Origin: Candidatus Riflebacteria bacterium HGW-Riflebacteria-1
GTDB lineage: Bacteria > Muiribacteriota > Ozemobacteria > Ozemobacterales > Ozemobacteraceae
Direction: 5' to 3'
DNA: 64,000 bases
NCBI GenBank assembly: GCA_002839445.1
Contig: PGYB01000006.1
Location: 64,001-128,000, forward strand
Shown piece by piece: positions 1 through 64,000 of this stretch. A model generated the notes under the pieces. That model was not told the origin of the DNA, searched no databases, and saw only the letters and a list, made by a program, of their open reading frames with translations. How positions within the stretch are numbered: the first letter of the stretch is position 1; the number at the start of each line of letters is the position of its first letter. The position numbers were made by a program, and so were the translations under genes.

Positions 1-755
1 GCTTTGCTGGCGGCGGCGGCGTCTTTGAGCTTGAGCTGCAGGCGGCAGCGCAGAAAGCTGGTTTCCAGTAAAAAGTCGTTGCTGACGGAGTCGAGCCAGC
101 CAAGGGCCACTTCGTAGTTGCCCTGGCGCAGATGCAGGTTGGCCAGCGCGAAAGCCGGCGAAGTATCGGTCGGATCGAGCGCGAGACATTCGCTGAATAC
201 CATCTCGGCTTCAAGAAAGCGGTCGAGGCGGCCGAGCACGGTGCCTTTGTTGAACAGCGCCGAACGCCTGACGTGCTCATTGTGAGCGAGCTGGTGTGCC
301 TGTTCGAAAGCGCTCAGTGCCTGTTCATTTTCGTCGACGCTCAGATACAGATTGCCAAGAGCGAGGTAAGCTTCTGGAAACTGCGCCTTGAGCTCTACTG
401 CTTTGAGCTGTGCCTGAACGGCCTCGGCGAACTTGTTGTTAAAGCTGAGCGCGAGGCCAAAGTTATACAGGGCTTCAGGTGAATTCGGGTTCTCGCCGAC
501 TGCCTGACCGAGAACAACCTCGGCCTCTTTTGTCTCTCCGGCGGCGAGAAGCCTGGCGCCTTCGTTAACCAGTGCCAGCGAGCCGAGACTTGCCGGGTCA
601 ACGGTTGCCGGGGAAGCCTTGCCTGTTGTAACCGCTGATTTCGCCGGGACAGGAGCGATAGCCTGATCGGCCAGTAGAGATGGCGCAGTTGCAAGGGTAG
701 CGCATACGGCGAACATTAAAAAAGAATTTCTTATCTGTTTGATCGAATTATTCAT
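1..755 (-). CDS. Secreted TPR-repeat protein; its C-terminal part runs off the window edge
   Basis: Minus-strand frame starting at ATG 755 reads MNNSIKQIRNSFLMFAVCATLATAPSLLADQA..., a signal-peptide-like N-terminus followed by TPR-like 34-residue repeats (A..Y..G..L motifs). The frame stays open to position 1 and is not in the ORF track because no stop lies inside the window. Confidence 0.65.
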   Translation of the reverse strand, partial: MNNSIKQIRNSFLMFAVCATLATAPSLLADQAIAPVPAKSAVTTGKASPATVDPASLGSLALVNEGARLLAAGETKEAEVVLGQAVGENPNSPEALYNFGLALSFNNKFAEAVQAQLKAVELKAQFPEAYLALGNLYLSVDENEQALSAFEQAHQLAHNEHVRRSALFNKGTVLGRLDRFLEAEMVFSECLALDPTDTSPAFALANLHLRQGNYEVALGWLDSVSNDFLLETSFLRCRLQLKLKDAAAASK

Positions 756-767
756 GAATTTTGTCTG

Positions 768-1958
768 TCAGTTTTCTTTAAAGGTCGCTGATGTGATAAT
801 GATCGGCGTTCCAACTTTTACCAGTGTAAACAACTCTTCGGCGTCGGCGGTGAACATGCGAACACAACCGCCAGAAGCGCGCGAGCCTATCGATGAAGGG
901 GCCGAGGTTCCGTGCATGCCGATACTGCCGCCCCAACCGGCGGTTATTCCCATCCAGCGGGTGCCGAGCGGATTGTTGGCTGCGCCGCCCTTGATGTCTT
1001 TGTATTGTGGGTTTACTGCCTTATTTGCTACCGAAAACGCACCTTCTGGAGTGCGTTTGTCACCGGTCACCTTTTTGCTTGCGCCATCAGGGTTTGCACC
1101 ATAGGCGATCGGATAGATTCTTACTACTTTGCCGTTTGAATAGAGGGTCGTAGTGAAGTTTGCCTTGTTGATGACGATCTTGTCGAGCTTGCTTTGATTG
1201 TTGCTTAGCTTTTTGACTTCGTCAGAGCCTTTAGCCAGCAGGCTGTAAATGCCGTATTTGGCTCTGAATTCGCGCAGCGCGGCCTGGCTTTCAGCATGAT
1301 TGATGCCACGTTTTGCTACCGACTTCGTGTAAATGTTGTAAGAGATCATGAATTCCTGCTGAGCAAATTCGACCAGCTTTGGTTCGGAGCGCTCTATCAT
1401 CTTTTCTGCGCTGATCAGCGCGACTTGAATCCACTCGTTTTGCTCGCTGATAACCGGAAAAGTTTTTCCAACAGTTGTAGTTGAAACAATCGAATGGCTG
1501 GTAGACGGCCCTGATCTCAGGTTAACTTTATCCTGCGTGATCAGAATGACTTTGCCGACCTGCGCGCACATGTCGTTGCGCAGCCAGGCTCCAGGCTGTT
1601 TGCCAACATCAGCAACTGCCAGCTTTATACAATGCCAGCCCGACTCACTTTTAACGACCGGGTAACGATCGCCACGGCTGACCTGTTGCAGCACCTCATA
1701 AGTGGTGCCTGGGCCAGACCTTACATTTACGGTTCCCTGGGTTATGCTCAGTTGCTTGTTCTCGACAATACCCATATCTCCGCGAACCCAGCCAGTTTTT
1801 TCGGCGGCATTTTTTGCTGCCAACACTCCGCCATTAGCAATGGTAGAAGAAGTTTTATCTACCTCAAATATCGACTGTGCAGCAGAAATAAGGGGAAACA
1901 CCAGCATGATAGCGAACATCAGCCAGATTACGGGGCGCATGAGACAACTTTTCTTCAT
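768..1958 (-). CDS. L,D-transpeptidase (YkuD domain) with two bacterial SH3-like domains
   Basis: HGT...SGGCVRM catalytic motif near the C-terminus. Two VN(V/L)RSGPxT SH3b-like segments. Signal peptide starting at the MKKS start. GGAGGG RBS lies 7 nt upstream of ATG 1958. Confidence 0.8.
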   Translation of the reverse strand: MKKSCLMRPVIWLMFAIMLVFPLISAAQSIFEVDKTSSTIANGGVLAAKNAAEKTGWVRGDMGIVENKQLSITQGTVNVRSGPGTTYEVLQQVSRGDRYPVVKSESGWHCIKLAVADVGKQPGAWLRNDMCAQVGKVILITQDKVNLRSGPSTSHSIVSTTTVGKTFPVISEQNEWIQVALISAEKMIERSEPKLVEFAQQEFMISYNIYTKSVAKRGINHAESQAALREFRAKYGIYSLLAKGSDEVKKLSNNQSKLDKIVINKANFTTTLYSNGKVVRIYPIAYGANPDGASKKVTGDKRTPEGAFSVANKAVNPQYKDIKGGAANNPLGTRWMGITAGWGGSIGMHGTSAPSSIGSRASGGCVRMFTADAEELFTLVKVGTPIIITSATFKEN

Positions 1959-2088
1959 AGTGATCCCTCCGAAGGGTGGCATACATTATTTGATTATACG
2001 GTTTGCAGCCACTTACGTCAAACAGCGGCGCGGCATTTTCCAGTCTGTGATCTGATTTCTAATTTCTGAAAAGTCAGGAATACCGCGT

Positions 2089-4365
2089 TCAGCGCCTGCT
2101 AAATGCCTGAAAAAGATTGGCATAGTCGTCTGTCCACAAACTGCATGCCCGTTCAACAACAATTTCTTCCCAGCGCTTGTAACGCTTTATCGCGGCAAAA
2201 GCCGCAGGGTCTGAGGCAACAGCGACCCATTGCGAGTTGAATATTTGTGCAAAATCATACCAGTCGTAACGTAATGAGTATCTTGTCGTGATGTCTCGCG
2301 AAATCAGGCAATAAAGGCCCAGTTCGTCGCAAATGCGTTTGATAACCGGTGCCAGGTCAAAATAGTTGTTGCTCACGTGAAAAAGCATCAAACCATCCGG
2401 TCTTGTTTTAGACTGATAGAGACGAAAAGCCTCAGTGGTCATGAGGTGAAGCGGAATTGCATCAGACGAATAGGCATCTAAAACCAGAAGATCGTATTTA
2501 TGATCAGGGATGCCCTGCAGGACAACCCGGGCATCGCCAACATGATTTTTCCAGGAAGCCTTTGATTTTGCAAGATAAGTAAACAACTTTGCGTCTTCTG
2601 CAATTTCAACCACTTTCGGGTCTATTTCAAAAAAGTCGAAGTGCTGCCATGGTCGACCATACCAGGCCAGAGTACCGACGCCAAGCCCCACTACTCCAAC
2701 CTGACGAAACCGACGCCCGACCAGCCCGGCTCTAAACGCAGCTCCTATTGGACTTTCCCTTGAATAATAAGCCAGGGGAAAAGCCCTCCGCATGCTGGTT
2801 ATGCGTCGCTCTATGCCATGCATTGTTGTACCATGCTGCAGAGTATAGAAAATATCTGTAAGTCCGGATACTGCCAAGTCCCGGTCGTTTTCTTTACCCT
2901 GGTTGGTTACGCGAGCGACCTTGAGCACGCCAAAAAAACTCCGTGCAGTAAACACAACATCTGAGGCCTTTTTCATCTGCACAAAAGGGCCGGCGGCGAG
3001 AAGAATGACTAAAGGAACCCAGACCAGTTTTTGCATGCGAAAAAAGGCATCGATAAACAGCAACCCGAGCGGCACGAGAAAAATGCCGCCCTGTTGCGCA
3101 AAACGCCTCATGTTGCCTTCATCCAGCCATGCCATTGCTACCATTGCCAGCAGAAACAGAGTATAGATCACGCACTTTCTGGCAAGCGAAAAATCCTGAA
3201 CTGTTAATTTCCGCGACATCGCAGAAGCGAGGATAACGGCAACAAAAAGCGTCAATAAGTATTCTGCCTGTGTCGCTAAAAGCATGGGGGCCAAAATACT
3301 GTTGAACAGGCCACCGAGAACTCCGCCAACTGACATCCAGACATAAAATGAATTCAAAAGCACGGGTGCGGGCCGGTCGTTGGCAAGACGCCCATGAAAA
3401 TACATACAGATCAGGAACATGGCGAGAAGATGTAATGGTATCGTCAGCCACATGCGTTCGACAAGCCCGAGATAATACATGATCATTGCCAGCAGAGCTG
3501 TCGGATACATATAGTTTTCCCATCTGATTTCTCGCCAGCGCGGGCTGCGCGCAAAAACCAGAATGAATGAAATCAGATAAAGTGATAATGGGATTACCCA
3601 CAGAAGCGGCAAAGAAGCAATGTCGGTCGATATATGCGTGGTAACAGCAAGCATGGCGCTGCATGGAACGAAGCCCATGAGGCACCAGAACAGCGACTGG
3701 CGCCAGGTTGACTGAGACTGAGCCGCTGCTGGTATGACGCTGTCTGAAATGTTCTGCGGTTGCCGGCGCTGACCGGTTTGCCAGAAGACAATGCAGCAGA
3801 TGGTTACCAGGCAGGTTTGCAGGACATAAAGAGCTGACCAGAGTTGGCGTTGAACGGTAAGCGTCATGAACGGCTCAATCAGCAGAGGGTAAGCCAGCAG
3901 AGCCAGCAGACTGCCGGTATTACTAGCTGCGTAGAGAAAATAAGGGTCGTGCGAATCTGTTTGCCCCGCCTGCGAATAATATCTCTGCAACAGCGGTGCA
4001 TTGGCTGAGATCATGAAAAACAAAAAACCGATCGAAGCAGACAATCTGGTCATAAGCCAGGTGACCGGATTATTGACGGCCGACCCGGCGGCACTGATAT
4101 CAATATGCAACGGCAGCAGCATAAAACCGCCGGTCATCAAAAGGATATGCAAGGTAGACTGGCGCTGACTGCCTAGATAGCGCAGGGCCTTTTCGGCATA
4201 GAGATATCCGCCCAGCAGCATCAACTGGAAAAAAAGCATGCAGGTAATCCAGACCGCTGGAGCACCGCCCATTGCTGGCAGCAGAAGCTTGCCAACCATT
4301 GGCTGAATCAAAAAAAGCAGGAAGGAGCCGACAAAGATACTCAATGAAAAAATTGCGGCTACCAT
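2089..4365 (-). CDS. Polytopic membrane protein fused to a spermidine-synthase-like (PABS fold) C-terminal domain
   Basis: About 480 hydrophobic N-terminal residues with many TM segments. C-terminal segment VVGLGVGTL...DLLVLDAYSSDAIP resembles the spermidine synthase methyltransferase fold. Confidence 0.65.
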   Translation of the reverse strand: MVAAIFSLSIFVGSFLLFLIQPMVGKLLLPAMGGAPAVWITCMLFFQLMLLGGYLYAEKALRYLGSQRQSTLHILLMTGGFMLLPLHIDISAAGSAVNNPVTWLMTRLSASIGFLFFMISANAPLLQRYYSQAGQTDSHDPYFLYAASNTGSLLALLAYPLLIEPFMTLTVQRQLWSALYVLQTCLVTICCIVFWQTGQRRQPQNISDSVIPAAAQSQSTWRQSLFWCLMGFVPCSAMLAVTTHISTDIASLPLLWVIPLSLYLISFILVFARSPRWREIRWENYMYPTALLAMIMYYLGLVERMWLTIPLHLLAMFLICMYFHGRLANDRPAPVLLNSFYVWMSVGGVLGGLFNSILAPMLLATQAEYLLTLFVAVILASAMSRKLTVQDFSLARKCVIYTLFLLAMVAMAWLDEGNMRRFAQQGGIFLVPLGLLFIDAFFRMQKLVWVPLVILLAAGPFVQMKKASDVVFTARSFFGVLKVARVTNQGKENDRDLAVSGLTDIFYTLQHGTTMHGIERRITSMRRAFPLAYYSRESPIGAAFRAGLVGRRFRQVGVVGLGVGTLAWYGRPWQHFDFFEIDPKVVEIAEDAKLFTYLAKSKASWKNHVGDARVVLQGIPDHKYDLLVLDAYSSDAIPLHLMTTEAFRLYQSKTRPDGLMLFHVSNNYFDLAPVIKRICDELGLYCLISRDITTRYSLRYDWYDFAQIFNSQWVAVASDPAAFAAIKRYKRWEEIVVERACSLWTDDYANLFQAFSRR

Positions 4366-4641
4366 TTTCAGACCATATTAATCTGAGAAAAAGTGTTTGA
4401 AGGAATCATGTCGGCAAGTCTATCACGATAAGCTGGAACCTTACTATCTGATTTATCAGATATATTTGAGATCGACCAGGTCCCCATAAATGCCAGCTCA
4501 GAATTGACAGAGAATAACTTGTAATTGCTCTCGAATCATTTGCTGTCCTGAAATTGACATTAACCATCCTTGATGATAGTCTCCCGGTTATGTCTGGGGA
4601 TTTATGGTGATCCGGGTCATCAAAATCAAAAAGGATAAAAT

Positions 4642-5199
4642 ATGAAAAATTTCTCGACCCTGTTTCTACTTGTTTGTCTGGTTTTCTGCTCATTTGTACC
4701 AGCTTTTTCGGCTGACGAATTCACCTACGAAGATGGCAAAGTTGATCTGGTATGTCCGGACGGCTGGAAACACACCATAACTGAAGAATCTCTCACCATG
4801 AGCTCTCCAGACGGTGCTGTTCAGTTCGTTTTTGAACTGCTCGAAGCAGACGATCTTGTGGCTGGCATTGAGCAGGCTCACAAAGAGATTAACGCTGCTG
4901 TTGGCGAAACCACTTTCGGCGAACCAGTTGAAGAAAAAATCAACGGTATGGATGCTTTGACGTTCACCGGCACCTGCCCCGCCAAAGGCCTCGAAATAAT
5001 ACTCTCAATCATAGACACTCCAGCCGACAACGCGCTCTGTGTTTATTACTTCGCCGCCAAAGCTGCAGAAGAAACTCACGCAGCCGGAATTGCCGAAGTC
5101 ATTAATGGCATTCGCCCGGCTGTCGTAGAAGCCGCCGGTGACGAAGAAACCGACGCCGACGCTGACGCTGGCGATGAAGAAGAAGGCGACGTAGAATAA
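4642..5199 (+). CDS. Secreted hypothetical protein with an acidic D/E-rich C-terminal tail
   Basis: Signal peptide MKNFSTLFLLVCLVFCSFVPAFSA. The C-terminus is rich in Asp and Glu. Confidence 0.55.
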   Translation: MKNFSTLFLLVCLVFCSFVPAFSADEFTYEDGKVDLVCPDGWKHTITEESLTMSSPDGAVQFVFELLEADDLVAGIEQAHKEINAAVGETTFGEPVEEKINGMDALTFTGTCPAKGLEIILSIIDTPADNALCVYYFAAKAAEETHAAGIAEVINGIRPAVVEAAGDEETDADADAGDEEEGDVE

Positions 5200-5236
5200 T
5201 TTCTGCTTTTCTTTTACGCTGCCCGGCAGGATTTTC

Positions 5237-5281
5237 AAAACAGGTGCTTGCTAAGATTCTTGGCAGGCGCCTGTTTTCATG
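5237..5281. terminator. Rho-independent terminator (bidirectional) between convergent genes
   Basis: 15-bp stem aaaacaggtgcttgc/gcaggcgcctgtttt with two G-U pairs and an 11-nt loop, flanked by an A-run and a T-run. Confidence 0.6.
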
Positions 5282-5343
5282 CTGGCAACTCTATTGTCTC
5301 AGCGAATCTGATTACTCAAAATTAGAGTATCGTACCTCTGCTG

Positions 5344-5745
5344 CTATATTTTTTGCAGGGATTCGAGCTTAAGTTCATCAATTCTGCTGAAGTGGTCTTT
5401 ATTGTTGGTTAATACTGATAAATTCATATACATGGCAGTTGCCGCAATCAGCAGATCCATGTCGTCCATTCTTTTGCCCGATGATTCAAGGCGGGCTTTG
5501 AGCTCGCCGAATACTTCCATTATGCCTTTGTTTATATCTATGACCGGAAACAGTTCGGCAACCCGATTGGCAGTTGCCATGTTTTTTTCGGGGTAACGCG
5601 ACTTTCGGGCTCCATAAACAAGCTCACCATAAGTGACAACAGAAATAAATTTTGGCAGATTCTTGTTTTCTAGCATCCACCGGTGTACCGTTTCATTCCC
5701 TTTAAGGCTGTAGATGATGATGTCGGTATCAATCAAAAATGCCAT
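5344..5745 (-). CDS. vapC: PIN-domain toxin (VapC family)
   Basis: MAFLIDTDIIIY... PIN signature with conserved acidic residues. It overlaps the upstream antitoxin gene. Confidence 0.8.
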   Translation of the reverse strand: MAFLIDTDIIIYSLKGNETVHRWMLENKNLPKFISVVTYGELVYGARKSRYPEKNMATANRVAELFPVIDINKGIMEVFGELKARLESSGKRMDDMDLLIAATAMYMNLSVLTNNKDHFSRIDELKLESLQKI

Positions 5746-6007
5746 TCTTCCCTCCAAAACGGGTTGAGCCGGTGCGGGCGCTTCTTATATCTGCAACAAT
5801 TTCTTCAGCGCTCTTCTCATCTTTCCAGCCGCCGGTGAGGGCAATAAACTCCTGGGTCGCGTTCGCCGAACCTGACTGCATCGAACTCAGGTAATCCTGA
5901 ATTATCGTTATGACTTCCTGACTGATAGAACGATTGTGCAGTTTGGCCGACCTCTTCAGAAAGTCGTATAACCGGTCATCTATATCTCTGACCTGCAATA
6001 TTGCCAT
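5729..6007 (-). CDS. vapB: Ribbon-helix-helix (Arc/MetJ-type) antitoxin partner of VapC
   Basis: MAILQVRDIDDRLYDFLKRSA... N-terminal RHH pattern. AGGAGG lies 7 nt upstream of ATG 6007. The gene overlaps the vapC start. Confidence 0.7.
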   Translation of the reverse strand: MAILQVRDIDDRLYDFLKRSAKLHNRSISQEVITIIQDYLSSMQSGSANATQEFIALTGGWKDEKSAEEIVADIRSARTGSTRFGGKNGIFD

Positions 6008-6043
6008 CTTCAACACCTCCTGCTCACTATAAGTATATTTATT

Positions 6044-6076
6044 TGCGCATGAATTTGCAAGCAAATTGCATGAAAC
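6044..6076. promoter_or_regulatory. Candidate operator for vapBC autoregulation, a semi-palindromic sequence
   Basis: tgcgcatgaatttgcaagcaaattgcatgaaac. It has a perfect inverted repeat atttgc-aa-gcaaat flanked by direct gcatgaa repeats, about 40-70 nt upstream of the vapB start. Confidence 0.3.
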
Positions 6077-6138
6077 TAGGGGTTTAGCCTTGCAAAAGCG
6101 TTCAAGCAGGCAAGTTCCTCTGATTATTTATTAAGGAA

Positions 6139-6570
6139 TCAGGCTCGAGTGAACAGTTCGGCTGGCAGCGAGAATCGTTTGGCCAGCAGGCCGGCGTGGC
6201 GCTTGTTGATGCGGCGTTTTCCTGACAGTATTTCGGAAACCACGCCCTGGCTGCCGATGTCTGCAAGGTCAACCTGCTTGAGACCCTGTTCGATCATCAG
6301 ATTGCGCAACAGTTCAGCTCCTGAGACCATCGGAATCTGATGATGTTCACGATCATAGTCTTCGACCAGCACTTCGAGGGTTTCCAGCAGACCAACCAAT
6401 GGATGCCGTGGGTCATCGTTCACCAGATCGGAAATATACTCCAGCGCATGCACTACCAGGTCATACTGCTTGCGCGAGCGAATCCGCGACAATGGAATAT
6501 CTCTGGTAAGCCTTGACCATGCCGAAACAAAATCATTGCCGAACAAAACCGGACTTGCGATACTACGCAT
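6139..6570 (-). CDS. higA: HigA-family antitoxin (C-terminal XRE helix-turn-helix)
   Basis: C-terminal ELLRNLMIEQGLKQVDLADIGSQGVVSEILSGKRRIN is a typical HTH. Its size and domain order match HigA. Confidence 0.75.
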   Translation of the reverse strand: MRSIASPVLFGNDFVSAWSRLTRDIPLSRIRSRKQYDLVVHALEYISDLVNDDPRHPLVGLLETLEVLVEDYDREHHQIPMVSGAELLRNLMIEQGLKQVDLADIGSQGVVSEILSGKRRINKRHAGLLAKRFSLPAELFTRA

Positions 6571-6706
6571 TTTTCCAGCTCCCTCTGTCGTATTCCGCGT
6601 GGGTCATTACATGACGCACATAAACCCGGCCGCGATTGAAATGGATCCCGCAGACGATCCGGGAGTTGTTGCCACCGACGTTAAAGACATATTGCCTGCT
6701 GAGCGG
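6563..6706 (-). pseudogene. higB: Remnant of a HigB/RelE-family toxin gene: only the C-terminal half remains, with no start codon and in-frame stops upstream
   Basis: Minus frame reads ...PLSRQYVFNVGGNNSRIVCGIHFNRGRVYVRHVMTHAEYDRGSWKNA*, matching the HigB C-terminal consensus (YVFNVGGNE...YIREVMTHKEYD). TAA and TGA stops lie just upstream in this frame. The neighbouring gene ends 27 nt away. Confidence 0.55.
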
Positions 6707-6732
6707 TTAAACTCAGGTTTGCAAAGGATTAG

Positions 6733-7323
6733 TCAGCCGGTGATTGCCCTGAGAATCTGGTTGCGGAGCTTGCCGATGTTGGCTTTTACGGCTGGTGGAA
6801 AGGGCAAAACGAACGCCTGCTCGGCCGTATCGCTGACAAAGCGGATGACAGCGCCGGAAAGCCCCCTGCCCTGCAGTGCTTCAGCGAAAAAGAAGCTTTC
6901 CATATCGACCAGGCTGGCATTGTGTTTTGTTGCCAGCTGTTCGCGGCTTTCTTTTGTTGTTGCCGGCTGATCAACCGTTACTATTGCTGCTGTCGGCAGA
7001 TCTGTGGTGTTCGGTAAATCGAGCTTGCGGTCGCCATAAATAAGCGTGTTGCAGCAGAACAGCTGGCCGATTTGCAGATCAGGCGTGAGCGCGCCGGCGG
7101 CGCCAAAAAGAATGACACGCAGATAGCCGGCGCGAGCAAGCTCGCGCTCCAGCAGCGCGATCAGCGGGGCACAGCCCGCCGCGTTGGCAGTGGCCAGCCG
7201 CCCGCCTGCGAAAGTCCAGGATGTTGCGTCGGTTTGCCGGCAATCGGGCAGAATGCCGGCCAGCAGTCGGGCTTCAGCCTTGAACGGCGAAAGAATAAGC
7301 GTTTTTCGTTCTGACGGGTTCAC
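6733..7323 (-). CDS. MTA/SAH-nucleosidase or PNP-family hydrolase (futalosine-hydrolase-like size)
   Basis: VDMESFFFAEAL and IRFVSD match the MTAN motifs VEMEATAIA and RAISD. It is about 196 aa. Confidence 0.7.
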   Translation of the reverse strand: MNPSERKTLILSPFKAEARLLAGILPDCRQTDATSWTFAGGRLATANAAGCAPLIALLERELARAGYLRVILFGAAGALTPDLQIGQLFCCNTLIYGDRKLDLPNTTDLPTAAIVTVDQPATTKESREQLATKHNASLVDMESFFFAEALQGRGLSGAVIRFVSDTAEQAFVLPFPPAVKANIGKLRNQILRAITG

Positions 7324-8369
7324 TTCTGCAAGCTCCGGTCGAGCATTTTTTTGAGGTCGGCGTTGGTGAAATTACACTGTTTAAGGCGTTCCCAGACTTC
7401 TGGAGTTTCCATGCACATGTAGACTGGCACGTCGGCAAAGTATTTCTGCAGGCCGGCGCGCGCGAAATTGTAGATCTGCTCGCGGAAAGGCCTGAAATAC
7501 CTGATTTTACCATCTGTTGACGGATAAAATTCTTCTGCAAAAATGCCGGTGTCGGGGTGATACTTTTCGACGTATTCCTGAAAGCCTTTTGGAAAGCGGA
7601 ACGTACCCAGCGAAATCCAGTTGATTTTAAGACCGTGCAGATATTCGTGCATAAGCGCGAAAACCTCAGAATACTTTTGTTGCCAATCTTGCAGTGGCAG
7701 CAGCGGGTCAAAATGAAACGCCAGGGCACAGCCTTTCTCGCGCGCGGCCGTGGCCGCAGCAGCAAGACGGTCGCGCAGTGACGCGGCGCCGTGTTCGAGG
7801 CGGTCGATGTATTCCTGCGGGTTGAGCGAAAAAGCGAGAGTGACATGACGGGCATCTTTTGCCTGAATGATTGGGGCAATATCTGCGCTTTTGCTTTTTA
7901 CTTCGAGCGTGAAATCGTGCATTCCGACGGTCCAGTCGATAATCGCAGCGTTGAGTGGGAATATCCCTTCAAGCGCGAGCGGGTCGCCGAACTGACCGGT
8001 GCCCAGACGGATTGGCCCGCTGATTCGCTTTCTGAGCTCGACAATCTCGCGCTGGCAGTCTTCCCAGTTCAAAAAGAGCGTCACATCGCCGGCGCCAGTA
8101 TAATTCTGAATTATGCAGTATTCGCACTCGAACGGGCAGCCCATACCCCACTCTACGACCCAGTAACCGCAGCAGACGCTGCCTTTCTGGCCAGGACAGG
8201 GTTTTATAAACGCGCCGCGGTTAAGCGTCAGCAGCAGGCCATTGCCAGGATGCTGCTCGCCGCTGACCTCGTGTTTATGCTCAAACTTGATCGCACTCTC
8301 GATCTGTTTTGCCAGCGGCAGGTCTTTGACCTCAGAGTCGATGTAAAGGTTTCTGAAGCTTAAAGTCAT
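7320..8369 (-). CDS. SPL-family radical SAM protein (spore photoproduct lyase-like)
   Basis: GCPFECEYC is a CxxxCxxC radical SAM cluster motif. Length is about 350 aa. It overlaps the downstream nucleosidase gene by 4 nt. Confidence 0.7.
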   Translation of the reverse strand: MTLSFRNLYIDSEVKDLPLAKQIESAIKFEHKHEVSGEQHPGNGLLLTLNRGAFIKPCPGQKGSVCCGYWVVEWGMGCPFECEYCIIQNYTGAGDVTLFLNWEDCQREIVELRKRISGPIRLGTGQFGDPLALEGIFPLNAAIIDWTVGMHDFTLEVKSKSADIAPIIQAKDARHVTLAFSLNPQEYIDRLEHGAASLRDRLAAAATAAREKGCALAFHFDPLLPLQDWQQKYSEVFALMHEYLHGLKINWISLGTFRFPKGFQEYVEKYHPDTGIFAEEFYPSTDGKIRYFRPFREQIYNFARAGLQKYFADVPVYMCMETPEVWERLKQCNFTNADLKKMLDRSLQK

Positions 8370-8572
8370 TGAATATCCTCAGGGGTTCTGGCCGGGCAAC
8401 TGTGAACCGGCTGCAGAATCTCACAGTTACCAAATCTTTCGTTGTCTTTGTCCGCAATACGAGGCGTTGTAGTTATCGGCATCCATTGAAAATGATAACG
8501 AGCAGAGGGTGATGCTGCTGTAATAATCGTATATTTTGCGTCCGGATTTGTTTTTTGAATTAGTGCAAGCAT
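8366..8572 (-). CDS. Small hypothetical ORF; may instead be an AT-rich promoter spacer
   Basis: 68-codon ORF whose stop overlaps the radical SAM gene start. GC is lower than in the flanking genes and it has no recognisable motif. Confidence 0.2.
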   Translation of the reverse strand: MLALIQKTNPDAKYTIITAASPSARYHFQWMPITTTPRIADKDNERFGNCEILQPVHSCPARTPEDIQ

Positions 8573-8575
8573 GCG

Positions 8576-9433
8576 TCACAGCTCTTCGACGGCGGCAAAA
8601 ATCGCGTCGACCGCGGCCTGCGCTTCGGTCAAACGACCGCTGTGCCGGCGTGTCAGATTGCAGGTCAGCTGAATACCGGGCTTTGAAAAAGTCTGGTCAA
8701 TTTTTAAGCTGATGCCGGGTGGCAGAGGGTTCTGCTCAAGCGCCCGCGCGAATTTGTCGAGCACATCGGTTCGCCGTGGTTGCGCCAGGCGCTGCAGGTT
8801 TTCGAGCACCTCGGCAGCGTCGTTACCAGGAAGATTCCCGGCAGCATCTTTGCCATGCAGATTTTCTGGCAAGACGCCTTTTCTCTGGGCCTGCCGCAAA
8901 AACATGGCGATATTGCGTTTTTCTGAAACTGTGCCGGGCATCTGCAGAAGCGGCAGAGCAAAACGAGCAATGTCCTCACCAAGATGGCCAAGCTCGCGCC
9001 AGATGTTAAGTGGCAGTTGCTGCGCAGGCTGTTTGCTACTGGCCAGAATATTGTCGGCAATATATCTGAGGGCCAGCTGCAGCTGCGGCGAATCAGCTGT
9101 GCCGGCACTGCTGAAAAAAGACGCTTCAGCACCAGCTTCTACCCCGGCAAAAGCTGCCGCCAGCTCAAAAGCGCTCAATTCTCGATGACTGTTCAGCTGC
9201 GTAAAAAGCAGCGCTGGCGACCCAGCTGCTTCAATGCATGGCGCGCTGGCAAAGCCAAGCTGTTTGAGCGCAGTCAATCGCCGGTGCCCGTCACAGAGCA
9301 TGTTCTGGCTGATAACCAGCGGCTGCAGAACACCGTATTCTTTGATACTGCGCACGAGATTATCGTCTGGTGCTGGAGTGGCAGAGCCGAGCAGCGGCTT
9401 AAGATCTTTTACGGGAACTTCAAATATTTTCAT
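8576..9433 (-). CDS. ParB/Srx N-terminal domain protein (ParB-like nuclease/CTPase fold) with an uncharacterised C-terminal region
   Basis: N-terminus GVLQPLVISQN...DGHRRLTALKQLG is a ParB box II-like GxRR motif. Confidence 0.7.
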   Translation of the reverse strand: MKIFEVPVKDLKPLLGSATPAPDDNLVRSIKEYGVLQPLVISQNMLCDGHRRLTALKQLGFASAPCIEAAGSPALLFTQLNSHRELSAFELAAAFAGVEAGAEASFFSSAGTADSPQLQLALRYIADNILASSKQPAQQLPLNIWRELGHLGEDIARFALPLLQMPGTVSEKRNIAMFLRQAQRKGVLPENLHGKDAAGNLPGNDAAEVLENLQRLAQPRRTDVLDKFARALEQNPLPPGISLKIDQTFSKPGIQLTCNLTRRHSGRLTEAQAAVDAIFAAVEEL

Positions 9434-9749
9434 GATGCCGAATTGTAACGCATCCCGGCATCTCCAGCAAGCAATATCAGTGAGCTCCGGTTAATCGCGA
9501 ACTACTCTGGCAGCAGGATACCGGTTTAGTTTTGCCGAGATGTTGATTTTCAGCAACTGAAGACAAGACGCCCTTTCCTGACTCAATGAGTTCGTTTGTA
9601 ACAGAATTGTTTGCTTAAAATGCAGTTTAATTCTGCCACAAGCGAATTAAAATTGAATTCCTGAAAAGCTAATAATTTGGTGCGATCTGGATAATATCGT
9701 TGTATTATCGCTCTGGTCAGTGAATAGATTAACAAATGGAGAGTCGCTG

Positions 9750-10208
9750 ATGCAGTCACCACAACAGAAGGTTTTCTACTATAAGCATGGCTGGAGAACG
9801 CTTTTCACCGTTGATACATTGTTCGTCTGCCTGATGATGCCAATCGCTTTTTATGGCTTTGCTCTTCTTTTGTTCGATAAATATGCTTTTCATACGATGC
9901 TTGTCTATGCTGTGATCGCCTTCATTCTAGCGATAAAAAGAGTCTTTAATGATCCGGTGCCTTTTGTCTGTAAGACTTCACAGCATCTGATAATTAATTA
10001 CGCAATGTTCGGTTTCATTTACAAATCTTACAAAATCGTGCTCGATCAGATCAACAATGTTGAAGTCTGGGAAACAACCTACAGAGGTGCAAAATCTGTT
10101 TACCTCAAGATTACAGCTGCAAAAAAAGTATTTAAAGTTCATGAAGAACTTTTGCAGTCCGCCAGTGATATCAATAAGATAGAGCAAACCATTCGCGAAG
10201 CTATGTAA
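9750..10208 (+). CDS. Membrane protein with two TM helices and a cytoplasmic domain, in an AT-rich segment
   Basis: GGAGAG lies 6 nt upstream of ATG 9750; a start at 9720 is an alternative. Two hydrophobic helices are followed by a soluble domain. Local GC is clearly lower than in the neighbouring DNA. Confidence 0.5.
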   Translation: MQSPQQKVFYYKHGWRTLFTVDTLFVCLMMPIAFYGFALLLFDKYAFHTMLVYAVIAFILAIKRVFNDPVPFVCKTSQHLIINYAMFGFIYKSYKIVLDQINNVEVWETTYRGAKSVYLKITAAKKVFKVHEELLQSASDINKIEQTIREAM

Positions 10209-10216
10209 ACAAGCTA

Positions 10217-12208
10217 CTAGCGTTTGCGTTTGAAAAGGTTTTCGAGGCCTTTGAGCAGTTCTTTGGCGGGGTCGGTCTTTTTGGTTGCGGGGGCGGTTTC
10301 GGTGCTGGCTGGTTCTTTGCTGCGGGGGTTCAGGATATCCTGCAGTATTTTCTGTCCTTGACGCTGCAGGCCCAGTTCAAGGAGTTTTCCTGAATTGAAG
10401 CCGGGAAAGGAGGGTGCCGTCAGAGTGCCTTCGACGCGGCTCGGCATGTTGGCGGTTTTGCCGTCGAGAGAAATCTGCCGCAGAACCTGGCTTTTAGCTA
10501 CAGCTGCCGGGGAGAAACTGATTGTGATGTTGCCTTTCAGGCTGGTGTCGAGACCGATATCGCCGCGATAATCAGCCCTGCCGGCTGAACTTAGAAAATT
10601 CAGGTCGTTGGTTGTCATAATTCCCTGATGGAGAACGAAAGTCCCTCTCGCTTCGGTTATGTCGCCCGAGGAAAATTCTTTGAGGTTGACCAGTGACAGA
10701 AAAGGTGTCACGACTGGCGGCGTGTTGTATCTGCCGTTTTGCATGAGCAGACTGCCGTTGCCGTTCCATGACGCGAGGGTTTCGACATCGCCGTCTGCTT
10801 TTAAAGTTACTCCCACTGGCCCGGTAATTACCTGCTTCTGTGTCGTGTTGCTGTCGAGAAAAGATTCGACGCGTAAACCGCTGGCCCTGGCATTAATCTG
10901 CAGCTGAACCGGATGTTTGTCATGAAAAACCTTGCCACTGCCGTCGAGAGTGCCGCCGAAAAGCTTTGCCTGCGCACTGGTGATGGTAAAATCATTCCCG
11001 GCATAGCTGAAACTGGCGTTGACATCGAGAAACGGAAATACGTATGAGCTGCGATTTGTCGACGATACCGGCACAGCAATATCAAAGCGCGGAACAAAAG
11101 CCGATCCGGTCAGAGAAAACTTTGTCGCAGCGCTTTCAGCCTGCAACTTTGCTGAAAGCTTATGCAATTCTATTTTTTTATCAGGAATAGAGAGTGAGGC
11201 ATCGGTAATCGCGATGTCGGCTGAAACCAGGCCGTCAGATATTTTTCCGGTTACCGCCATAGTGGCTGAAACTTGTTTAATTTCAGGGCTGGCGTTGTAG
11301 ACAATAGAATCGACATCGTGCAGACCAGCTGAGAACGAGAACTGAAGGGGCGCCGCTGCTGCCATGGCAAACTGGAGTTCTGCACCAGTTTTGCCGCCGG
11401 TCAGTCGCAGACCGTCGATGCGGTCTGGCATGAGTGCCTTGATGATTTCAAACAGGTTTTCGGCCGACGACGAGTCAATACTCATCGAACCTGAAGCCTG
11501 CAGAGGCGTGAGCGCCTGTGCTTTCAAGCTGACCTTTACTGGCAGCATCGAGGTTGCTGTAGCGTTCTTGGCGCCGGGCAGAGAAGCGTTACCGTTGAAA
11601 TCGACGGCTAATTCTTTGCCTGACTCAGATCTGGTAGCCGTTAGCGCGGGCAACTGTAACAGCACGGTTTTATTGGATTTTTGTGAAGTTACCCGCAGCT
11701 CAAACTTGCTGCCAATAATCTTATCAAAAGGAAGGTCTTTGATGCCTGATTTAAGACCAGACGAGACCGGCTTTTTTATGTCGCCCGGCACCGGCTTTTT
11801 TATATCGCCCAGCACGGGCTTTCCATCGGCATCAAGACTTACAGTCGCCTTTAATGACTTTATATTTACTTCTTTCATGACCAGATTGCCGCCGAGAAGA
11901 CTCATAAAATCGCAGGTAGCAGACAGTTCTTTTATCTCAGCCGAGGGCAGTTCTGGCCGTGCAGGGTCGCCGATTTTGACACCGGTCAGTTTAACGGTCG
12001 CATAACTGATTTTATAGTCTTTGACGGCAACCGGCATGCCAGCCAGTTCAGAAATTTTCTTTTCGAACTGCTCTTTGATGCTTATGGCCTGCTGTTCTTC
12101 GGCAGACAGCATGGTGGCTGCGAGCAGCGCAAAGCAGAATAATGCGACGATAGCCTTCCAAAAAGCTCGCCTTTGCGAGGAAAAGGGTAAAGTAATATTT
12201 CTGGTCAT
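10217..12208 (-). CDS. AsmA-family protein (N-terminal signal anchor, long periplasmic beta-rich region)
   Basis: N-terminal TM anchor, size of 663 aa and overall composition are typical of the AsmA/TamB-like family. It has an internal duplicated GDIKKPV segment. GAGAGG RBS is present. Confidence 0.6.
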   Translation of the reverse strand: MTRNITLPFSSQRRAFWKAIVALFCFALLAATMLSAEEQQAISIKEQFEKKISELAGMPVAVKDYKISYATVKLTGVKIGDPARPELPSAEIKELSATCDFMSLLGGNLVMKEVNIKSLKATVSLDADGKPVLGDIKKPVPGDIKKPVSSGLKSGIKDLPFDKIIGSKFELRVTSQKSNKTVLLQLPALTATRSESGKELAVDFNGNASLPGAKNATATSMLPVKVSLKAQALTPLQASGSMSIDSSSAENLFEIIKALMPDRIDGLRLTGGKTGAELQFAMAAAAPLQFSFSAGLHDVDSIVYNASPEIKQVSATMAVTGKISDGLVSADIAITDASLSIPDKKIELHKLSAKLQAESAATKFSLTGSAFVPRFDIAVPVSSTNRSSYVFPFLDVNASFSYAGNDFTITSAQAKLFGGTLDGSGKVFHDKHPVQLQINARASGLRVESFLDSNTTQKQVITGPVGVTLKADGDVETLASWNGNGSLLMQNGRYNTPPVVTPFLSLVNLKEFSSGDITEARGTFVLHQGIMTTNDLNFLSSAGRADYRGDIGLDTSLKGNITISFSPAAVAKSQVLRQISLDGKTANMPSRVEGTLTAPSFPGFNSGKLLELGLQRQGQKILQDILNPRSKEPASTETAPATKKTDPAKELLKGLENLFKRKR

Positions 12209-12690
12209 AATGTTTGCCTCTCGTATGTCTGGTTTGGCGGTGATTATTAACAGCTAACACCTATATTTGGGGGAGATCTCAGTCTCCGAAGCTGTCTCAG
12301 GTATCTATGAGATCGCTAAGACATCTTTCTGGTGCCTCGCGATGACAGGAATCATCTCTATATGGGTGTTTAACAAACCCCTGACCTAAAGATATGCATA
12401 ATACACCAAGAAAGCGAGATAAAAATGACGGTGCAGGATTTGTGAATTATTACACAGTCGAAAACAGCAGTTATTTCCAGGTCAACGTCGCCACCACTGC
12501 CCACGTCACCCGCAAAAAGTTGCTCACAGACTTTTTCGAGTCGTTTACCATGAGCTGGTAACGCTTCTTTTACTGAAACACAGATTTATCAAAAAAAGTT
12601 CCCCGAAGCTCCTCGAAATCGTGCGAATGGGTATTGCTGGTTGGGCAAATTTTCATTAAAATATAGATAAATATTTTAGGAGGATTTGAC

Positions 12691-13314
12691 ATGCTTTGTA
12701 GTAAATGGTTCAAAACACTGGCACTGGTAATGTTTTTTGCTGGTCTGGTTTCGGTTGCGCAGGCGGCCACTTATGGTTATATGGTTGTGCGCGGCAAGGA
12801 TCAGGCTATGATTGAACGCGAAATTACGACGATCGAGCGCCTGATCAAGACCTGGCCCAACGGCGAAGTTCTTTATGTTCATACCGTTAAAGCCGGCGCC
12901 ATGTTTTTCAAGCGCATTACCTCGACAATATTCTTTGCCGGCAACCGCACCGAGATTTCGAAATTCCTCACCCAGGGGCCCTATGAAGGCGATTATCTGC
13001 GTGACATTACCGTCAGCTTCAGCTACAGCAGTCTGCGCGACAAAAATGGTTACGATGGCGAAATCAACACAACTTTCACCCGCAAGTTTACCAATATCCG
13101 CAAGGCTGTTGAAACCGTGCAGGGCAAGAATGCCGAGATCCTCTGGAACGAGCTGAAAGACAGCAAGGTTTCTGCTTATAAAAAGCACCTGGTCAGCGAA
13201 GAACTGATCGCACCGCGCGTCAGCGTAGTGTTTTACAGCATGCAGCCAACCGAAGACAACCGTCTGCTCGGTATCAGCTACAGCGCAGACAAGGTCAGCA
13301 ACAGCCGCAAGTAA
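12691..13314 (+). CDS. Secreted hypothetical protein
   Basis: Strong AGGAGG RBS. Signal peptide MLCSKWFKTLALVMFFAGLVSVAQA. The longer antisense ORF 12676..13494 is judged spurious. Confidence 0.6.
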   Translation: MLCSKWFKTLALVMFFAGLVSVAQAATYGYMVVRGKDQAMIEREITTIERLIKTWPNGEVLYVHTVKAGAMFFKRITSTIFFAGNRTEISKFLTQGPYEGDYLRDITVSFSYSSLRDKNGYDGEINTTFTRKFTNIRKAVETVQGKNAEILWNELKDSKVSAYKKHLVSEELIAPRVSVVFYSMQPTEDNRLLGISYSADKVSNSRK

Positions 13315-13447
13315 TATATCGCACGCAAGAAGCGCTTTGGCATTAATGCTGCCAAGGCGCTTCTTTTGTATACAAAGGAATGAATCAATTTGGCGACATG
13401 TTTTTTCGTGAGGAATCAGAGATACTGATGAGCGATTGGCCAGTCGG

Positions 13448-13500
13448 TCGATTACGATCAGGATTCCGATTACGATTACCGCTGCGCTGAGCACGATTAA
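13448..13500. repeat. Weak copy of the CGATTA-hexamer intergenic motif (locus A)
   Basis: tcgattacgat...ccgattacgattacc...cacgattaa upstream of the cyclase operon. Confidence 0.4.
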
Positions 13501-13569
13501 AGCATTTTAGTTGCGCGACATTCAATGGTAGTAATATAATTAGTAACAGTGGATCAGGGAGCGTGAATC

Positions 13570-14373
13570 GTGAAAACACAGGCGATTGAGCGTATTGTAA
13601 ACAGTTTTGACACCATGCAGTTTTCGACTGACAGGCTGGCAACTGATTTTCTTGACGTGCTGGCCAGACTCGAAGATGCTGCGATACAAAAGCGCTTGCT
13701 GCAGGAACTGATCGGAAAATATGTAGAGCTGGAAAAGCGCGTCGATGGCTTGCTGCGCAATACGCTGCCTGAGAGCGTAGCCGACGAGATAAAATTCAAC
13801 AGTGAATACCCGCCGCGGGCGTTTGCAGGCACCATTTTCTTTTCTGACTGCGCCGGCTTTACCAGACTGGCTGAAAAAATGTCAGCTGAAGTTCTTATTG
13901 AGAGGCTTCATCTACTCTTTTCCGGCACTGACAAAATTATGGCGCGACATGGTGGCACCAAGATAAAAACCATCGGCGACTCATACATGGCTTGTTTCGG
14001 AGCGCCGATTGCGCAGGCTGAACATGCCCGTCGAGCAATTGATGCCGCGCTCGATGTTATTGAATTTCTGCGGGAATTCAATGCCGGCCAGCCTTTGCCG
14101 ATTGAAATGAGAATAGGCATACATTCTGGTAAGTTCATTGGCGGGGTTGTCGGCAAGGATCGCATGCAGTTCGACATATTTGGCGATACCGTCAATACTG
14201 CATCGCGCTTTGAATCATCTGGCGAAAAAGGCCGGGTGAATATATCCGGTGACACTTTCGAGCAGGTTATTAAATATTTCAACTTTGAAAGCCGTGGCGA
14301 AATCTCGCTGAAGAACAAGGATCCAATGAAAGCATATTTTGTAACAGGCCGCCAGAAAGAAGCGGCGAGGTAA
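13570..14373 (+). CDS. Class III adenylate/guanylate cyclase with an N-terminal coiled-coil-like region
   Basis: CHD motifs FFSDCAGFT, GDSYMACFGAP, IGIHSGKFIGGVVG and FDIFGDTVNTASR. GTG start with AGGGAG RBS. Confidence 0.8.
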   Translation: MKTQAIERIVNSFDTMQFSTDRLATDFLDVLARLEDAAIQKRLLQELIGKYVELEKRVDGLLRNTLPESVADEIKFNSEYPPRAFAGTIFFSDCAGFTRLAEKMSAEVLIERLHLLFSGTDKIMARHGGTKIKTIGDSYMACFGAPIAQAEHARRAIDAALDVIEFLREFNAGQPLPIEMRIGIHSGKFIGGVVGKDRMQFDIFGDTVNTASRFESSGEKGRVNISGDTFEQVIKYFNFESRGEISLKNKDPMKAYFVTGRQKEAAR

Positions 14374-14376
14374 TAA

Positions 14377-15186
14377 ATGGATATAAACGGTAACTACAAT
14401 CGACCAGTCAAGGTCGCTGATGGCATTTTCTGGATCGGCGTCTACGAACCTGAAGCTAATCTGCACTGTAACGCCTATCTCCTGGTCGAGGGTGAACACG
14501 CGCTTATAATTGATGGCGGCAGTCGCCCTGATTTTGCCAATATCATGATGAAGATACTGCAGGCCGGCGTTCAGCCACAAAAAATTGCTGGCCTGATTTA
14601 TCAGCACTACGACCCTGATTTGTGTGGTTCTCTGTCTAATTACATTGATCTTTGTGACAACAAAGATCTGAAAATATACTCAAAAGCCAGTAACAATATG
14701 TTTTTACGATACTACTTTGAGAAGAGCCATCATGCAAAGCTTACTGACATTGGCGTCAGCAATTACGAGCTTGATTTCTATGGTCGTCGGCTCAAGTTTA
14801 TCAAAACCCCTTACACTCACGCGGCCGGCAGCTTTGTAACCTTCGATGAGCTCACCGGCACGCTTTTTACCAGCGATCTGTTTGGCAGCTTTTCCCAGAA
14901 ATGGCGACTTTTTGAGGAATTTAACGACGGGTGCCTTACCTGTAATGAATATGGCAATTGCCCCAACCATGTTGATTATTGTCCGTTGCCTGACCTGATA
15001 AGTTTTCACCAACATGTCATGCCATGCAACAAGTCGCTGTCATATTCGATGGGATTGCTTGAAAAACTGCCGGTAAAAATCATCGCACCACAACATGGCA
15101 GTGTTTATAACAAAAAGCGCGATATCGCATTTCTGATTTCGTTGCTTAAAGACCTTAAAGAAGTTGGAATGGACGCTATCGCCTGA
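14377..15186 (+). CDS. Metallo-beta-lactamase-fold protein resembling the diiron domain of flavodiiron/ODP proteins; it has no flavodoxin domain
   Basis: Segments LLVEGEHALIIDGG, YQHYDPDL (degenerate HxExDH), APQHG. Unusual CLTCNEYGNCPNHVDYC four-Cys insertion. Only 3 nt separate it from the cyclase gene. Confidence 0.55.
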   Translation: MDINGNYNRPVKVADGIFWIGVYEPEANLHCNAYLLVEGEHALIIDGGSRPDFANIMMKILQAGVQPQKIAGLIYQHYDPDLCGSLSNYIDLCDNKDLKIYSKASNNMFLRYYFEKSHHAKLTDIGVSNYELDFYGRRLKFIKTPYTHAAGSFVTFDELTGTLFTSDLFGSFSQKWRLFEEFNDGCLTCNEYGNCPNHVDYCPLPDLISFHQHVMPCNKSLSYSMGLLEKLPVKIIAPQHGSVYNKKRDIAFLISLLKDLKEVGMDAIA

Positions 15187-15211
15187 AATCGATCTAGAAA
15201 GGAATGCTTTA

Positions 15212-15667
15212 ATGTCAAAAGTACAGGAGTTGCTCGATCTGATTGATGCTTTTACTGCTAACGAGCTGGCGCTTGCTGGTTATTACGAGCTTTGCGCCGA
15301 AAAGTTTCCGCAGGAGAGTGAGCAATGGAAACGGCTGATGGCCGAAGAAGAAATGCACGCACAGGTTTTCAGAAAAATTCGCAAATCGGTTGAAGAAAAA
15401 CCCGAAATGTGGAAAATCGGGCGTTTTACGATACAGACGGTTAATCTGATCTGCAAGTCGGTTAAAGACAAAACCGAAGAGCTTAAACGGGGATCAATAA
15501 ACCCCAAGTATGCGATAAATTTTATCGCAGATGTTGAGCAGTCACTTATCGAAGGTAATATCAGCAAGTCGCTTGATACAGAAGTTGAAGAGTTTCGTGC
15601 CCTCCTCAACAGAGTTCAGGAAGACACCACCGGGCACAAACAGCTGCTTCTCAGTCTGCGAAAATAG
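15212..15667 (+). CDS. Ferritin-like / rubrerythrin-like four-helix-bundle protein
   Basis: ELALAGYYELCAEKF...EEEMHAQ gives an E...Y plus ExxH diiron-carboxylate-like half-site. AAGGAA RBS lies before ATG 15212; the in-frame ATG at 15164 is an alternative start. Confidence 0.45.
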   Translation: MSKVQELLDLIDAFTANELALAGYYELCAEKFPQESEQWKRLMAEEEMHAQVFRKIRKSVEEKPEMWKIGRFTIQTVNLICKSVKDKTEELKRGSINPKYAINFIADVEQSLIEGNISKSLDTEVEEFRALLNRVQEDTTGHKQLLLSLRK

Positions 15668-15674
15668 CTGTTTT

Positions 15675-16211
15675 TCAGCTGGCTGCAGCTGGTTTGCGAT
15701 TATAGAAGCCGAGAATAATGCCGAGAGCGACCGACCATACGGCGGCAAGGCCGATTTGGTAAGGCTTTGGCAGAGCGAAAGTTACGCTGTGCGCCGGGAT
15801 CCAGAACCAGAGCAGCGACATGAAACCCTTGTCGATGTTGGCCCAGTTGCTTTTGCGCGCGATAAGATTGTCGAGCAGGCGATGCATCAGCACGAGAAAC
15901 GGCCCGAACTGAAGATTGGTCGCTGTCGAGATCGCTATTGCCCTGCCCCACCCGCTGAGCTCGGGCAGCATTTTGTGCTGCACCAGCGAATCAACAAAGC
16001 CGGCAAAGCCGGTAAAAGCGTATTTGATAAGAACAGCCAGTATAGCCCATTCAAGCATTTTCGCCAGCAGCGTGGCAAAGCCAAATGGCTTGCTGACGCG
16101 GCTTTCGATGATCCATTTGGCGATGACGTCGCCGAAAGTGCCGAGAACGGCAAACTGCAGCATGGCGGACACTATTGGCCAGGTAGTTACAAATTCAATA
16201 TAGTTCTGCAT
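15675..16211 (-). CDS. Integral membrane protein, hypothetical
   Basis: Several hydrophobic helices. The overlapping plus-strand ORF 15531..16274 is judged spurious. Confidence 0.5.
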   Translation of the reverse strand: MQNYIEFVTTWPIVSAMLQFAVLGTFGDVIAKWIIESRVSKPFGFATLLAKMLEWAILAVLIKYAFTGFAGFVDSLVQHKMLPELSGWGRAIAISTATNLQFGPFLVLMHRLLDNLIARKSNWANIDKGFMSLLWFWIPAHSVTFALPKPYQIGLAAVWSVALGIILGFYNRKPAAAS

Positions 16212-16247
16212 GAAGTATTCTCAATCTTTCAATTTAATCAGTTAATC

Positions 16248-16754
16248 TTAAGTAGTCGACTCTTCAAGGGTTAAAATAACGAGATCGCCGATTTTTTCGC
16301 TGGAAACGTAAATTACCGTTCTACGGTCATCGAGCCATTCAAATTCAGGACTGGCAGGGATACGAGTTTTGGGAAGCCCCGTTGAATGAGAGTAGCGCAT
16401 AGCCTGAAGCATGATACAGCTTCGACATTTATCTCTTCGACCGCAGCCTTCCGGTTCTTCTGCCTGTTGGCATTTTAAAACGTTGCCACATTTCATTCCG
16501 CGAATCTGGTCAGGCGTTACAGCTGAGATCTCAATCGCTTTACGGTTTGCGGCTAAGACGTTTTCTTCTGGGTCCATGACCAGAACAGGCCCCGGAAATC
16601 TGTCCAGAAATTCCTGCATTGGCTCAGACATAGTTTCGAACATCTTTCTTGCACAATTTGAGCAGATACCATGACTGATCAGGCGCGCAGGATGTTCGAC
16701 CTGATGGTCGGTTCCTGAAATTTTGCCGCACCAGGCGCATTTGTGTTGCATCAC
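16248..16754 (-). CDS. Cys-rich (zinc-ribbon-like) hypothetical protein
   Basis: CAWCG...ICSNCA and CGNVLKC...CGRRDKCRSC cysteine pairs. Confidence 0.5.
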   Translation of the reverse strand: MMQHKCAWCGKISGTDHQVEHPARLISHGICSNCARKMFETMSEPMQEFLDRFPGPVLVMDPEENVLAANRKAIEISAVTPDQIRGMKCGNVLKCQQAEEPEGCGRRDKCRSCIMLQAMRYSHSTGLPKTRIPASPEFEWLDDRRTVIYVSSEKIGDLVILTLEESTT

Positions 16755-17212
16755 TCGCTCCTCTGCTCTAAAACAGTTATTGGCATGCCGGGCTTGATAA
16801 TACCACCTTCGAGTATTTCGGCGCGCAGGCCACCGCGGTCGTGCATGGCGGTAAGCAGATCAGCGGCGAGCATCTCTTGCAGATAGCGGCATGGCTGGCA
16901 GAGTTCCCACGCGTAAAGAAGAACTTCGCCAACGCGAAACCTTTTGCCAAGCAGGCTGTTAAGTTCGATACCCTGCGTTATCAGGTTGCGTCTGAAATCA
17001 CCGGGGGCGAAATCGCTGCCAAGCTGGCGGTTACACGCCTGTATTGCCTCGATAGACTGCAGGGTAATCGCGCCTTTATTGGCAACATCGCTGTTTTCTA
17101 CAAAATAACGGTCGCCAACCAGGCCGCAGTCGGCTCTGGCAAAAGCTTCGCCGCGTTCAACCGTTTTGCTGCCGGTCTGGTCGCAGGTAAATATCTGTAT
17201 TATTTTTGCCAT
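16751..17212 (-). CDS. MOSC-domain protein
   Basis: YAWELCQPCRYL carries the conserved MOSC cysteine. About 150 aa. Confidence 0.75.
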   Translation of the reverse strand: MAKIIQIFTCDQTGSKTVERGEAFARADCGLVGDRYFVENSDVANKGAITLQSIEAIQACNRQLGSDFAPGDFRRNLITQGIELNSLLGKRFRVGEVLLYAWELCQPCRYLQEMLAADLLTAMHDRGGLRAEILEGGIIKPGMPITVLEQRSE

Positions 17213-17223
17213 GTTTTTCCTGT

Positions 17224-17820
17224 CTAATATTCAAAGCGCAATAAATTGTTAACAACACGAAATTCTGCAGTTGCGATGCGCTCGTAGATGCCGCGTTTGA
17301 GATAATATGGGTTCCAGCCAAAAATGAGCGAAGTTACTGCCTCCCAGATCGCTACCCAGGCGGCAACAACCACACCCTCCTGAAATATTTTCTTCCAGAG
17401 TTCGATCTCTGGCGTATCGGGCAGCTTATACAGGTAGACCATGGTGAACAGGACTACGCCAAGAAGCCCAAGCAGGCTGAATTTGCGCATTTCCTTGCGC
17501 AAATTGCGATTCTCGATCTGGTAAAGATAAGAAAAGTAATTGGCCACCGCTTTGCGCAAGATGTTTTCCTGCAGCATATTGTATTCCTGATCGATAGATA
17601 CTCTTATCAGAAACTCGCTGTCGCCTACTTCCTTGACGCTGTCTATGATGTAATCGACAAAGTCCTGGTCGAGTTCGCGTTTAACAAAAGTGGCCTTTTT
17701 GTCAAAGCTGTTAAACAGGTCATTCATTGACTCAACGCTGATGTCAATAATGGCCTTGCCATCTTTGGTAAATTCATACCGGTTTTCAAGAAGCCCCTGT
17801 TCCATAATCTCCAGCCTCAC
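17224..17820 (-). CDS. Hypothetical protein with a C-terminal membrane segment
   Basis: ORF with coding-like composition and a hydrophobic stretch LLGLLGVVLFTMVYLY. It is co-directional with its neighbours. Confidence 0.45.
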   Translation of the reverse strand: MRLEIMEQGLLENRYEFTKDGKAIIDISVESMNDLFNSFDKKATFVKRELDQDFVDYIIDSVKEVGDSEFLIRVSIDQEYNMLQENILRKAVANYFSYLYQIENRNLRKEMRKFSLLGLLGVVLFTMVYLYKLPDTPEIELWKKIFQEGVVVAAWVAIWEAVTSLIFGWNPYYLKRGIYERIATAEFRVVNNLLRFEY

Positions 17821-17898
17821 GAAATGCTATTGCGGGCAAACAAAGCTAATATATTCAAAAATGCAGTTCTGGCGACTACAATTTAGCAGACGCCCATT

Positions 17899-18261
17899 CT
17901 ATTGACGGTTAAGAATGCTTTTGGCGCGGTAGATCGACCCGAGATTATAGACATTGGCATACTGCCTGCCGCGAAGAATTCTGCGAGCCAGCGCTGATCT
18001 GGTGCCGCTGAGGCAGTAAACCAGCAAAGCCTGCTGCCGGTCAGGCGCAACACTTGTGATTTTTTCACCGAGCTGGTCAAGTGGAACATTGATTGCATCT
18101 TCAACATGGCCGGCGGCATATTCTTCAGCGCTGCGAACGTCGATAATGACAGCACCGGCATCTTTGAGCTCGCGCGCTTTCTGAGGGCTGATCTGACCCA
18201 GTCGTTTGAGCAGAAAAAAAATAATTATTGCCGCGATAATGATTAATTGTGAGTTTTCCAT
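17899..18261 (-). CDS. Rhodanese-domain sulfurtransferase with an N-terminal membrane anchor
   Basis: IIDVRSAEEYAAGHVEDAINVP...YCLSGTRS active-site Cys loop. Confidence 0.75.
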   Translation of the reverse strand: MENSQLIIIAAIIIFFLLKRLGQISPQKARELKDAGAVIIDVRSAEEYAAGHVEDAINVPLDQLGEKITSVAPDRQQALLVYCLSGTRSALARRILRGRQYANVYNLGSIYRAKSILNRQ

Positions 18262-18293
18262 ATTTTATCCATTTGTATCAGAAACGGTGAGCG

Positions 18294-21200
18294 TCAACTG
18301 AATGAGCCGTAGGCATGGTCTATTTCGACCTCACCGGACTCGAGCACTCTTGAGTCTTCAATGTTGTGGTAAACCAGAAAGATGCCCTGGCGGCCGTCCA
18401 TAACGACACCGAGCTTGTTCGAAAGTCGGGAGTGGGTGAAATACTTGTGCCGCTTAACCACCGGCTGGCTGCGCAGCCAGTTCCAGTCTATAAAGCCCTC
18501 GCCGGAGTCCTGGCGAACAGAGAAATAACCGATACCCATGGTGGTGACATTATGAAAGAAATGTGAACCCATCGAGGGGTCAACCCTGAAGCCTTCGAGC
18601 GAATACTCAATTATTACCTTGGCATAAGAAGTCTGTGGCCAGGTCACCGGAATGCCGAGCCAGCGATCGCGAGTGCCCCAGCGTCCGGGTCCGAGAAGAA
18701 TGTATTTTCTGCCGGCTTCTTTGTGCTCAAGGTTAAACGCCTCTACTTCGCGTGCCATCTCTTCGGTCTGTGACTTGTCGAAAAGATCAGGATCGATCCA
18801 GACGATGTCGCTGATCTCGTCGATACGGCCGTTACCCATGCCAGAATCAGCGTAGAGCATCAGTTTGTCTTTTTCGATACAGCTCTTATCGATGTTGAAA
18901 TCTTCGCTTTCTCGCAGCATATGTTTGAGTTGCAACAGATAGAACACCGGCTTGTCAAGGTTCTCAGCATCAACGTCTACGGCAAATTCAATCTCTACAG
19001 GAGTTTCGAGAGCTTCTTCTGAAACATTAAGAATATGCTTGATCGTTTTTGCAAGAGGTATTGATTCATACTGCAGAATATTGGCAAAATTGATCACCCT
19101 TGGGCCGCGCATCTGAAGACCAACGTCAAGGCGTTGTTCAAGATGACTCCATGTCGATACTACCTCTTGCAGAGTTCCGTCGGCTTCGGCTGCCGAAATA
19201 TCGAGCTTGACCAGCGTTGCGTCTTCGCCATTAAACAGATCAACTGTGTTCTTTTCGAGGTCGAGAACGGTAAAACGGCGCTGCGAGTTTTTGACCAGCT
19301 CTTCCGGGGTGAGAATCTCTAGTTTGGGAAAAGTCGGGCAGAATCTGAACGATCTTTCGCCACCGACGACATTGCGCCCCAACCCCAGCACCAGCATGCC
19401 AACCCCATCTTCGGGTTGAATGTACGAAAACGGATAGTAGTTAAACGATTGACCGACACCCGAAATCTGCGGGTAAAAATTATGACCGTGCCGTCGCCCG
19501 ACGATCTGTTGAATAACAACCGCCATCTTTTCTTCTTCGATGTTGTAGTTGATCGCGTCGAAATATTCGCGGGCTTCTTTTGAATATACCGAGGCGTATA
19601 CCAGCTTTATTGCCTCTTCAAGCTGCTTGAGGCGCACTTCTGCATCAGGATGATTGTTCGGTATGAAAAAGGTTTCATAAAGGCCTGACATCGAATGCGA
19701 AACCGAGTCTTCCAGTACTCCTGATGAGCGTATGGCCAGCGGGTAAGTAACCTTCTGCAAGACAATGCGCAGGCGATTGAGTATTTTCTCAGACAGTCGG
19801 CTTGCAATGAAGCGGCGTTTGATCGTCGCGTAATCGCGCTCAGACGAGACAAAATCGGCAAGATCGTTGGTCGTGATAAAATTGGTGAATTCATCGACAC
19901 CGATTATAAAGGTCTCAGGTATTCTGACCACGATGTCTGATACCGCTTCAAGCATCGACGAATTATAAAGCAGATAATTCATAAAAGCGATGCCACGACC
20001 TTTGCCGCCAATGGCGCCCTCGGCCAGTTTGCAGATGTGATGCCGGTTGTCGCCAATAAATGATTTATCAAAAGAGATAACCTTGCCGCGGGTCTTCATT
20101 CTGAACACCCAGTTACCCATGTTGATCAAAAAGTCGCGCAGTGACTCGACTTCATCAAATTCAGCAACATGAATACGTGACACAACCTTGGCAATCTGCA
20201 CCTCTCCGCGCGCCAGCAGCCAGGTCGAAAAGTTATTGCGACTGGCATGATACTCAATCGACTCAGCCGGTACAATGCGCAGACAATTGCGAAAATCGCC
20301 CATAGTGCGCGCTCGCGTAATTTCCTGACCCTGTGCGTTTCTGAATACGAAATCGCCAAAACCGAGATTCCGGTAGAAAAATTTAGACAGGCGTTTGGAA
20401 AGGAATTGCGATTCTTTGTGAACAAACGAGGCTCCGATGCGGTTCGCAGCCGATTCAATTTCTGGTTCGGAAGACTGTAGCAGAATTGGCAGGTCTGGTT
20501 GCAGCTCTTTAAGTTTCTTGGCCAGTTTTATACCGGCTTTTTCATCCAATATCCCGTCTTTTTTGTATTTAACATCAGAAATAACGCAGAGCAGGTATTC
20601 TTTATAATGTTCATACTGCTTCATGGCTTCTTCAAAATTTGTTGCCAGGATGATCTTGGGGCGACAACGCATGCGTAATACTTTTTTGCTTTCTTCCTGA
20701 AGCTCTTCTTCGACAAGTTTGGTCGTCTGCCGGATCAGCTCAGAATATAGATGTGGCAGATAGCGTGAATAGTAGCGTATCGAGTCTTCAACAAGCAGTA
20801 TAATGCGCACCTGAGCGATTGCCGTGTCTTTATCTGCATTGCGCCGGTCTTCAATATATTTGATCATCGCCAGAAAGATTTCTGAGTTGCCGTTCCAGAC
20901 AAAAACGTTGTCGTAATGCAACCAGAGATCACCCCGGTTATCAAGCGACTCCAGGTCGGTGTTGTCGTTGAGTAAAAGCAGCACAGGCAGGTCAGGCCAG
21001 AGTTCGTGAATTTTCTGTCCGCAATTGATGGTATCAGTTTTGCTCAATCGGCTCAGCACAACCACGAGGTCGAACTTGCGGCGCTCAAGCATCTCGATCG
21101 CCTCATCGGCAGACGTTACGCTGGTAATGCGCGGCGCACTGGTCAGATTGAGATTAAAATATTCACCAAAGATTTTTTCAGCGAGAAGGCCGTCCTGTTC

Positions 21201-21329
21201 TAGGGAAAATGCATCGAATACAGTCGCTACCAGCAGCAGTTCGCGCACTTTAAAGCGCATCAGGTCGTGAAAAATTTCGCTGTCAGACTTGAATTTTTTA
21301 AAGACCTGCATCAGTTCATCGTTGTGCAT
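18294..21329 (-). CDS. Large protein with tandem receiver-like (REC) domains fused to a PEP/pyruvate-utilising (PPDK/PEP-synthase N-terminal, ATP-grasp) domain
   Basis: N-terminal CheY-like segments. Central KLAEGAIGGKGRGIAFMNYLL resembles the GGKGANLAEM nucleotide-binding motif. 1011 aa. Confidence 0.65.
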   Translation of the reverse strand: MHNDELMQVFKKFKSDSEIFHDLMRFKVRELLLVATVFDAFSLEQDGLLAEKIFGEYFNLNLTSAPRITSVTSADEAIEMLERRKFDLVVVLSRLSKTDTINCGQKIHELWPDLPVLLLLNDNTDLESLDNRGDLWLHYDNVFVWNGNSEIFLAMIKYIEDRRNADKDTAIAQVRIILLVEDSIRYYSRYLPHLYSELIRQTTKLVEEELQEESKKVLRMRCRPKIILATNFEEAMKQYEHYKEYLLCVISDVKYKKDGILDEKAGIKLAKKLKELQPDLPILLQSSEPEIESAANRIGASFVHKESQFLSKRLSKFFYRNLGFGDFVFRNAQGQEITRARTMGDFRNCLRIVPAESIEYHASRNNFSTWLLARGEVQIAKVVSRIHVAEFDEVESLRDFLINMGNWVFRMKTRGKVISFDKSFIGDNRHHICKLAEGAIGGKGRGIAFMNYLLYNSSMLEAVSDIVVRIPETFIIGVDEFTNFITTNDLADFVSSERDYATIKRRFIASRLSEKILNRLRIVLQKVTYPLAIRSSGVLEDSVSHSMSGLYETFFIPNNHPDAEVRLKQLEEAIKLVYASVYSKEAREYFDAINYNIEEEKMAVVIQQIVGRRHGHNFYPQISGVGQSFNYYPFSYIQPEDGVGMLVLGLGRNVVGGERSFRFCPTFPKLEILTPEELVKNSQRRFTVLDLEKNTVDLFNGEDATLVKLDISAAEADGTLQEVVSTWSHLEQRLDVGLQMRGPRVINFANILQYESIPLAKTIKHILNVSEEALETPVEIEFAVDVDAENLDKPVFYLLQLKHMLRESEDFNIDKSCIEKDKLMLYADSGMGNGRIDEISDIVWIDPDLFDKSQTEEMAREVEAFNLEHKEAGRKYILLGPGRWGTRDRWLGIPVTWPQTSYAKVIIEYSLEGFRVDPSMGSHFFHNVTTMGIGYFSVRQDSGEGFIDWNWLRSQPVVKRHKYFTHSRLSNKLGVVMDGRQGIFLVYHNIEDSRVLESGEVEIDHAYGSFS

Positions 21330-21462
21330 CTATGTCTCCGAATGTGTTGTGTCGCATGATTATAGCAGACTCTCGACCACATTGCCGTATTTTTTTAAAT
21401 GGGAGGTTGCGACTTGTTGCCAGTGTGTTATAATAATGCATTATCATCCACGGAGGTCGCTC

Positions 21463-22131
21463 ATGAAATTGTTTAAAAGTATTTTTGCCTTTACTCTGGT
21501 AATAAGCATCCTGTTCTCTGCTGGCAGCGTGTTCGCAGCAACAGAAGACAATAAGACAGTAACAAATTTGTCGAAGGCTTATGAATCCTGGAAAAATCAG
21601 GGCATCAAGTATGTTGTTCGCGATAGCAAAGGCCAGTTTGTAAACTGGGCATATGGTCGCCTCGAATCCTGGGATACCAGATCCACATGGGTTGTAAGAG
21701 ATCCCAAAGGCCGCTTTTTGACCAAAGCTAACGGCAGCGTAGAAAACTGGAAAAACGGCCAGACCCGCCTCGTATTGCGCGACAAAAAAGGCCGCATGCT
21801 CACCCACGTGAACATCAGTCTGACTGAAAAATCAAGCTTTGCCGCTACAGTTGTTGGCCTGCGTCACCTCAAAAACGACAAGTTTCTCGCTTTCGTTCAA
21901 GACAGTATTGCCGACATCATAATTGCCGAACTCAAATCAGGGTTCAACACCAAAGCCAGCGTTCTGGTCAAATATCTCGACAAATACAAAAACGACAAGG
22001 GTACCGAGAACTTCAAACCGGTTCTGCGCAAAATCATTCCGGTTCTTGTTTTCATGTCGAATGACAAGCCAAACGATCTTAAAACCAAGAGCATCGTAGC
22101 AGATGCAAGAAAATTGCTGACAGAGCTCTAA
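21463..22131 (+). CDS. Secreted protein with three ~20-aa internal repeats (VVRDxKGxF...W)
   Basis: GGAGGT RBS. Signal peptide MKLFKSIFAFTLVISILFSAGSVFA. Repeats VVRDSKGQFVNWAYGRLESW, VVRDPKGRFLTKANGSVENW and LVLRDKKGRML. Confidence 0.55.
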   Translation: MKLFKSIFAFTLVISILFSAGSVFAATEDNKTVTNLSKAYESWKNQGIKYVVRDSKGQFVNWAYGRLESWDTRSTWVVRDPKGRFLTKANGSVENWKNGQTRLVLRDKKGRMLTHVNISLTEKSSFAATVVGLRHLKNDKFLAFVQDSIADIIIAELKSGFNTKASVLVKYLDKYKNDKGTENFKPVLRKIIPVLVFMSNDKPNDLKTKSIVADARKLLTEL

Positions 22132-22147
22132 TTCAACGTTTTCCCAA

Positions 22148-22181
22148 AAAAAAGCCTCCTACGTGGAGGCTTTTTTTTTAT
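22148..22181. terminator. Rho-independent terminator (bidirectional)
   Basis: aaaaaaaagcctcc-tacgt-ggaggcttttttttt, a perfect GC-rich stem between an A-run and a T-run. Confidence 0.75.
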
Positions 22182-22253
22182 TTATGCTAATAAAATCCAA
22201 CAAAGCAAACGAAGTATGTACCGTTAATTGAATCAACTTTCATAAGCAGGAAA

Positions 22254-22841
22254 ATGAGCAACAAAACTCATAAAAAGAGCAGTATCTTCTCTCTGCTGAG
22301 TGCTGGCGCATCAACGCGCTATTCGGCTCTAGCCTTTATTTTAGGCGGGGTTGTGCTGTTTATTGTTCTCTGGCACTACAAAGCGCCAATCAAGCTGATG
22401 GCGAAAGACGCAGTCGAAAACTTCGGCTACCCTGCCCTGTTTCTGTTGTGCTGGGCTGCTGATGTGATTATTCAGCCAATACCGGCTGATGTAATTGTTT
22501 TCGGCACAGCATTTGGCGGCGCTGACATCTGGAAGACTGCTTTTATAGCAGGTCTTTCCAGCGGGTTTGGTGGATTCACCGGCTATTTTATCGGTAAGCT
22601 TTTTGGGCCATGGCGGTTTCGCCGGCTTTTTGGGTCAAAACTTCTGCGCAGCGGCCGCGACCTTTTCAGAGATCATGGTGCTCTGGCTATTTTTGTGGCC
22701 GGGGTTACCCCGATACCTTATTCGGCCGTGTGCTGGATCGGTGGAATCTACCGCATGTCCCTCGTTAAAGTTGTCCTCGCCAGCTGGATAAGCCGAACCC
22801 TGCGTTACTTCGCAGTTGCCTGGCTGGCAAACATGTTCTAA
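22254..22841 (+). CDS. DedA/VTT-domain (YqaA-like) membrane protein
   Basis: Hydrophobic profile and Gly-rich motifs (FGGFTGYFIGKLFG) typical of the SNARE-associated/DedA family. Confidence 0.5.
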   Translation: MSNKTHKKSSIFSLLSAGASTRYSALAFILGGVVLFIVLWHYKAPIKLMAKDAVENFGYPALFLLCWAADVIIQPIPADVIVFGTAFGGADIWKTAFIAGLSSGFGGFTGYFIGKLFGPWRFRRLFGSKLLRSGRDLFRDHGALAIFVAGVTPIPYSAVCWIGGIYRMSLVKVVLASWISRTLRYFAVAWLANMF

Positions 22842-22854
22842 CGGAAAACTAATA

Positions 22855-23526
22855 ATGCGACAAACAGTTACACTACTTGGCGATTACTTCTACTACTCGT
22901 TTGTCTTGATATCTCTGGTGACTGTTCTGGCTGTATTGTTTACACCAGCACGTGACTTTGTGATTGCCGACTTTTATCGCCAGCTTGATACAAATGGACA
23001 AAAACGCGCGCTGGCAGCATTTGACGAAAAGCTCGACAATATCGGCCTCACTCGCGCCGAATTCAGCCCGCAGATTCTTATTCGCAAACGTAATCGCGAA
23101 ATGCTGGTTCTATCAGACGACCTCATCGTCGCCTCATACCCGGTAAGTCTGGGTCGCGCACCCCTCGGCATCAAGCTGCGCGGCAACGACATGAAAACAC
23201 CAGAAGGACAGTATTACATCTGCACCAAGATCGAAGGACACCGTTATCATCTTTTCCTGCAGATCAACTACCCGTCGCCAGACGATGCCAAACGCGGTGC
23301 AGTTCAGCAGATTATCAGGCCAGGTGAAGAAGCCAGGATAGAAGCGGCCTGGCAGCAGACACAACCCCCGCCCACCGACACCGCCCTTGGCGGACCTGTC
23401 GGCATACACGGTTTTGGCGCTGAAACGAACTGGACCACCGATGGCAGTATCGGTCTGCACAATATTCATATCGAAGAACTTTTCTGGAACATTGCTACTG
23501 GCACGTCAGTAGCGATAATTCCCTGA
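22855..23526 (+). CDS. L,D-transpeptidase-like (YkuD fold) protein with substituted catalytic residues; a probable pseudoenzyme
   Basis: YkuD-like core (YPVSLGR...IHGFG...TTDGSIGLHN) in which the canonical SHGC(I/V)R motif reads TDGSIG. Start is ambiguous between 22816 and 22855. Confidence 0.55.
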   Translation: MRQTVTLLGDYFYYSFVLISLVTVLAVLFTPARDFVIADFYRQLDTNGQKRALAAFDEKLDNIGLTRAEFSPQILIRKRNREMLVLSDDLIVASYPVSLGRAPLGIKLRGNDMKTPEGQYYICTKIEGHRYHLFLQINYPSPDDAKRGAVQQIIRPGEEARIEAAWQQTQPPPTDTALGGPVGIHGFGAETNWTTDGSIGLHNIHIEELFWNIATGTSVAIIP

Positions 23527-23595
23527 CCAGCAAGTTTCTCTTGATTTTACCCGTGTTCAGGACAATATTTATCTGAATGGATAAGGGAGAGAAAC

Positions 23596-25455
23596 ATGCG
23601 CAAAACAACTCTATGCATAATTCTGCTATTTGCCCAGATATGCTGCAGCAATCTCTCAGCCCAGCAACCCGAAATTCCTGTGCCCGGCGACTTCAGAGAT
23701 GAACGTATCTATTCGGTTATAACCAGTCGTTTTTATGATGCTGATGCAGAAAACAACTACTATAACTATGAACGCATCGACAAGGGCGACCCGCATTATC
23801 GTGGCGATTTTAAAGGGTTAGCGCAGAAGCTCGACTACATAAAAGATCTCGGTTTTACAGCAATCTGCATCACGCCTCCGGTTGAAAATCGTGGCGGTTT
23901 GGATTTTATGGGCCTTAACGCCTACGACTGGGAAACCTTCGAGCCGCGCCTGACCTCAAGTGATTTTGCTTATGGCGATCTCATCAGATCTGCCCACAGC
24001 ATTGGCCTCAAGGTCATTCAAACATTGGTGGTAAACCACTGTTCGAATTTTGGTATCCGCAACCACTACTTCATTCCACGACTGCCGCTTAAATTCTACC
24101 GTGGCCCGCTAAAACCGACCTGGCCATATGTCTATAATTTCGGTGACTACAAACATGAGTTTCGCATGAATAACGACAACCCCTGCGCTCCCGACTGGTT
24201 CAAGGATTTTCGCTTTCGTGACCCGTGGGGCGCCGGACCTCTCAAAGACCCGATCACGGGTAAAACTTTCCCAGCAGAAAATCAGCATCCCGAACGCTTC
24301 TTTGGCACTGATGAAAAATATCTACAGTCAGACTGGTTTCACCGTGAAGGTTGGATAAAGGCAGATGAAAACCTGACGGTAGCGCGCGTGCAGCGTGCTC
24401 ATCTTGACCAGAACAGCATTGACCTCGCCAGCGATAACTGGCATATAAAGCGGTTTTTTGCAAAGGTAGTCAAGAAATACATCGACCTCGGTGTCGACGG
24501 TTTGCGCATTCAATATGCCCGCAATTCAGACCGCCAGGATCTTGTACACATGGTCGAACTCTGGCGCAAGTTCAAGCCTGAACTCTATGTGTTTGCCGAT
24601 GTCGCGCCGGCTCTGGATGGCTTTGGCAAGCTGACCGGCGTTGAGCCAACTGAGCTGGTTCCCTGGTGGTATACCCGCAACACACCTAACCCGAACGAAC
24701 CTGATCTGGCTGGCAACTCCGGTATCGCGGTCATGGATTACCCGCTTTTTAAAAGTTTTGCAGCAAATCTTTCTTCTGGTCATTTCAATGGCGTCGGCAA
24801 TATCATCAAAAATGACTGGTTGTATGCTGATCCCAATCAGCTGGTAACCTTTTTTCACAACTATGACAGCGGGCCAGAAACCGGCAATTTAACAAGGTTT
24901 TCGAGCGACCAATGGAAAGCAGCCTGCGCATACAACCTGCTCTGGACCCTCAGAGGCGTGCCGATGCTGCTGATGGGCGAAGAAATTGAATTCATGAAAG
25001 GCATGCCGCAGGTCTGCGTGCTGCCGACCGATGTGCTCTCGCGCACAGGTAAAGCTTATTTCGGCGATAATCTCAGTGACGGCACGATCGCGCAAACAGC
25101 TTCACATGTGCTGGCACAACATATCAGGCGCCTTAACCAGATTCGCGCCGCGGTTCCAGCGCTCAGTCGCGGTCAGCTCGAAAGCGGCAATGAGTTTGTC
25201 TCAGGCATCAGTTTTATCAGAAATTACAATAACGCAGAGAGTTATGCGGTAGTCGGGCTTTCGGCCTTTATCGATCAGGATATCACGGTAACCCGTGTTT
25301 TGCCTGGCGACTACAGCGATGCGGTGACCGGACAGACACAAAGTGTTGCTACCAGCACGCGCACGCTCAGCTTCAGCGTCAAAGGCAATTCCGCTGGCAT
25401 CTGGGTGCGCAATGGCCCTGGCAAAATCGGCGTCGACGGCGAATATCTGCGCTGA
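23596..25455 (+). CDS. Secreted GH13 (alpha-amylase family) protein, possibly non-catalytic
   Basis: Signal peptide. GDFKGLAQKLDYIKDLGFTAICITP and LVVNH (region I). Region II reads VDGLRIQYARN instead of GFRLDAAKH. Region IV is FFHNYD. Confidence 0.7.
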   Translation: MRKTTLCIILLFAQICCSNLSAQQPEIPVPGDFRDERIYSVITSRFYDADAENNYYNYERIDKGDPHYRGDFKGLAQKLDYIKDLGFTAICITPPVENRGGLDFMGLNAYDWETFEPRLTSSDFAYGDLIRSAHSIGLKVIQTLVVNHCSNFGIRNHYFIPRLPLKFYRGPLKPTWPYVYNFGDYKHEFRMNNDNPCAPDWFKDFRFRDPWGAGPLKDPITGKTFPAENQHPERFFGTDEKYLQSDWFHREGWIKADENLTVARVQRAHLDQNSIDLASDNWHIKRFFAKVVKKYIDLGVDGLRIQYARNSDRQDLVHMVELWRKFKPELYVFADVAPALDGFGKLTGVEPTELVPWWYTRNTPNPNEPDLAGNSGIAVMDYPLFKSFAANLSSGHFNGVGNIIKNDWLYADPNQLVTFFHNYDSGPETGNLTRFSSDQWKAACAYNLLWTLRGVPMLLMGEEIEFMKGMPQVCVLPTDVLSRTGKAYFGDNLSDGTIAQTASHVLAQHIRRLNQIRAAVPALSRGQLESGNEFVSGISFIRNYNNAESYAVVGLSAFIDQDITVTRVLPGDYSDAVTGQTQSVATSTRTLSFSVKGNSAGIWVRNGPGKIGVDGEYLR

Positions 25456-25464
25456 GACGCCGAG

Positions 25465-25755
25465 TCAGTCTATACGTGGTTTAAGTTTGACCAGGGTGGC
25501 GCCCCAGTGCCCGGCGTCATGACCGGCAGGTTGCCAGGAGTCGACGATTTCTAGACGCGCCAGTGCGGCTTCAACAGTTCTTCTCAGGTTGCCGATTCCC
25601 TTGCCATGCACAATGCGCACGCTGTATATGTGTTTTTCGCGGCATGACGCAAGATAATCAGCGACAACTGCCGCTGCTTCACGAGGTTGAAAAGTGTGCA
25701 GGTCGAGAGTGCCATCAAGAGGCAACTCTACCGGATCAGGCGGCAGGTTTGTCAT
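25465..25755 (-). CDS. Smr-domain protein
   Basis: LDLHTF...EAAAVVADYL...VRIVHGKGIGNLR Smr signature. Confidence 0.7.
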   Translation of the reverse strand: MTNLPPDPVELPLDGTLDLHTFQPREAAAVVADYLASCREKHIYSVRIVHGKGIGNLRRTVEAALARLEIVDSWQPAGHDAGHWGATLVKLKPRID

Positions 25756-26149
25756 CAATCAGGCTGGCGCGCGCCGGAAGAAGCTCGAAAGGCGTTACGA
25801 TTTTTGCGCCTGCCACGCCGGGCACAATGATCTCGGCTTTTGGGCAGTAGTCGAGAAAGAGCTCGCGACACTTGCCACAGGGTGAAATTACTTCGCCAAT
25901 ACGGTTGACTACTACGAGAGCTTCAATGTCGGTAACGCCTTCTTCGGCGGCATTGGCGAGAGCGACCGCTTCAGCGCAGATTTCGGCACCGGCTATCGAG
26001 GCTTTCAGTTGAAGTCCGGTAAAAATTTTGCCATCTTTCGATTTGACGGCGGCGGCAAAATGATGCCGGTTTTCTTTAAATCTTTGTGAAATCAGCTTTT
26101 TAGCTGTCTCAATGAGATAGAAATGATTCTTTTTCAGCTGGTTAAGCAT
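25736..26149 (-). CDS. Cytidine/deoxycytidylate deaminase family protein
   Basis: CAEAVA and PCGKCRE zinc-binding motifs. Confidence 0.75.
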   Translation of the reverse strand: MLNQLKKNHFYLIETAKKLISQRFKENRHHFAAAVKSKDGKIFTGLQLKASIAGAEICAEAVALANAAEEGVTDIEALVVVNRIGEVISPCGKCRELFLDYCPKAEIIVPGVAGAKIVTPFELLPARASLIDDKPAA

Positions 26150-26164
26150 TTTTATCCTCTTTTC

Positions 26165-26587
26165 TTAAAACTCGCCTTTCAGTTCTTTGGCGAAGAATTC
26201 GCGCTCATCAGCGCCGTAACACACGAGACCGATGCGAACCGAGGTTTTGACCGGCTTGCTGCCCCATGGCCAGAAGGCGCAATACATGCACGCCTGTTCG
26301 CCGATTATCTTGCGGTAAAGCGTCTGTTCTTTGCGAGTTCCACCAACGCCGCGAACAAAACGGTCAAAATAATTCTTGAAGAATGCGCCTTCACCAGCGG
26401 GTTTGTACGGTTTGCCGAAGTATTCTTCAACTTCTGCCGCCAGAGCCAGTATCAGATTAGTGTCTGCCACGCCGCAGTATAACAACGGCTCATCGACATC
26501 GTGATTGGGCTTGATGTTGTATTTTTTTTCGATAATATCGATCAGTTTGAGCGTTTTGCGAATCTCGGGCAGGTAAGTCTTCATAGC
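26165..26587 (-). CDS. Hypothetical protein
   Basis: AGAGGTG RBS before ATG 26587 (MKTYLPEIRK...). The longer form back to 26806 would overlap the upstream gene. Confidence 0.5.
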   Translation of the reverse strand, partial: AMKTYLPEIRKTLKLIDIIEKKYNIKPNHDVDEPLLYCGVADTNLILALAAEVEEYFGKPYKPAGEGAFFKNYFDRFVRGVGGTRKEQTLYRKIIGEQACMYCAFWPWGSKPVKTSVRIGLVCYGADEREFFAKELKGEF

Positions 26588-26645
26588 ACCTCTTGTATTT
26601 AAATGCAGTATATCTGAAAAGCAAAATTTGACGCAATTAAAAAAG

Positions 26646-27470
26646 TTACTTGCGCACAACCTCTTTGCGGGCGGCCACCATGGCCTTAAGGCGATCCGGG
26701 TCCAGCGGGTTTTCCCAGAAACCATCATATTTAAGGCTTGAGCCGATGATCCAGCCGTCGGCGCGTGCGTAATCAGCAGCGTTCTCAGCGGTAATGCCCG
26801 AGCCAATCATGATTGGAATACGGCCAGCTGTGCGCGCGCGCTTTAAATCGTCTTTAGCTGCTGCCTTGCCGGTTGCGCTGCCGGTTATGATTACACCATC
26901 AATCCCGAAAAAGTCAGCGCCATGTACCCAGTCCTCAAGCGTCAGATCAGCAGTCACCGCGTGCGCCGAATGCTTTTTCTGAATGTCGGTCCAGATTCTG
27001 ATGCGGCCGGCGCCAAGTCTGGCCCGTTCACGCAGCAATTCACCAGCACAGGCTTCGATCCAGCCCTCGTCCGCAACATGACCAAAGACACAGCCCTCAG
27101 CTCTGATAAATTCGCAGCCAGAAATGTGCGCGACCGCAAGCGCTTCAATGTTAGCGCCGGCAAGAATCTGAATGCCAACCGGGAAATGCGTGCCAACGCT
27201 GCGTTTTACATCACAGGCGACGCGGGTCATCGCGGCAACGATCTCCGGTCCAACCGCACCCTTGAGGTAAGGCCTATCGTGCATGTTTTCGAGAATAATG
27301 CCATCAAAACCAGCGCTCTGCAGCATGCTTGCTTCGGCCACGGCAGTCGCGCTGATTTTTTCCATAGAATCTGTATTAAAAGGCGTTCCTGGCAACGCTT
27401 TCACATGTACCATTCCAAAAAGAGCCGGCATCGGCATGCGGGTGGTGACATCAAGAAGGGGCTTCATCAA
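26646..27470 (-). CDS. BtpA/SgcQ-family (beta/alpha-barrel) protein
   Basis: DGIILENMHDRPY...GIQILAGAN...IMIGSGIT pattern typical of the BtpA family. Confidence 0.7.
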   Translation of the reverse strand: MMKPLLDVTTRMPMPALFGMVHVKALPGTPFNTDSMEKISATAVAEASMLQSAGFDGIILENMHDRPYLKGAVGPEIVAAMTRVACDVKRSVGTHFPVGIQILAGANIEALAVAHISGCEFIRAEGCVFGHVADEGWIEACAGELLRERARLGAGRIRIWTDIQKKHSAHAVTADLTLEDWVHGADFFGIDGVIITGSATGKAAAKDDLKRARTAGRIPIMIGSGITAENAADYARADGWIIGSSLKYDGFWENPLDPDRLKAMVAARKEVVRK

Positions 27471-27477
27471 GATCTCC

Positions 27478-28455
27478 TTAGCTGAACGCGAATATCAGAA
27501 TGTTTCCGACAATCAATATGAATACATACCAGAAACGGCAGATTTTATCGAGATATATTGCCATATCAAAGCGGCGGCGCTTGGCGTAATTGTTGTTAAC
27601 CACGGTCTGCACCAGCGCGAGAAAAATGACGACGTAAAAGAGCATGAAAATTTTGTCTGACATCAGCAGATAGCCTACAGAAGGCAGCGCGTCAGCCTGG
27701 GAATTGTGCAGCGCGATTGCCGAGAGAAGTGCGGTGATGCAGATACCGCACTGCGCCTCGAACTCGCTGGCGTTTATGTAGAATACCACGTAAGCCATGC
27801 CAGCGATGATGAACAGCGGCAAAATGAACTTGATCAGATGCGGCAGAAACAGTCGTTTCAGGTTGACTCTGAATGTGAGGCGCGAATAACTCGAAGTTTT
27901 TTTTGAGCCAAGCCCAAAGTCGGTCTTGTAGTGGTGAGCGTCAATGTCGCACGCCGCGCCGTTGCGTTGCCAGTCTGGCACCAGCATTTCCGGCTCGAGC
28001 CAGAGGTTGTAGTCTGCCGAACTTTCCGTGTCAGGGGTGAATAGTATCTTTTCAACGGTGTTTTCAGCATCTTCGATCACTATAGGAAGACTTTGCCGGT
28101 CAAATGGATATGACTGCAACCTGAAATGGCCGCGAAACCTTCCTTTAATGCGTTGCGACCACTGTTTTTTGCCCGACGCACTCGTGGCACTGGCAATTGG
28201 CGTGGCGCTCTCGATGTTGCCATTCATGAATTCGATGTTTTCTGGCACCCAGCTGCTTTCGGGAGGCGCCTTATACCAGATGTAAAAATCAGCGAAGAAT
28301 TCGCTCTCTTTAACATCGAGATGCGCGATGTCGAGAATATACAAGCCAATTTCGATCTTGGTGGGTTGCGTCTCAGTCGCGTAAACAGACGGCAAGACCA
28401 GCAGTGTCATGAATAAAACGGCAAACAGAGTAATCTTCAGCTTGTGAATTAGCAT
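27478..28455 (-). CDS. Prokaryotic pentameric ligand-gated ion channel (pLGIC, GLIC/ELIC-like) homologue
   Basis: Signal peptide, then about 200 aa of beta-rich extracellular domain with SYPFDRQSLPIVIED (the FPFD loop motif, no cysteines). This is followed by four hydrophobic helices M1-M4 and a post-M2 ALPSVGYL motif (compare GLIC SLPKVSYV). Confidence 0.75.
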   Translation of the reverse strand: MLIHKLKITLFAVLFMTLLVLPSVYATETQPTKIEIGLYILDIAHLDVKESEFFADFYIWYKAPPESSWVPENIEFMNGNIESATPIASATSASGKKQWSQRIKGRFRGHFRLQSYPFDRQSLPIVIEDAENTVEKILFTPDTESSADYNLWLEPEMLVPDWQRNGAACDIDAHHYKTDFGLGSKKTSSYSRLTFRVNLKRLFLPHLIKFILPLFIIAGMAYVVFYINASEFEAQCGICITALLSAIALHNSQADALPSVGYLLMSDKIFMLFYVVIFLALVQTVVNNNYAKRRRFDMAIYLDKICRFWYVFILIVGNILIFAFS

Positions 28456-28759
28456 GCTTTAAATCTAGCAAAAAATCCAACATTTTTAAACAAAATCATT
28501 CTGGGACAGCACCCTTTGGGAAAAGCGCACTGGCGAAGTTTGCACATCGCAATCGCATCAAACCGTCATCCTGCACGCAGTCGCAGGATCCAGAATGACA
28601 GAGAGAAGTCAGCAGAATGACGAATAGAAGGCATTAGAATGCTCAAACAAGGATTCGTCATCACTGCGCCCAGTCACAAAACATCTATTATACTTTTCAT
28701 AAAAGATTCGTTCACAGCAAAAGACTAGACACAGAGTTGCCGTTGCAATTGCCAGCAGC

Positions 28760-28831
28760 AGCGATTACGATTGCGATTACGCGCACGAAAAAGTAAACCC
28801 CAGAACAATGCAGAAGGTATTTACGAACGAA
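28760..28831 (+). repeat. Dispersed intergenic repeat, copy B (CGATTA hexamer tract plus conserved 17-mer AGGTATTTACGAACGAA)
   Basis: cagcgattacgattgcgattacgcgcacgaaaaagtaaa...caatgcagaaggtatttacgaacgaa. It is about 75% identical to copy C at 49989..50068 in the same orientation and abuts the esterase stop codon. Confidence 0.6.
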
Positions 28832-28832
28832 G

Positions 28833-29516
28833 CTACTGGCTTAGGGCTTCGAGAACCCAGGTGAGCGCTTCTTCGCGAATTTCTTCGGGCGCGGTGCGAT
28901 GGCCGCCCTCGAACTCATACCACTTTATCTGCCAGTCGAGGCTTTTCAAAAACTTGCGGTCCTCTTGCATCAGCTTGTAATTAAAGTCGGTCGGACTGGT
29001 TAAAAAGGCACAGACCTTGCCGCGCGGGTAAGTGTCTTTGTGCTTGAGACTGTTTTCATGAATATACCCGACGCTGGTGATTACCGCCGCAACTGTATCT
29101 GGATGAAAAAAAGAAAACAGATGCGAAGCCATGCCGCCGCCAGAAGTTCCCACCGCTATGATGCGGTCAGGCCTGATCGAGTATTGCACTGCGACGCGTT
29201 CGTGAATGAGGTTGCGCAGGCGATTGAGGTAGTTCGGTATATCCATGCCGTTCTTGATAATTTTTGACGCCAGAATAATGCATTTATGGTTGTCGGCGTG
29301 CCCGCGCCAGGTAGCGACAGTGTCTTTGGCATTGGCCGAAGGCGAAAAGCCGACGATCAGCGGATACCTTTCTCCAGCCGCAAGACCTTCGGGAACATAA
29401 ATCAGGTATTCATTTTCTTCAAAAGTGCCGCTGGTAACCGTTTCGTCAGCGCTGCAGATACCAGGCAGATAAGTCAGCAGAAAAACAACAGCTAACAGAA
29501 TATTGCAGATTCGCAT
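28833..29516 (-). CDS. Secreted alpha/beta-hydrolase (esterase/depolymerase-like)
   Basis: GTSGGG nucleophile elbow (GxSxG). Signal peptide starts at MRICNILLAVVFLL. GAGGT RBS lies before ATG 29516. Confidence 0.65.
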   Translation of the reverse strand: MRICNILLAVVFLLTYLPGICSADETVTSGTFEENEYLIYVPEGLAAGERYPLIVGFSPSANAKDTVATWRGHADNHKCIILASKIIKNGMDIPNYLNRLRNLIHERVAVQYSIRPDRIIAVGTSGGGMASHLFSFFHPDTVAAVITSVGYIHENSLKHKDTYPRGKVCAFLTSPTDFNYKLMQEDRKFLKSLDWQIKWYEFEGGHRTAPEEIREEALTWVLEALSQ

Positions 29517-29553
29517 ATTTACCTCTAACTGACTACGCCCAATAACGATGTTG

Positions 29554-29796
29554 TCAGTGCATAAGATACAAGGCACCCAGAAGCAGAGCAAGCACAATAA
29601 AGCTAACCAGCAGCAGTGAAAGCGCACCCAGCTTTTCGAGCAGGAACTCAGAATACGTCTGTCCATCGTCAGGAGAGAGCTTGAAGATAACTTTTATCGT
29701 GTCAATAATTACCGAGAAATTGGCGCCAAGAGCTCCGGCCATCGAGTCTTCAGCCTCATGACGTGAGCCCCCGGGATTTTTACGTCTAAGAAACAT
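29554..29796 (-). CDS. Small protein with a C-terminal TM helix, hypothetical
   Basis: 80-codon ORF with C-terminal LGALSLLLVSFIVLALLLGALYL. Confidence 0.35.
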   Translation of the reverse strand: MFLRRKNPGGSRHEAEDSMAGALGANFSVIIDTIKVIFKLSPDDGQTYSEFLLEKLGALSLLLVSFIVLALLLGALYLMH

Positions 29797-29863
29797 CCTT
29801 GTCTCCTGGAATTATTATACAGGTAAGCCTTTGTTACACTTCTACCGCCGGGCTCTCGGCAGT

Positions 29864-30931
29864 CTAGTTTTTGTCCTGGGTGTTGTGGTATGGGCAGGCG
29901 ACAAAGTGACCGGGTTCGATTTCGAGCATCGGTGGCGACTCTACCGCGCAATCATTGCGCGCGATCGGGCATCTGGTTCTGAATCCGCAGCCAGATGGCT
30001 TTTTCATCGGGCTTGGTACATCGCCCTGCAGAACGATACGCTTTTCCTTTTTGATGTTGGGGTCCGGGTGCGGGATCGCCGACATGAGCGCGCGCGTGTA
30101 CGGGTGGCGCGGGCTTTTGAAAAGCACTTCGGCGTCTGCCAGTTCAACGATATTGCCGAGATACATTACCGCGATACGGTCTGAAATATGCTCAACCACT
30201 GCCAGATCGTGCGCAATAAAGATGTAGGTCAGGCCGAATTCTTCCTGCAGATCCTGCATCAGGTTGATTACCTGCGCTTGAATCGACACGTCGAGAGCTG
30301 ATACCGGCTCGTCAGCAATGACAAGTCGAGGATTGGTGGCCAGTGCGCGAGCGATACCTATGCGCTGGCGCTGCCCACCCGAGAATTCATGCGGGTAACG
30401 TGTTGCCTGCTCAGCCGACAGGCCGACTTTTTCCATGAGCCAGCCAACCTTGTCGAGCATTTGCGCCTTGCTCATTTCAGGCATGTGTATGCCCAGGGGT
30501 TCCATGATGATGTCGCTGACTGTCATGCGTGGATTCAGTGACGCGTAAGGGTCCTGAAAGATCATCTGAATTTCAGAGCGATAAGGCCGCATCTGGTCAT
30601 TGTTCAATTTCGCGAGATCGACCGGAGGCAGCGCTGCGCCTTCCTGCCTGGCGTTAGCGCCAGCTTTTTTCACTGATTTATTAGTATGAAAAATGATCTG
30701 CCCGGCAGTTGGCTGATTCAGATTTACTATGCATTTGCCGGTAGTAGACTTACCGCAGCCTGATTCACCAACCAGGCCGAGGGTCTCGCCTTCGCGCAGG
30801 TCAAATGTCACGCCGTCTATCGCTTTGACATCGGCGACCTTGCTGCGAAAGACCCCGCCAAATACCGGAAAGTACATTTTGAGATTGTTAACTTCGAGAA
30901 GCGTTTTGCCACTTTTTTTATTTTCGGTCAT
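29864..30931 (-). CDS. Peptide ABC transporter ATP-binding protein (OppF/DppF-like)
   Basis: Walker [18 protein letters not shown] signature and C-terminal oligopeptide-transporter extension. Confidence 0.85.
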
Positions 30932-30935
30932 TGTT

Positions 30936-31943
30936 TTACTCCCTGTCAGCCCTGTTCATCTCTTTGGCCAGATGGCATCTGACAAAGTGTCCGGGTGCGG
31001 TTTCAATCATCGCTGGCGGCGTGTTTTCGCACATTGCAAGCTTCTGGCTGCATCTGGTGCAGAAACTGCAGCCTTTTGGCAGATTGAACAGCGAAGGCAC
31101 AATCCCGTCGATAGTGCTGAGTCGTCGCACCTTCAGACCGGGTTTGGGCAATGATGCGAGAAGACCCTGTGTATACGGGTGCTGCGGCGAATTAAAAATG
31201 GTCTTTACATCGGCGATCTCTTGAATTTTGCCGCAATACATGACAACGACGCGATGACAGGTTTCGGCAATTACTGCCATATCATGCGTGATCAGCAGAA
31301 TCGCGGCGTTCGAAGTCTTTGCCTTGACGTCGAGCATCAGTTCCAGAATCTGCGCCTGAATGGTCACGTCGAGCGCGGTAGTCGGCTCATCGGCGATCAG
31401 CAGCGCCGGGTCGCACGACAGCGCCATGGCGATCATCACGCGCTGCCGCATTCCACCCGAGAACTGGTGTGGGTATTCGTCGAGGCGCTCACGCGCCGAA
31501 GGTATGCCAACGAGCTCAAGCATCTTTACCGCCTGTTCGCGCGCTTCTTTCTGCGTCATGTTGCGGTGATGAATCAGCGATTCGGCAACCTGTTCGCCGA
31601 TGGTGAACACAGGATTCAGGCTGGTCATCGGCTCCTGAAAGATCATCGATATCTTGTTGCCGCGAATCTTTCTGATCAGGTCGTAGTCCTTGCGGCGATA
31701 GGCGTCGAGCAGATCAACACCCTCGAAGATGATGTTGCCATCGACAATATCACCGGGCGGATTCGGGATCAGCTGCATAATTGAAAGCGAGGTAACTGAT
31801 TTGCCAGATCCCGATTCACCGACAATGCCGAGAACTTCGCCGGGCATGACATCGAAATCGACACCATCAACGGCTTTGGCTACGCCGGCTTCGGTGCGGA
31901 AGTAGGTTTTGAGGTTTTTAACTTGTAAAAGTGGGGTGGCCAT
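30936..31943 (-). CDS. Peptide ABC transporter ATP-binding protein (OppD/DppD-like)
   Basis: [17 protein letters not shown], Walker [13 protein letters not shown]. Confidence 0.85.
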
Positions 31944-31958
31944 GTGTTGTCTCCTGCT

Positions 31959-33473
31959 TTATCTGAGCCGCGAATACTGCTTCGGGTCGAAGGCTTCTCT
32001 GATCGCTTCACCAATAAACGATACGAGCAGCAGTGTCAGGAACATGGCGAGCATCGGCGAGAGAATCAGCCAGGGCTTGGTCAGGTTGCCAAGCCCCTGC
32101 CCGAGCAGTTCGCCCCACGACGGGGTCGGTGCCGGCAGGCCGAAACCGAGAAAGTCGAGTGAGACCAGTGCGCCGATATCGGCTACCACCGCGAATGGCG
32201 CGAATGAAATAACCGGAGTCAGCGAGTTGGGCAGAATATGCCGGAAAATAATCGCCCCGTCGGTACAGCCGATCGCGCGGGCCGCTGAGACGTAATCACG
32301 CGACTTCTCGCGCAAAAATTCGGCGCGAATGTAATAGGTCATGCCCATCCATTTGAAAATGACCAGTATCATCACCAGCATCCAGAAGTTCGGAATCATT
32401 ATCGCGGCGAAGATCATGACCGTGTAAAGAAACGGCATTGCCGACCAGATTTCGACGAAGCGCTGCATGATGATATCGAACTTGCCACCATAGAAGCCAA
32501 GCAGCGCACCAATGGTAATGCCGATCAGGTAACAGAAGAAAGTAACCAGCAGCGCGAATGACAGCGAGGTTCTGAAGCCATAGACCATGCGCGCGAAAAC
32601 ATCGCGGCCGCGGTCGTCAGTGCCGAGAATATGCTGAAAAGTGCCGGGTTGCCTGACTTCAGGCTTAAGTTCGAGCAGGCCGGCGTGTGCCATCTGCAGA
32701 TAGAGCTGTGCTGGCTCAAGATCTACCCATTCCGGACGCTTGAATTTGCTGGTGATTTCTTCGGGCGTAGGCAAAGTTTCAGGCAGAGTGTAAAGCGACT
32801 CTTCGACATAAGCTTTGCGCCACTCACCGGTCAACCAGGTTGGCGGGTGCGGCGGCCGTGTCGGCAATTCGTCTAACAGCGATTCAAGCGGGCTGTATGG
32901 ATAAAGCGTCAGCCATACCCAGTCATCGCCCCATTGCGCGTATTGACGGTCTTCGTCATTTGCCGTGCCGGTTTTGACGCGTTCGGCCCGCTCATTGTTG
33001 CGAACCTTGAGCAAGTCTTTGAGCATGCGGTAATTCGGCATGCCGTAACCGCGCATGCCAAAGGTGCGGGCGCTGATGAACTTGAACAGCGTGAAATGAT
33101 ATTCACCCTTGTATTTAACCATGATCGCGTTGCCATTTATCAGAAACTCCGCGAACAATGATACGACAAACAGGGCAATGATGAGAATAAACGCGTAATA
33201 ACCGCGCTTGAGAGTTTTGAATTTACCCCAGCGCCGCTTAAAAATCGGGCTGGTAATGAACATTCTGAACGAATCAGCGCCAGCTACCAGCAAGGGCAGA
33301 ATATAGACAATAAAGCCCGCTGCCAGGACCAGCGAAATGACAGCTTCGGTTGTGTAAGACGGCTCAATCGCCTTTTCGCCAATTTCTGGCATCAGCCAGT
33401 AAAAAAGCGGCCAGGCAATAAATAGAACCAGCGTTTTGATAATAGTTTCGTATTTTTTCCAGGTTTCTATCAT
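31959..33473 (-). CDS. Peptide ABC transporter permease (OppC/YejE-like, long N-terminal extension)
   Basis: ILGTDDRGRDVFARMVYGFR permease signature and multiple TM helices. Confidence 0.8.
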   Translation of the reverse strand: MIETWKKYETIIKTLVLFIAWPLFYWLMPEIGEKAIEPSYTTEAVISLVLAAGFIVYILPLLVAGADSFRMFITSPIFKRRWGKFKTLKRGYYAFILIIALFVVSLFAEFLINGNAIMVKYKGEYHFTLFKFISARTFGMRGYGMPNYRMLKDLLKVRNNERAERVKTGTANDEDRQYAQWGDDWVWLTLYPYSPLESLLDELPTRPPHPPTWLTGEWRKAYVEESLYTLPETLPTPEEITSKFKRPEWVDLEPAQLYLQMAHAGLLELKPEVRQPGTFQHILGTDDRGRDVFARMVYGFRTSLSFALLVTFFCYLIGITIGALLGFYGGKFDIIMQRFVEIWSAMPFLYTVMIFAAIMIPNFWMLVMILVIFKWMGMTYYIRAEFLREKSRDYVSAARAIGCTDGAIIFRHILPNSLTPVISFAPFAVVADIGALVSLDFLGFGLPAPTPSWGELLGQGLGNLTKPWLILSPMLAMFLTLLLVSFIGEAIREAFDPKQYSRLR

Positions 33474-34687
33474 GAGAATCTTATCCTCGGATCAATTAAG
33501 CAGTAAAGGAAGTCTGAAACGATGTTGCCGAAAAGCTTGAGCATCGAACCGATCACGAGAATGCCCAGAGTTACCGGGTAATCGCGTGCGATGAGTGAAT
33601 CATAGCCTAGCAGGCCGAACCCGTTGATGTTGAAAACTTTCTCGATGAGATAAGAGCCGGCCAGAATGATCGAAAGCATGTGGCCAAGACCAGTCGCGAT
33701 AGGAATCAGCGAGTTGCGCAAGGCGTGCTTGAAAATGACTACGCGTTCCGAAAGTCCCTTGGCAAAGGCTGTGCGCACGTAATCCTGCCCAAGGTTTTCC
33801 ATCAGTGAGTTTTTCATCAGCACCGTGCTTGAAGCGAACATACCAAGTACATAACAGAAAACCGGTAGAATCATGTGCCACATCGTATCGAGCGTGCGCC
33901 CGATAATGTTCAGATCCGAGTGACTGCCCTTCTTCAGATTGAAGCGCTTATCAGCCGGAACATGCTTGAATGCAGGGTGACTAGAGTTTATCGTCTGATT
34001 TTTTTCAAGTTTGGGAAATTCCTTGCTGATCGCTTCGGGCAGATCTGCTACCAGTGCGCCTTTCTGCAAAAACATTGCCAGTTTTGAGCCTTCCAGTATA
34101 GTCCCACTCTCTTTGCCACCTGAAGGAACAATGTCGAGAAATGCGTTTCCGCCAAGAAGCATCAGCAGCAGCACGCCTGCAGTCCAGCCCGGTATAGAGT
34201 AGGCAATGAAAACCAGAACAGAGCTGCCGGTGTCAAAGGCTGAGCCGTGTTTCACCGCTTTCCAGACACCAAGCGGAATGCAGATCAGATATGAAAGTAA
34301 GAAGCCGCTAAGGCCAAAAATAATCGAAATAGGAAACTTCTCCTTGATCAGATCCCATACTGGCCGCGAGTATGTGTCAGAAGTGCCGAGATCAAAATGC
34401 AGCACCCGCCAGAGCCAGTGCCCGTAGGCTATGTAAAAGGGCTTGTCAAAGCCATAAATGGCCTTGAGGCTTTCCATCATTTCATCAGAAATCTGTCCTT
34501 GTTCCATCTCAGTGTTTGAGGTGCCACCACCACCCTCGCCGCCCATGGCCATTGCCTGCTGGTAGCGCAGAACCGCCTGCTCAACCGGACCACCCGGAAC
34601 AAAGCGGGTGACTGTGAAGCAGAGGAAGGTGATACCGATAAAAGTCGGTATCATCAAAAGAAACCTGCGGATAAAGTAGCTGTACAT
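33470..34687 (-). CDS. Peptide ABC transporter permease (OppB/YejB-like)
   Basis: MYSYFIRRFLLMIPTFIGITFL start typical of OppB-type permeases. It has a large periplasmic insertion. Start and stop overlap the neighbouring genes. Confidence 0.8.
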   Translation of the reverse strand: MYSYFIRRFLLMIPTFIGITFLCFTVTRFVPGGPVEQAVLRYQQAMAMGGEGGGGTSNTEMEQGQISDEMMESLKAIYGFDKPFYIAYGHWLWRVLHFDLGTSDTYSRPVWDLIKEKFPISIIFGLSGFLLSYLICIPLGVWKAVKHGSAFDTGSSVLVFIAYSIPGWTAGVLLLMLLGGNAFLDIVPSGGKESGTILEGSKLAMFLQKGALVADLPEAISKEFPKLEKNQTINSSHPAFKHVPADKRFNLKKGSHSDLNIIGRTLDTMWHMILPVFCYVLGMFASSTVLMKNSLMENLGQDYVRTAFAKGLSERVVIFKHALRNSLIPIATGLGHMLSIILAGSYLIEKVFNINGFGLLGYDSLIARDYPVTLGILVIGSMLKLFGNIVSDFLYCLIDPRIRFS

Positions 34688-34692
34688 GGTTA

Positions 34693-36714
34693 TTATTCTC
34701 CTGCAGACGGCGGGTAATGTTCATCCCACCAGCGTATTTCCTGGGGTCCCGGGTCGAGCCTGGTCTTTTTTTTGCGCGCATCCTGAAGTATGCGGTCTTT
34801 CTCTTCGTCATACCACCACAACGACGCTATTGATCGCTGATCGCCGGTTTTGTCGAGAAACTGCGGAGGCATGCTGAACTTGTTCCAGTAAAGAATGCGC
34901 GTGCTGGCCAGAAACCAGCCGAGCGCGTAGAGATGCTCGCGGGTGACGATGCCGTCAATTTCACGCACAGCCTTCATGCGCTCTTTAGGGTCAAACATCG
35001 TCGGGTATTGTTCGCAGATCTCATCGACACGGGCGTTCTTAAAGCCCCAGATGTTATTGTTGTTTTTTTTGTCAGCAAACTTCGAGTGCACCGAGCTTTC
35101 GGGGTTAGGGAAAAGAAGGCCGCCGTAGGCTCTTGAACTCAGCTCAAACGTGCGTTCGCCAACTTCTTTGATATCGGTGGCCCAGGTAACCTGCTTAAGA
35201 TTGAGTTTGATGCCAATGTCGCGCAGGTCTTCCTGAAAAATGGTGAGAATGCGCTCTGAGCTCTTCTGAACATAGTTGATAGAAAGTTCAAAGCGTTTGC
35301 CATCCTTGACCAGCCACCCGTCAGAGTCGCGATCCTTCTGCAGCCAGCCGGCTGCTTCGAGCAGCTCAACCGCCTTATCAGGGTCATACCTGGTTTTGGG
35401 ATTATCAGGATTCGCGTAGGGCGAGTTCGGGTAGAACGAGTCGAGATACTCATACTCGTTGAAAAACAGCTTATCCATCATCTTTTCGCGGTTATAAAGA
35501 TGCGCGAAGGCCTGGCGCACACGGATGTCATTAAATGGCGGCTTGCGCATGTTGAAGGCTATGCCGGAAGTCCCGATCGGGCGATGCGTGAAAACCTTGC
35601 GTTTCTGAATGTAGCCGTAGGCAAGCTCGGCCAGCATGGCCGGAATGAACTCCTGATGCCACTCGCGCGCCACGTTAATGGCGATCCAGTCGAGTTCGCC
35701 CTTCTTGAAGCGCAGTTTAACCAGATTTTCGTCTGAAATGAAGATAAAGTGCAGGCGGTCGAAGTTGTAGTAGCCGGTGTTTTTTTCAGCGTCTTTCTGC
35801 CACCAGTCCTGACGGCGGTTGAGAATAATCTCTTCGTTGACTTTCGAACTCTCGAAAGTATAGGGGCCTGATCCTGGCATGAGCTTATTCTGATACTCGC
35901 TCAAATAGCCCTTGCCATCGAGTTTTTCGATTATGTGACCGGGAAGAATGGTCATAAAGCCGATCGACATGAAGGCACGCCAGTTGAGCAGCTTTGATTT
36001 GATCATTACCACGCTCTGCGACAGTGCAACCGGTTTTTCGTATTTGTTCCAGTAGTCTATCGAGAAGGGGTCTTCGATGCCGGGGTCAGTGTAAAGTTCC
36101 CAGCTGCGAACGACATCTTCGGCAACTACCGGTTGGCCATCAGACCAGCGCGCGTTTTCATCGATCTCGAAAAAGAAACAGACCTTGTCGTCGGCCATAG
36201 CCCAGCGCCTGGCCAGGTTTGGCACATAATCAAAGGTTACCGGGTCGAGATCGAGCAGACTTTCGTAACACAAACCGGTCAACATGCTGTTAAAAGTCGA
36301 ATTGGCATTCTTGCCGACAGTTCTTAAAGACGGAGGGTAAGAGGTTTCAGCGTATTTGAGGGTGCCGCCTTTCTTTGCCTCACGACTGCCGAAACCCTTG
36401 AATTCGCTGTTGGTTTGCCAGTTCAGAGAAACAAGCATGGTTATGACTTCAGGGCTGACATTGTCATAAATTTTGTCGCGCAGTCCTGCTGCAGCCAGAA
36501 GCGCCTGGCTGACTTCTGCCGACGGGATATTCTCGGGCAGCAACGAATGGATAACACCTTCGGGTTCGACTGCCGGCGTGGTGGTCGCGACTTCTTCTGT
36601 CTGCGCCTGCAGCGTGCATGTAAACGAAAGCAGCATTAAAAATAGTGCAAAAATCAGATGTCTGGTTTTCAAGAAAGCACTCCTTCCGTGTCGACGGTCC
36701 TTGTATGTTTTCAT
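34693..36714 (-). CDS. ABC transporter substrate-binding protein, family 5 (OppA/YejA-like)
   Basis: About 670 aa with an N-terminal signal peptide. It sits at the head of the permease and ATPase operon. Confidence 0.75.
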   Translation of the reverse strand: MKTYKDRRHGRSAFLKTRHLIFALFLMLLSFTCTLQAQTEEVATTTPAVEPEGVIHSLLPENIPSAEVSQALLAAAGLRDKIYDNVSPEVITMLVSLNWQTNSEFKGFGSREAKKGGTLKYAETSYPPSLRTVGKNANSTFNSMLTGLCYESLLDLDPVTFDYVPNLARRWAMADDKVCFFFEIDENARWSDGQPVVAEDVVRSWELYTDPGIEDPFSIDYWNKYEKPVALSQSVVMIKSKLLNWRAFMSIGFMTILPGHIIEKLDGKGYLSEYQNKLMPGSGPYTFESSKVNEEIILNRRQDWWQKDAEKNTGYYNFDRLHFIFISDENLVKLRFKKGELDWIAINVAREWHQEFIPAMLAELAYGYIQKRKVFTHRPIGTSGIAFNMRKPPFNDIRVRQAFAHLYNREKMMDKLFFNEYEYLDSFYPNSPYANPDNPKTRYDPDKAVELLEAAGWLQKDRDSDGWLVKDGKRFELSINYVQKSSERILTIFQEDLRDIGIKLNLKQVTWATDIKEVGERTFELSSRAYGGLLFPNPESSVHSKFADKKNNNNIWGFKNARVDEICEQYPTMFDPKERMKAVREIDGIVTREHLYALGWFLASTRILYWNKFSMPPQFLDKTGDQRSIASLWWYDEEKDRILQDARKKKTRLDPGPQEIRWWDEHYPPSAGE

Positions 36715-36782
36715 TTGGCCGTACTTTCGGTTCTGTGTGTATAACTTACAGGCTGTAACACCATGTTGGCAAGCGCAAAATT

Positions 36783-37367
36783 TCAGAAAACGCGATAACC
36801 CTTTTCAGAAGCTATTTCCAGCATTTCCTGGTCGCCGCGTGAATCGCCATAGGCGTAGATCTGTTCGTATTTGTCGAGTTCAACGACTTCTTTTATGCGT
36901 CTGACTTTTTCGGGCCCCCAGCAGTTCGCTGTGGCAAAACGACCAGTCAGCCGTGCGTCTTTTTCTTCGAGCCTGGTAGCGATCAGTTCGATCCCGTGCT
37001 GCGCGCACCAGAACTTGAGGTAATCTTCAAACGAAGCAGAAACAAGTATGACGCGATGCTGTTGCTGCAGATGCCACCTGATCTTTTCGAGAGCCGCCGG
37101 GCGCACGATGCCGTTTAGTTTTTTCGCGACGAAATCTTGCGCGGAACGGTCAAATTCGCTTCGGCTCATGCCGCTGAAAAACGCCTGGGTAATTTTCTGT
37201 TTGGCAGTCTGGTTACTGATAAGGCGCAGCAGGTAGGCCAGCAACCATGGTGAAGCTGCAACCATGCGCACCAGAAACCGTTTCATACCTGCCACGAAGA
37301 TCAGAAAATCTCTGAAACTATCATGTGTTGTCACTGTACCGTCAAAATCGAACAGGGCCAGTTTCAT
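36783..37367 (-). CDS. HAD-superfamily (subfamily IB-like) hydrolase
   Basis: MKLALFDFDGTVT is HAD motif I. The start overlaps the stop of the upstream gene (ATGA). Confidence 0.7.
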   Translation of the reverse strand: MKLALFDFDGTVTTHDSFRDFLIFVAGMKRFLVRMVAASPWLLAYLLRLISNQTAKQKITQAFFSGMSRSEFDRSAQDFVAKKLNGIVRPAALEKIRWHLQQQHRVILVSASFEDYLKFWCAQHGIELIATRLEEKDARLTGRFATANCWGPEKVRRIKEVVELDKYEQIYAYGDSRGDQEMLEIASEKGYRVF

Positions 37368-39454
37368 CTGGCTGTCTCCAGACCGGTCTGCCACCTTATA
37401 AACATCCATTGATCGGTTTGCTCTTCAACAGTAATGTTGAGCGGCTTGCCCATGCCGTGGCCGCTTTCGCGGTCGACCCATAGCAAAATCGGCTTTTCAT
37501 GAGTGTTTGCAGCATTAGCCTGCATTGCCGCTGTCATTTTGCGTGCATGCATCGGGTGCACCCTGGTGTCGTTTTCACCAGTATAAAGGAAAACGGCCGG
37601 GTATTCGCGATTGCGACAGATGTTGTGATATGGGGAATAATCGACGAGCCAGTCAAAATCTTTTTCATTCTCGGCACAACCATACTCAGGCACCCAGTAA
37701 CGCGCCATAAGAAAAAGGTGGTATCTGACCATGTCGAGCAGAGGTACTCCGCAGAGAACGGCCTTAAAAAGATGCGGTCGGCGTATGAGACATGCTCCGG
37801 TCAGCAACCCGCCGTTCGAACGTCCGCTGATTGCCAGCTTTTCGCTGCACGTGTATTTTTGCGCAATCAGCCATTCGGCGGCTGCTTCAAAATCTTCAAA
37901 AACCAGCTTCTTTTGGGAAAGCATGCCAGCCTGATGCCATTTATCGCCGTATTCGCCGCCCCCGCGCAGATTGGCTACCGCATAGATGCCTCCATCCTGT
38001 ATCCAGGGTATAATCAGTCCTGAAAAAGCTGGAGTCATACTTATTCCAAAGCCGCCATAGCCATAGAGCAATGTTGGATTCTGACCATTTTTTTTAACGC
38101 CATCACGGTATACCAGAAACATGCTGACCCGGGTGCCGTCTTTTGACTCGTAAAAATGCTGCTCTACCCGCATGTCGCTCAAGTCGACCGCGAGTTCGCA
38201 TTTCCACCAGGCCTTGCGGCTATTGCTGGCGCAGTCGTAATAGATGATACTCGGGCAAAAATTAAAAGACTCGTAGCGTATAAAAAAGTCTTCTTTACTT
38301 TCGCTGCAGGAAATGCTGGCTGAGCCGATACCAGGCAGGCTGATTTCTGACTGCTGAGCTGTCGCCAGATCGAATTTAACCAGTTCGCTGGCAGCGAACT
38401 TCTGGTAACTGACAATCAGTGAGCTCCTGGTAAAATCCCAGCCCTCGATGGTTGCATCAGTGCGTTCAGGTATCAGAATTTTCCAGTTTTTGCGAGATGG
38501 TTCGGCGGGGTCAACCTGGTAAATCTGGCCGTTCGGGGTATCTTCGTTGCTGTGAATATAGAGGCTGCCACCGATAACCCTGGCGTGCGTCATACTGTCG
38601 CAGTCGACAATGATCTCGCGCTTTTCGAACTCGCCGCTGTCGTTCCAGTTGTGAAAGTCGATGAGCCACAGATCATTTGAGCGCGTACTGGTGTAATAAG
38701 AGAGCAAGAGCCATCTGCCGTCTTCGGAGAGCGACGCGAACGGGCCCCAGGTAGTTGCCAGCGGGCCCTCCTTATACTGAGCGTAGATCAGGCGGTCATC
38801 ATCAGTTTTGTCGCCGAGATAATGCAGTCTTATTTCGCGGGAATACGGGTTTTTGATATCAGCGAGGCGCGAATAGATAAAGCCAGAGTTGTCTGCGAGC
38901 CAGAACACATTGATAACCTTGTTGCAGATTTCGTCGCCGAGATGAGTTCCGTCTTTGACGCGCATTATTTTGAGTCGATAATTCTCATCACCGCTTCTTG
39001 CCATACCATAGGCCAGCAATTCGCCGTCATGCGATGGCGAGAACCATGCAACGTTGGTCAGACCGGTCTTGTCGATAAGTTCAGGGTCTATCAGCAGTTG
39101 TTCTTTGCCCCAGACACTGTCTACCATGAAAAGACATGGCTGGTTTTTGTGGCCTTCACGACGAAAATAAAAAATTCTGCTACCGGCAAAAACCGGCAGA
39201 CTGTTGTCGCTGCGCTCAAGAAGAGGCGTAATGCGCTGTTTGAGAGGCTGTCGTCCGGGCAGATTATCCAGTATTGATCTGGTAAAAGCGTTCTGTTGGT
39301 TGGTCCATTCAGCTACTTCAGGCGTAATTTTGCCATCTGCGTCGCCCTCGAGCCAGCGAAAATCATCTTTGCACTGAACGCCGTGTATTTCTTCTTTTAC
39401 TGCTACAATCTTGCTCTTCGGGTAATCTGGTTTCTTCTTTGCCATGTCGAACAC
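37364..39454 (-). CDS. Prolyl oligopeptidase family (S9A) peptidase
   Basis: N-terminal beta-propeller region. C-terminal GRSNGGLL nucleophile elbow and HG...GHG catalytic region. Confidence 0.85.
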   Translation of the reverse strand: MFDMAKKKPDYPKSKIVAVKEEIHGVQCKDDFRWLEGDADGKITPEVAEWTNQQNAFTRSILDNLPGRQPLKQRITPLLERSDNSLPVFAGSRIFYFRREGHKNQPCLFMVDSVWGKEQLLIDPELIDKTGLTNVAWFSPSHDGELLAYGMARSGDENYRLKIMRVKDGTHLGDEICNKVINVFWLADNSGFIYSRLADIKNPYSREIRLHYLGDKTDDDRLIYAQYKEGPLATTWGPFASLSEDGRWLLLSYYTSTRSNDLWLIDFHNWNDSGEFEKREIIVDCDSMTHARVIGGSLYIHSNEDTPNGQIYQVDPAEPSRKNWKILIPERTDATIEGWDFTRSSLIVSYQKFAASELVKFDLATAQQSEISLPGIGSASISCSESKEDFFIRYESFNFCPSIIYYDCASNSRKAWWKCELAVDLSDMRVEQHFYESKDGTRVSMFLVYRDGVKKNGQNPTLLYGYGGFGISMTPAFSGLIIPWIQDGGIYAVANLRGGGEYGDKWHQAGMLSQKKLVFEDFEAAAEWLIAQKYTCSEKLAISGRSNGGLLTGACLIRRPHLFKAVLCGVPLLDMVRYHLFLMARYWVPEYGCAENEKDFDWLVDYSPYHNICRNREYPAVFLYTGENDTRVHPMHARKMTAAMQANAANTHEKPILLWVDRESGHGMGKPLNITVEEQTDQWMFIRWQTGLETAR

Positions 39455-39619
39455 CTTGCTTCTCGTGATTACTGGTCGACTTTACTTCTAACAGTGCGGT
39501 TCGACCCGGGACATCAGGCACCAACAAATTTTCCAATACGCTTGTAAGCCGAGACATATGTTAATAGCTGGCTGAAAAACTGTAAAGTAAAATCGCGCGA
39601 TGCTGTTCGGGCGCAAACA

Positions 39620-40609
39620 TTGCTGGCGAAAAAGTGTCAGATCGATTATATTCAGGGTATGGCTATAGCTGTAAAAGGAATTCAGTATTCTTATCAGATA
39701 GACTTTTTCAATCAGGTCCCGACTCATGTTAAGAGTCAGGTACACGACCTGCCAGTTCTTTCTGTACTGCAGCCTACCCCTCTTGATCGCACTCAGGCCG
39801 GAGACACCTACCTGCCAATGTCTGATCAGGCATTCTCTTTTGCAGGCCCGCGCGCGACGGCACCCAGCCCGATAACAAGTCCGCTTGACCCGTTGCCATC
39901 AATAGCGCCGACATCTCTGCTCACTGCTCTCGCCGACCCGAACGGGTCGCCGGTCGGCGAACCAGCTGGCCGTGTTGCCAGCACACCACAGTTTGCTTCG
40001 GCAATCGCTGAACCGGCTCAGATTGCTCGCAGCATGCCAGCCGTCAATGCCAACCTGCGGCCAGCCTCGCCGCTGGCCGCCGAAACCGAAACCAGCAGCC
40101 CGCTCATGCCTGCCGAATTGCCGAACCCGTTACCTGAAACCTTGCCAACCGCAGAAGCAAGGCCAGACGAACAGGTTAAAGCGGTGCCGCGCTATGAATA
40201 CAACCTTGCTCTGCGCGCTTATAAGCCAGATGCCGGGTCATTTTTGCAGCCTGGTGGCTACGAAAAATCAGATTTTGCCCGTGCCGACTTTTTTGCTGAA
40301 CCGTCGCGCACAGTAACTGAACCGCCAGCATTGCCCCAGGCATCATCACAGGTTGCAGTAAATCCGCTCAGCGAGAGCGAATCGAAGGTGCAACCTGCTG
40401 TTGCCGCTCGCGAGCCGACAGAAACTGCCGGCGAAGCTCTCTTGCGCAACGAACGCGAGCAGCCACTCACCGCAAAAACTGAACAGCCCGAGCAAACACA
40501 ACGCCTGACCGGCGAAAATTTTCTTGCCCGCCAGGCTTTCAGAATCTACGACATGCTTACCGCACCGGCAATGTTCAACACCGGCAACCTCGTCGATCTG
40601 AGATCGTAA
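39620..40609 (+). CDS. Pro/Ala/Ser-rich low-complexity hypothetical protein
   Basis: Long ORF with a P/A/S/E-rich repetitive composition. Start is uncertain. Confidence 0.4.
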   Translation: MLAKKCQIDYIQGMAIAVKGIQYSYQIDFFNQVPTHVKSQVHDLPVLSVLQPTPLDRTQAGDTYLPMSDQAFSFAGPRATAPSPITSPLDPLPSIAPTSLLTALADPNGSPVGEPAGRVASTPQFASAIAEPAQIARSMPAVNANLRPASPLAAETETSSPLMPAELPNPLPETLPTAEARPDEQVKAVPRYEYNLALRAYKPDAGSFLQPGGYEKSDFARADFFAEPSRTVTEPPALPQASSQVAVNPLSESESKVQPAVAAREPTETAGEALLRNEREQPLTAKTEQPEQTQRLTGENFLARQAFRIYDMLTAPAMFNTGNLVDLRS

Positions 40610-40647
40610 CGAGATTCTGGCCGCGCCGCGCACCAGTTGCTCTAAGC

Positions 40648-40836
40648 CTACATTCCACCAGTAGAAGCGAATTCTACCTTGTCAGATAACGCTAGCATAA
40701 GCAGAAGCGCTGCCACAAACAGGCCGACCATTACCATCATGACCTTGCGATGGGCCGCCTGCAAATCCATTTTTTCAGGTGGGCCGATTTCAACGTTTTC
40801 AGTTTTTGTAGAATCTTTTTCTTTTACTTTTTTCAT
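40648..40836 (-). CDS. Small membrane protein, hypothetical
   Basis: AGGAGA RBS. The C-terminus has a TM helix MVMVGLFVAALLLMLAL. Confidence 0.4.
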   Translation of the reverse strand: MKKVKEKDSTKTENVEIGPPEKMDLQAAHRKVMMVMVGLFVAALLLMLALSDKVEFASTGGM

Positions 40837-40976
40837 AGTATCTCCTGTTATGGCAACATCTAAGGGCTATCGCGGTGCACAATTATAAGCCTTGCGTCAA
40901 TCTCTTGTAAACAATATACTACATCGACTTAAAATTATGAACAAATCTGCGATAGTGCGGCGCAAGGAGATATAAA

Positions 40977-43442
40977 ATGAAGGTGTTGAAATTCGGCGGA
41001 ACCTCTTTGGCAAACTGGCAACGCTTTTCGCAGGCCGCCGATATTATTCTTGCCGCGGCAAACCATGAGAAAGCAGCAGTTGTTCTATCTGCGCCGGCAA
41101 CAGTTACCAACAGTCTCCTCGAAATGATGGAAAAGGCCTGTCGTAACGAAGATTACCAGTCTGTTCTTGTGCGCGTCGAAAAACTGCTGCGTGACCTTTT
41201 CGCTGCGGCAGACAGCACACTGACCACCGACCAGATTCAACTGCTCAGCGCGATATTGAATACGCAGCTCATCTTCTGGCAACACAAGGCCGAGGGTGTC
41301 GCGTTGCTTGGCGAGTGCCCCGACACAATAACAGCCGCCGTTGCGGTGGGCGGCGAGTATATGTCGGCCGCACTCATGGAACAGCTGATGATCGCGCGTG
41401 GCAGAACCTGTGCCCAGCTCGACCCGGCACGACTTCTCCCGGCATATGGCCCGACACTTGACGCGATGGTCGATGTCGAACAGGGCCGCAAACTGTTCGC
41501 TAATGTTGCTATTAATGAACGTGACATCTGGATCATGCCGGGTTTCGCGGCGAGCGACCGTAATGGTCGCGTGGTAACACTTGGCCGCAACGGGTCAGAC
41601 TATTCAGCAGCTGTTCTCGCGGCTTGCATCAGCGCCGACAGCTGTGAAATCTGGACAGATGTCGACGGAGCCTTCAGTGCTGACCCGCGCCTGGTTTCTG
41701 ACGCCGCGTTTCTCGCGCAACTCAGCTACCAGGAAGCCATGGAAATGTCATACTTCGGCGCCAAGGTGCTGCATCCCAAAACGATCGCGCCGATCGCGCA
41801 ATATCACATACCATGCTACATCAGAAACAGCCTCAAGCCTGATTTTGCCGGCACGCTTATCTCAAATGCGACTGACCGGACAGGCATGCAGGTTAAAGCG
41901 GTTTCTCACCTTGAAAAGCAGACAATGTTCAATATTTCGGGGCCGGGAATGAAGGGCATGGTTGGTATGGCCAGCCGCGTGTTTGGCGCTATTTCACGTG
42001 CCGGTGTCTCGATATCGCTTATTTCGCAGAGTTCTTCGGAATACAGCATCTGCTTCTGCGTGGCGACAGACTGCGCTGACAGGGCCGAACAAGCTTTGAA
42101 CGCCGAATTTGAGCTGGAACGGCGCAGCGATCTGCTCGAACCCTTCGCGCTGCAACACGGACTGGCAATTGTGTCTTTGATTGGCGATGGCATGCGCACC
42201 CGTCGCGGTCTCGCGGCAAAATTTTTCAAAGCATTGGCTCAGGCCGGCGTTAATATTATAGCAATAGCTCAGGGAGCTTCTGAGCGCTCGATTTCTGTTG
42301 TCATCGACCAGAAAAAGGCAGGTCAGGCGGTTATTGGCTGCCATCAAATCTTTTTCGACGTACAGCAGTATCTCGACCTTTTTCTTGTCGGTTGCGGCAA
42401 CATCGGAAAATCTCTTCTGCGTCAGGTTCTGCAGCAGAAAGAAATGCTTCGCAAAAACAACATAACTATTCGTACCTGCGCCATAGCGAATTCAAAGCGA
42501 ATGATTTTCGATGCCCGTGGCATAGATCTCGAAAACTGGCAACAGCAGCTCGAAGAAAAGGGTGTCGCCTGCGATCTTTCACAAATGTTCAGCTGGGCAA
42601 GCGAACAGCTGCTGTCAAACCCGGTGTTCATGGATTGCACCAGCAGTCAGCGCGTAGCGGATTGCTATATCGAAGCGATGAATGCCGGACTGCATGTGGT
42701 CACGCCCAATAAAAAAGCGAACACCAGAGATTACAACTATTACGCGGCCATGCGTGAAACAGCATTGCGCCAGAAACGGCAGTTTTTATATGAAGCAACA
42801 GTTGGTGCTGGTCTGCCGGTTATCGACAACCTCAAAAAACTGATATACGCTGGCGACGAACTGCTGCGTTTTAAGGGTATCCTGTCAGGCTCGTTGTCAT
42901 TCATATTCGGCAAGCTTGACGAAGGTGTGTCAATGTCTGAAGCTACGAGAATTGCCCGCGAAAAATGTTACACAGAACCTGATCCACGCGATGACCTCAA
43001 CGGTATGGATGTTGCCAGAAAAGTTCTTATTCTGGCCCGCGAAGCAGGCCTTAAGCTTGAACTGTCTGATGTGACGGTAGAAAGCGCGCTGCCGGCTGAA
43101 TTTGACGCCAGCGGAAGCGTTGATGAATTTATGGCTCGTCTGCCCGAGGCTGATGCAGCCATGGAACGGCGTGTGAAAGCCGCGCGGGCCGAGAACAAGG
43201 TGCTGCGTTATATCGGCGAAATAGATGCCGGCGTGTGCTGTGTCAAGGTCTGCGAAGTCGGTGCTGACGACCCGCTGTACAGCGTTAAGGGCGGCGAGAA
43301 TGCGCTGGCATTCTATAGTCGTTATTATCAGCCGATTCCTTTTGTTCTGCGCGGCTATGGCGCTGGCAATCAGGTTACCGCCGCCGGGGTTTTCGCTGAC
43401 CTGATGCGCACCTTGAACTGGACAAGAGAGACCGTAGCATGA
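40977..43442 (+). CDS. thrA: Bifunctional aspartokinase I / homoserine dehydrogenase I
   Basis: [13 protein letters not shown]... aspartokinase N-terminus. Two ACT regions. C-terminal homoserine dehydrogenase ([13 protein letters not shown] site). AAGGAG RBS. Confidence 0.9.
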
Positions 43443-44407
43443 CCATTACCGTTTACGCGCCGGCAACCATAGCAAATCTCAGCGTCGGTTTCGATCTGCT
43501 CGGCGCGGCAATAGCGCCGATAGACGGCAGCAGTCTCGGTGACCGCCTCAGTGTTTCGCGGACAACTTCAGGGATCAACCTCGCGTGTTCCGGGCCGTGG
43601 AGTGGCAAATTGCCTGTGGACCCGACCGAAAATATTGTTTATCAGTGTGCGCAACATTTTAACGAATGCCTTTCAGAACAGTCTCGCAGCGGTCTGGATA
43701 TCAGTCTTGAAAAAAATCTTCCGGTGGGCAGCGGCCTGGGGTCAAGTGCCAGTTCTGTTGTTGCCGCTTTTTACGCATTGAACGAACTGTTCGCGCACCC
43801 ATTCTCTGCTGACCGTCTTCTGCTGATGATGGGCGAATTCGAAGGTCGCGTCAGCGGCTCAGTTCATTATGACAATGTTGCCCCCTGTTTTCTTGGCGGG
43901 TTGCAGCTTCTGGTGCAAGCGCCTGACTGCTTTTGCGCTAAAATACCGCATTTTAATAAGTGGTACTGGGTTGTTGCCTACCCTGGCATTTCTCTCTCTA
44001 CCGCGAAAATGCGCGCGCTGTTGCCGCAGGAATATAAGCGTTCAGACATGATCAGCTATGGCCGCTTCCTGAGCGGATTTATTCATGCGTCACATGAAAA
44101 CAACCGCCAGCTGGCCGCAGCCATGCTTAAAGATATTGTCGCCGAGCCATATCGTAGCCCGCATATACCGAACTATGAGCGCGCGAAACAGTCTCTGTAT
44201 GAACTTGGCGCCCTTGCCAGCGGTATTTCAGGCAGCGGGCCTTCGATGTTTGCAGTGACCGACGATCTGGTGATCGCGCAAAGAAGTGCGCTCTGGCTTA
44301 AAAATCACTATTTAAGCGAACCCGGCGGATTTGTGCACGTCTGCCAGATCAGCGACTCCGGCGCGCGCGTAATCAAGAATCAGGATATTGCCCATGAAAC
44401 TCTATAA
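43439..44407 (+). CDS. thrB: Homoserine kinase
   Basis: GHMP kinase motif [12 protein letters not shown]. It overlaps the thrA stop (ATGA). Confidence 0.9.
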
Positions 44408-45671
44408 TCTGCGCCATCCCGACGAACAGGTCAGCTTTGCCGACGCGGTTAAGCTTGGCATGGGTCGTGACCGCGGCCTTTTTTTCCCGACCGTTATACC
44501 GCGTCTGCGAGACGTTCAGAAACTGCTGCAACTGCCTTTTGTCGAGCGCAGTCAGCGGATTATCGAAGCCTGGATCGGCAGCGACCATGGCAGCGAAATT
44601 GTCTGTCGCATGGTCGAAAAGGCCTTTAATTTTCCGCTTGATCTGGTCAAGGTCGACGCGCAACGTCAGGTGCTTGAGCTTTTTCACGGGCCGACCCTTG
44701 CTTTTAAAGATTTTGGCGCGCGCTTTATGGCGCAGTGTCTGAGTGAATTCGCGGCCGGGCAGCAGACAACAATATTGACGGCAACTTCAGGCGATACTGG
44801 CGCAGCGGTTGCCCACGCCTTTTACGGGCTGCCGGGAATCAATGTCGTGGTGCTCTATCCTGAAGGCAAAATCAGTCCGCTGCAGGAAAAGCTTTTCTGT
44901 ACACTCGGCAAAAACATTCGCACGATATCGGTCAGTGCCGACTTTGATGCCTGTCAGGAACTCGTCAAACAAGCTTTTGTCGACGATGATCTGCAACGCG
45001 CCCTTAACCTTAATTCTGCCAATTCGATCAATATAAGTCGGCTGCTGGCGCAGATATGCTATTATTTTGAAGCTGTCGCCACCTGCGAGCCCGACAATCC
45101 GCCAGTGATCGCGGTACCCAGCGGCAACTTTGGCAATCTGACTGCCGGCCTGCTGGCCCGCGCCATGGGTTTGCCGGTTAAGCGCTTTATTGCAGCGACC
45201 AACAGCAATGATACCGTGCCGCGTTATCTGCACGACAGAGTCTGGGCGCCGGTAAAAACCGTGGCGACAGCATCGAATGCCATGGATGTTGCCGAACCCA
45301 GCAACTGGCCAAGAGTTGAAGCCGTCTTCGCCGCGATGAATCAGTCTCTCGAAGAGCTCACCGGGATCGCTATTTCTGAAGAACAGACGCGCGACTCGTT
45401 ACTTGAACTCAACCGCCTCGGATACCTTTCAGAACCACACGCGGCTGTTGCCGCTGCCGCTCTGCGCCAGTCATTGCAACCCGGCGAACAAGGCATATTT
45501 CTCGGCACTGCCCACCCTGCCAAGTTCAAAGAATCGGTTGAGATGATTCTCGATCTGCACGTTGAACTGCCAGCCGCGCTGCAGGCGGTTGCTGACCGCG
45601 AAATATTGTCAACGCGTCTCGCCGCAGATTTCCAGCAGCTGAAAAATTATCTGTTGAATTCGGCTATTTGA
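44394..45671 (+). CDS. thrC: Threonine synthase
   Basis: [24 protein letters not shown]... matches the enterobacterial ThrC N-terminus. PLP lysine motif FKDFG is present. Confidence 0.9.
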   Translation: MKLYNLRHPDEQVSFADAVKLGMGRDRGLFFPTVIPRLRDVQKLLQLPFVERSQRIIEAWIGSDHGSEIVCRMVEKAFNFPLDLVKVDAQRQVLELFHGPTLAFKDFGARFMAQCLSEFAAGQQTTILTATSGDTGAAVAHAFYGLPGINVVVLYPEGKISPLQEKLFCTLGKNIRTISVSADFDACQELVKQAFVDDDLQRALNLNSANSINISRLLAQICYYFEAVATCEPDNPPVIAVPSGNFGNLTAGLLARAMGLPVKRFIAATNSNDTVPRYLHDRVWAPVKTVATASNAMDVAEPSNWPRVEAVFAAMNQSLEELTGIAISEEQTRDSLLELNRLGYLSEPHAAVAAAALRQSLQPGEQGIFLGTAHPAKFKESVEMILDLHVELPAALQAVADREILSTRLAADFQQLKNYLLNSAI

Positions 45672-45678
45672 GATTCTC

Positions 45679-46479
45679 TCAGCGATTGTAGTAATTTATG
45701 TTGGCTTTTTGCCAGCTGGTGCGTTTTTCGAGGTCGCGCAGACTGACCTGACCTTCGACCGGGTTGTTGTCCATGCTGGGGCCCATGAGCATCACGTGGG
45801 CGTTTTTGCCGGCAATTTCGAGAACCATAACCTGCTGCGCGGTCGGTACTTTGACGTCGCCGAGCTTAAGATATTTAGCGGTAATCGCGTATTTTTGCGT
45901 GCGTTTTGGAATAATGGAAACCTGTTCTTTCAGCCTGGCGATTTCTGACGGGCCAAACTGTTTGTCTTCGCGAAACTGCGCGATAACCTGATTATAAAGG
46001 GCCATGACCAGCATACTCGACTTCAGAATTGCTGCCTTAAAACCGCTATCGATGCGCAGATTTTTCATGACCCCGGTCATTCCTTCGAAGAGTTGAAACT
46101 TGGCTGCGTAAATCTGGGCGAGAATACGCAACTCTTCGGGCAGGCGCGGTTCAAGTTGACGGTAAAAGCCGATCGCGTTAGTGAATTTTGTTTTTACTTC
46201 AGGCATCTTGCCGAGCACGTTCAAATATTTGAGATCATGAAAGTAGCCCTCAAATTCGTCGATGAAAGAAAACATCTGCATAACCTGTTCACGATGGTTA
46301 ACTGGTTTTTTCGAGGCAGCTGACAGCGTAACCGCCTTTGGTTGCGGGGTCATGCAGCCGGCGCAGAATGTGGCGTTATCAGGCATTTCGGCACTGCAGC
46401 CGATACATGACTTGGCAGAAAGCTGTGGACAGAGTGCACTCAACATCATAATTGCAATGAGCAGATAGCGGTGTTTCAT
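45679..46479 (-). CDS. Secreted hypothetical protein with an N-terminal zinc-ribbon-like CxxC...CxxC motif
   Basis: GGAGA RBS. Signal peptide MKHRYLLIAIMMLSALCPQLSA. Motif CIGCSAEMPDNATFCAGC. Confidence 0.55.
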   Translation of the reverse strand: MKHRYLLIAIMMLSALCPQLSAKSCIGCSAEMPDNATFCAGCMTPQPKAVTLSAASKKPVNHREQVMQMFSFIDEFEGYFHDLKYLNVLGKMPEVKTKFTNAIGFYRQLEPRLPEELRILAQIYAAKFQLFEGMTGVMKNLRIDSGFKAAILKSSMLVMALYNQVIAQFREDKQFGPSEIARLKEQVSIIPKRTQKYAITAKYLKLGDVKVPTAQQVMVLEIAGKNAHVMLMGPSMDNNPVEGQVSLRDLEKRTSWQKANINYYNR

Positions 46480-46612
46480 ATTTTCTCCAGCAAGTGTATT
46501 CGCTACATGATGCCTTTTTTTTTGCAGCAAGGCAATACCGCTCTATCGTTTTATGTTTGAGCTTTAGACTTTGCTCTTGCCAAAATCATGAAGTTGCATA
46601 GTTTATGAGCTT

Positions 46613-47203
46613 ATGGTTGAAAGAAAAAAATCGGCGCGCAAGATGGCGACTGCATTCTTTTGCAGCGCTGCTCTGGCAATGCTTACTGTTTTTTGCCTCG
46701 AACCGGCACAGGCCGGCGGCGAACAGTCTTTCCCACCATTTTATGTGAGAAAGGTCGCACCTGGTGATCAGTTCACCCCTTTTTCACTCGTCGATCTCAA
46801 CGGAAAAACCTGGTCAAACCGCGACTACCTTACGCGGCCGCTGTTGTTGATCACCGGCAAGTGGGAGTTGCGGCATGATCTGCGCAAATGGGCAGAGCAC
46901 CTTAACCTTAATTACATTCAACAGGCTGATATATTATGGGTCTTCAACCCGTCAAATAATTCCTGGTTTACTGATCGACTAAAAAGATCCCAGGAAGCCT
47001 TTACAATCTTTAATCCCAAGGTTCCAACTGTTATTGATTCGCACTCGATGATCGGGCGCAGTCTCAAAATCGAGTATGATATTCCGACTATCATTGGTAT
47101 CGACCGGCAAAACCGTTTTCAGTTCACCCTCGAAAGCCCATTTAATAAGCCTGGCAGCGATAAGCTGGCCGCGCTGGTTCGAACAAAGCTTTTGCACAAC
47201 TGA
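46613..47203 (+). CDS. Secreted hypothetical protein
   Basis: Signal peptide ...MATAFFCSAALAMLTVFCLEPAQA. Start is either 46613 or 46643. Confidence 0.5.
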   Translation: MVERKKSARKMATAFFCSAALAMLTVFCLEPAQAGGEQSFPPFYVRKVAPGDQFTPFSLVDLNGKTWSNRDYLTRPLLLITGKWELRHDLRKWAEHLNLNYIQQADILWVFNPSNNSWFTDRLKRSQEAFTIFNPKVPTVIDSHSMIGRSLKIEYDIPTIIGIDRQNRFQFTLESPFNKPGSDKLAALVRTKLLHN

Positions 47204-47283
47204 TCCACGCATTTACACGCAGACTTGCGCTAATTGCGCAGACGGTTTTGGGCAGCTGCAAAAAATACAATGAAAACTGCGGG

Positions 47284-47311
47284 ACTTACAATATTCTGCA
47301 AATTTGTAAGT
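47284..47311. promoter_or_regulatory. Perfect 8-bp inverted repeat (acttacaa-N12-ttgtaagt) about 215 nt upstream of the pfaD-like gene
   Basis: Seen directly in the sequence, in an AT-rich leader. Confidence 0.3.
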
Positions 47312-47525
47312 TGCCAACGTTTAAATAATCTGCGGTAATCCTTAAATCTGTGGATACTCTTCAGAAGAGCTCGTATGATTATTATGATCAGCTTGTCCGA
47401 GAACATAGTTCAAACCAGACATCTCGCAAAGTCCTTATGAATAGGCAAATGGATTGTTGTCTATAGACTTTTAGAGCAATTCAGGTTATTATCTTGCCAA
47501 AATTACAGCATGGGGATAACCAATA

Positions 47526-49196
47526 ATGAACTATTCAGATGTAGCAGCGTGCCCGGCGGTCTTGCAGCAGAAACATATTGCGTGGTGGCAGGGTGATCAC
47601 GAACAGCTGTCCGTGATGTCTGAAGCCGTAGCCAGAACTCTTTCCGAAATCAACCGGCCTGTCTTTGTCATTCTCAAAGATGGCCAGCTTGCTTTTGCCG
47701 CAGCCGGCACCCTTTCTTTTGATCTGACAACAAGACCGGTCAAAAGTCTGCCGCTGCTCGCCATGCTCCCCCCCTGCCCGCTTGAGAATCTTGGTGACAC
47801 CTCGTTTTGCCGCGATCACGGTCTGAAACTGCCTTATGTTGGCGGTTCGATGGCGCACGGCATCAGTTCGCCAGAGATTGCCATCGCGCTTGGCCAGCAC
47901 GGGATGATAGGTTTTATCGGCGCTGCCGGCGATTCCCCGGCCAAGGTCGAAAAAGCTATTTTACGTATGAAAAGCCTGCCTGAACCAATACCGTTCGGCT
48001 TTAACCTTATTCACAGCCCCAACGAGAAAGGGCTTGAAGACGAAATCGTCGATCTATATCTCAGACATGAAGTGAGATTGCTCGAAGCCTCGGCTTTCCT
48101 CGCCATGTCATTGCCGCTGGTGCGTTATCGCGTCACCGGTATTCATGAAGATGAAAACGGCAATATTATCACGCCAAACCGCATTATTGCAAAAGTCAGC
48201 CGTGTTGAAGTCGCGTCGAAGTTCTTCGCGCCGCCGCCGGATAAAATGTTGCAAAAGCTTGTGGACACAGGAGTGATTACTGAGCAGCAGGCAAAGCTGG
48301 CCGCACAAATTCCGGTAGCGCAGGATCTGACTTCTGAAGCAGACTCTGGTGGGCATACTGACAATCGTCCGGCGGTATCACTGCATCCAACAATGGTCGC
48401 GCTTAAAAACCGCATGCAAAAAGAATATAACTATAAACAGCCGTTGCGCGTCGGTTTTGGCGGCGGCATCGGCACGCCGGCTTCGGCGGCAGCCTCGTTC
48501 GCCATGGGCGCTGCCTACATCGTGGTCGGCTCGGTGCATCAGGCATGTAATGAATCCGGCACTTCTGACGCGGCGCGAGCTATGCTTGCCGGCGCCGGTC
48601 AGGCAGATATTGCCATGGCTCCAGCTGGCGACATGTTTGAAATGGGTGTAACCGTGCAGGTTCTCAAGCGCGGCACCATGTTCGCCATGCGTGCCCAGAA
48701 ACTCTATGAAATTTACCGCAAATACGAAAGCATCGAGGCAATACCTGCAGCTGATCGCCAGATGCTCGAAAAATCAGTCTTTCAGGAAAACCTCGACACG
48801 ATCTGGGCGCAGACTGCCGATTTTTTCAGGCAGCGCGATCCATCACAACTCGAGAAAGCCGAAAACGACCCGCACCACAAAATGGCACTGATTTTCAGAT
48901 GGTATCTCGGCAAGTCTCCGCGCTGGGCAGTTGCCGGCGAAGAAGCGCGCAAGGTCGACTACCAGATATGGTGTGGCGCTGCCATGGGCGCCTTTAACGA
49001 ATGGGCGAAAAACAGTTTTTTTGAAGACCAGATAAATCGAAAAGTGGTCGACGTAGCCATGAACCTGCTTTATGGTGCAGCTCTTGAACTGCGCCTGACG
49101 CAGCTGCGCAACCAGGGCATTGTTCTGCAGGCAGCTCTGAATCAGGTTTCCCCCAGGCCGCTTGACCAGATAGAAAAACTTGCTGACGCCTGCTGA
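47526..49196 (+). CDS. PfaD-family enoyl reductase (FMN-dependent, nitronate-monooxygenase-like fold; trans-acting ER of PUFA/polyketide synthases)
   Basis: LKLPYVGGSMAHGISSPEIAIALGQHGMIGFIGAAG matches the PfaD core. About 550 aa with an N-terminal extension. Confidence 0.7.
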   Translation: MNYSDVAACPAVLQQKHIAWWQGDHEQLSVMSEAVARTLSEINRPVFVILKDGQLAFAAAGTLSFDLTTRPVKSLPLLAMLPPCPLENLGDTSFCRDHGLKLPYVGGSMAHGISSPEIAIALGQHGMIGFIGAAGDSPAKVEKAILRMKSLPEPIPFGFNLIHSPNEKGLEDEIVDLYLRHEVRLLEASAFLAMSLPLVRYRVTGIHEDENGNIITPNRIIAKVSRVEVASKFFAPPPDKMLQKLVDTGVITEQQAKLAAQIPVAQDLTSEADSGGHTDNRPAVSLHPTMVALKNRMQKEYNYKQPLRVGFGGGIGTPASAAASFAMGAAYIVVGSVHQACNESGTSDAARAMLAGAGQADIAMAPAGDMFEMGVTVQVLKRGTMFAMRAQKLYEIYRKYESIEAIPAADRQMLEKSVFQENLDTIWAQTADFFRQRDPSQLEKAENDPHHKMALIFRWYLGKSPRWAVAGEEARKVDYQIWCGAAMGAFNEWAKNSFFEDQINRKVVDVAMNLLYGAALELRLTQLRNQGIVLQAALNQVSPRPLDQIEKLADAC

Positions 49197-49911
49197 TACA
49201 AATCCTGATTTTACCAGACCACGCGCTGATATCTGGATAATCGATTCCGGCCGTTTTGCCGACAGCGCTGAAACATTGCGCGGTTTACTGGCGCCAGATG
49301 AGTTGACACGCTATGAGCGCTTTGCCTGTCGGCAGACCGCTCTTACCTGGTTGACGGCAAGAGCCAGTCTGCGCTTTCTGCTTGGCAGATATCTCGATCT
49401 GCCGGCGCGCGAGCTCGCGATTCATACCAGCGAAAATGGCAAACCATTTGTCGAAAACATGTATGATCTCTACTTCAATGTCAGCCACAGTGCTAATATT
49501 GTTGTGATTGCCATGACCGGCTGGGCGGTCGGCATAGACGTCGAAAATCTCAGCCGTAAGGTCGACAGCGCGGCGGTGCTGCGCCGCTTCTTTTCGCCGA
49601 CTGAGCAGGCCAGCTGCGCCGCAAATCAGGTGATCGACGCGCAGAAAACTTTTTTCAGAGGCTGGACACGCAAAGAGGCTGTGCTAAAAGCTACTGGCGA
49701 AGGCATTGCCGGCCTCGCGCACAACGAAATCAACTTTGCCCCCGGCTTGACCAGAGCCATGCTCACCTATCGTGGCTCACAAGAGGCTGCCAGCAGTTGG
49801 TTTTTTTACGAGTTCGAACCGGCACAAGGCTATATCGCCGCACTCGCCTGCCAGTCGCCTGCGCTGGCTATAAGCGAAAAGCGACTGCAGCCAGCTTCCC
49901 TCAACGACTGA
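49180..49911 (+). CDS. 4'-phosphopantetheinyl transferase (Sfp/EntD type)
   Basis: GIDVE, FSPTEQ and WTRKEAVLKATG motifs. Non-ATG (TTG) start overlaps the upstream stop. Confidence 0.7.
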   Translation: MLTPADTNPDFTRPRADIWIIDSGRFADSAETLRGLLAPDELTRYERFACRQTALTWLTARASLRFLLGRYLDLPARELAIHTSENGKPFVENMYDLYFNVSHSANIVVIAMTGWAVGIDVENLSRKVDSAAVLRRFFSPTEQASCAANQVIDAQKTFFRGWTRKEAVLKATGEGIAGLAHNEINFAPGLTRAMLTYRGSQEAASSWFFYEFEPAQGYIAALACQSPALAISEKRLQPASLND

Positions 49912-49988
49912 ATCTACGGGCAAAAGCTCAGATCGTCTGGCGATGAACAACGGTCTTAGAATGTTTACTGAATCATTTTTGTAAGCCG

Positions 49989-50068
49989 GCGATTACGATT
50001 ACGCACACGAGAGTGATTGCGAGCAGCCAAAAGAAAGCAAAACAATGTCGCAGGTATTTACGAACGAA
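49989..50068 (+). repeat. Dispersed intergenic repeat, copy C
   Basis: gcgattacgattacgcacacgagag...caatgtcgcaggtatttacgaacgaa. It shares the hexamer tract, acgcRcacga, aacaatg and the 17-mer with copy B. Confidence 0.6.
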
Positions 50069-50154
50069 AATAACTGTAATTGGTAATACTCGCTTGATCC
50101 TGTGTGAGTTTCGTGGCAAAATCAAAAGCGACCAATAAGTTATGGAGAATTAAA

Positions 50155-50784
50155 ATGGCGGGTAAAGCTCAGCGTCAACCGAAAACAAAGTCTGAATTTA
50201 CTTACGGGGATTACCTCACATGGCCTGACACAGAGAGATGGGAACTGATCGACGGTGACGCCTACGCGATGACTCCGGGTCCCGACGCAGATCATCAACG
50301 TATTCTGGTCAACTTCTGTGTTACCATCGGTATATTTTTGAAGGGTAAGAAATGTGAGATCCTTCCGGCACCTTTTGATGTTCTGCTGCCCATCGGCGAC
50401 GAGGCCGATGAAGATGTTAAGACCGTTGTTCAACCTGACGTAATTGTTGTCTGTGACCCTGATAAAATAACCCGACGCGGTTGCCGTGGCGCACCGGACT
50501 GGGTTATCGAAATTCTTTCGCCTTCGACCGCCAGTCGCGACCAGATTTTAAAACGGCGGCGTTACGAAAAGGCCGGCGTTAAAGAGTATTGGATCTGCAA
50601 CCCGACTGACCGTGTGATTTTCGTTTATCATCTGCACAAAAACAAACTTGTCCTGTTCGAAATCTATGATGACAAGGCAAAAATCGAAGTAGCAACGCTG
50701 CCCGGGTTGACACTTGACTGCAGTGAGGTTTTTCCGCCAGCCCCGCCGGTAATTGTCAGAGAATCGCCGGCGGTTTATCTCTGA
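50155..50784 (+). CDS. Uma2-family (DUF820, PD-(D/E)xK-like) endonuclease
   Basis: GGAGA RBS. Motif pattern WELIDG...E...DVIVV...PDWVIEILSPST typical of Uma2. Confidence 0.65.
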   Translation: MAGKAQRQPKTKSEFTYGDYLTWPDTERWELIDGDAYAMTPGPDADHQRILVNFCVTIGIFLKGKKCEILPAPFDVLLPIGDEADEDVKTVVQPDVIVVCDPDKITRRGCRGAPDWVIEILSPSTASRDQILKRRRYEKAGVKEYWICNPTDRVIFVYHLHKNKLVLFEIYDDKAKIEVATLPGLTLDCSEVFPPAPPVIVRESPAVYL

Positions 50785-50889
50785 GCAACGGTGCCTGTCA
50801 CATAGATCAGAACAGTTGAATCATGGCTGAAGGCATGCTATCTTTTTTTTATCAACAGAATGCTTATCTGACCAGGAGAATTTTGATCT

Positions 50890-51594
50890 ATGGAACCTCT
50901 TCTTCAGATTCGCGAGGTAACGCGAAAATTCGGTAATGTGTGCGTGCTCGATCGCCTTACGCTGACCGTGGAACGCGGTGAAATTTTTGGGCTGCTTGGC
51001 CTGAACGGCGCCGGCAAGACCACCCTTTTCAAATGTATTTTAAAGCTGATCGCCCTTAACGAGGGTTCTATCCTTTATGGCGACAAACCGCTTGATCTCG
51101 CGACTATTCACGCCAAGATCGGCTATCTGCCTGAATTTTATCTGCCGCCGGGCGAACTGCGGGCCGGCGAATATCTGCGCCTGCTCGGCCTCGCGGTTTC
51201 TGGCCCGCGCCCCGATGTCGATTTTCTGTTACAGAAAACCGGTCTTGACGCTGACAAGCTGATTGGCGACTATTCTCGCGGCATGATTCAACGCCTCGGG
51301 CTCGCGATCGCACTGCTGAAATCGCCAGAATTTGTCATACTCGACGAGCCAACGCTCGGGCTAGACCCGCATGTAAGGCTCAAATTGCTGGAATGGCTCA
51401 GAGAACTGAATTCCCAGGGCAAAACCATTCTGCTCTCTTCGCATGATTTCGCGCAGGTCGCCAAGGTCTGCAAGCGTATCGCCGTTCTGCATGAGCACCA
51501 GCTCAGATACATCGGGCCGCTGAACGATTTTCTAGACCAGCATAAAACCTCTTCTCTCGAAGAAGCCTTTCTCAAGGAGACAGGCAATGCGTAA
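50890..51594 (+). CDS. ABC transporter ATP-binding protein (ABC-2 exporter type)
   Basis: Walker A GLNGAGKTT, signature YSRGMIQRL, Walker B ILDEPTLGLD. Confidence 0.85.
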   Translation: MEPLLQIREVTRKFGNVCVLDRLTLTVERGEIFGLLGLNGAGKTTLFKCILKLIALNEGSILYGDKPLDLATIHAKIGYLPEFYLPPGELRAGEYLRLLGLAVSGPRPDVDFLLQKTGLDADKLIGDYSRGMIQRLGLAIALLKSPEFVILDEPTLGLDPHVRLKLLEWLRELNSQGKTILLSSHDFAQVAKVCKRIAVLHEHQLRYIGPLNDFLDQHKTSSLEEAFLKETGNA

Positions 51595-52348
51595 AATATT
51601 CTCAATGGCCGCGATTACATTTCTACAGGGCTTTAGAACGCAGACGTTCCGGATTGTCGGCATGCTCTTTGTGGCGATCATGGCAATGACTTACGCTTTG
51701 CGCGTTCTTTCGATCGGGCATAAAGAAATGATGCTGCGCAGCTTTGGCCTGTCTGTCATGGAAATCAGCAGTCTTCTGCTGATCATTTTTGGTTGTGTGG
51801 CAAGCTTTTATCGTGAGCGCGAAACACGCCTGCAGGCGATACATCTGACTTACGTGTCGTCTTTCGATCACGTTCTCGGCCGCCTGCTGGGCAACTGCCT
51901 GCTGGTCGGCGCCTACACTATACTGGCAACGCTGGCCTGCGCGCTGGTGTTGTGGCACGAAAACGCCTGGAGCTGGGCATTTGTTATCGGCGCCTACTCG
52001 ATTTTTCTCAAACTCTGCATTGTCTGCGTGTTCTGCTCGCTTTTTTCCAACCTGCTCTCTTCGTCGATTTTCGCGTCGCTGATGACTGTTTTCGTCTATT
52101 TCGCGGCCGAATACGCTTCATACCCGCTTGCTATGATGCGGCGCACGCCCTCAGTAATTCCAGACTGGTTTTCGCGCGTGGTTTATCACCTGCTGCCGAA
52201 TTTTGATAAAATCGACCTCAAGTATTCGGCTATTCATGGCGAAGGCGTCGCGGCGCTGCTGCTTGTAGAAATTACACTGTATTCGCTGCTGTACATTGCT
52301 GTGGTTTTTATTCCTGCGTGGAGGGCTTTCGCACGCCATGAGCATTGA
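51587..52348 (+). CDS. ABC-2-type transporter permease
   Basis: Six hydrophobic helices. It overlaps the ATPase stop. Confidence 0.6.
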   Translation: MRKIFSMAAITFLQGFRTQTFRIVGMLFVAIMAMTYALRVLSIGHKEMMLRSFGLSVMEISSLLLIIFGCVASFYRERETRLQAIHLTYVSSFDHVLGRLLGNCLLVGAYTILATLACALVLWHENAWSWAFVIGAYSIFLKLCIVCVFCSLFSNLLSSSIFASLMTVFVYFAAEYASYPLAMMRRTPSVIPDWFSRVVYHLLPNFDKIDLKYSAIHGEGVAALLLVEITLYSLLYIAVVFIPAWRAFARHEH

Positions 52349-53165
52349 GAACGTTATGGAGCGGTATTGCTGGCTGATTTTTCTCGTTCTTTTTAGCGTT
52401 ACTCTGGCGTTTTCGTTTCAGCTGGGCAGCGACACGCCGTCGGTGCGTGGCGGGCTGTCTTTTGTGCCGCAACCAGAGTATGTCGAGCGCGTGAGCGGAA
52501 CTTTCAGGTCTGCCGTCGCGCAGTTCTTTTATATGCGCGGCGCTCTCGAACTGGCCGGCGATACATCAAAAAAAGTCGACATGCTTCTTGAACTTTTTCA
52601 TCTGGCACTGCGCCTTGACCCCCGGCTCGTTCAGGCCGCTTTTCTCGGTGGCATGGTCGCGCCAGGCAGCGAAGAAGATCTCAAAAAAGCCGCGGTTTTT
52701 CTTGATAAGGCCGTTGAACTGAACCCGAATAATTGGCGCATTTTATATTGGACCGGCTTTACTTATCTCGAACTTGGCGATATCCGCAACGGCACTGACC
52801 GCTACTGGAAAGCTTCGCTGCTGCCAGGTGCCCCACCCTTTCTGCGCTTTTCGGCTGCCAATCTGCCGACGAAGGGACGCACACTCGAACAGTCAATCAT
52901 CGAAACCGAAGGAATGCTCGAATCGGTAGACAACGACGATGCTCGCGAGTGGATAATGCTGCGCTTGCTGTGGTTGCATAACATGTTGATGCTTGAGAGC
53001 AAGGCAAGAGAATTCAAAGACCAGGTCTACCGCTACCCGGTCGAGCTCGAAGAACTGGTTGAGCGCGGCCTGATCAAGGAAATCCCGAAAGACGACATCG
53101 GCAACGGCTTCTACCTCATGCATCCCGGCGATCCCGAACAGGGATATATGGTGCGCAGCCTTTAA
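52338..53165 (+). CDS. Hypothetical protein with TPR-like helical repeats, co-transcribed with the ABC-2 transporter
   Basis: N-terminal TM segment followed by an alpha-helical repeat composition. Start is ambiguous (52296 or 52338). Confidence 0.45.
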   Translation: MSIENVMERYCWLIFLVLFSVTLAFSFQLGSDTPSVRGGLSFVPQPEYVERVSGTFRSAVAQFFYMRGALELAGDTSKKVDMLLELFHLALRLDPRLVQAAFLGGMVAPGSEEDLKKAAVFLDKAVELNPNNWRILYWTGFTYLELGDIRNGTDRYWKASLLPGAPPFLRFSAANLPTKGRTLEQSIIETEGMLESVDNDDAREWIMLRLLWLHNMLMLESKAREFKDQVYRYPVELEELVERGLIKEIPKDDIGNGFYLMHPGDPEQGYMVRSL

Positions 53166-53475
53166 TCGTTTTTTTTTGCGTCATCGCTAAAATCTTTTTT
53201 AAATTAACCACTCCCATTGTAACCCGCTTTAAAAGACGTGTTTCATGTGGACATCTATTTTTCGCAGCAAATGCGATCTATGCGCAATTTGCAGGACCGC
53301 CACGAAAATGCGCAATAATAGAAACACCAATTAGATTTCAGGGCGGTACACCTCAGACGGATTCAGCAGCATTTTTTTTGGCTGCAATCCGACCTGTGAA
53401 ATGCGCTTAAACAGGCGTATTATCACGCTTCACACCTGCCGATAGTAGTATTAAGCAGCAGTACAGGAGCAGCAT

Positions 53476-54714
53476 ATGTCGTTACTTACAGTCGTTCCTT
53501 TTATCGCATGGTTGTTAACCATAGCCCTGGCACCATTATTATTCGAACACTTCTGGGAAAAAAATTCCAACAAGGCTGTGTTGAGTTTTCTTTTCGCGTC
53601 GCCAGTTCTGGCCTATCTGCTGACCCATAACATGAGCCATGAGCTCTGGTTGAGCACCGAAGAGTATTTTTCATTCATTGTACTGCTCGCGTCATTGTTT
53701 ATTGTTTCAGGCGGCATTCTCGTCGAAGGCGATATCGAGGCAACGCCGCGAAATAACATTTTTCTCTTCATCATCGGCGCGATTCTGGCCAACTTTATCG
53801 GCACCACCGGTGCCAGCATGGTGCTGATCAGACCACTGCTCAAAATCAACTCGCAGCGCACCCGCATGTCACATGTTCCGATCTTCTTTATTTTCATCGT
53901 CAGCAACATCGGCGGCTGCCTTACCCCGCTTGGCGACCCGCCGGTTTTTCTCGGCTTCCTCAAGGGTGTGCCGTTTTTCTGGACTCTGAGCCTTTTCCCG
54001 ATGTGGCTCTTAAACATGACATTTATTCTGACCATATTCTACCTGATTGACAGCTACAACTATAACCGTGAACCTGCAACAGCTCTCAATCGCGACGCTG
54101 CTGAAATTCGTCCGATCAAGGTTTCGGGAAAACGCAATACCTGGTTTCTGGTTGGCATTATCGCTGCTGTTTTCCTGCCGGCACCAGCAAGAGAAGTAAT
54201 GATGATCGCAATGAGCATGATGTCACTGCGCGTAACTCCTACTCGATGCCGAGAACAGAACAGCTTTTCATTCACGCCGATAAATGAGGTCGCCATACTT
54301 TTTGCCGGGATATTTGTCACCATGGTTCCCGCCTTGCTTCTGCTCAAGGAGCGCGGTGCCGAACTTGGCCTGACCCAGCCCTGGCAGTTTTTCTGGGTAA
54401 CCGGCGGTCTCTCGTCGTTTCTCGACAACGCCCCGACCTATCTGACAGACTTGTCGCTTGCTCAGAGCATGGCGGCCCACGACAGCAGCCTTGCCAAAGA
54501 AGTGGTTGGTATTCCGGCCGTGTATCTAAGAGCTATCAGCGCCGGCGCAGTGTTTATGGGCGCCAACACCTATATCGGTAATGGGCCAAACTTCATGGTT
54601 AAGACGATCTCTGAATCTTCAGGTGTGAAGATGCCATCATTCTTCGGTTACTTTGCTTATGCCTGCGCGATTCTGATTCCGGTTTTCCTGATTGACACCT
54701 GGTTGTTCTTCTAA
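53476..54714 (+). CDS. ArsB/NhaD-superfamily (ion-transporter) membrane permease
   Basis: About 11-12 TM helices. Segments IGGCLTPLGDPP and NAPTYL resemble NhaD/ArsB-type permeases. Confidence 0.6.
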   Translation: MSLLTVVPFIAWLLTIALAPLLFEHFWEKNSNKAVLSFLFASPVLAYLLTHNMSHELWLSTEEYFSFIVLLASLFIVSGGILVEGDIEATPRNNIFLFIIGAILANFIGTTGASMVLIRPLLKINSQRTRMSHVPIFFIFIVSNIGGCLTPLGDPPVFLGFLKGVPFFWTLSLFPMWLLNMTFILTIFYLIDSYNYNREPATALNRDAAEIRPIKVSGKRNTWFLVGIIAAVFLPAPAREVMMIAMSMMSLRVTPTRCREQNSFSFTPINEVAILFAGIFVTMVPALLLLKERGAELGLTQPWQFFWVTGGLSSFLDNAPTYLTDLSLAQSMAAHDSSLAKEVVGIPAVYLRAISAGAVFMGANTYIGNGPNFMVKTISESSGVKMPSFFGYFAYACAILIPVFLIDTWLFF

Positions 54715-54737
54715 AAGCGTCATTAAGCAGCACGCAT

Positions 54738-54770
54738 GCGGTCGGTGATATCACCGGCCGCTTTTTATTT
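54738..54770. terminator. Rho-independent terminator after the transporter gene
   Basis: gcggtcggtga-ta-tcaccggccgc stem followed by tttttattt. Confidence 0.65.
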
Positions 54771-54785
54771 GCGCCACTATGGGAC

Positions 54786-54864
54786 TTACGATTGCGATTA
54801 CGATTACGATTACGATTAAGAGAACGAGAACGAGAACGAGACGAGACGAGACGAGAACGAAACA
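54786..54864. repeat. Microsatellite-like tract: (ACGATT)x5 followed by (GAGAAC)x3-(GAGAC)x3-GAGAAC
   Basis: ttacgattgcgattacgattacgattacgattaagagaacgagaacgagaacgagacgagacgagacgagaacgaaac, 60 nt upstream of the first pseudopilin-like gene. Confidence 0.7.
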
Positions 54865-54926
54865 AGTCGAATTGATTGGCGCGGTTATGATTTCGCAGAC
54901 TGGCAATTTGCGGTATACTCTCAGAA

Positions 54927-55442
54927 ATGCTGAGCCACTACTCAAAAACTTCTGCGACAACACTGGTTGAGATTCTTATCGCGACAACGATTCTCGCGTT
55001 CACCATGGCGCCGATCGTCGCCATCTTTACCTTCGCCTCGCGCAGCATGGGTTCAAGCGTTCACCGCATTCAGGCGCAGTTTCTCGCGCACGCTGTTCTT
55101 GAATCGATAAAGGCCGAAGTTCACCGCAATCCTTCCGCGATCAATCAGTATCCCAGCCGCTTCGAAGTTTCGGCGGTGCGCAAACCGCTTGGCTTTTTCG
55201 CAACGTCGCGGGTTAATTTTTTCAACAACGTGCTCGGGCCTGACAAGCCGATCACGCCAGATTCGCCGCTCTACAAGGAGTTTGACCAGTTTCGCATAAT
55301 AGTTACTGTTCTCGGCACCGGCAAGGTGTCTGAGCTCAGTGTTACCGCCGAGTGGGCCTTTGACGGCAAAGATCAGAAGCTCGAAATAATTGGAAAAATC
55401 GACTCGCGACCGTACCGCTTTTCCAAATTCGAGCGCTATTAA
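54927..55442 (+). CDS. Prepilin-type N-terminal domain protein (minor pseudopilin-like) with Ala at -1
   Basis: MLSHYSKTSA|TTLVEILIATTILAF: a short leader, then the [FT]TL[IV]E motif with Glu at +5 and a hydrophobic helix. Confidence 0.5.
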   Translation: MLSHYSKTSATTLVEILIATTILAFTMAPIVAIFTFASRSMGSSVHRIQAQFLAHAVLESIKAEVHRNPSAINQYPSRFEVSAVRKPLGFFATSRVNFFNNVLGPDKPITPDSPLYKEFDQFRIIVTVLGTGKVSELSVTAEWAFDGKDQKLEIIGKIDSRPYRFSKFERY

Positions 55443-55446
55443 AGTT

Positions 55447-55944
55447 ATGCGAGAAAATCACGCAACAAACGCCCCGGCCCAATCGCGTCAAATCGTTCAG
55501 CGGCGCGCTTTTACGCTGGTCGAAGTGGTGGTCAGCATCGCGCTGTTTGCGGCGCTGGTCATCGTTGTCAGCTCGATGTACTCGTTTATCAGGCGCTCTT
55601 TTGTCAGGGTCGACAGCAAAAGCGCCGCGAGCTCTCAGATCGAAAGGTTTCTGCTGCGCCTTGACAACGAACTGCGCTCGGCCAGAGATGTCACTGTGCC
55701 GTCTTCTGACGCGCGATCAAACTGTCTGACCTTCGTTAACAAAGAAGGCAACGAGATTGCCTACGAATTTTCTGAAGATGGCACGGTAACGCGAATTGAT
55801 TTTCATAACGACAATCAGCGCGTGCTGATGCATGATGTTGCCAGTCTCAGCTTTTCGCGATTTACCCGCGGACTTGTCGAAATCTCGATCACGATCGGTC
55901 AGGTTCCGATTTTGACCGCGATTCATGTCTGGAATCTGCCATGA
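55447..55944 (+). CDS. Prepilin-type N-terminal domain protein (GspI/J-like pseudopilin) with Ala at -1
   Basis: ...QRRA|FTLVEVVVSIALFAALVIV almost matches the GFTLLEVMVALAIFA consensus except for G to A at -1. Start is either 55390 or 55447. Confidence 0.5.
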   Translation: MRENHATNAPAQSRQIVQRRAFTLVEVVVSIALFAALVIVVSSMYSFIRRSFVRVDSKSAASSQIERFLLRLDNELRSARDVTVPSSDARSNCLTFVNKEGNEIAYEFSEDGTVTRIDFHNDNQRVLMHDVASLSFSRFTRGLVEISITIGQVPILTAIHVWNLP

Positions 55945-56495
55945 CAACACTTGCCAGAAAATATTCGCGTCGCCAGCTTTCGTTACCTGCCACCGACAAA
56001 CGTGCTGGCATGGCCATTCCCATGGTGCTCGGATTCATTTTCGTCGCTACCATACTTGGCACTACGCTGCTGTTTCTGTCAAAAACCCGCGGCGCTGATA
56101 CGGTGCGCACGATCGGCAGGTTTCAGCACCAGCACCTGACTCAATCTGGCCTCAGCGAAGCGCTCGCAATAATCAAGCCAATGCGCATCTCTGAATTAAT
56201 CGCCAACCGCGGCGTGCAATGGAACTTTAACACTGTGCAACAGAACTTCGGAAACGCTGTCGGCTGGTGCGAAGTCACAGTCAAAACCCGAGGCAGCAGC
56301 GAACTCGAAATTGTCTCGACTGGCTGCTGGCAAGATCGCGACTCGCCTCTCCTGCGCCGCAGTTTTTCGTGTGTCGCGCGCTATTCAGAGACCAGGTCTA
56401 CTGAGTCAAACCTGTATTTAACTATGGTAAAGATAAATGGCGAATGGAAAGTCGGCAACTTCAGCGAAGAACTGCCAAAAAGCGATAACGAGTAA
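55941..56495 (+). CDS. GspK/PilX-like pseudopilin-type protein (no Glu +5)
   Basis: KRAGMAIPMVLGFIFVATILGTTLLFL follows the R-x-G-[MV]-A-[LI] pattern of GspK/PilX N-termini. It overlaps the previous gene's stop. Confidence 0.45.
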   Translation: MTTLARKYSRRQLSLPATDKRAGMAIPMVLGFIFVATILGTTLLFLSKTRGADTVRTIGRFQHQHLTQSGLSEALAIIKPMRISELIANRGVQWNFNTVQQNFGNAVGWCEVTVKTRGSSELEIVSTGCWQDRDSPLLRRSFSCVARYSETRSTESNLYLTMVKINGEWKVGNFSEELPKSDNE

Positions 56496-56505
56496 CTCAA
56501 GCTTT

Positions 56506-56541
56506 GCTTGAAATCTTGAATCTTGAACCTTGAACCTTGAA
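56506..56541. repeat. Tandem heptamer repeats (YCTTGAA) x4-5 immediately upstream of a membrane-protein gene
   Basis: gcttgaa-a-tcttgaa-tcttgaa-ccttgaa-ccttgaa, ending 16 nt before ATG 56557 and overlapping its RBS region. Confidence 0.7.
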
Positions 56542-56556
56542 AGGAACCTGTCTGGT

Positions 56557-56946
56557 ATGAAAGTGTTAGCTGTTTTGACCATGTTCCCGAATCTTCTGAT
56601 ATTGTTCGTTTCTTTCTACTCGCACCTCTTTGCCATACCCCTGATCAAAGATATGCTCGCCAAGCTGTCGCCACTGGCGCAGCAGCGTTACCAGGAAAAT
56701 GTTGTGATAACGATCAGCGGCTACACAGCCGAATTCTGCGACATGCTGTTTAACTGGTGGTTTATCATAATTCCATTACTGGCGCTTTTTTTAAACCTGG
56801 TTTTCTATCAGCTGAAGAAAACGAGCGAAATCGCCGCATTTGCCAGCGTGTTGTTATTGATCACGCTGGCTTCGACAGTTTCTTTTTTGAGCATGTCAGT
56901 GAATTCGCTGGCAGTCTTCATGCTCGTAGCCAATTTTATAAAGTAG
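56557..56946 (+). CDS. Small integral membrane protein, hypothetical
   Basis: AAGGAA RBS. Four hydrophobic helices. The ORF-track start 56530 is a TTG inside the repeat tract. Confidence 0.5.
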   Translation: MKVLAVLTMFPNLLILFVSFYSHLFAIPLIKDMLAKLSPLAQQRYQENVVITISGYTAEFCDMLFNWWFIIIPLLALFLNLVFYQLKKTSEIAAFASVLLLITLASTVSFLSMSVNSLAVFMLVANFIK

Positions 56947-57038
56947 TCCAGAACTTAAGGTGTTCTGACAACAAAATGTGACAGAATGATCTGTTGCGCG
57001 ACCACGCCCCTGGATGTGGCGGTGATGAAATTGTCTGA

Positions 57039-58028
57039 TTATTCGCTGGTAGCCCAGTCAATGACCTTTTTGGCCCGCCACGGCAGTGACATCAGATTGG
57101 TTTTGCGCAGATGACGATGGAAAGTCTCAAGCTCTTTAAACTTTGCAGGGTCCGGGTTCCGGCCTACAACGGCGCTGAGGGCCTGCTGGCTTACTTCGTT
57201 CCAAGATTTAATCCAGTAGCGAAATTGTGGAACAGAGAGAACGGTCAGTTCCTTGACGTCTTTTTTGACCAGCCCCTGCAGCTGATTAAGATATTCTGGA
57301 GTGATAGCTCTGGTAACATTCTGAATACCGCTCGAAACACAGTTTGCTCCGAAAATATTGTATTTCTGAAATATTAGTTCATCACCACGATCCGGGTGTT
57401 CAGCTCTGAGCGCCCGCAGATGGGTCATGGCGGCCAGTCGCGCGCACTCTTCAACATGGGCGAGGAAAAACAGCTGCAGATCAAGTTTTTTCGGGTTCAC
57501 CACATGGCGGAATTTGCTATTCAGCGGGCTGCGGCTTTCGTAATATTCAAGCGAGAAAACGCGCATCTGAATGAGCTGCATACCAACAATGCCCTGAACG
57601 CTGAAATCCTTTTCTGGTCCGGTGCCCATTAATAGTCCCCTGATCTTTTTGGTCTGCCCGCTGCTATTTTTGATTGTGACTTCTTCTTTAAAATTAAAAA
57701 TAGTGGCAAAATGAAAGGCTCCCGGAAGAATCGGCAGATTAAGAATTTCGCTGCTGGAAATCTGATCGAGTCTGAAAGTGCCGCTCCAGAGTTCTTTGCT
57801 GTCATGAATACTGAAAAGCTTTACTGCCTGTCCTTCAGCTATGGCTCCAACTGTCGAAACTCTGTCAGTTTTGGGAAAAAGCAGACGTCGGGCGTAGCCA
57901 TTCTGCAGAACTGTGTTTTTAATGCTCTCAGCCAGGTCGTCGTTGCAGAATTCGAATCCTGATGCAAAGACCGGGGAAAGAGCAAGCAGAAGTGTCAGGG
58001 TTAAAACAAATTTCAATGTTTTTTTCAT
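57039..58028 (-). CDS. Secreted hypothetical protein, lower GC than surrounding genes
   Basis: Signal peptide MKKTLKFVLTLTLLLALSPVFASG. No recognisable motif. Confidence 0.55.
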   Translation of the reverse strand: MKKTLKFVLTLTLLLALSPVFASGFEFCNDDLAESIKNTVLQNGYARRLLFPKTDRVSTVGAIAEGQAVKLFSIHDSKELWSGTFRLDQISSSEILNLPILPGAFHFATIFNFKEEVTIKNSSGQTKKIRGLLMGTGPEKDFSVQGIVGMQLIQMRVFSLEYYESRSPLNSKFRHVVNPKKLDLQLFFLAHVEECARLAAMTHLRALRAEHPDRGDELIFQKYNIFGANCVSSGIQNVTRAITPEYLNQLQGLVKKDVKELTVLSVPQFRYWIKSWNEVSQQALSAVVGRNPDPAKFKELETFHRHLRKTNLMSLPWRAKKVIDWATSE

Positions 58029-58180
58029 CTGAAAATCTTACCTCGCTAAAAATACTAAAAATATTATAACAAATTTTTAGCCAGTCGTGTTGTATACCAA
58101 GTCCATACTTGACTACCCACTTAGCCTATTTTCCGCGGCCACGAAAACACTTAAAAAAATCTCCAGGCGTGAGCTATTTG

Positions 58181-58210
58181 CTTGCCCGCTTACCCGCTTG
58201 CCCGCTTGCG
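58181..58210. repeat. Tandem octamer repeats (CTTGCCCG) about 3.75 copies
   Basis: cttgcccg-cttacccg-cttgcccg-cttgcg between ChrA and the secreted hypothetical gene. Confidence 0.65.
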
Positions 58211-58253
58211 TATCTGCGCAACTGAAGCCATTTCCTGAGAACGGCCGCAGCAC

Positions 58254-59393
58254 TTAAATCAGACGCAGAAGATAGCCGGCAAGTGAACCCCATATGACCA
58301 CCCAGGCGGCGTTCAGCTTTTTCCAACGATAACTCATGGCAAAAGCGCCAATGGCAATAATTAACAACCGCCAGTCTGCTGCCAACCCATAACCAAGATC
58401 AAGAATTACAGCAGCCATAAGCCCGACGGAAGCGACATTTACCGCATCAAGAAAGCGCGCCGCTGCTGGCGAACGGCGTAGATATGGCAAAACCGGGTTC
58501 AGCAGCAGAACAAAGAAAAAGGACGGTAAAAAAATACCTATAGTCGCAGCAGCTGCGCCTTCTATGCCAGCAATCTGATAACCGACAAAAGTTGCGGTTG
58601 AAAGCACCGGACCAGGAGTGAACTGGCCGATGGCGATAGAATCCATAAGCACCTGAGGGGTCAACCAGCCGAGTTTATGCACCAGCTCATCATTGAGAAA
58701 GGCGACAAGGACATAACCGCTGCCGAAGAGAACTGCGCCAATTTTAAGAAAGACCAGAAACAGATGCGAGGTGGTCACCGCAACCGCCGGAAGCGCAACC
58801 GCGCTGCCAGCACCGAGAATCGGCACCGCTACCTGCATGAGTGCGCCAACAGAGATTTTCGCCGGTGAGCGGTTGATCATGCCGACAACTCCCAGGCCGA
58901 GAATGACAGCAACAGCAGGCAGGCCCAGCAGTGAAAGAATTATGGCGACCAGCCCCAGGCCGGCAAGCATGCGACTACTCACTGCTTTGCGCCCAAGAGT
59001 GATAACCGCATTGCAGATTATCACAAGAACAGCGGCCTTGATGCCGAAAAAAAATGGTTCCACATCAGGCAGTGCGCCATATTGCGCGTAAAACCAGGCG
59101 ATCAGGCCGGTTAACAGAACGGCCGGTATGATGAAGCAGATTCCGGCAAGCAGCAACCCGGCTGCTCCAGCTCGAATATAGCCGCAGTGAATTGCCATTT
59201 CGGTAGAATTCGGGCCCGGAATCAGGTTGGTTACGCCTACCAGATCGAGAAACTGCTGCTCAGTCATCCATTGGCGGCGCTGAACGACTTCTTCCTGCAT
59301 CATGGCAATATGAGCCGCCGGGCCGCCAAAAGCCATTATTCCCAGCTTGAAAAACACTCCAGCAACTTCACGCAATCTGCAGAAATCAGTCAT
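58254..59393 (-). CDS. chrA: Chromate transporter (full-length, two CHR halves)
   Basis: MAFGGPAAHIAMMQEEVV... and a repeated GxxxFGGG-type half. About 380 aa with about 12 TM helices. Confidence 0.85.
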   Translation of the reverse strand: MTDFCRLREVAGVFFKLGIMAFGGPAAHIAMMQEEVVQRRQWMTEQQFLDLVGVTNLIPGPNSTEMAIHCGYIRAGAAGLLLAGICFIIPAVLLTGLIAWFYAQYGALPDVEPFFFGIKAAVLVIICNAVITLGRKAVSSRMLAGLGLVAIILSLLGLPAVAVILGLGVVGMINRSPAKISVGALMQVAVPILGAGSAVALPAVAVTTSHLFLVFLKIGAVLFGSGYVLVAFLNDELVHKLGWLTPQVLMDSIAIGQFTPGPVLSTATFVGYQIAGIEGAAAATIGIFLPSFFFVLLLNPVLPYLRRSPAAARFLDAVNVASVGLMAAVILDLGYGLAADWRLLIIAIGAFAMSYRWKKLNAAWVVIWGSLAGYLLRLI

Positions 59394-59434
59394 TGTATTT
59401 ATCTCCGTTCAGACAACCGCTTCTGTATGCCTGC

Positions 59435-60655
59435 TCAACGAGCTTTAAGCTGCTTCTCGACGGCTTTTGCCTGGCGATTGCGGCATTCCATGCTTATGCG
59501 CGCGCAACCGTTAAAAGCGGCGAATTCGATTATTCTGCCCGCCAGCGCTCCGGCAAGTGTTTTGCTGGCAGCTGCATTGGCCGGGAAATCTGCCAGATGA
59601 AGGTTTTTAACGATAAGTTCTTTGTGCGCCCGATCGGCCTTCGCGTCAATCGAACCGATCAGCTCGGTTCCAGCCAGGATCGGGCATGAGAAATAACCAA
59701 ACCTTCTTTTTGCCTCAGGAACATAACACTCAAAAACATAGTCAAAAGCGAAAATCTTTTTGATGAAATCGCGGCGAATAACCATGTTATCAAACGGCGA
59801 CAGAATGTGGATCTGCCGCCCCAGTTCATCGAGATCTGCCTTTTTTGCCGCGCGTGCTGGCATTGTTTTCTTTACTGCTGATTTAAGCGCATACCAGGGT
59901 TCGGTAATGTTTTCGATTGCAAGCTGAACAGCTTCTTTTTCTTCGATCATGGCGTTAAGCGCGGCTGTAGCTGCCGCCTTGTCTTTGACGAACCAGAGCA
60001 GTTCGGCCTTGCCGGCAACGCCCAGCGTGCGCAGCACGCGCGTCACATGATGGCGGTGGGTTTCTTCACAGCTCGGCATCGAAGTGTCGGGTTTTTCGGC
60101 AGCCTGCGCCAGCACGCGTTCGCTGAGTTCGTAGTAACGTCTGAAGTTTTTGCGGTGCGAAATCATCAGTTCGCCCTGCCAGTAGAGTACTTCGAGCACC
60201 TGTTTTGCCGGCTTGCGGTTCCACCAGCCGCCGCTGAATCCGGCCGGGGCGTCAAATTCAGCTGCTGAAAGCGGGCCTTCTGCCGTGATGCGGCGGCGGA
60301 TTTCTTTTGCCAGCTGCTTGTTGGCGGCAAGTATTTCGCGACAGTCTTCGCGTTCGCGAAAGCGCTGCATGATCGGCAGTGCGAAGCGATAATCCTGCAT
60401 TGGCAGATATGACATCGCGTGCGCCCAGTATTCAAAGATTACATGCTGCTTCGCGTGCAGTTCTTCGAGTTCAGGCGGCCTGAAATGCGGGCAGCGCGAC
60501 CACAGGGTATGATGGTGCGCCCTTTCGATAACGTTGATCGAATCGATCTGCACGTAGCCGAGATGGTTGATGACCTCAATGGTCGAGCCATTAGAGCCGG
60601 TCAGCCCCTGCTGTCTGAGCACGATCTCGCGTGCTTCTGAATTTGAAATCTTCAC
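59435..60655 (-). CDS. YcaQ/AlkZ-like winged-helix DNA glycosylase family protein (DUF1006)
   Basis: VQIDSINVIERAHHHTLWSR matches the YcaQ family QxQ/HxxLW signature region. Confidence 0.65.
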   Translation of the reverse strand: MKISNSEAREIVLRQQGLTGSNGSTIEVINHLGYVQIDSINVIERAHHHTLWSRCPHFRPPELEELHAKQHVIFEYWAHAMSYLPMQDYRFALPIMQRFREREDCREILAANKQLAKEIRRRITAEGPLSAAEFDAPAGFSGGWWNRKPAKQVLEVLYWQGELMISHRKNFRRYYELSERVLAQAAEKPDTSMPSCEETHRHHVTRVLRTLGVAGKAELLWFVKDKAAATAALNAMIEEKEAVQLAIENITEPWYALKSAVKKTMPARAAKKADLDELGRQIHILSPFDNMVIRRDFIKKIFAFDYVFECYVPEAKRRFGYFSCPILAGTELIGSIDAKADRAHKELIVKNLHLADFPANAAASKTLAGALAGRIIEFAAFNGCARISMECRNRQAKAVEKQLKAR

Positions 60656-60835
60656 CTGCCGATGTCTCCAGGCTGTAACGTTCTGCGGCCAGTATTATAA
60701 CTCAAAATAATTCCATTTTTCGCCTGATATTTCACAATTTGCTAAGCGACTTGGCAAAAAAAATCTGATTTCCTGCGCCGGATGTGTGATATTTTTGAAA
60801 AAAGCTCATCTGATTTTCAGAGCAGGAGGCGGCAA

Positions 60836-61681
60836 ATGCAGGAATATCGAACAATAGCAAGAGTGGTCACCGGCATGGAAACCACTGACGGCGCTGGCGT
60901 CAGGCTGGTGCGTGTATTTGGCAATCGTGATGTTGTTGATTTTGACCCGTTTCTGATGATGGACGCTTTTGATAACACGAAACCGGAACAATACATCAAG
61001 GGGTTTCCGTGGCACCCGCACCGTGGCATCGAGACGATTACCTACCTGATCGAAGGAAACGTCGAACACGGCGACAGCCTTGGCAACAAGGGCAATATTT
61101 ATGATGGCGACTGCCAGTGGATGACCGCCGGCAGTGGCATCATCCATCAGGAAATGCCGCAGCCGCCAGGAAAAATGCTCGGCGTACAGATCTGGCTCAA
61201 TCTTCCAGCCAAGGACAAGATGACCGCGCCGGCTTATGGCGATATCGTTGCGGCGAATGTGCCGCATATCGACGATCAGGGCTGTGAAGTGCGCCTGATT
61301 GCCGGCAGACACAAGGGTCGCGACGGGGCATTTACCGGTCGCTACATCAAGCCGCTGTTCATGGACGTAAAGGTGCCGCCCCAAAAAACCTGGGAGCTCG
61401 ACACCGTAGCCGAGCAGACTCTTTATACCTATACATTTTCTGGTTCTGGCAGCTTTGAGGCTGACTCAAAGAAGGTTCACGGCAGCAAGGTAACTCTGCT
61501 GTTCAAGCCGGGCAAGAAACTTCGGGTAAGCGCCGGGGCCGATGAACTGCGCTTCATTGTGCTTTCCGCGCCTCCGTTGAAAGAATCAGTAGCCTGGGGC
61601 GGGCCGATTGTCATGAACACCCAGGCCGAGCTCGATCTCGCTTTCCGCGAACTCGAATCCGGAACCTTTATCAGAACTTGA
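60836..61681 (+). CDS. Pirin-family (bicupin) protein
   Basis: AGGAGG RBS. FPWHPHRGIETITYLIEG...MTAGSGIIHQE metal-binding His motifs. Confidence 0.85.
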   Translation: MQEYRTIARVVTGMETTDGAGVRLVRVFGNRDVVDFDPFLMMDAFDNTKPEQYIKGFPWHPHRGIETITYLIEGNVEHGDSLGNKGNIYDGDCQWMTAGSGIIHQEMPQPPGKMLGVQIWLNLPAKDKMTAPAYGDIVAANVPHIDDQGCEVRLIAGRHKGRDGAFTGRYIKPLFMDVKVPPQKTWELDTVAEQTLYTYTFSGSGSFEADSKKVHGSKVTLLFKPGKKLRVSAGADELRFIVLSAPPLKESVAWGGPIVMNTQAELDLAFRELESGTFIRT

Positions 61682-61851
61682 CTATCACCTGGCTGTTGCC
61701 TTTGGCCAACCAGAGGCATACTGCATGGTAGAATTGCCGTTAAGCTCTGCTGTTCAGTCCAGTTCTTTATCGGCGTCGGGTTGCTGGCAGCTGCTTTGGC
61801 AAAACCGGCTCCAGCACAGCTGTTGAAGCAAGCTTTGCCCGCCCCGGTCGC

Positions 61852-63606
61852 TTATTCTTCGCTGGCGGCGGCTATGGCTTGCTGGATGGTGTTTCTAAGA
61901 TCCCTTAAGCTATAAGGTTTTTGCAGAAAGGCCCGAGGAAGTGCGGAATGTCTGTCTCCCATAACCATGGCTTCATTGTAGCCGCTGGCAAGAATAACCG
62001 GAATTTCGGGTGCAATCTCACGCAGAATCTTCAGGGTTCCCCAGCCGTCCATGCGCGGCATGGTCAGATCACACAGCACGCAGATTATTTTGTCCCGGTG
62101 CCGCTGAAAAAGCTCAATGGCTTCGACACCATCGCTGGCTTCGATGACCTCCAGGCCTATGCTTTTTATTGAGGCTGCCGTCATTTCTCGTATCATCGGC
62201 TCGTCATCGACCACCAATATTTTGCCGACTTTCGCTTTCGCCTTGAGTTTTTGTGATTGTATGTCTTTCAGGGGAGCAGGTTTGTCTGACAGTGGCAGAT
62301 ATACGCGGAAGATACTGCCATGACCAGGCTTGCTCTCCAGCGTGATACAGCCATTATGGCTTTTTACGTGGCCAAGAACAACGGCAAGTCCCAGCCCTCG
62401 ACCGGTGAAGCGGGTCGAGTAAAATGGGTCGAAGAGTTTAGCGATGTCAGCTTTGGCAATACCACAGCCAGTGTCTTTAACTTCCACACAAGCATAATCA
62501 CGTGCTTCTGGCTGAAAGTTACCGGGGAAACGATTAACATCGCTGATCTTCTGCGGGCTCACACTCTTGAAGAAAATTGAGATGGTGCCTTGTTGCTCTG
62601 CTATTGCCTCACGGGCGTTAGTGATCAGGTTGCTCAGGATCTGTTTCAACTGACCGCTGTTTGCGCTGACGGCCAGAGCAAAAGCAGGAAGAGCCTGTTC
62701 AACGTTTATATTCGGGGGCATGTCTGCGCAGATATCGGCCAGACACTGGCTAAAGGCTTCAGAAAGGTCCAGTGGCGAACGTCTGGTCGAGGTCTGTCCC
62801 AGGTAGGCAAGCATCAATGCGCCAACTTCGGCAGCGCGATTGGCGGCACTCATGGCTAACGACAGTTTCATGGCAGGAAGACTGCCAATTGATGGAAACT
62901 CCATGGCCTGTTCCAGGTTTCCTATGATGATAGTGAGGAGGTTGTTGTAGTGATGTGCGATGCCGGCGGCCATTTGCCCCAGGCTCTCGACTTTCTGTGC
63001 CTGATGAAGCTGGCATTCAAGGTCTAGTCGAACTTTCTCTGCCCGCACGCGCTCGCCGATGTCATTCATGATAATGCAACAGGTGGGAGTATCGTTTTTC
63101 TGAACGAAAGTAGCTCTTAACTGTATCCATATTGGTTGACCATCTGCCTTTACCATACGCAGATCGCATTCCTGATGCGCCTTGGTCGTAAAAAGTGCTT
63201 TACGGTGCAGGTAGTAGATGTCCTGGTCATCGCTCATGATGAACCTGGTAAGTGGTTGTCTGACCACTTCGCTTTTGGTCAAATTCAGCATTGAGGCGGC
63301 GGTGAGGTTGGCTTCCAGGATAATTCCCTCTTCGTTGAGCGTAAGATAGCCAACCGGCGCAAGGTCATAAAAATTGAAATATTGCGCCCGGGAAGCTTCC
63401 AGCTTTAGCTGTGTCGCGCATAATTCCTCGTTCTGCATCTCAAGCTCAATCTGGTGCACTTCTAGTTCGTGAAGTTTCTTATATATTTCTTCAGGCGATA
63501 AATCCGGGTCGCTTTCGCGTGATTTAAATGATTTTTTGCCGAGTTTCTGTTCGGCTGCTGCGCGTATTCTGGTTAAATTGTCAGGCGGGGTTTTGTTATT
63601 TGTCAT
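61852..63606 (-). CDS. Hybrid sensor histidine kinase (PAS - HisKA - HATPase_c - receiver)
   Basis: H-box AAGIAHHYNNLL, N box and G boxes (DTGCGI, GRGLGL). C-terminal receiver domain (VLVVDDEP...CDLTMP). Confidence 0.8.
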   Translation of the reverse strand: MTNNKTPPDNLTRIRAAAEQKLGKKSFKSRESDPDLSPEEIYKKLHELEVHQIELEMQNEELCATQLKLEASRAQYFNFYDLAPVGYLTLNEEGIILEANLTAASMLNLTKSEVVRQPLTRFIMSDDQDIYYLHRKALFTTKAHQECDLRMVKADGQPIWIQLRATFVQKNDTPTCCIIMNDIGERVRAEKVRLDLECQLHQAQKVESLGQMAAGIAHHYNNLLTIIIGNLEQAMEFPSIGSLPAMKLSLAMSAANRAAEVGALMLAYLGQTSTRRSPLDLSEAFSQCLADICADMPPNINVEQALPAFALAVSANSGQLKQILSNLITNAREAIAEQQGTISIFFKSVSPQKISDVNRFPGNFQPEARDYACVEVKDTGCGIAKADIAKLFDPFYSTRFTGRGLGLAVVLGHVKSHNGCITLESKPGHGSIFRVYLPLSDKPAPLKDIQSQKLKAKAKVGKILVVDDEPMIREMTAASIKSIGLEVIEASDGVEAIELFQRHRDKIICVLCDLTMPRMDGWGTLKILREIAPEIPVILASGYNEAMVMGDRHSALPRAFLQKPYSLRDLRNTIQQAIAAASEE

Positions 63607-63860
63607 CGCTTCCCTACGTCAACTAAGGCTTATGCATGGAACGAAGATGTTTTATCTGTTTCGGCAGCTGCAAAGAAAGCAGCCTGCGTCAGTGCTGCTT
63701 CTTTGCTTCCGGGCTCATATCACGTTGTTCCTCTTGCGATCTCACAGGCTAGGCAGACGCTGTTTTTTACAGTTTTTATGAATGGTCTGTCGTAGCAAAC
63801 GAATTCTATCACCCAGATATCTATGAGTCAACCGCATTGATCGACCGCAGAATTCATAAT

Positions 63861-64000
63861 TCAATGATTACTATTCTGGTAGCTCAGAATGGGTTTAACG
63901 CGCTCAAAGATAAAACGCGGTCCGCCGAGGTGAATCTTGCGTTTCGCTGCCCAGACGCAGAGGCGGCCTTCGAGATTATCGACGACTTTTTTCTCGTGTT
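63861..64000 (-). CDS. 3' end of an unidentified gene; the rest lies beyond the window edge
   Basis: Minus-strand frame open from the window edge: ...HEKKVVDNLEGRLCVWAAKRKIHLGGPRFIFERVKPILSYQNSNH*. Confidence 0.3.
   Translation of the reverse strand, partial: HEKKVVDNLEGRLCVWAAKRKIHLGGPRFIFERVKPILSYQNSNH

Follow-up and report, generated by a model that had tools for sequence, protein, structure and literature searches.

In the 64-kb window (the whole stretch of 64,000 nt of DNA analysed here, from an uncultured Candidatus Riflebacteria genome), a short minus-strand frame is best explained as the non-functional remnant of a higB toxin gene, left from a mobile higBA module within a toxin-antitoxin islet of about 1.45 kb, with the adjoining HigA as an orphan antitoxin. 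We assign this explanation a probability of about 90%. Judged from its sequence, the locus is an eroded toxin-antitoxin module: it combines a toxin remnant outside any ORF, an intact antitoxin ORF, and intact pairs of homologous genes elsewhere.

The frame at 6706..6563 comprises 47 codons (PLSRQYVFNVGGNNSRIVCGIHFNRGRVYVRHVMTHAEYDRGSWKNA*) and is immediately preceded in frame by TGA-GTT-TAA. Its translation matched positions 37-73 of the 74-position profile of the Pfam family HigB_toxin (PF09907), where its score of 58.1 bits (E=1.1e-15) exceeds the cut-off of 27. It also matched the E. coli HigB chains 5ycl_B, 5ifg_A and 6kml_A with E~4e-9; in 5ifg_A, which has 104 residues, the matching stretch is 54-92. 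By tblastn it was 74% identical to residues 59-100 of the intact 101-aa HigB of locus L007 (E=8e-20). The similarity is far above chance, and on these alignments the fragment belongs to the HigB family of the PF09907 / E. coli YgjN type. The initial annotation, made from the letters of the DNA and a list of its open reading frames, had taken the fragment for the C-terminal half of a HigB/RelE-family toxin and suggested aligning its 47 residues to that family; the significant matches obtained in this way confirm the assignment. Toxin-first order with an overlapping HTH antitoxin gene was found at the junction of the remnant and higA, where the motif ATGCGTAG contains both the higB TAG (6565-6563) and the higA ATG (6570-6568), an overlap of 8 nt between the two genes. 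This overlap recurs in intact relatives, in agreement with the earlier remark that the stop lies close to the higA start as in real operons. No other HigB-like sequence was found in the 64-kb window.

The main remnant covers residues 59/60-101 of HigB and is 71-74% identical at the nucleotide level (92-96/129 nt) to five intact higB genes. It had been described as the C-terminal half only, which is right for this part, but a scrap of codons 22-29 in a shifted frame also survives at 6703-6727. Here the window sequence TGCAAACCTGAGTTTAACCGC agreed with TGCAAACCTG-GTTTACCTGC of locus L012 at 19/21 positions with one gap, a score reached by none of 500 shuffles, and the best match of the scrap fell at one and the same gene position in 7 of the 11 relatives that have the region. 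A 1-nt insertion within ACC-TGG-TTT (T-W-F) has changed codons 23-27 from ATGCAAACCTGGTTT to TTGCAAACCTGAGTTT. The two in-frame stops that the initial annotation saw upstream, TGA (6715-6713) and TAA (6709-6707), are both present, but they exist because of this insertion in surviving codons. In the junction between the two pieces, GGCAA agrees with L012 and CAA with L007, while PLSRQ, the first five codons of the frame, match intact higB at 4-6/15 nt, a level at which homology is not clear. From Tyr60 towards the nucleosidase stop, over 41 nt, the higB alignment does not go on convincingly in frame. An in-frame extension through TGA and TAA as mutated R-V-R codons was considered (14-16/39 nt, against a null of 9.7 +/- 2.8) and was replaced by the frameshifted alignment to codons 22-29. 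Likewise rejected was a reading of the 41-nt junction as native sequence following the nucleosidase, with AACCTGA in common with L015: 16% of shuffles reached its score, and no consistent match was seen in L016-L019.

Taken together, higB has lost its promoter, operator, start codon and codons 1-21, plus about 78 nt internally (codons ~30-58), and about 165 of its 306 nt remain. The earlier estimate of about 45 missing N-terminal codons was right as to the N-terminal loss and too low in extent, since about 58 of the 101 codons are missing or scrambled. The erosion, as read from the alignments, took at minimum one loss at the 5′ end, one inside the gene, and one indel. Toxin loss with antitoxin retention, as first proposed, is thus supported, but as the outcome of at least three lesions and not of one clean deletion. 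The coordinates of all features are given in Table 1.

Table 1. Features of the toxin-antitoxin islet and its upstream neighbour, in window coordinates.
Feature	Coordinates	Strand	Basis
Nucleosidase PNP_UDP_1 (HpnG-like), native gene upstream of the remnant	6733..7323	minus	Pfam and NCBIfam matches
Toxin-antitoxin islet, ~1.45 kb (higB remnant, higA, vapB, vapC)	5278..6732	minus	blastn vs L017
Second higB scrap, codons ~22-29 (P-M-Q-T-W-F..), ATG -> TTG, 1-nt insertion (A at 6713)	6703..6727	minus	local alignment
Junction nucleotides, origin uncertain; possibly higB codons 55-57 (S-G-Q)	6695..6702	minus	in-frame alignment
higB pseudogene, main remnant, codons ~59-101 + TAG	6563..6694	minus	PF09907, E. 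coli HigB and L007 matches
Shine-Dalgarno-like GAGGGAG for higA, 8 nt before ATG, within higB remnant	6579..6585	minus	read from sequence
higA, 143-aa antitoxin / Xre-type HTH regulator	6139..6570	minus	ORF listing; HTH_3; 5ifg_B match
Promoter-like site for vapBC, TTGCAA-17-TATACT	6032..6060	minus	consensus scan; only minus-strand one within 5300-8700
vapB-like antitoxin, FitA-like ribbon-helix-helix, 92 aa	5729..6007	minus	PF22513 E=1e-7
vapC PIN-domain toxin, 133 aa	5344..5745	minus	PF01850 E=2.4e-16; NCBIfam VapC NF047863 E=6e-30

The fragment does not form a complete HigB domain, and no ORF of the expected ~100 aa with its own start and ribosome-binding site was found here; about 43-47 codons are readable, compared with 101 in intact genes. 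The ORF listing contains no ORF of at least 30 aa covering the fragment. The in-frame start codons within it, GTG and ATG, would give peptides of at most 17 aa, which bears out the earlier statement that no start codon is available. On this sequence evidence the remnant is a pseudogene which, having lost its promoter, start codon and N-terminal half, can be neither transcribed from a promoter of its own nor translated into toxin; ribosome-dependent mRNA cleavage and growth inhibition are not expected of it. It is very improbable that the fragment is instead a shortened active toxin or a regulatory peptide made from a non-canonical start. Although the 47-codon frame is uninterrupted and has kept a protein-like pattern, with pN well below pS, its first 30 codons contain no ATG, GTG or TTG, a Shine-Dalgarno sequence is lacking, and two stops adjoin it on the 5′ side; the frame spans half of the HigB profile, non-synonymous change in it is raised relative to intact genes, and the gene callers used in six assemblies called no gene over it. 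Even less probable, to the point of being negligible, is an assembly or sequencing artefact in which a frameshift or collapse hides an intact higB, and no observation speaks in its favour. The exact HigA protein was found on 13 contigs, and six independent assemblies, made from different samples by different pipelines (Logan, JGI, ENA), were 100% identical to the window over a segment of 701 bp that reaches from the 3′ end of the nucleosidase gene through higA. One of the six loci belongs to a strain with 29 differences over 4.9 kb, none of which lies between 6078 and 6873. Moreover, the space from the nucleosidase stop to the higA start is 162 nt, too little for an intact higB, which takes up about 298 nt and requires a promoter in addition. 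A sequencing frameshift, which had been named as a circumstance that could overturn the pseudogene reading, is excluded because the six assemblies are identical and there are only 162 nt of room.

The gene downstream of the remnant is, by its sequence, a full-length HigA of the E. coli YgjM type. Residues 13-140 aligned to residues 6-136 of E. coli HigA (5ifg_B), nearly the full length, with E=1.3e-13, and a C-terminal HTH_3 domain scored 25.1 bits against a cut-off of 23, in line with the initial annotation's description of the adjoining antitoxin gene as intact. Homologs with 63-79% identity, almost all of 143 aa, were found in Candidatus Riflebacteria / Rifleibacterium and in metagenome contigs. 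At positions conserved in at least 90% of the family, the HigA of the window has three departures (M to L, L to I, E to A), all conservative and all common with its closest relative; the range among relatives is 0-7. higA thus appears from this comparison to be intact and to keep the positions conserved in its family. Intact relatives have AAAGGAG at the position equivalent to its Shine-Dalgarno-like sequence. Pairwise dN/dS of HigA across the family was 0.03-0.19, with synonymous sites near saturation, such that selection before and after toxin loss is not separable. What this HigA lacks is an adjacent functional cognate toxin, the neighbouring higB being a remnant.

Relatives of the module were surveyed by a metagenome scan with HigA, which gave 11 loci, combined with exact-protein look-ups. 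Using this approach, we found nine lineages (L007-9/L038-43, L013/14, L044, L045, L046, L051/52, L053/54, L055 and L056/57) with a 101-aa HigB directly upstream of HigA and the same 8-nt overlap as in the window (ATGAGTAG). These intact relatives have a sigma-70-like promoter, TTGAYA-17-TATTAT, with a spacer formed by the palindrome ATATCTCA-N4-TGAGATAT, a putative operator of the kind typical for antitoxins. This arrangement of promoter and palindrome upstream of higB was seen in 11 relatives. A HigA 76% identical to that of the window, with an intact HigB, was carried on plasmid-like contigs with Rep3/RPA and resolvase genes (L007-L009). The index of the collection lists this plasmid-like HigA in 118 blocks.

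Four further lineages of the HigBA family have lost HigB independently, and together with the window 5/14 of the sampled lineages are eroded, all five retaining an intact HigA of 143 aa. One case is L047. Compared with L046, which occupies the same genomic site and whose higA DNA is identical, it lacks 352 nt, comprising the promoter and 88 codons, and its remaining 13 codons adjoin the stop of an upstream peptidase gene on the same strand. In L050, the promoter, operator and codons 1-27 are kept and are followed by an internal deletion with a stop; in L049, the first ~40 codons of higB are replaced; in L010-12, the lesion is the loss of one nucleotide near codon 77, identical in three assemblies. 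The family can be arranged as a series of intact genes, 1-nt frameshift, internal deletion, 5′ deletion and near-total deletion. Rates of change differ between the two genes of the higBA module in the window. Over the 42 C-terminal codons of higB, pN was 0.140 between the window and intact genes and 0.049 among intact genes (2.9-fold), while over the 143 codons of higA the corresponding values were 0.197 and 0.156 (1.3-fold). By this measure, constraint is relaxed on the higB remnant and not on higA.

The remnant lies at one end of a group of genes that is specific to this lineage. Sixteen genomes of Riflebacteria and Ozemobacter have a syntenic block of ParB-like, SPL-like radical SAM and nucleosidase genes, and in none of these 16 were higA, higB or vapBC found downstream of the nucleosidase. 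The same absence was seen across L015-L032. Comparison with orthologous regions, which had been suggested as a way to find the intact higB, gave no intact gene at the 16 syntenic loci; intact copies were found elsewhere, in the nine lineages described above. In L017, the order of the nucleosidase and then a convergent p185 gene, ~90 nt after it, is the same as in the window, and by blastn both flanks aligned to the window (the nucleosidase up to 6745, the p185 side from 5277) with only 30 nt between them. The nucleosidase of the window has 196 aa, with length and position of the TGA stop (6735-6733) equal to those of its L015 ortholog. Since its C-terminus and stop are native, the left junction of the islet lies within 0-5 nt of that stop; from there, 26 nt lead to 6706, the start of the 47-codon frame. 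The higB remnant, higA and vapBC, on this comparative evidence, form a lineage-specific islet between the nucleosidase and p185 genes. The neighbouring vapBC pair had been reported as intact, and the PF22513 and PF01850 matches agree with this. The ribbon-helix-helix antitoxin gene precedes the PIN-domain toxin gene and overlaps it by 17 nt, and in gene order and domains the pair is, as far as sequence tells, an intact type II system; the score of vapC with NCBIfam VapC NF047863 was 104, under the curated equivalog cut-off of 140. No Rfam RNA families were found within 5000-7500 at E<=1.

No counterpart of the autoregulated promoter and palindromic operator that precede higB in the intact relatives was found in the window. 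The operator core TCTCA-N3-7-TGAGA is absent from the 64-kb window, and when as many as 3 mismatches were tolerated, two weak matches appeared there. The window has a variant palindrome at 4444-4463. A consensus scan found no minus-strand promoter-like or terminator-like site between the nucleosidase and higA; the scan used the sigma-70 consensus, which other Riflebacteria promoters would escape, and as positive controls it detected the promoters of L007 (10/12 positions) and L050 (11/12). Pseudomonas higBA has a second promoter inside the toxin gene that controls antitoxin expression (PMC9966142). A higA promoter at the corresponding place inside the higB remnant was considered and set aside, since the scan, which non-consensus promoters would escape, detected no consensus site in the window, nor did it detect one in the 3′ half of the intact relatives. 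By analogy with Pseudomonas, higA may have an unrecognised internal promoter in the remnant.

These observations suggest how the locus might work at present. The 3′ end of higB may persist as the carrier of the higA translation signals, being retained because the Shine-Dalgarno sequence and start of higA lie in it, and the 13-codon remnant of L047 would then set the minimum stretch of higB needed for higA translation. With its own promoter deleted, higA would depend for transcription on read-through out of the ParB-like, SPL and nucleosidase genes on the same strand, which we infer from the gene order, the lack of a terminator-like or promoter-like site in between, and the analogy to L047. It would also no longer be autoregulated. 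The orphan HigA could then be the not-yet-eroded half of a dying module, a safeguard that would neutralise related HigB toxins carried in on plasmids, or a free transcription factor.

How the remnant came to its present site, and what state higA is in, can be read in other ways. The module may have arrived already broken, by illegitimate recombination with one end inside an eroded higB and no deletion at the site in the window; this is a doubtful alternative that still has to be taken seriously. Its appeal lies in the relatives, none of which has an intact higB beside the nucleosidase. The closest HigA relatives, L050 and L049 (79% identity), are in other contexts and themselves eroded; in L050 the internal deletion sets in after W26-F27, nearly the same codon as in the window, and the C-terminal substitutions of the window (S, H, M) are also present in L050, hinting at a first lesion before the split. 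Opposed to this, the pair L047 and L046 shows an in-place loss of the promoter and 5′ part of higB that ends right after an upstream stop, and the position of the left junction, 0-5 nt from the nucleosidase stop, is as expected if deletions into the nucleosidase are selected against. An arrival in the broken state would alter the history only and leave the nature of the remnant unchanged.

It is similarly unlikely, while deserving attention, that the whole higBA module is dead and higA an unexpressed or functionless frame in which lesions have not yet accumulated. The remnant shows a ~3-fold excess of non-synonymous change, indels and two deletions, but higA is free of lesions, with its Shine-Dalgarno sequence and start codon preserved. 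The distance from higA to the preceding gene, on the same strand, is 162 nt and contains no terminator-like site, and the full 143 aa of HigA are retained in all five independently eroded lineages. What speaks for a dead module is that higA has lost its own promoter and operator to deletion with no promoter-like replacement, that no cognate operator is present in the 64-kb window, that pseudogenisation of both genes in Photorhabdus (N=186) is about as frequent as that of the toxin alone, and that deletions of this kind may be very recent, as L046 and L047 show. At the other extreme, HigA may have been retained and rewired, being co-expressed with the upstream operon and serving as immunity against the widespread plasmid higBA of its own family or as an Xre-type regulator, for example at 4444-4463. 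We regard this as improbable, more so than a dead module. If it were true, five toxin losses in 14 lineages would indicate recurrent selection for antitoxin-only alleles in Riflebacteria.

We continue to favour a higB pseudogene beside an orphan HigA, and the locus offers a dissected example of chromosomal toxin-antitoxin erosion from a poorly known uncultured phylum. It also has a value for annotation, as gene callers miss the remnant and HigA would then be labelled just a transcriptional regulator. The erosion series, in turn, is a natural set with which to ask whether orphan antitoxins guard against plasmid addiction.

The best-characterised counterpart by family is higBA of E. coli K-12 (ygjN-ygjM; 5IFG, 5YCL, 6KML), which has the same toxin and antitoxin families with the toxin first. 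Its single autoregulated promoter upstream of higB, shown experimentally (PMC2814082), is matched by the promoter with palindromic operator of the Riflebacteria relatives. In the window, by contrast, the toxin is a remnant of ~165 nt without start, promoter or operator, and HigA stands alone behind a housekeeping-type operon. HigA of Pseudomonas aeruginosa regulates other genes, namely mvfR, exsA and amrZ (PMC9966142), and the Xre-HTH HigA of the window could, to judge from its domain, likewise act in trans without a toxin; it differs in that the 64-kb window has no cognate operator and only the variant palindrome mentioned above. Orphan antitoxins and the idea of anti-addiction have been reviewed, an example being the chromosomal ccd of Erwinia chrysanthemi against CcdB of the F plasmid (PMC7354431). 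As in that case, the chromosomal HigA has a related copy, 76% identical, on a plasmid-like element (L007-L009); unlike in that case, cross-neutralisation is hypothetical for the HigA of the window, and the plasmid-like element may belong to another host.

[quoted passage not shown] The locus described here resembles those cases and the reviewed orphan antitoxins (PMC7354431) in that the toxin was lost first and the antitoxin ORF kept, in that it lies in an islet of clustered toxin-antitoxin genes at a variable intergenic spot, and in its independent recurrence. Unlike them, it comes from the phylum Riflebacteria, and its promoter and operator were lost together with the 5′ end of the toxin gene, leaving the antitoxin probably reliant on upstream transcription. 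Erosion that begins with the toxin is already well documented, and the locus in the window is an ordinary case of it that leaves current understanding unchanged.

Loss of the toxin gene in place was found by comparing two loci of relatives, L047 and L046 (L047:2953-2969 vs L046:2601-2969), which share the genomic site and have identical higA DNA. Relative to L046, L047 lacks 352 nt comprising the higBA promoter, the operator and 88 of the 101 higB codons, and the 13-codon remnant that is left adjoins the stop of a same-strand S9-peptidase-like gene upstream. The deletion in L047 took place at this site very recently, and its style matches that in the window.

The higB remnant of another relative, L050 (148-341), resembles that of the window (6703-6727) in two respects: the internal deletion starts directly after codons W26-F27 in both, and both carry the same C-terminal substitutions (NSRI, RHVM). 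These likenesses reflect either a shared, inherited first lesion or coincidence. A different kind of damage was observed in three independent assemblies (L010-L012:3704-4008), all of which have the same single 1-nt deletion in higB at approximately codon 77, leading one gene caller to split the gene into ORFs of 65 and 18 aa. An intact HigA (P0015, under the NCBI name Candidatus Rifleibacterium sp.) is encoded there, with a ParE/RHH pair immediately upstream. Between the window and strain L005, 29 positions differ over 4.9 kb, none of them in the 796 nt (6078-6873) that run from the 3′ end of the nucleosidase gene through the higB remnant and higA; an even spread would predict about 4.7 differences there, but since the differences are clustered, the significance is uncertain.

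Plasmid-like contigs (L007-L009:1-4432) encode a Rep3_N/RPA replication protein and a resolvase, together with two HigB_toxin + HTH modules in tandem. Their HigA, P0005, is 76% identical to that of the window, and the collection's index lists it in 118 blocks; the element is therefore widespread.

The gene block that ends in the nucleosidase gene is kept across Riflebacteria and Ozemobacter (window and L015-L030), with a 4-nt overlap between the SPL and nucleosidase genes. On two contigs labelled as an Erysipelotrichia MAG (L031, L032), the SPL and nucleosidase proteins share 78-82% identity with those of Riflebacteria; these contigs are probably mis-binned.

Putative regulatory sites and conserved genes around the higB remnant in the window
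Feature	Position	Strand	Remark
Near-perfect palindrome CTATCTGATTTATCAGATAT	4444-4463	+	operator search, 3 mismatches
vapBC promoter-like site TTGCAA-17-TATACT with surrounding GCAAAT/ATTTGC motifs	6032-6075	-	
ParB-like gene, 68-aa ORF, SPL-like radical SAM gene, PNP_UDP_1 (HpnG-like) nucleosidase	7320-9433	-	

The repeated GCAAAT/ATTTGC motifs (tgcaatttgcttgcaaattcatgcgcaaat) that surround the vapBC promoter-like site probably represent the VapB operator. About 1.7 kb separates the palindrome from higA; it occupies the intergenic region between two divergent genes, one for a 758-aa membrane protein and the other p185, which is convergent with the nucleosidase gene. It is among the two 3-mismatch operator matches in the window, where 0.13 were expected. 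Intact relatives have a HigA operator with the same 8+4+8 geometry, ATATCTCA-N4-TGAGATAT, from which both half-sites of the palindrome differ by a symmetrical C-to-G change.

Follow-up and report, generated by a model that had tools for sequence, protein, structure and literature searches.

In Candidatus Riflebacteria bacterium HGW-Riflebacteria-1 and in other anaerobes, the gene for a sensor-less class III cyclase, predicted to make cAMP, directly precedes the gene for a stand-alone ODP-family protein, and a gene for a ferritin-like protein is frequently found beside this pair. Judged from the sequences, the ODP-family protein (ORF2) probably serves as the sensing part of a modular unit, passing its signal to the cAMP output of the cyclase (ORF1). 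The three genes all lie on the + strand of the window, by which we mean the whole 64,000-nucleotide stretch analysed. Direct reading of the sequence places them at the coordinates given by the initial annotation, which had proposed this arrangement at 13570-15667 and in which the start of the third gene (ORF3) is corrected here. The features discussed below are as follows.

13511..13569, + strand: putative 5′ control region, a promoter-like element and then a Shine-Dalgarno sequence before a GTG start (direct sequence reading)
13570..14373, + strand: ORF1, predicted sensor-less class III (IIIa-like) adenylate cyclase, 267 aa, GTG start (Pfam PF00211, PDB matches, orthologues)
13627..13794, + strand: N-terminal conserved helical segment of ORF1, residues ~20-75, with the LLRNTLPESVADEIK motif (orthologue alignment, profile)
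13831..14346, + strand: catalytic domain of ORF1, residues 88-259 (Pfam coordinates, orthologue alignment)
14377..15186, + strand: ORF2, stand-alone ODP-family protein with an MBL fold, 269 aa (Pfam, PDB sequence matches, AF2 model, Foldseek)
14605..14619, + strand: ODP motif 2 of ORF2, H77-Y-D79-P-D81, predicted metal ligands (invariance in 70 homologues, alignment to solved ODPs)
14932..14982, + strand: Cys4 insertion of ORF2, C186-x2-C189-x5-C195-x6-C202 (homologue alignment)
15212..15667, + strand: ORF3, ferritin-like (diiron-carboxylate type) helical-bundle protein, 151 aa (family profile, fold searches)

The stop codon of ORF1 (TAA, 14371-14373) and the ATG of ORF2 (14377) are separated by the 3 nt previously noted between the cyclase and MBL-fold genes, and this short distance makes translational coupling of the two probable. 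For ORF3, ATG 15212 is favoured as the most likely start over TTG 15164, with a GAAAGGA ribosome-binding site ~8 nt upstream of 15212 and a Met at the equivalent position beginning the orthologous proteins. This start yields a protein of 151 aa whose gene lies 25 nt from ORF2 and does not overlap it. A GGGAG Shine-Dalgarno sequence sits ~9 nt 5′ of the ORF1 GTG codon, and the element at 13511-13540 (TTGCGC-18 nt-TATAAT), which was read directly and falls under the scan threshold, might tentatively be a promoter. Promoter and terminator predictions across the region did not exceed shuffled background, and no Rfam RNA element or RNA leader was found in 12500-16500. The ten flanking genes examined are unrelated; they include spore photoproduct lyase-like, AsmA-like and rhodanese genes and a response regulator with PPDK_N.

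A sensor-less cyclase and its N-terminal helix

ORF1 matches the Pfam Guanylate_cyc family (PF00211) over residues 88-259 with an E value of 7.7e-50 and 169.5 bits (cut-off 21.9), and its catalytic residues are complete, in agreement with the canonical cyclase first annotated at 13570..14373. In the PDB it comes closest to AC8, AC9, AC5 and mycobacterial Cya, the mammalian AC match reaching 170 bits. The metal-binding residues D93 and D137 and the transition-state residues N209 and R213 are invariant in 8 ORF1 orthologues and align with those of AC8 and AC9, and the presence of the whole set within one chain marks the homodimer type. Also invariant in the orthologue alignment are K133 (in KTIGD) and D202 (in QFDIFGD), which, from established knowledge of class III cyclases, we take to be the adenine-specifying pair; guanylate cyclases carry Glu/Cys at these positions. 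ORF1 is predicted to be a class IIIa-like adenylate cyclase whose product would be cAMP.

The catalytic domain additionally matches the PADLOC PycC models (best E 2e-22, 77.8 bits), as it might if the cyclase made a cyclic nucleotide alarm in a Pycsar-like anti-phage system. This reading is scarcely credible. Its score is far under the 169.5 bits obtained with Pfam Guanylate_cyc and the 170 bits of the mammalian AC match, and the PycC match is explained by common class III ancestry. A tblastn search of the window yielded no cNMP-binding homologue or effector. No Pycsar effector, meaning a TM or TIR protein with a cNMP-binding domain, is present, and neither ORF2 nor ORF3 gave meaningful defence matches. 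Furthermore, the cyclase–ODP pair is conserved vertically among core-genome neighbours rather than in defence islands.

The Pfam search returned no ORF1 domain besides Guanylate_cyc, and a conserved N-terminal helix is the only other part of the protein, so that the cyclase indeed has no sensor domain of its own, as had been supposed. In the 8 orthologues, 21 positions within residues 23-75 of this segment are invariant. The segment runs into a motif like the cyclase transducer element (CTE) and can be aligned with Cya (5o5k) and with the helix ahead of the AC8 C2 domain. A regulatory role of the CTE in cyclases has been described (PMC5995499). Class IIIa cyclases with a CTE, both mammalian (AC C1/C2) and mycobacterial (Cya/Rv1625c type), have a catalytic residue set identical to that of ORF1 and a pre-catalytic helix that can be aligned with it (LLRNTLPxxVA). 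Unlike them, ORF1 has no upstream membrane anchor, HAMP, GAF, PAS or other sensor, its upstream part consisting solely of the conserved helical segment of ~60 residues. We propose that this segment is an adaptor helix for coupling to the ODP.

A stand-alone ODP-family protein with a Cys4 insertion

ORF2 belongs to the ODP family, matching Pfam PF19583 with an E value of 1.2e-47 and 162.8 bits (cut-off 27.2). Its Pfam domains are ODP and Lactamase_B only, with neither a flavodoxin nor a rubredoxin domain, and its homologues are 257-286 aa long. Sequence matches in the PDB are to the ODPs 6qrq/6qwo (1.3e-17) and 6qnm/6r9n (7.9e-11). An AF2 model with a pLDDT of 90.3 gave the same result in Foldseek, where the top eight matches are all ODP chains (E 1e-19 to 1e-15) and the top ODP structures have TM values of 0.78-0.83. 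ODP sensors are thus the nearest relatives by both sequence and fold, which upholds the initial description of an ODP-like MBL-fold protein devoid of a flavodoxin domain, and the Pfam assignment is to this family rather than to a hydrolytic one. Behind the ODPs, the nearest enzymes are flavodiiron proteins that reduce NO and O2.

The candidate metal ligands comprise H77, D79 and D81 of motif 2 together with H148, D167 and Q239-H240 (nt 15091-15096), and these seven residues are invariant in 70 ORF2 homologues. In the solved ODPs the aligned motifs are HQDPD and PQHG, and in this family the motif-5 Gln acts as a ligand in place of the third motif-2 His (PMC7785958). Whereas the domain identity is established, the diiron centre is a prediction from these alignments. 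Two other assignments were rejected. A hydrolytic zinc MBL protein (glyoxalase II, RNase J or class II PDE) does not fit a motif 2 that reads HYDPDL with no HxHxDH, and hydrolase models gave weak partial matches far under their cut-offs. A flavodiiron protein would carry HxExDH and a flavodoxin domain, both absent, and the NCBIfam flavorubredoxin model scored 38.6 bits against a cut-off of 635.

Class II PDEs share the MBL fold, and the two proteins could in principle be a synthesis and degradation pair in which ORF2, as a class II PDE-like cyclic-nucleotide phosphodiesterase, removes the cAMP made by ORF1. The MBL-fold proteins that hydrolyse cyclic nucleotides do include UlaG (PMC7785958). 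We consider such a pair very improbable, given that ORF2 has no PDE-family match and that its HxDxD motif, with Leu at the fourth metal-ligand place and an ODP-type Gln, is not HxHxDH. Moreover, the same ODP clade is also paired with kinases and phosphatases that have no connection to cNMP.

The most distinctive part of ORF2 is an insertion with four Cys residues in the pattern Cx2Cx5Cx6C. All four are invariant in the 70 homologues, and 77 of 80 metagenome ODPs contain the motif. The region forms a gap in the alignment to both solved ODPs and is absent from the characterised ODPs; it was modelled at moderate confidence (pLDDT 68-79). The insertion is a candidate extra metal or redox site, probably holding a structural or redox-active metal.

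Gene linkage, the ferritin-like protein and alternative partners

The initial annotation had left the co-occurrence of these genes elsewhere to be checked. In 7/7 sampled homologue contexts the cyclase gene lies directly upstream of the ODP gene on the same strand, with a spacing of -4 to +12 nt and otherwise unrelated flanking genes, and the same order is kept at 49 of the 55 evaluable non-redundant metagenome loci. Because this arrangement recurs in dozens of unrelated flanking contexts, the adjacency is not due to chance. Cyclase orthologues are 51-71% identical and ODP orthologues 52-71%, and cyclase identity tracks ODP identity, a pattern consistent with co-inheritance. The source organisms, which come from sludge, sediment and groundwater, are anaerobes without exception and include Riflebacteria, Syntrophales and Syntrophorhabdaceae.

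ORF3 is the loosest member of the set. Relatives with 26-35% identity adjoin the pair in 23 of 34 loci and are missing in the remaining 11, about a third, and at one locus (L003) a Nitro_FeMo-Co gene takes the place of ORF3. Three placements occur, differing in position and strand: the ORF3 relative follows the pair in the same orientation, follows it in convergent orientation, or precedes the cyclase gene. That the linkage outlasts such rearrangement argues for a functional association with the pair. The ORF3 family is not dedicated to the module, however, since at 7 of its 15 genome loci neither an ODP nor a cyclase gene lies within 8 kb.

The identity of ORF3 was resolved only by family profile and fold searches. 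Searched as a single sequence it yielded nothing usable from Pfam, NCBIfam or the PDB and 10 close homologues only, as a lineage-specific gene might; this possibility is refuted by the relatives at 26-35% identity, which were present among small unannotated neighbours in other loci. Profile searches then gathered 89 and later 2,542 clusters, and the scan of the genome collection was based on an 11-member alignment. The protein adopts a ferritin-like up-down-down-up helical bundle resembling the ferritin, Dps and rubrerythrin folds and carries E46-x-x-H49, which confirms at the level of fold the initial view of a ferritin/rubrerythrin-like third protein with an ExxH motif. This family of about 2,500 representative sequences has no Pfam model.

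The residues conserved in the family are E18, E46xxH49, E109 and H142, to be compared with the canonical six (E in helix A, ExxH in B, E in C and ExxH in D). At the helix-D Glu position 81 of 83 family members have Thr (Thr139), with E/Q/D at position 138, and two further acidic residues, D107 and E114, are invariant. Because the helix-D carboxylate is replaced, this ligand motif appears non-canonical, and a canonical diiron site is not assured. Assignment to Rubrerythrin (PF02915) was rejected for ORF3 at 13 bits against a threshold of 22.8; weak matches to this model occur in 18 of 83 family members (best E 0.0012). One relative, at ~17% identity, is TM1526 (PDB 1vjx), a structural-genomics 'putative ferritin-like diiron-carboxylate protein' that is itself without known function. 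ORF3 differs from TM1526 and the rubrerythrin/ferritin-like clan in having Thr139 for the canonical Glu and the additional D107 and E114, and in scoring under the Pfam Rubrerythrin threshold. One ORF3-like protein also carries a fused hemerythrin domain.

The Cys4 insertion and ORF3 bear on the nature of the signal. The same architecture might respond to redox state, NO or H2O2, through the Cys4 site (for example as Fe-S or Fe(Cys)4) or through NO at the diiron centre, rather than by reversible binding of O2/Fe(II), and the ferritin-like protein would then be a redox or peroxide partner. The Cx2Cx5Cx6C motif is invariant in and confined to this clade and is absent from O2-sensing ODPs, the nearest enzymes after the ODPs reduce NO and O2, the ORF3 fold family takes in rubrerythrin-type peroxidases, and the hemerythrin fusion points the same way. 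We nonetheless judge this variant unlikely: ORF2 keeps every ODP diiron ligand including the ODP-specific Gln, which speaks for retention of the diiron chemistry known from characterised ODPs, and the Cys4 site may instead hold a structural Zn.

The same type of ODP also has other partners. Six exception or short-flank loci combine it with a histidine kinase or a PP2C phosphatase, likewise sensor-less: next after the ODP comes a HisKA+HATPase_c kinase in L085, L090 and L092 and a SpoIIE/PP2C phosphatase in L099, L106 and L107. A profile of the cyclase N-terminus, run against 3,948 ORF fragments, selected exactly these six ODP-adjacent kinases and phosphatases (E 7e-7 to 0.06), and an aligned N-terminal motif is common to the cyclase, the kinases and the PP2C phosphatases. 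The likeness of the cyclase N-terminus to the kinases is weak (E about 0.05) and could in part reflect generic coiled-coil composition.

These partners weigh on a further interpretation, that the genes form an operon for oxidative stress or iron homeostasis. In that case ORF2 and ORF3 would scavenge O2, NO or H2O2 or store iron, and the cyclase would merely be co-transcribed, perhaps regulating the same stress response but under no direct protein control. Such a role would suit the homology of the ODP to the catalytic diiron domain of flavodiiron proteins, the ferritin/Dps/rubrerythrin-like fold of ORF3 and the flavorubredoxin and rubrerythrin labels given to homologues in JGI. However, ORF2 lacks a flavodoxin or rubredoxin domain for electron entry, and its partner is always a sensor-less signalling enzyme, of three kinds with an N-terminal segment in common, which a detoxification enzyme would not need. 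In addition, the dispensable member of the set is ORF3 and not the cyclase. We regard a stress operon of this kind as improbable.

Proposed mechanism and relation to known sensors

The favoured reading, of an ODP that signals to a separate cyclase, can be framed as follows. ORF1 would work as a homodimeric adenylate cyclase whose N-terminal helix, leading into the CTE-like motif, is the input site; in class III cyclases a CTE-like site is the usual entry for upstream sensor domains. The diiron centre of ORF2 may switch state with the availability of O2 and/or Fe(II), as in the Treponema and Thermotoga ODPs, although iron, NO or redox state are conceivable signals as well as O2. One of these states would then bind ORF1 physically at its N-terminal helices, alter the catalytic dimer and so change the rate of cAMP synthesis, perhaps upwards, perhaps downwards. 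Elsewhere, the same ODP clade would steer sensor-less histidine kinases and PP2C phosphatases through the same kind of adaptor helix. ORF3, as a frequent accessory, would most likely supply, buffer or re-reduce the iron of the ODP site, or else might be a second metal or peroxide sensor.

A broader version can be put forward with more reserve. The ODP clade marked by Cys4 might be a universal detachable input module of anaerobes that docks on a common adaptor helix of sensor-less cyclases, kinases and PP2C phosphatases, and in strict anaerobes, Riflebacteria and Syntrophales for example, its cyclase version might work together with the new ferritin-like family as an O2/iron/redox switch of three proteins that controls cAMP levels. 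We hold this generalization to be possible but doubtful.

ODPs have been characterised as O2/Fe sensors of a sensor-less chemoreceptor (PMC7666581, PMC6978683). The ODPs of Treponema denticola (from the ODP and chemoreceptor system TDE2498/TDE2496) and Thermotoga maritima, with PDB structures 6qnm, 6r9n, 6qrq and 6qwo between them, are likewise single-domain MBL-fold proteins with no flavodoxin domain, of the same Pfam family and with the same ligand set (HxDxD, H, D, Q-H) as ORF2. They also come from anaerobes and are encoded beside a signalling protein that lacks a sensor domain. ORF2 shares only ~21-25% identity with them and differs in its output partner, a class III adenylate cyclase by prediction rather than MCP/CheA, and its clade is set apart by the invariant Cys4 insertion and the frequently linked ferritin-like gene.

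The use of an ODP as a plug-in sensor has already been published. According to the legends of Figs. S1 and S2 of the TREND case study (PMC7319448), ODPs occur in operons with, or fused to, other signalling genes (Pkinase, GGDEF/EAL, START and HD), which as far as those legends go follows the same principle of one sensor plugged into varied pathways. The partners listed there do not include a class III cyclase, a HisKA kinase or a SpoIIE/PP2C phosphatase, nor do these legends describe an N-terminal adaptor helix shared among partners. In the literature searched we found no ODP coupled to an adenylate cyclase and no account of the Cys4 insertion, the common adaptor helix or the ferritin-like partner.

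Little is known of how strict anaerobes convert oxygen or iron sensing into second-messenger signals, and the identified inputs of bacterial class III adenylate cyclases are few. The module offers a directly testable case: its proteins are small and soluble, its output, cAMP, can be measured, and structures have been solved for its sensor family. If the interaction were confirmed, one adaptor helix would provide a portable sensor–output interface for cyclase, kinase and phosphatase, of interest for the evolution of signalling and for engineering O2- or iron-responsive switches.

Stand-alone gas sensors encoded beside sensor-less outputs are familiar from H-NOX proteins with histidine kinases or diguanylate cyclases, and there are hemerythrin- and globin-coupled cyclases. 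These systems follow the same logic, with a small metalloprotein gas sensor controlling a separate or fused cyclase or kinase. ORF2 differs from them in its cofactor, predicted to be a non-haem diiron centre in an MBL fold instead of haem or hemerythrin, and in an output that would be cAMP instead of c-di-GMP or phosphotransfer.

Layout of the gene unit and its cyclase

Re-reading of the window confirms three adjacent genes on the plus strand, as the initial annotation had proposed. The third gene is indeed present, although its start is better placed at ATG 15212 than at TTG 15164, because a GAAAGGA ribosome-binding site precedes this ATG and the equivalent methionine opens all orthologues.

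13570-14373, plus strand: ORF1, class III adenylate cyclase; GTG start with a GGGAG Shine-Dalgarno sequence 5′ of it
14377-15186, plus strand: ORF2, oxygen-binding diiron protein (ODP) family; ATG start three bases after the ORF1 TAA stop
15212-15667, plus strand: ORF3, ferritin-like protein of 151 aa
15675-16211, minus strand: convergent gene downstream of ORF3, closing the unit

No Rfam element lies within or around the unit, and generic promoter and terminator scans of the region gave no prediction above shuffled background. Further along, the minus-strand stretches 16248-17212 and 17899-18261 encode a Cys-rich protein of 168 aa that weakly resembles PAS, then a MOSC-domain protein, with a rhodanese nearby; none of these three is conserved beside the module in the other loci compared. 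A 1,011-aa protein (18294-21329, minus strand) has an unusual architecture that combines response-regulator receiver similarity with PPDK_N (PEP-utilising, ATP-grasp).

The sole domain that Pfam detects in ORF1 is Guanylate_cyc (residues 88–259, E = 7.7e-50), as expected for the canonical cyclase without a sensor domain of its own that had been described. Its closest solved structures are mammalian AC8, AC9 and AC5 and mycobacterial Cya enzymes. The alignments are not confined to the catalytic core but include the helix ahead of it (LLRNTLPESVA in ORF1, MLRNILPSHVA in AC8), and residues 56–263 align with residues 42–251 of Cya 5o5k. The helix ahead of class III catalytic domains, called the cyclase transducer element (CTE), is a route for control by upstream sensors (PMC5995499). 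Upstream of the CTE helix, ORF1 has roughly 60 residues of helix and nothing else, and residues 20–75 contain 21 positions that are invariant in eight orthologues, a conservation nearly equal to that of the catalytic core. Also invariant in these orthologues are the metal-binding D93 and D137, the adenine-specifying K133 and D202, and the transition-state residues N209 and R213. Under established rules for class III enzymes, this residue set predicts that ORF1 is an active homodimeric adenylate cyclase. The absence of an effector contradicts a Pycsar-like defence role, and the PycC match is a generic one (77.8 bits, versus 169.5 for Pfam Guanylate_cyc).

An ODP paired with the cyclase

ORF2 matches Pfam ODP (PF19583) far over threshold (E = 1.2e-47), and NCBIfam offers nothing stronger than weak partial matches to flavorubredoxin and zinc hydrolases. 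ODPs lead its PDB sequence matches (6qrq/6qwo, 1.3e-17; 6qnm/6r9n, 7.9e-11), followed by flavodiiron proteins. Foldseek with the AF2 model (pLDDT 90.3) gives the same order, with ODP structures as the top eight (E 1e-19 to 1e-15, TM ≤0.83) and flavodiiron protein diiron cores after them. Motif 2, H77-Y-D79-P-D81-L, lines up with HQDPDV in the two solved ODPs and differs from both HxHxDH and HxExDH, and all of 70 homologues keep H148, D167, Q239 and H240. In ODPs, according to a published account (PMC7785958), a Gln of motif 5 replaces the third motif-2 His; this Gln corresponds to Q239, within an invariant APQHG. The PF19583 match, solved relatives, motif 2 and invariant ligand set therefore predict an ODP in every respect that can be judged from sequence, and neither a flavodiiron protein nor a hydrolytic metallo-β-lactamase. 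The proposed ODP-like identity of the second gene thus stands against a hydrolase with an HxHxDH site.

Relative to both solved ODPs, ORF2 carries an insertion, C186-x2-C189-x5-C195-x6-C202, in which all four cysteines are invariant in the 70 homologues. This Cys4 insertion is modelled by AF2 at moderate confidence (pLDDT 68–79) and occurs in 77 of 80 metagenome ODP homologues.

Gene contexts were sampled for ODP homologues of 71, 68, 62, 57, 54, 53 and 52% identity. All seven have a cyclase-only protein of 263–283 aa directly upstream on the same strand, at a spacing of −4 to +12 nt, and the flanking genes are otherwise unrelated. Across homologues, ODP identity and cyclase identity rise and fall together. 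A metagenome scan gave 538 confirmed matches, of which 80 were kept (75 non-redundant). Among loci with sufficient flank, 49 of 55 have a cyclase directly upstream. Where the flank suffices at both ends, 23 of 34 loci have a neighbouring ORF3 relative: in 7 it follows on the same strand, in 11 it follows in convergent orientation, and in 5 it precedes the cyclase. Starting from ORF3 instead, 15 genome loci at species level include six with the full trio and one more with the ODP at a contig edge. In seven of the 15, neither a cyclase nor an ODP lies within 8 kb of the ORF3 relative, and the neighbours are diverse (a glyoxalase with TetR, a nitroreductase). Counts from both sides thus establish the cyclase–ODP pair as the conserved core, and ORF3 as a frequent accessory that is neither obligatory nor exclusive. 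Conservation of the trio, as initially envisaged, accordingly holds for the pair and partially for ORF3 linkage. Chance adjacency of cyclase and ODP is excluded by these data.

Two loci deserve separate mention. L003, the sole sampled locus lacking ORF3, has a Nitro_FeMo-Co (PF02579) gene after the ODP (6886-7293, plus strand) and, on the opposite strand nearby, NifU_N, two CbiA/ParA-Fer4 genes and two further Nitro_FeMo-Co genes, which is another metal-cluster-handling context. L013 (SABV01000218.1), labelled an Erysipelotrichia MAG, has an ODP and ORF3 about 67–70% identical to the Riflebacteria genes; mis-binning, not horizontal transfer, is the probable explanation.

Exchange of output domains and a proposed mechanism

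The upstream cyclase is missing in six evaluable metagenome loci. A 285–288 aa HisKA+HATPase_c kinase follows the ODP within about 50 nt in L090 and L092, and a 326 aa SpoIIE/PP2C phosphatase follows it in L099 and L106 (11-nt overlap and 10-nt gap). The same order recurs in L085 (kinase after the ODP) and L107 (PP2C after it), both of which have only a short upstream flank. L070 has no recognisable ODP partner. In L088 (2465-3983, plus strand), a protein of 401 aa bearing two cNMP-binding domains lies directly 5′ of a decayed cyclase fragment, followed by the ODP and a convergent ORF3 relative; this protein is possibly a cAMP effector tied to the module in that lineage.

The six ODP-adjacent kinases and phosphatases have no sensor domains, and their ODPs retain the Cys4 insertion and all ligands. 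A profile built from the first 86 residues of the cyclase, run on all 3,948 fragments from six-frame translation of the 80 loci, matched no non-cyclase proteins other than these six (E 7e-7 to 0.06). Cyclase, kinase and PP2C share the pattern L..LIE..A.E.D..I(Q/N)..LL..LV..Y(V/S)..E(K/R).L..L, in each case directly ahead of the output domain.

In the best-supported reading, the ODP would serve as a detachable sensor of a sensor-less adenylate cyclase, acting on the helices of the N-terminal adaptor and the CTE. This action is modelled on that of characterised ODP, whose target is a chemoreceptor lacking its own sensor (PMC7666581, PMC6978683). In this reading, contact between ORF1 and ORF2, the signal, whether regulation is positive or negative, and what ORF3 and the Cys4 site do are all putative. 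The ligand set of the ODP, and its pairing with kinases and phosphatases, contradict a role as cAMP phosphodiesterase. An operon for detoxification or iron homeostasis is unlikely, since the ODP lacks a domain for electron entry and is constantly partnered by a signalling enzyme. For the detachable sensor, the most likely signal is O2 and/or Fe(II), by analogy and because every source organism lives anaerobically; given the Cys4 site and the ferritin-like partner, it may instead be redox state, NO or peroxide.

Recruitment of ODPs to several signalling pathways is already published. The partners listed in a TREND case study (PMC7319448) are Pkinase, MCP, GGDEF/EAL, START and HD; in contrast to the clade of this module, that list has no class III cyclase, HisKA or SpoIIE. 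Full-text literature searches for an ODP or diiron protein with adenylate cyclase gave nothing relevant, though such neighbours may appear in the supplement of the primary 2019 ODP paper. The sensor family and its logic are known; what is new is an output through cAMP, a Cys4 insertion specific to this clade, an adaptor helix common to three output types and a linked ferritin-like family. The module consists of small soluble proteins and is directly testable, and offers little surprise for a specialist.

The ferritin-like family of ORF3

Single-sequence searches with ORF3 assigned no family and returned only 10 close homologues. One database entry, a hypothetical protein of HGW-Riflebacteria-1, shares 100% identity with ORF3, so that the window matches a Candidatus Riflebacteria MAG. 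The small unannotated genes beside cyclase–ODP pairs elsewhere are its relatives (26–35% identity, E 1e-16 to 1e-34). A profile search yielded 89 clusters, several with the JGI label rubrerythrin and none with a Pfam domain, and an exhaustive search yielded 2,542 representatives at E ≤ 0.001 (1,509 at E ≤ 1e-10). The family (protein handles P0121–P0353) is large, yet has no Pfam model. Tandem duplications of 312–351 aa occur among its members.

The AF2 model of ORF3 is a confident helical bundle (pLDDT 94.6, pTM 0.90), and Foldseek matches, with weak E-values, are consistent with a ferritin-like bundle. The family profile matches the whole of 1vjx (E = 0.012), as well as a rubrerythrin-like protein, the designed Due Ferri bundle and EncB, and Pfam Rubrerythrin gives sub-threshold matches in 18 of 83 members. 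Invariant residues are E18, Y25, W39, E46, H49, D107, E109, E114 and T123, with H142 in 82 of 83. At the helix-D position where Glu is canonical, 81 of 83 have Thr139, and position 138 is E, Q or D. Together, these data establish membership of the ferritin-like superfamily by fold, as the initial annotation had it, and make a canonical diiron site plausible, not assured.

ORF3-like domains also occur in other settings. P0176 (283 aa) fuses one to a hemerythrin domain. L023 encodes one N-terminal to an MshEN + T2SSE (PilB/GspE-type) ATPase (8511-10712, plus strand) and two more copies beside a MASE1-PAS histidine kinase. These fusions and kinase-adjacent copies suggest a general role for the domain as a module for regulation or sensing.

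Follow-up and report, generated by a model that had tools for sequence, protein, structure and literature searches.

What does the open reading frame at 27478..28455 encode, what might activate its product, and does any neighbouring gene act together with it? The ORF listing of the window (the whole stretch of 64,000 nucleotides that was analysed, from a Candidatus Riflebacteria MAG) places the frame on the minus strand, to which all coordinates below refer, and gives it an ATG start and a length of 325 aa. A protein identical to its product has already been deposited, under the name "hypothetical protein". [quoted passage not shown] That it encodes a genuine pLGIC subunit is almost certain, and the explanation of the gene developed below is, taken as a whole, quite likely the best one.

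Identity of the channel gene

A sequence-only reading had proposed the full pLGIC architecture for this protein, and profile matches, an AlphaFold (AF2) model and fold matches all bear this out. In Pfam, pLGIC profiles do match: Neur_chan_memb scores 36.7 against a gathering score of 28.1, and Neur_chan_LBD scores 22.5 bits, slightly below its gathering score of 26, with a precomputed match to the latter profile (PF02931) in many close homologues. A phmmer search of the PDB matches the channel to GLIC with E=4e-12, and a profile of the channel family gives full-length PDB matches to ELIC (7e-33) and GLIC (5e-32); because of these matches, chance is ruled out as the source of the resemblance at the sequence level. 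The channel could be aligned with both GLIC and ELIC (phmmer, MAFFT). Its monomer model has a pLDDT of 91.1 and the canonical topology, the top Foldseek match of the modelled fold is GLIC (E 8e-20, TM 0.72-0.76), and two fold searches group the channel with GLIC, ELIC, sTeLIC, DeCLIC and animal receptors. In addition, the seven positions listed as conserved over the superfamily by Jaiteh et al. in their Table 1 (PMC4795631) are all present (Y116, P117, D119, W162, R201, P213 and P258) and are invariant in 50/50 aligned Riflebacteria sequences.

Assignment to a curated subfamily was rejected, the scores being far under the NCBIfam cut-offs (52.4 against 500 for LGIC_1, NF033918, and 60.3 against 280 for LIC, TIGR00860); by sequence, the channel is a homologue of these subfamilies that stands outside them. 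It is also excluded from the strict (metazoan) Cys-loop receptors, as no cysteine flanks residues 105-125. Cysteines occur only at positions 169, 236, 239 and 306, none of them flanking the loop, which makes the protein a Pro-loop receptor of the Cys-less kind that GLIC and ELIC represent. The predicted assembly is most likely a homopentamer; a second copy of the channel was not found within the window.

It is extremely improbable that the frame is a decayed, non-conducting relic or an annotation artefact, even if its sole annotation is "hypothetical protein" and its LBD score lies under the Pfam cut-off. The frame is unbroken and full length, has 325-aa orthologues at 73-87% identity, keeps its gating and pore residues over 50 sequences and yields a confident model, and its GC content (0.488) resembles that of the window (0.503), with a GC3 close to that of the neighbouring genes. 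No signal of horizontal transfer was seen in the GC and GC3 of the channel gene.

Architecture of the protein

The precursor begins with a predicted Sec signal peptide (residues 1-26, 28378..28455; MLIHKLKITLFAVLFMTLLVLPSVYA|TETQ), supported by hydropathy and by the model. The hydropathy peak spans residues 1-28, the n-region carries K5 and K7, V-Y-A precedes the predicted cut, and the model places a helix at residues 2-19 ahead of the first beta strand; the signal peptide of the sequence-only reading is thus upheld. The periplasmic ligand-binding beta-sandwich that follows (residues 27-203, 27847..28377) is modelled with ten strands, all of them within residues 32-201. The earlier reading was right about the sandwich and overestimated its size, which is ∼177 rather than ∼200 aa; in the MAFFT alignment, the stretch of the exported domain from strand beta2 to the WxP motif is 19-23 residues shorter than in GLIC and ELIC, the difference from GLIC being ∼19 residues. 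With this unusually short extracellular domain and a precursor of 325 aa, the channel is compact.

The tip of the beta6-beta7 loop bears the mark of the superfamily, [F/Y]PxD, whose proline is the sole absolutely conserved residue among pLGICs (PMC4795631). Here the Pro-loop, equivalent to the Cys-loop without its cysteines as had been read from the sequence, is YPFDRQ (residues 116-121, 28093..28110). Y116-P117-F118-D119 aligns by phmmer and MAFFT to Y119-P120-F121-D122 of GLIC and F119-P120-F121-D122 of ELIC; all 50 Riflebacteria sequences keep its Y, P and D, and all 64 family sequences keep its P and D.

Four C-terminal transmembrane helices follow the exported domain, in agreement with the topology first proposed. 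The pre-M1 arginine R201 and the M1 helix with its kink proline P213 (residues 203-226, 27778..27849, from the model) are aligned by MAFFT to GLIC R192 and ELIC R198, and to GLIC P204, respectively, and both residues are invariant in 64/64 sequences. The pore-lining M2 helix (residues 232-256, 27688..27762) is followed by L257-P258-S259-V260, the LPxV motif that had been noticed after M2. GLIC W160 (the beta9 core aromatic), P204 (the M1 kink) and P247 (the M2-M3 loop) correspond to W162, P213 and P258. In M3 (residues 262-292, 27580..27672; model and hydropathy) Y262 and Y274 never vary and D267 hardly does. M4 comprises residues 296-324 (27484..27570) in the model, in which the M3-M4 loop is short, a coil of residues 293-295; the segment around this loop, residues 286-300 (VNNNYAKRRRFDMAI), has a net charge of +3. 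The residues of the gating interface are intact, namely the Pro-loop Y116-P117-F118-D119, R201, D47 of the beta1-beta2 loop and L257-P258 of the M2-M3 loop.

Among characterised channels, the top match by both sequence and Foldseek is the proton-gated GLIC of Gloeobacter violaceus (PDB 3eam, 4hfi). Although only ∼18% identical, the two share the YPFD Pro-loop and the minimal architecture: both do without an additional N-terminal domain and without Cys-loop cysteines, and in both M3 and M4 are joined by a very short loop. The alkaline-pH-gated sTeLIC and the Ca2+-modulated DeCLIC are 16-17% identical to the channel, which lacks the N-terminal extension of DeCLIC (589 residues in the 6v4a chain). 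In contrast to animal GABA-A beta and GluCl alpha subunits, it has neither a Cys-loop disulfide, nor a long M3-M4 cytoplasmic domain, nor an N-terminal helix.

Pore and ion selectivity

The M2 register, with prime numbering anchored on the P-A-R motif of GABA-A alpha1 and on ELIC E229-R230 in the alignments, reads E233 (-2'), A234 (-1'), Q235 (0'), G237 (2'), T241 (6') and L244 (9'), and in the outer half A248 (13'), N251 (16') and D255 (20'). Among the 50 Riflebacteria sequences, E233 is retained in 49, the threonine at 6', the leucine at 9' and the alanine at 13' are invariant, and 20' is Asp or Glu in 47. The 9' leucine gate is present (L244) and the anion-type P-A-R motif, found in animal GABA-A beta and GluCl alpha where the channel has its -2' Glu, is absent.

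Cation selectivity of ELIC needs a ring of charge at E229 (PMC3119659). Since the channel combines a GLIC-like ring of Glu at -2' (E233, corresponding to GLIC E222) with the 9' Leu and the 20' Asp, and has no P-A-R, it is rather likely to be cation-selective, as far as such a property can be predicted from its residues; the E233 ring and the Asp at 20' would line the two pore mouths, and cations would be conducted. In ELIC, too, glutamates ring the cytoplasmic mouth of the pore and 9' is Leu. However, its ring is at -1' rather than -2', it has Arg at 0' where the channel has Gln, and its Phe246 at 16' is replaced by Asn or Ile in the channel family. The Gln at 0' departs from the usual residue of the superfamily, Arg or Lys in 79% of pLGICs (PMC4795631).

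A candidate agonist pocket and possible gating triggers

The candidate residues of the agonist pocket are Y39, Y58, W60, E75, M77, E128, Y176, F180, G181 and Y190. They were mapped by phmmer, and independently by MAFFT, onto F19, Y38, V40, E77, I79, E131, Y174 and F187 of ELIC, the amine- and GABA-gated cation channel of Dickeya/Erwinia (PDB 2vl0); identity to characterised channels is 17-23%, so a mapping at the level of single residues carries a risk of misalignment. Around loop A, an alignment to ELIC by profile HMM conflicts with both phmmer and MAFFT and was dropped; the latter two were preferred because they keep WxP and EFxN in register and place ELIC there as they place GLIC.

In ELIC, the agonist amine is flanked by Glu77 and Glu131, and alanine mutants of Glu77, Glu131, Phe133, Tyr174, Phe187 and Ile79 are unresponsive (PMC3119659). 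Both glutamates have counterparts in the channel, E75 (kept in 60/64 family sequences) and E128 (64/64), and three of the four residues of the ELIC aromatic cage (Tyr38, Phe133, Tyr174 and Phe187) are matched by Y58, Y176 and Y190; these five residues are each invariant or conserved in at least 59/64 family sequences. At the position of the cation-pi residue Phe133 the channel has Ala or Ser, and ELIC Asn103 is replaced by Ser. Because of these two replacements, the pocket, as judged from the aligned residues, resembles that of ELIC more than that of GLIC and yet is not a copy of it.

Since both glutamates and three of the four aromatics are invariant or nearly so, we tentatively propose a small primary amine as the agonist at the orthosteric site, a suggestion in which we place less than even confidence. 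According to this proposal, the agonist, which might be an amino-acid-derived amine, a diamine or a GABA-like compound, would be seated at the subunit interface in a pocket of the ELIC/GABA type, its ammonium group held by the carboxylates of E75 and E128 and surrounded by Y58, Y176, Y190, Y39, W60 and F180. Binding would then lead to closure of loop C and to opening of the gate via the interface residues.

A different trigger, pH instead of an organic agonist, appears rather unlikely, be it the protons that gate GLIC or the alkaline pH that gates sTeLIC. The conserved acidic residues would then be titratable sensors, and several features are in keeping with this: the exported domain is acidic overall (25 Asp+Glu versus 20 Lys+Arg), the pore mouth E-A-Q is close to the E-A-N of GLIC, and the conserved E50 and E52 of the beta1-beta2 loop adjoin the position of the GLIC proton sensor. 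However, this sensor, Glu35 of the beta1-beta2 loop (PMC5760087), itself aligns to Ser51 of the channel, between E50 and E52, where a shift of the alignment by one residue is possible. Moreover, proton activation of GLIC bypasses the orthosteric site (PMC5760087), and at E75, E128, Y176 and Y190 GLIC has R77, I131, F174 and E181, whereas the channel keeps residues of the ELIC/GABA type. Loop C is longer than in GLIC, with an invariant F-G tip. The residues that the channel keeps at the four positions are invariant across a family that spans several phyla, as expected for a ligand site.

Distribution and significance

Bacterial pLGICs had been described as sporadic in the sequence-only reading, which holds across bacteria and does not hold within Riflebacteria, where the gene is present in at least 26 species-level genomes. 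Nor is a new bacterial pLGIC rare as such, since, in a metagenome library clustered at 50% identity, 4,202 cluster representatives belong to the superfamily. Prokaryotic pLGICs that have been characterised are a handful (GLIC, ELIC, sTeLIC and DeCLIC). The biological role is known for none of the prokaryotic members (PMC4795631).

The channel thus adds one more protein to a family that is large and already known; its sole unusual trait is a conserved, probably coupled BtpA gene. With thousands of similar homologues in metagenomes, it leaves the understanding of the family unchanged, and its value is incremental unless the link to BtpA is functional. Being compact and confidently modelled, it could nevertheless serve as a structural subject, and the proposed ligand, a primary amine between E75 and E128, makes for a testable hypothesis.

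The upstream transporter

On the same strand, the upstream genes run from SBP_bac_5 (34693-36714) through two permeases and two ATPases to an esterase-like gene, after which comes the channel. The channel is preceded by a spacer of 377 nt (28456..28832), the presumed promoter region, which holds no minus-strand ORF of 60 aa or more. A search for regulatory RNAs or riboswitches in this leader and in the operon gave no Rfam match, a single miRNA hit being dismissed as chance (E 0.94), and scans of 25300-29000 for sigma-70 promoters and intrinsic terminators returned counts equal to the shuffled expectation.

One may ask whether the channel acts with the periplasmic SBP_bac_5 protein of this Opp-type ABC transporter: having captured its ligand, a peptide or similar solute, this protein would either hand it over to the channel or gate the channel itself. 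Fusions to periplasmic binding proteins and PBP-II operons were described among bacterial pLGICs by Tasneem et al. (PMC549065), and relatives of the channel at ∼35% identity are fused to a C-terminal SBP_bac_5 or, in other cases, carry an N-terminal NMT1_3 or Peripla_BP_6. Nine related loci have OppF upstream of the channel. Nevertheless, the fused SBP_bac_5 is related to the protein of the window only at the level of the family (26% identity across 200 aa, E 2e-6), and we rejected it as a "Rosetta stone" connecting the channel to the Opp SBP_bac_5. The spacer and the esterase-like gene keep the transporter apart from the channel, and relatives carry a further gene at this place (a histidine kinase, a GH31 gene or, on the opposite strand, HDOD); in addition, the orthosteric pocket is strongly conserved in the unfused channel itself. 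We therefore consider a joint action with the Opp-type binding protein quite improbable. In the relatives L001, L002 and L008, a hybrid histidine-kinase gene follows the esterase-like gene and precedes the channel, where the window has the spacer alone.

Probable coupling to BtpA

On the other side, the channel gene is followed by a gene of the BtpA/SgcQ family coding for 273 aa (26646..27467; Pfam BtpA, PF03437, 8.7e-63). The protein scores 195 bits against TIGR00259 (cut-off 153) and 163 against the NCBIfam photosystem-I equivalog NF045918 (cut-off 400), and is by these scores a member of the BtpA/SgcQ family and not the photosystem-I orthologue. At the junction (27465..27480), the channel stop codon TAA (27478-27480) is fused to a Shine-Dalgarno GGAG (27474-27477), and after a spacer of 6 nt the BtpA ATG (27465-27467) starts 10 nt past the stop. 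Between the two genes, the scan gave no terminator or promoter candidates in excess of chance, and judging from the sequence BtpA is probably co-transcribed and translationally coupled with the channel. The channel gene would accordingly head an operon and be translated together with a cytoplasmic TIM-barrel protein.

None of the neighbours had been seen as an obvious partner in the sequence-only reading, a statement that, as regards the operon, is contradicted by the conservation of this junction. In 17/17 distinct related loci (channel at 61% identity or more, the window not counted), BtpA lies directly downstream of the channel, at identities down to 70%, and the junction has the form T(A/G)A-GGAG-N(5-9)-ATG with a gap of 9-13 nt. 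The natural ligand of ELIC was likewise guessed from a neighbour in its operon, there an amino-acid decarboxylase rather than BtpA (PMC3119659).

Does this adjacency have a functional meaning? We consider the matter evenly balanced as regards a merely inherited gene order, in which the two genes share a transcript and their products act independently. The channels linked to BtpA form one clade, which points to a single joining event; sister channel lineages of Riflebacteria, at 48-58% identity, have no BtpA; and the BtpA/SgcQ family is very large, with more than 7,400 matches below 1e-20, mostly without pLGICs. Of the BtpA loci at 57-65% identity, three in Riflebacteria or Ozemobacteraceae and a fourth in another phylum were examined, and none has a pLGIC within 5 kb, so the linkage is restricted to the clade and a general link between BtpA and pLGICs was rejected. 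Against an order without meaning stands the overlap of stop codon and Shine-Dalgarno, kept in all 17 loci and in the window, while the gene upstream of the channel varies (esterase-like, histidine kinase, HDOD) and so does that after BtpA (unk139, a 2.3-kb insertion, spermine synthase). A functional link beyond co-expression is possible, though doubtful.

A more specific form of such a link, in which channel and BtpA make up a dedicated two-protein unit held at a fixed ratio through translational coupling, is unlikely. According to this speculation, BtpA would be an assembly or stabilising factor of the channel, or else its cytoplasmic effector. The former role would be comparable to that of cyanobacterial BtpA, which stabilises GluTR, and to that of the chaperones RIC-3 and NACHO, which animal nicotinic receptors need. 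A search of a literature library returned no paper connecting pLGICs with BtpA or with Riflebacteria. If true, the dedicated unit would provide the first accessory protein known for any prokaryotic pLGIC, the first function for a non-photosynthetic BtpA and a handle on the in vivo job of bacterial pLGICs. More generally, a conserved and probably translationally coupled cytoplasmic partner could hint at physiology.

The remaining gene string

In one of the sister channel lineages, CorA follows the channel instead of BtpA; a CorA gene was not found within the window. Most linked loci have, after BtpA, a gene for a conserved protein of 139 aa, which belongs to the same gene string here (26165..26584); the protein is 67-91% identical between loci and has no Pfam or NCBIfam match. 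In locus L001, a 139-aa gene is called at the corresponding place. As to the other neighbours named in the sequence-only reading, BtpA and the cytidine deaminase stand, and the esterase is reduced to weak, sub-threshold matches to PHB depolymerases. The cytidine-deaminase-like gene (137 aa, 25736..26149) matches Pfam dCMP_cyt_deam_1 at 1.1e-09 and scores 105 bits against NCBIfam PRK06848, under the cut-off of 131. It overlaps by 23 nt with the gene that ends the string, which codes for a Smr-domain protein of 97 aa (25465..25758; Pfam Smr, 5.4e-19).

A Cys-less member of the pentameric channel family

[quoted passage not shown] The two Neur_chan profiles proposed as a check gave a divided answer: Neur_chan_memb passed (36.7 versus a gathering score of 28.1), whereas Neur_chan_LBD fell just under its gathering score (22.5 versus 26). 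Among all PDB chains, phmmer matched GLIC at 4e-12 and GLIC/GABA-A chimeras at 1.7e-13, and a family profile built from our 64-member alignment A1 matched ELIC (7e-33) and GLIC (5e-32) along practically its whole length. The AlphaFold2 model on the same alignment (pLDDT 91.1, pTM 0.76) opens with an N-terminal helix (2-19), continues with ten beta strands (32-201) and closes with four C-terminal helices (203-226, 232-256, 262-292 and 296-324), which is the topology anticipated earlier, and Foldseek placed GLIC on top of the PDB (E 8e-20, TM 0.72-0.76, ~316 columns). All seven positions listed by Jaiteh et al. as conserved across the superfamily (PMC4795631) are present by phmmer and MAFFT mapping (Y116, P117, D119, W162, R201, P213 and P258), and all are invariant across the 50 Riflebacteria-type sequences of the family. 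The short M3-M4 loop carries a +3 charge, so that the positive-inside rule fits the expected topology.

The signal peptide described earlier corresponds to a hydrophobic N-terminus ending VYA|TETQ. Likewise, the YPFDRQ loop (residues 116-121) has no cysteines around it, the only ones in the protein being residues 169, 236, 239 and 306; lacking the Cys-loop disulfide, the channel is a Cys-less Pro-loop receptor, like GLIC and ELIC. The four predicted transmembrane helices and post-M2 LPxV motif correspond to four hydrophobic segments within the C-terminal 125 residues, with LPSV immediately after the second. The extracellular region had been overestimated at ~200 residues; the exported domain is ~177. 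Base composition of the gene gives no sign of recent transfer.

The prokaryotic pLGIC family was first described by Tasneem et al. (PMC549065), who expected its members to be homopentameric channels acting as chemoreceptors and pointed out that some are fused to periplasmic binding proteins or share operons with them. Our channel is a new member of this known family and, judging from its sequence, would work like it. Its closest characterised relative is GLIC overall and ELIC in the pocket; it differs from GLIC, ELIC, sTeLIC and DeCLIC alike in a shorter extracellular domain (19-23 residues missing after beta2), a Gln at 0' of M2 and an operon with a BtpA gene.

Pore and candidate ligand site

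Prime numbering of M2 was anchored, in tool alignments, on the GABA-A alpha1 P-A-R motif and ELIC E229-R230, and conservation was counted over the 50 Riflebacteria sequences. Four positions are invariant: Q235 (0'), T241 (6'), L244 (9') and A248 (13'). E233 (-2') is Glu in 49 of 50 and D255 (20') Asp or Glu in 47, while A234 (-1') is Thr, Ala or Ser, G237 (2') mostly Gly or Ala, and N251 (16') mostly Ile or Asn. The pore mouth appears closest to that of GLIC, whose pore sequence lies outside the tool alignments. M2 has no anion-type P-A-R motif. Cation selectivity of ELIC needs a Glu ring at the cytoplasmic mouth, E229 (PMC3119659); from the Glu ring and the missing P-A-R we infer a cation-selective pore. 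The Gln at 0' is odd, given that Arg or Lys occupies this position in 79% of pLGICs (PMC4795631).

In ELIC the amine of the agonist is flanked by Glu77 and Glu131; replacing Glu77, Glu131, Phe133, Tyr174, Phe187 or Ile79 with alanine abolishes the response, and the complementary face is lined by Tyr38 and Asn103 (PMC3119659). These positions were mapped by phmmer and by a separate MAFFT alignment combining the family with ELIC and the extracellular domain of GLIC, and the two mappings agree. E75 (ELIC Glu77, GLIC R77) is kept in 60 of 64 sequences, Y190 (Phe187, E181) in 59, and E128 (Glu131, I131), Y58 (Tyr38, F42) and Y176 (Tyr174, F174) in all 64. Less constant are M77 (Ile79, V79; Met in 51/64), A130 (Phe133, R133; Ala or Ser in 41/64) and S100 (Asn103, L103; Ser in 33 of the 50 Riflebacteria sequences, variable elsewhere). 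Loop C, longer than that of GLIC, has the invariant F180-G181 at its tip. The main proton sensor of GLIC, E35 (PMC5760087), aligns to S51, with E50 and E52 on either side. On this mapping the candidate pocket is ELIC/GABA-like rather than GLIC-like, and one may tentatively predict a small primary amine as agonist, at somewhat less than even chances. A profile-HMM alignment to ELIC with a shifted loop A was rejected, since the WxP and EFxN motifs are disrupted in it but kept in the GLIC alignment of the same output.

Linkage to BtpA

Directly behind the TAA stop of the channel stand GGAG, a six-base spacer and the start codon ATG of a BtpA/SgcQ gene (26646..27467, minus strand; gap 10 nt). Its product matches PF03437 (8.7e-63) and exceeds the TIGR00259 cut-off, without reaching the photosystem-I equivalog. 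BtpA directly follows the channel wherever the latter is at least 61% identical, at 17 distinct loci as well as in the window, and the junction is always T(A/G)A-GGAG-N(5-9)-ATG, with a gap of 9-13 nt. Across these loci, divergence reaches 61% identity for the channel and 70% for BtpA, the upstream flank varies (esterase-like gene, hybrid histidine kinase or HDOD gene), and BtpA is followed by the gene of a 139-residue protein, a 2.3-kb insertion or a spermine-synthase gene. A neighbour-joining tree groups the linked channels in a single clade that lies within the unlinked Riflebacteria channels, which indicates that the arrangement arose once. BtpA is absent from the 11 loci at 48-58% identity, in two of which CorA and then Smr come after the channel. 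The BtpA family is huge (>7,400 matches below 1e-20), and no channel lies near the gene at four loci where BtpA is 57-65% identical.

Co-expression of the two genes is therefore well supported. A functional partnership in a loose sense is possible but less likely than not, and that BtpA is a dedicated physical partner of the channel is less probable still. In cyanobacteria BtpA is currently regarded as a protein that binds and stabilises GluTR (PMC11449065), and our literature search found no paper linking BtpA with pLGICs. The apparent translational coupling to BtpA, being conserved, is the only part of the finding with real upside.

In the most divergent linked locus (L003, 8271-12459; L004, 3212-7799) BtpA is followed by a 646-779-residue spermine/spermidine-synthase-domain protein and also by an opposite-strand MscS channel; a polyamine enzyme beside a channel whose pocket is of the amine type makes a suggestive arrangement, but one seen in a single case. 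A divergent Riflebacteria lineage (L023, 1612-4371; L024, 198-2612) has a channel at 55-57% identity with the gene of a CorA-type Mg2+ channel (PF01544, 7.5e-56) directly behind it and Smr next, and lacks BtpA, the 139-residue protein and the deaminase. At locus L089 (4216-5792), outside Riflebacteria, two BtpA paralogues, 35% identical to each other's query match, form a tandem pair in which stop and start overlap.

Genomic neighbourhood

A 377-nt spacer (28456-28832) precedes the channel, which is the first gene behind it; the spacer matches nothing in Rfam, and its promoter and terminator signals do not exceed chance. Only this spacer stands where a close relative with a 74% identical channel (L001, 3592-5865; also L002 and L008) has a hybrid histidine kinase of 748-757 residues, carrying an ABC_sub_bind sensor domain, that separates the channel from the esterase-like gene. 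Further upstream on the same strand lie the esterase-like gene, an Opp-type ABC transporter with an SBP_bac_5 protein, a HAD hydrolase and a prolyl oligopeptidase. BtpA is followed downstream by the gene of the conserved 139-residue protein, which belongs to no known family, and then by a cytidine-deaminase-like and an Smr gene. The BtpA and cytidine-deaminase-like neighbours named earlier are thus present, whereas the "esterase" (28833-29666, minus strand) has no Pfam match and reaches NCBIfam PHB-depolymerase-family esterases only weakly, below threshold (38.6 bits versus a cut-off of 150). The true start of its frame probably lies further in than listed, since a signal-peptide-like segment follows an internal Met and the gene called in relatives has 268 residues. 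The 139-residue protein (26165-26584, minus strand) matches neither Pfam nor NCBIfam and is kept downstream of BtpA across Riflebacteria at 67-91% identity; the ORF listing gives a 213-residue TTG frame (26165..26806) that would overlap BtpA, and the 139-residue ATG start agrees with gene calls in relatives. Elsewhere in the window, a 1011-residue protein (18294-21329, minus strand) weakly matches a response-regulator receiver and also has a PPDK_N domain (pyruvate phosphate dikinase, AMP/ATP-binding), an architecture that looks unusual.

Distribution and fused relatives

A protein 100% identical to the channel is already deposited as "hypothetical protein". A scan of one genome per species gave 348 relatives. 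The 26 loci at 48-78% identity nearly all carry Riflebacteria, Rifleibacterium or Ozemobacteraceae labels or are unclassified MAGs, with one labelled Erysipelotrichia; the others among those listed, at ~30% identity, are mostly from Saprospiraceae, with a few from Sericytochromatia, Planctomycetota and Actinomycetota. Two genomes carry two paralogous channels each. HMMER, run exhaustively against 1.84 billion representatives, gave 4,202 related clusters at E<=1e-3, 1,638 at <=1e-10 and 110 at <=1e-30. The gene is therefore widespread within its source phylum, and the superfamily numerous in metagenomes.

Some relatives are fused to binding domains. In P0196 (641 residues) and P0204 (701 residues), N-terminal NMT1_3 or Peripla_BP_6 periplasmic binding domains precede the pLGIC core, a theme already known. 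Tasneem et al. (2004) described only N-terminal fusions, and the term "C-terminal" is absent from their paper (PMC549065). P0225 and P0237 (815-870 residues) have a ~500-residue SBP_bac_5 solute-binding domain after M4, which makes sense topologically, as M4 ends in the periplasm. Such C-terminal fusions are ~33-37% identical to the channel, and ~25 further representatives of 790-920 residues occur among the matches listed.

Follow-up and report, generated by a model that had tools for sequence, protein, structure and literature searches.

The DNA considered here is a window of 64,000 nucleotides, the whole stretch that was analysed, from Candidatus Riflebacteria bacterium HGW-Riflebacteria-1, and I will be concerned with a short repeat that lies between its genes. 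One copy (B) abuts a minus-strand ORF (28833 to 29666), whose stop codon comes 1 nt after a 17-mer, AGGTATTTACGAACGAA, and lies about 300 nt upstream of the pLGIC gene (27478 to 28455, minus strand, with a match to PF02932); since the ORF has no Pfam match, "esterase" is used for it as a putative label only. Another copy (C) sits between the PPTase gene (49180 to 49911) and the Uma2 gene (50104 to 50784), both confirmed by Pfam. A preliminary description had placed two co-oriented copies at 28760 to 28831 and 49989 to 50068, and the positions, every block listed for them, the order of the blocks and these gene neighbourhoods were all borne out. The limits were drawn too short, however, as copy B reaches left to 28688 (by its likeness to copy D, below) and copy C reaches right to about 50092, an extension that rests on a tail common to R1 and R2, two copies in another species. 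The count of two was likewise too low, for the window holds a third, degenerate copy (F) at 54788 to 54879 and a tract-only relative (A) at 13448 to 13502. The parts of the family in the window are:

13448 to 13502, plus strand: tract A, a hexamer tract with a different tail, ACCGCTGCGCTGAGCACGATTAAAG, representing a second sub-family (TRF).
25456 to 25464, no strand: the unoccupied site of copy D, a 9-nt spacer, GACGCCGAG, from the alpha-amylase stop to the Smr stop.
28688 to 28760, plus strand: left module of copy B, TTATACTTTTCATAAAAGATTCGTTCACAGC...AATTGCC, common only to copy D and outside the coordinates first given.
28761 to 28793, plus strand: hexamer tract of copy B, GCGATT ACGATT GCGATT ACGCGC ACGAAA AAG (TRF period-6 array at 28762 to 28781).
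28794 to 28831, plus strand: core of copy B, an A-rich stretch, AACAATG, 4 variable bases and the 17-mer (read from the sequence).
28832 to 28842, plus strand: shortened tail of copy B, GCTACTGG..., overlapping the esterase-like stop codon at 28833 to 28835.
49912 to 49988, plus strand: putative left part of copy C, beginning directly behind the PPTase stop (by inspection only).
49989 to 50092, plus strand: the whole of copy C (nhmmer E 4.9e-19).
49989 to 50028, 50045 to 50068 and 50069 to 50089, plus strand: tract of copy C, its core with ATG and 17-mer, and its tail, AATAACTGTAATTGGTAATAC.
54788 to 54879, plus strand: copy F, degenerate, with a tract (ACGATT/GCGATT)5 (ACGAGA)3 (ACGAG)n and then the tail GAACGAAACAAGTCGAATTGATTGG (TRF, nhmmer).

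With as many as 3 mismatches allowed, the window still has exactly two occurrences of the 17-mer, at 28815 to 28831 in copy B and 50052 to 50068 in copy C (shuffle mean 0.08), and the tracts begin with GCGATTACGATT at 28761 and 49989, giving a tract-to-17-mer distance of 54 nt in copy B and 63 nt in copy C. When copy B was compared by blastn with the whole window it returned copy C at 73.8% identity over 65 nt (E 1.5e-5); the identity originally proposed was about 75%. A profile of the left module (nhmmer) matches only window 28688 to 28764 and, in the sister strain, L057 13146 to 13069, and the stretch at 49912 to 49988 resembles this B/D module only faintly and is, by inspection, a candidate left part of copy C with a provisional boundary. 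The tail of copy B marks the right edge of a strain-variable segment, with homology to L057 resuming at 28843. Copy F aligns with the core profile over model positions 3 to 87 (nhmmer E 0.0013), lacks the ATG together with the opening bases of the 17-mer, and has a tract that runs directly into a tail 88% identical to that of copy D over 26 nt. Copies B and C are confirmed as genuine members of a small, apparently non-coding, dispersed intergenic repeat family.

The shared unit is about 90 to 110 nt long and has three parts, a hexamer tract, a core and a tail. The tract repeats (A/G)CGANN 3 to 12 times, using the units ACGATT, GCGATT, ACGCGC, ACGAGC and ACGAGA, with the exceptions that part of copy F has period 5 and that the R1 tract is decayed; the core consists of an A-rich stretch, CAATG, four variable bases and then A(G/A)GTA(T/G)TT(A/G)CGAACGAA; and the tail, ATAAGTGAAATTGGTATTAC, runs 20 nt beyond the 17-mer in copy C, R1 and R2. 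In the window species a 73-nt left module may precede this unit, making an element of about 155 nt whose ends read TTATAC...(G)TATT(AC/GG). According to TRF, the period-6 arrays differ in length and unit type. A second tail, ACCGCT(T/G)CGCTGAGC(A/G)CGA.TAA, is joined to the same hexamer tract in three places, namely in A at window 13448 to 13502, in variant E, which is the sister strain's version of the B site and has two arms inverted, and in HGW-Riflebacteria-2 at the position that R2 takes in GWC2_50_8. Because the tract is joined to different tails, the repeat family is modular and the tract is its common joint.

All six copies adjoin the 3' end of a gene or a terminator, in intergenic regions that are co-directional or convergent, and the gene-sense strand corresponds to the reverse complement for B, R1 and R2 and to the forward strand for C and F, while D lies between convergent genes. 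Copy F has the CitMHS terminator on one side and the pseudopilin-like gene (54927) on the other. Tract A lies in an intergenic region, with TTGCGC-N18-TATAAT about 30 nt downstream of it and the cyclase gene (13570) 93 nt downstream. The neighbours of copy B, oligopeptide ABC transporter genes and a pLGIC-BtpA-deaminase-Smr run, are syntenic in relatives. The idea of B and C as borders of a mobile or variable island was dropped, given this synteny of the genes on both sides of copy B, and the suggestion that the copies might flank a variable region found no evidence of B and C bounding one.

Several observations on these neighbourhoods deserve recording in their own right. The minus-strand ORF of 272 aa at 12676 to 13494 that overlaps tract A is spurious and absent from the protein collection; the real gene there is 12691 to 13314 on the plus strand, which encodes a 207-aa protein of unknown function that does occur in that collection, is conserved across the phylum and whose 90%-identity cluster has members from several Riflebacteria MAGs, including GWC2_50_8. 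The first pseudopilin-like gene (54927) has a TATACT 8 nt upstream of its ATG (window 54913 to 54929) with no Shine-Dalgarno sequence between, an arrangement of letters that suggests a leaderless mRNA. The intergenic region upstream of CitMHS shows a 22-nt length difference between two otherwise near-identical assemblies (L075 6276 to 6565 and L073 6276 to 6587, window about 53165 to 53476).

Now considering how far the family extends, an exact scan for the 17-mer through 185,579 species genomes (one per species) gave 45 single hits, 44 of them chance matches in unrelated genes; the sole true locus is in Riflebacteria GWC2_50_8 (L049), where the tandem copies R1 and R2 occupy a convergent intergenic region. 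A profile built from B, C, R1 and R2 (nhmmer) retrieved copy D in the sister strain (L002/L057, E 1e-13 to 7e-22). The preliminary description had called for a wider search and allowed that its two sites might be all there is; with D, R1, R2 and F, the family now comprises six copies of 90 to 160 nt, spread over five loci and coming from two strains of one species and from a second species, and these copies are diverged, at 74 to 84% identity. The strain copies of copy C are all identical. A metagenome scan with ATGNNNNARGTATTTRCGAACGAA returned only L051 (the same organism as L049) and two chance matches, the 11 matches from a scan of IMG/VR are all to the 17-mer alone, and blastn against plasmids and phages gave no match. 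There are no copies in about 100 kb of syntenic DNA of related species (those with pLGIC homologues 74 to 87% identical), nor at the locus orthologous to L049 in three other Riflebacteria. The family is so far confined to a few Candidatus Riflebacteria, at low copy number.

Three further sequences were noted. The chance 17-mer match in L050, a high-GC metagenome contig, is at 2025 to 2085, where GCGTTTACGAACGAA is present three times at the hisH/hisA junction and adds (FTNEA)3 to the N-terminus of HisA. A 137-nt non-coding stretch at window 47324 to 47459, intergenic and upstream of the NMO/FabD gene at 47526, is 82% identical to L049 3270 to 3405 although the flanking genes differ; it holds a DnaA-box-like TGTGGATA(A)C and CTGCGG.AATCCTT, and may represent a further conserved non-coding element or RNA. 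HGW-Riflebacteria-2 has an intergenic inverted-repeat element, GTCATCGCGAGGAGTGAAGCGACG...CTTCTCGCAGTGAC, at L089 12730 to 12830, which is unrelated to the repeat family and of a type common in many uncultured bacteria.

Copy D is a 152-nt block between the stops of the convergent alpha-amylase and Smr genes of strain L057, where the window strain has 3 nt and the flanks on either side are 97.6% and 98.4% identical. At this site L057 reads TGA-GACGC[element]G-TCA, the window strain TGA-GACGCCGAG-TCA and the outgroup L065 TGA-G-TCA; L066, which has the same pLGIC protein as L065, has the identical junction with a single G between the stops, and in a second outgroup (L068/L069) the alpha-amylase and Smr genes overlap. 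On these alignments copy D is a gain in one strain lineage. Copies B and D are 76.8% identical by blastn over 151 nt, with the likeness starting exactly at TTATAC, and homology to the left 70 nt of D covers window 28688 to 28760, which is why the true start of copy B is placed at 28688 and its extent at 28688 to 28842, about 155 nt. An identity of just 77% means that B was not the template for D, and closer source copies, so far unseen, are implied elsewhere in that genome. In the one filled and empty pair compared there is no target-site duplication at D (GACGC[element]GTCAG against GACGC-CGA-GTCAG, with TGA-G-TCAG in the outgroup).

The B site also varies, in that the window strain and the sister strain carry different tract-bearing sequences there. 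Three relatives (L065, L068 and L070) have a gene for a histidine kinase / response regulator of 743 to 760 aa between the esterase-like and pLGIC genes; it has been lost in the window strain and the sister strain, and repeat-bearing sequence fills the junction (28456 to 28832). The same intergenic region contains a 22-nt tandem repeat (CAGAATGAC..., 2.3 copies) at window 28591 to 28641, where several Logan contigs break, and CAGAATGAC-like motifs recur in R1 and in variant E. In the sister strain an unrelated segment of 1076 nt, bounded by TGACAGAGGACTAG repeats, takes the place of the esterase-like gene's 5' part and of the region upstream of it (window 29424 to 29863, against L057 5271 to 6346 in reverse complement), and the rest of that gene is 93.7% identical between the strains, compared with about 98% elsewhere.

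What, then, is this element? The account I favour, with a probability of roughly 0.5, is that it is a low-copy, modular, MITE- or BOX-like mobile or recombining repeat family of the Riflebacteria, and three other accounts have to be weighed against it. It is improbable, to begin with, that each copy is a small gene, either for a small RNA or for a short peptide, multiplying in the manner of the E. coli LDR and SIB repeats. The peptide candidates would be a plus-strand M-x-K-V-F-T-N-E..., a Thr/Ile-rich product read through the tract, or a hydrophobic minus-strand product like that of a type I toxin-antitoxin system, and there is something to be said for each: B, C, D, R1 and R2 all have an ATG that precedes the 17-mer by four bases; codon 2 is a synonymous Pro codon (CCG/CCA/CCC) in D, R1 and R2; the minus-strand frame, FVR(K/N)YL.H followed by hydrophobic VI/LV runs, is open in 5/5 copies; and in R2, F, H2, K and B the Thr-Ile frame has an ATG or TTG 1 to 9 codons ahead of the tract. 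However, R1 and R2 were retrieved by a pattern that required the ATG (D was retrieved without it), copy F has neither the ATG nor the first part of the 17-mer, the peptides are of arbitrary length past residue 10 (10 to 29 aa), the minus-strand start codon is missing in B, D, R1 and R2, so that the ORF expected of a type I toxin-antitoxin system is not found, and in R2 this frame is out of phase with the tract. A six-frame comparison across copies and tract phases found no frame in which the start is conserved or the phase from tract to core stays the same. Nucleotide conservation persists across shifts of frame, the conserved tail falls into different frames in different copies, and the tail of copy C has a 1-nt indel. 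None of four tested ORFs overlapping B and C is present in a collection of 15 billion proteins (the esterase-like ORF as delimited is also absent from it), and a profile of the most ORF-like frame had no match at E<=10 among 5.8 billion protein clusters, and a coding element was dropped on these grounds, with some small probability left to a short M-x-K-V-F-T-N-E peptide. A Thr/Ile attenuator leader of the thrL kind, with (ACG ATT)n read as (Thr-Ile)n, was rejected for want of terminator-like sites and hairpins; the genes downstream are a cyclase, Uma2, pseudopilin-like or antisense gene, not genes for Thr/Ile biosynthesis, and the unit elsewhere reads Thr-Ser or Thr-Arg. The structured small RNA first offered as an option fares no better: single copies fold no better than their shuffles (z-scores -1.45 to +1.17) and have no terminal hairpins, the consensus fold of B and D is weak (-12 to -16 kcal/mol), and of the 50 pairs that the two strand folds predict one is compensatory, and Rfam has no match at the gathering score to the window or to four loci, its permissive E-value mode giving only noise at E>=1. 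Shine-Dalgarno-like sites are absent from the elements, which contain zero promoter-like (sigma-70) and zero terminator-like sites, and ECF-type, extended -10 and sigma-54 readings of the core were set aside by eye, as the required spacing was not fitted.

I would give similarly long odds to the proposal that the hexamer tract is a protein-binding array and the core a second site, the whole being a portable regulatory cassette, whether as a DNA operator array of the kind bound by ribbon-helix-helix repressors or as an RNA site for a ring-shaped protein that takes up GAU/GAG triplets every 5 to 6 nt. This would make sense of the fact that no 10- to 12-mer in the window is more over-represented than the tract sequence CGATTACGATT, which is on the plus strand every time, with all four window arrays co-oriented; of arrays A, C and F lying 47 to 93 nt upstream of co-oriented gene starts, A just upstream of TTGCGC-N18-TATAAT; and of the inverted tracts of variant E. 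It would also suit the 17-mer, which does not vary among B, C and R1, the 4-nt spacer beside it being variable, and whose identity across two species that are at most about 70% identical in the protein compared could mean a sequence-specific function, not neutral decay. This identity, and the three tract-bearing loci just upstream of co-oriented genes, count against the mobile-repeat account. Yet B, D, R1 and R2 are not placed as A, C and F are, since D, R1 and R2 lie between convergent genes, with nothing to regulate, and copy B faces the 3' end of a gene; the units vary widely (ATT, AGC, AGA, and period 5 in part of F), as slippage predicts and an operator under constraint does not; the element has no candidate binding protein linked to it; and the element is absent from the orthologous promoters in relatives. 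Less likely again is the fuller version in which hexamer arrays and 17-mer form a portable two-part cassette, spread by insertion, for a DNA- or RNA-binding protein specific to Riflebacteria, and I regard as just as doubtful that its reader would be, for example, a multimer taking one CGA/GAK triplet per subunit and that the cyclase, Uma2, pseudopilin-like operon and pLGIC genes would form one regulon. Least likely is that there is no family behaviour at all, and that the copies are leftovers of a local duplication or rearrangement or a convergence of CGATTA microsatellites. Microsatellite tracts can indeed arise independently, the B site is in a rearranged region from which the histidine-kinase gene of relatives has been lost, and very few copies are known, but the likeness goes beyond the tract to the 17-mer, CAATG and the 20-nt tail and recurs in another species and at an insertion site, and the chance expectation for the 17-mer pair is the 0.08 given above; copies D, R1 and R2 largely refute this account.

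A mobile or recombining repeat accommodates these results best, and of the options first offered it is the MITE- or REP-like mobile remnant that has gained most support, there being further copies at sites unrelated to each other, both a sister strain and a second species contributing some, and one insertion polymorphism. The copies have entered new intergenic sites, typically beside gene 3' ends and in either orientation, and their varied orientation, the gain of D and the variation at the B site point to a mobile or recombining selfish repeat, not a fixed cis-regulatory element. Copies would be carried passively as selfish or neutral DNA and might spread either through mobilisation in trans by an enzyme or by recombination through the shared tract; the hexanucleotide microsatellite would expand and contract by slippage, and any effects on neighbouring genes would be incidental. 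Small, non-coding, dispersed copies with insertion polymorphism, as in MITEs, are what is observed (six copies, one polymorphic insertion). Against this account, terminal inverted repeats are weak: a repeat finder gives a 10-nt subterminal pair of 90% identity in B (AGATTCGTTC / GAACGAAGCT), only an unrelated 8-nt pair in D (AAAGACTG / CAGTCTTT) with one arm in the flanking Smr sequence, and no inverted pair in copy C, and two further resemblances, a 7-nt TTCGTTC / GAACGAA pair in copy D and a weak one between the tips TTATACT.TTCA and TAATACCAATTTCA (TTATAC / GTATTAC), were seen by eye only. No transposase is annotated within the annotated parts of the window. An IS200/IS605-like insertion beside a fixed tetranucleotide was dropped, the flanks being ACGC in one case and TCTA in the other and subterminal hairpins being absent, as was a TA target duplication of the IS630/mariner kind, for which the predicted empty site differs from that observed.

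Among known families, the BOX element of Streptococcus pneumoniae is built of boxA, a variable number of boxB modules (a 45-nt unit) and boxC. The present repeat, set beside what is generally known of BOX, has the same conserved end modules, variable-number internal module and dispersed intergenic placement, but its variable module is a 6-nt microsatellite, it has no predicted stable RNA structure and there is no sequence relationship. REPs are imperfect palindromes of 20 to 40 nt, present in very high copy number and linked to RAYT transposases; the REP/BIME sequences, like the repeat described here, are located at gene 3' ends in co-directional or convergent and not divergent regions, whereas the Riflebacteria repeat is not palindromic and forms no stable stem-loop. 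The LDR and SIB/QUAD repeats of E. coli are similarly intergenic, of about 150 nt or more, with a very hydrophobic short frame on one strand, yet here there is no conserved start codon, ribosome-binding site, promoter or terminator and the frame is broken in some copies. The bacterial MITEs, among them the enterobacterial RU-1/ERIC, RU-2 and RU-3 (PMC2759123) and the Correia elements, are like this repeat non-coding, intergenic, 100 to 170 bp long and found in either orientation. Bacterial MITEs and this repeat both have several diverged copies per genome and presence/absence differences between close strains; unlike MITEs, the repeat lacks a target-site duplication and a stable hairpin, its inverted repeats at or near the ends are weak and short, its observed copy number is very low and no related insertion sequence was identified. 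Miniature remnants of mobile DNA ordinarily insert in this way, and the pattern is no evidence for a new regulatory system.

The finding opens no long-standing question, and its importance would be greater only if the tract were a protein-recognition array. If the mobile-repeat account is true, Candidatus Riflebacteria, a phylum for which metagenomes are the only source, would have its first described family of small dispersed repeats. Such repeats mark intergenic sites that vary between strains, could break assemblies and do generate spurious small ORFs, and the hexanucleotide microsatellite inside them could be used to mark strains.
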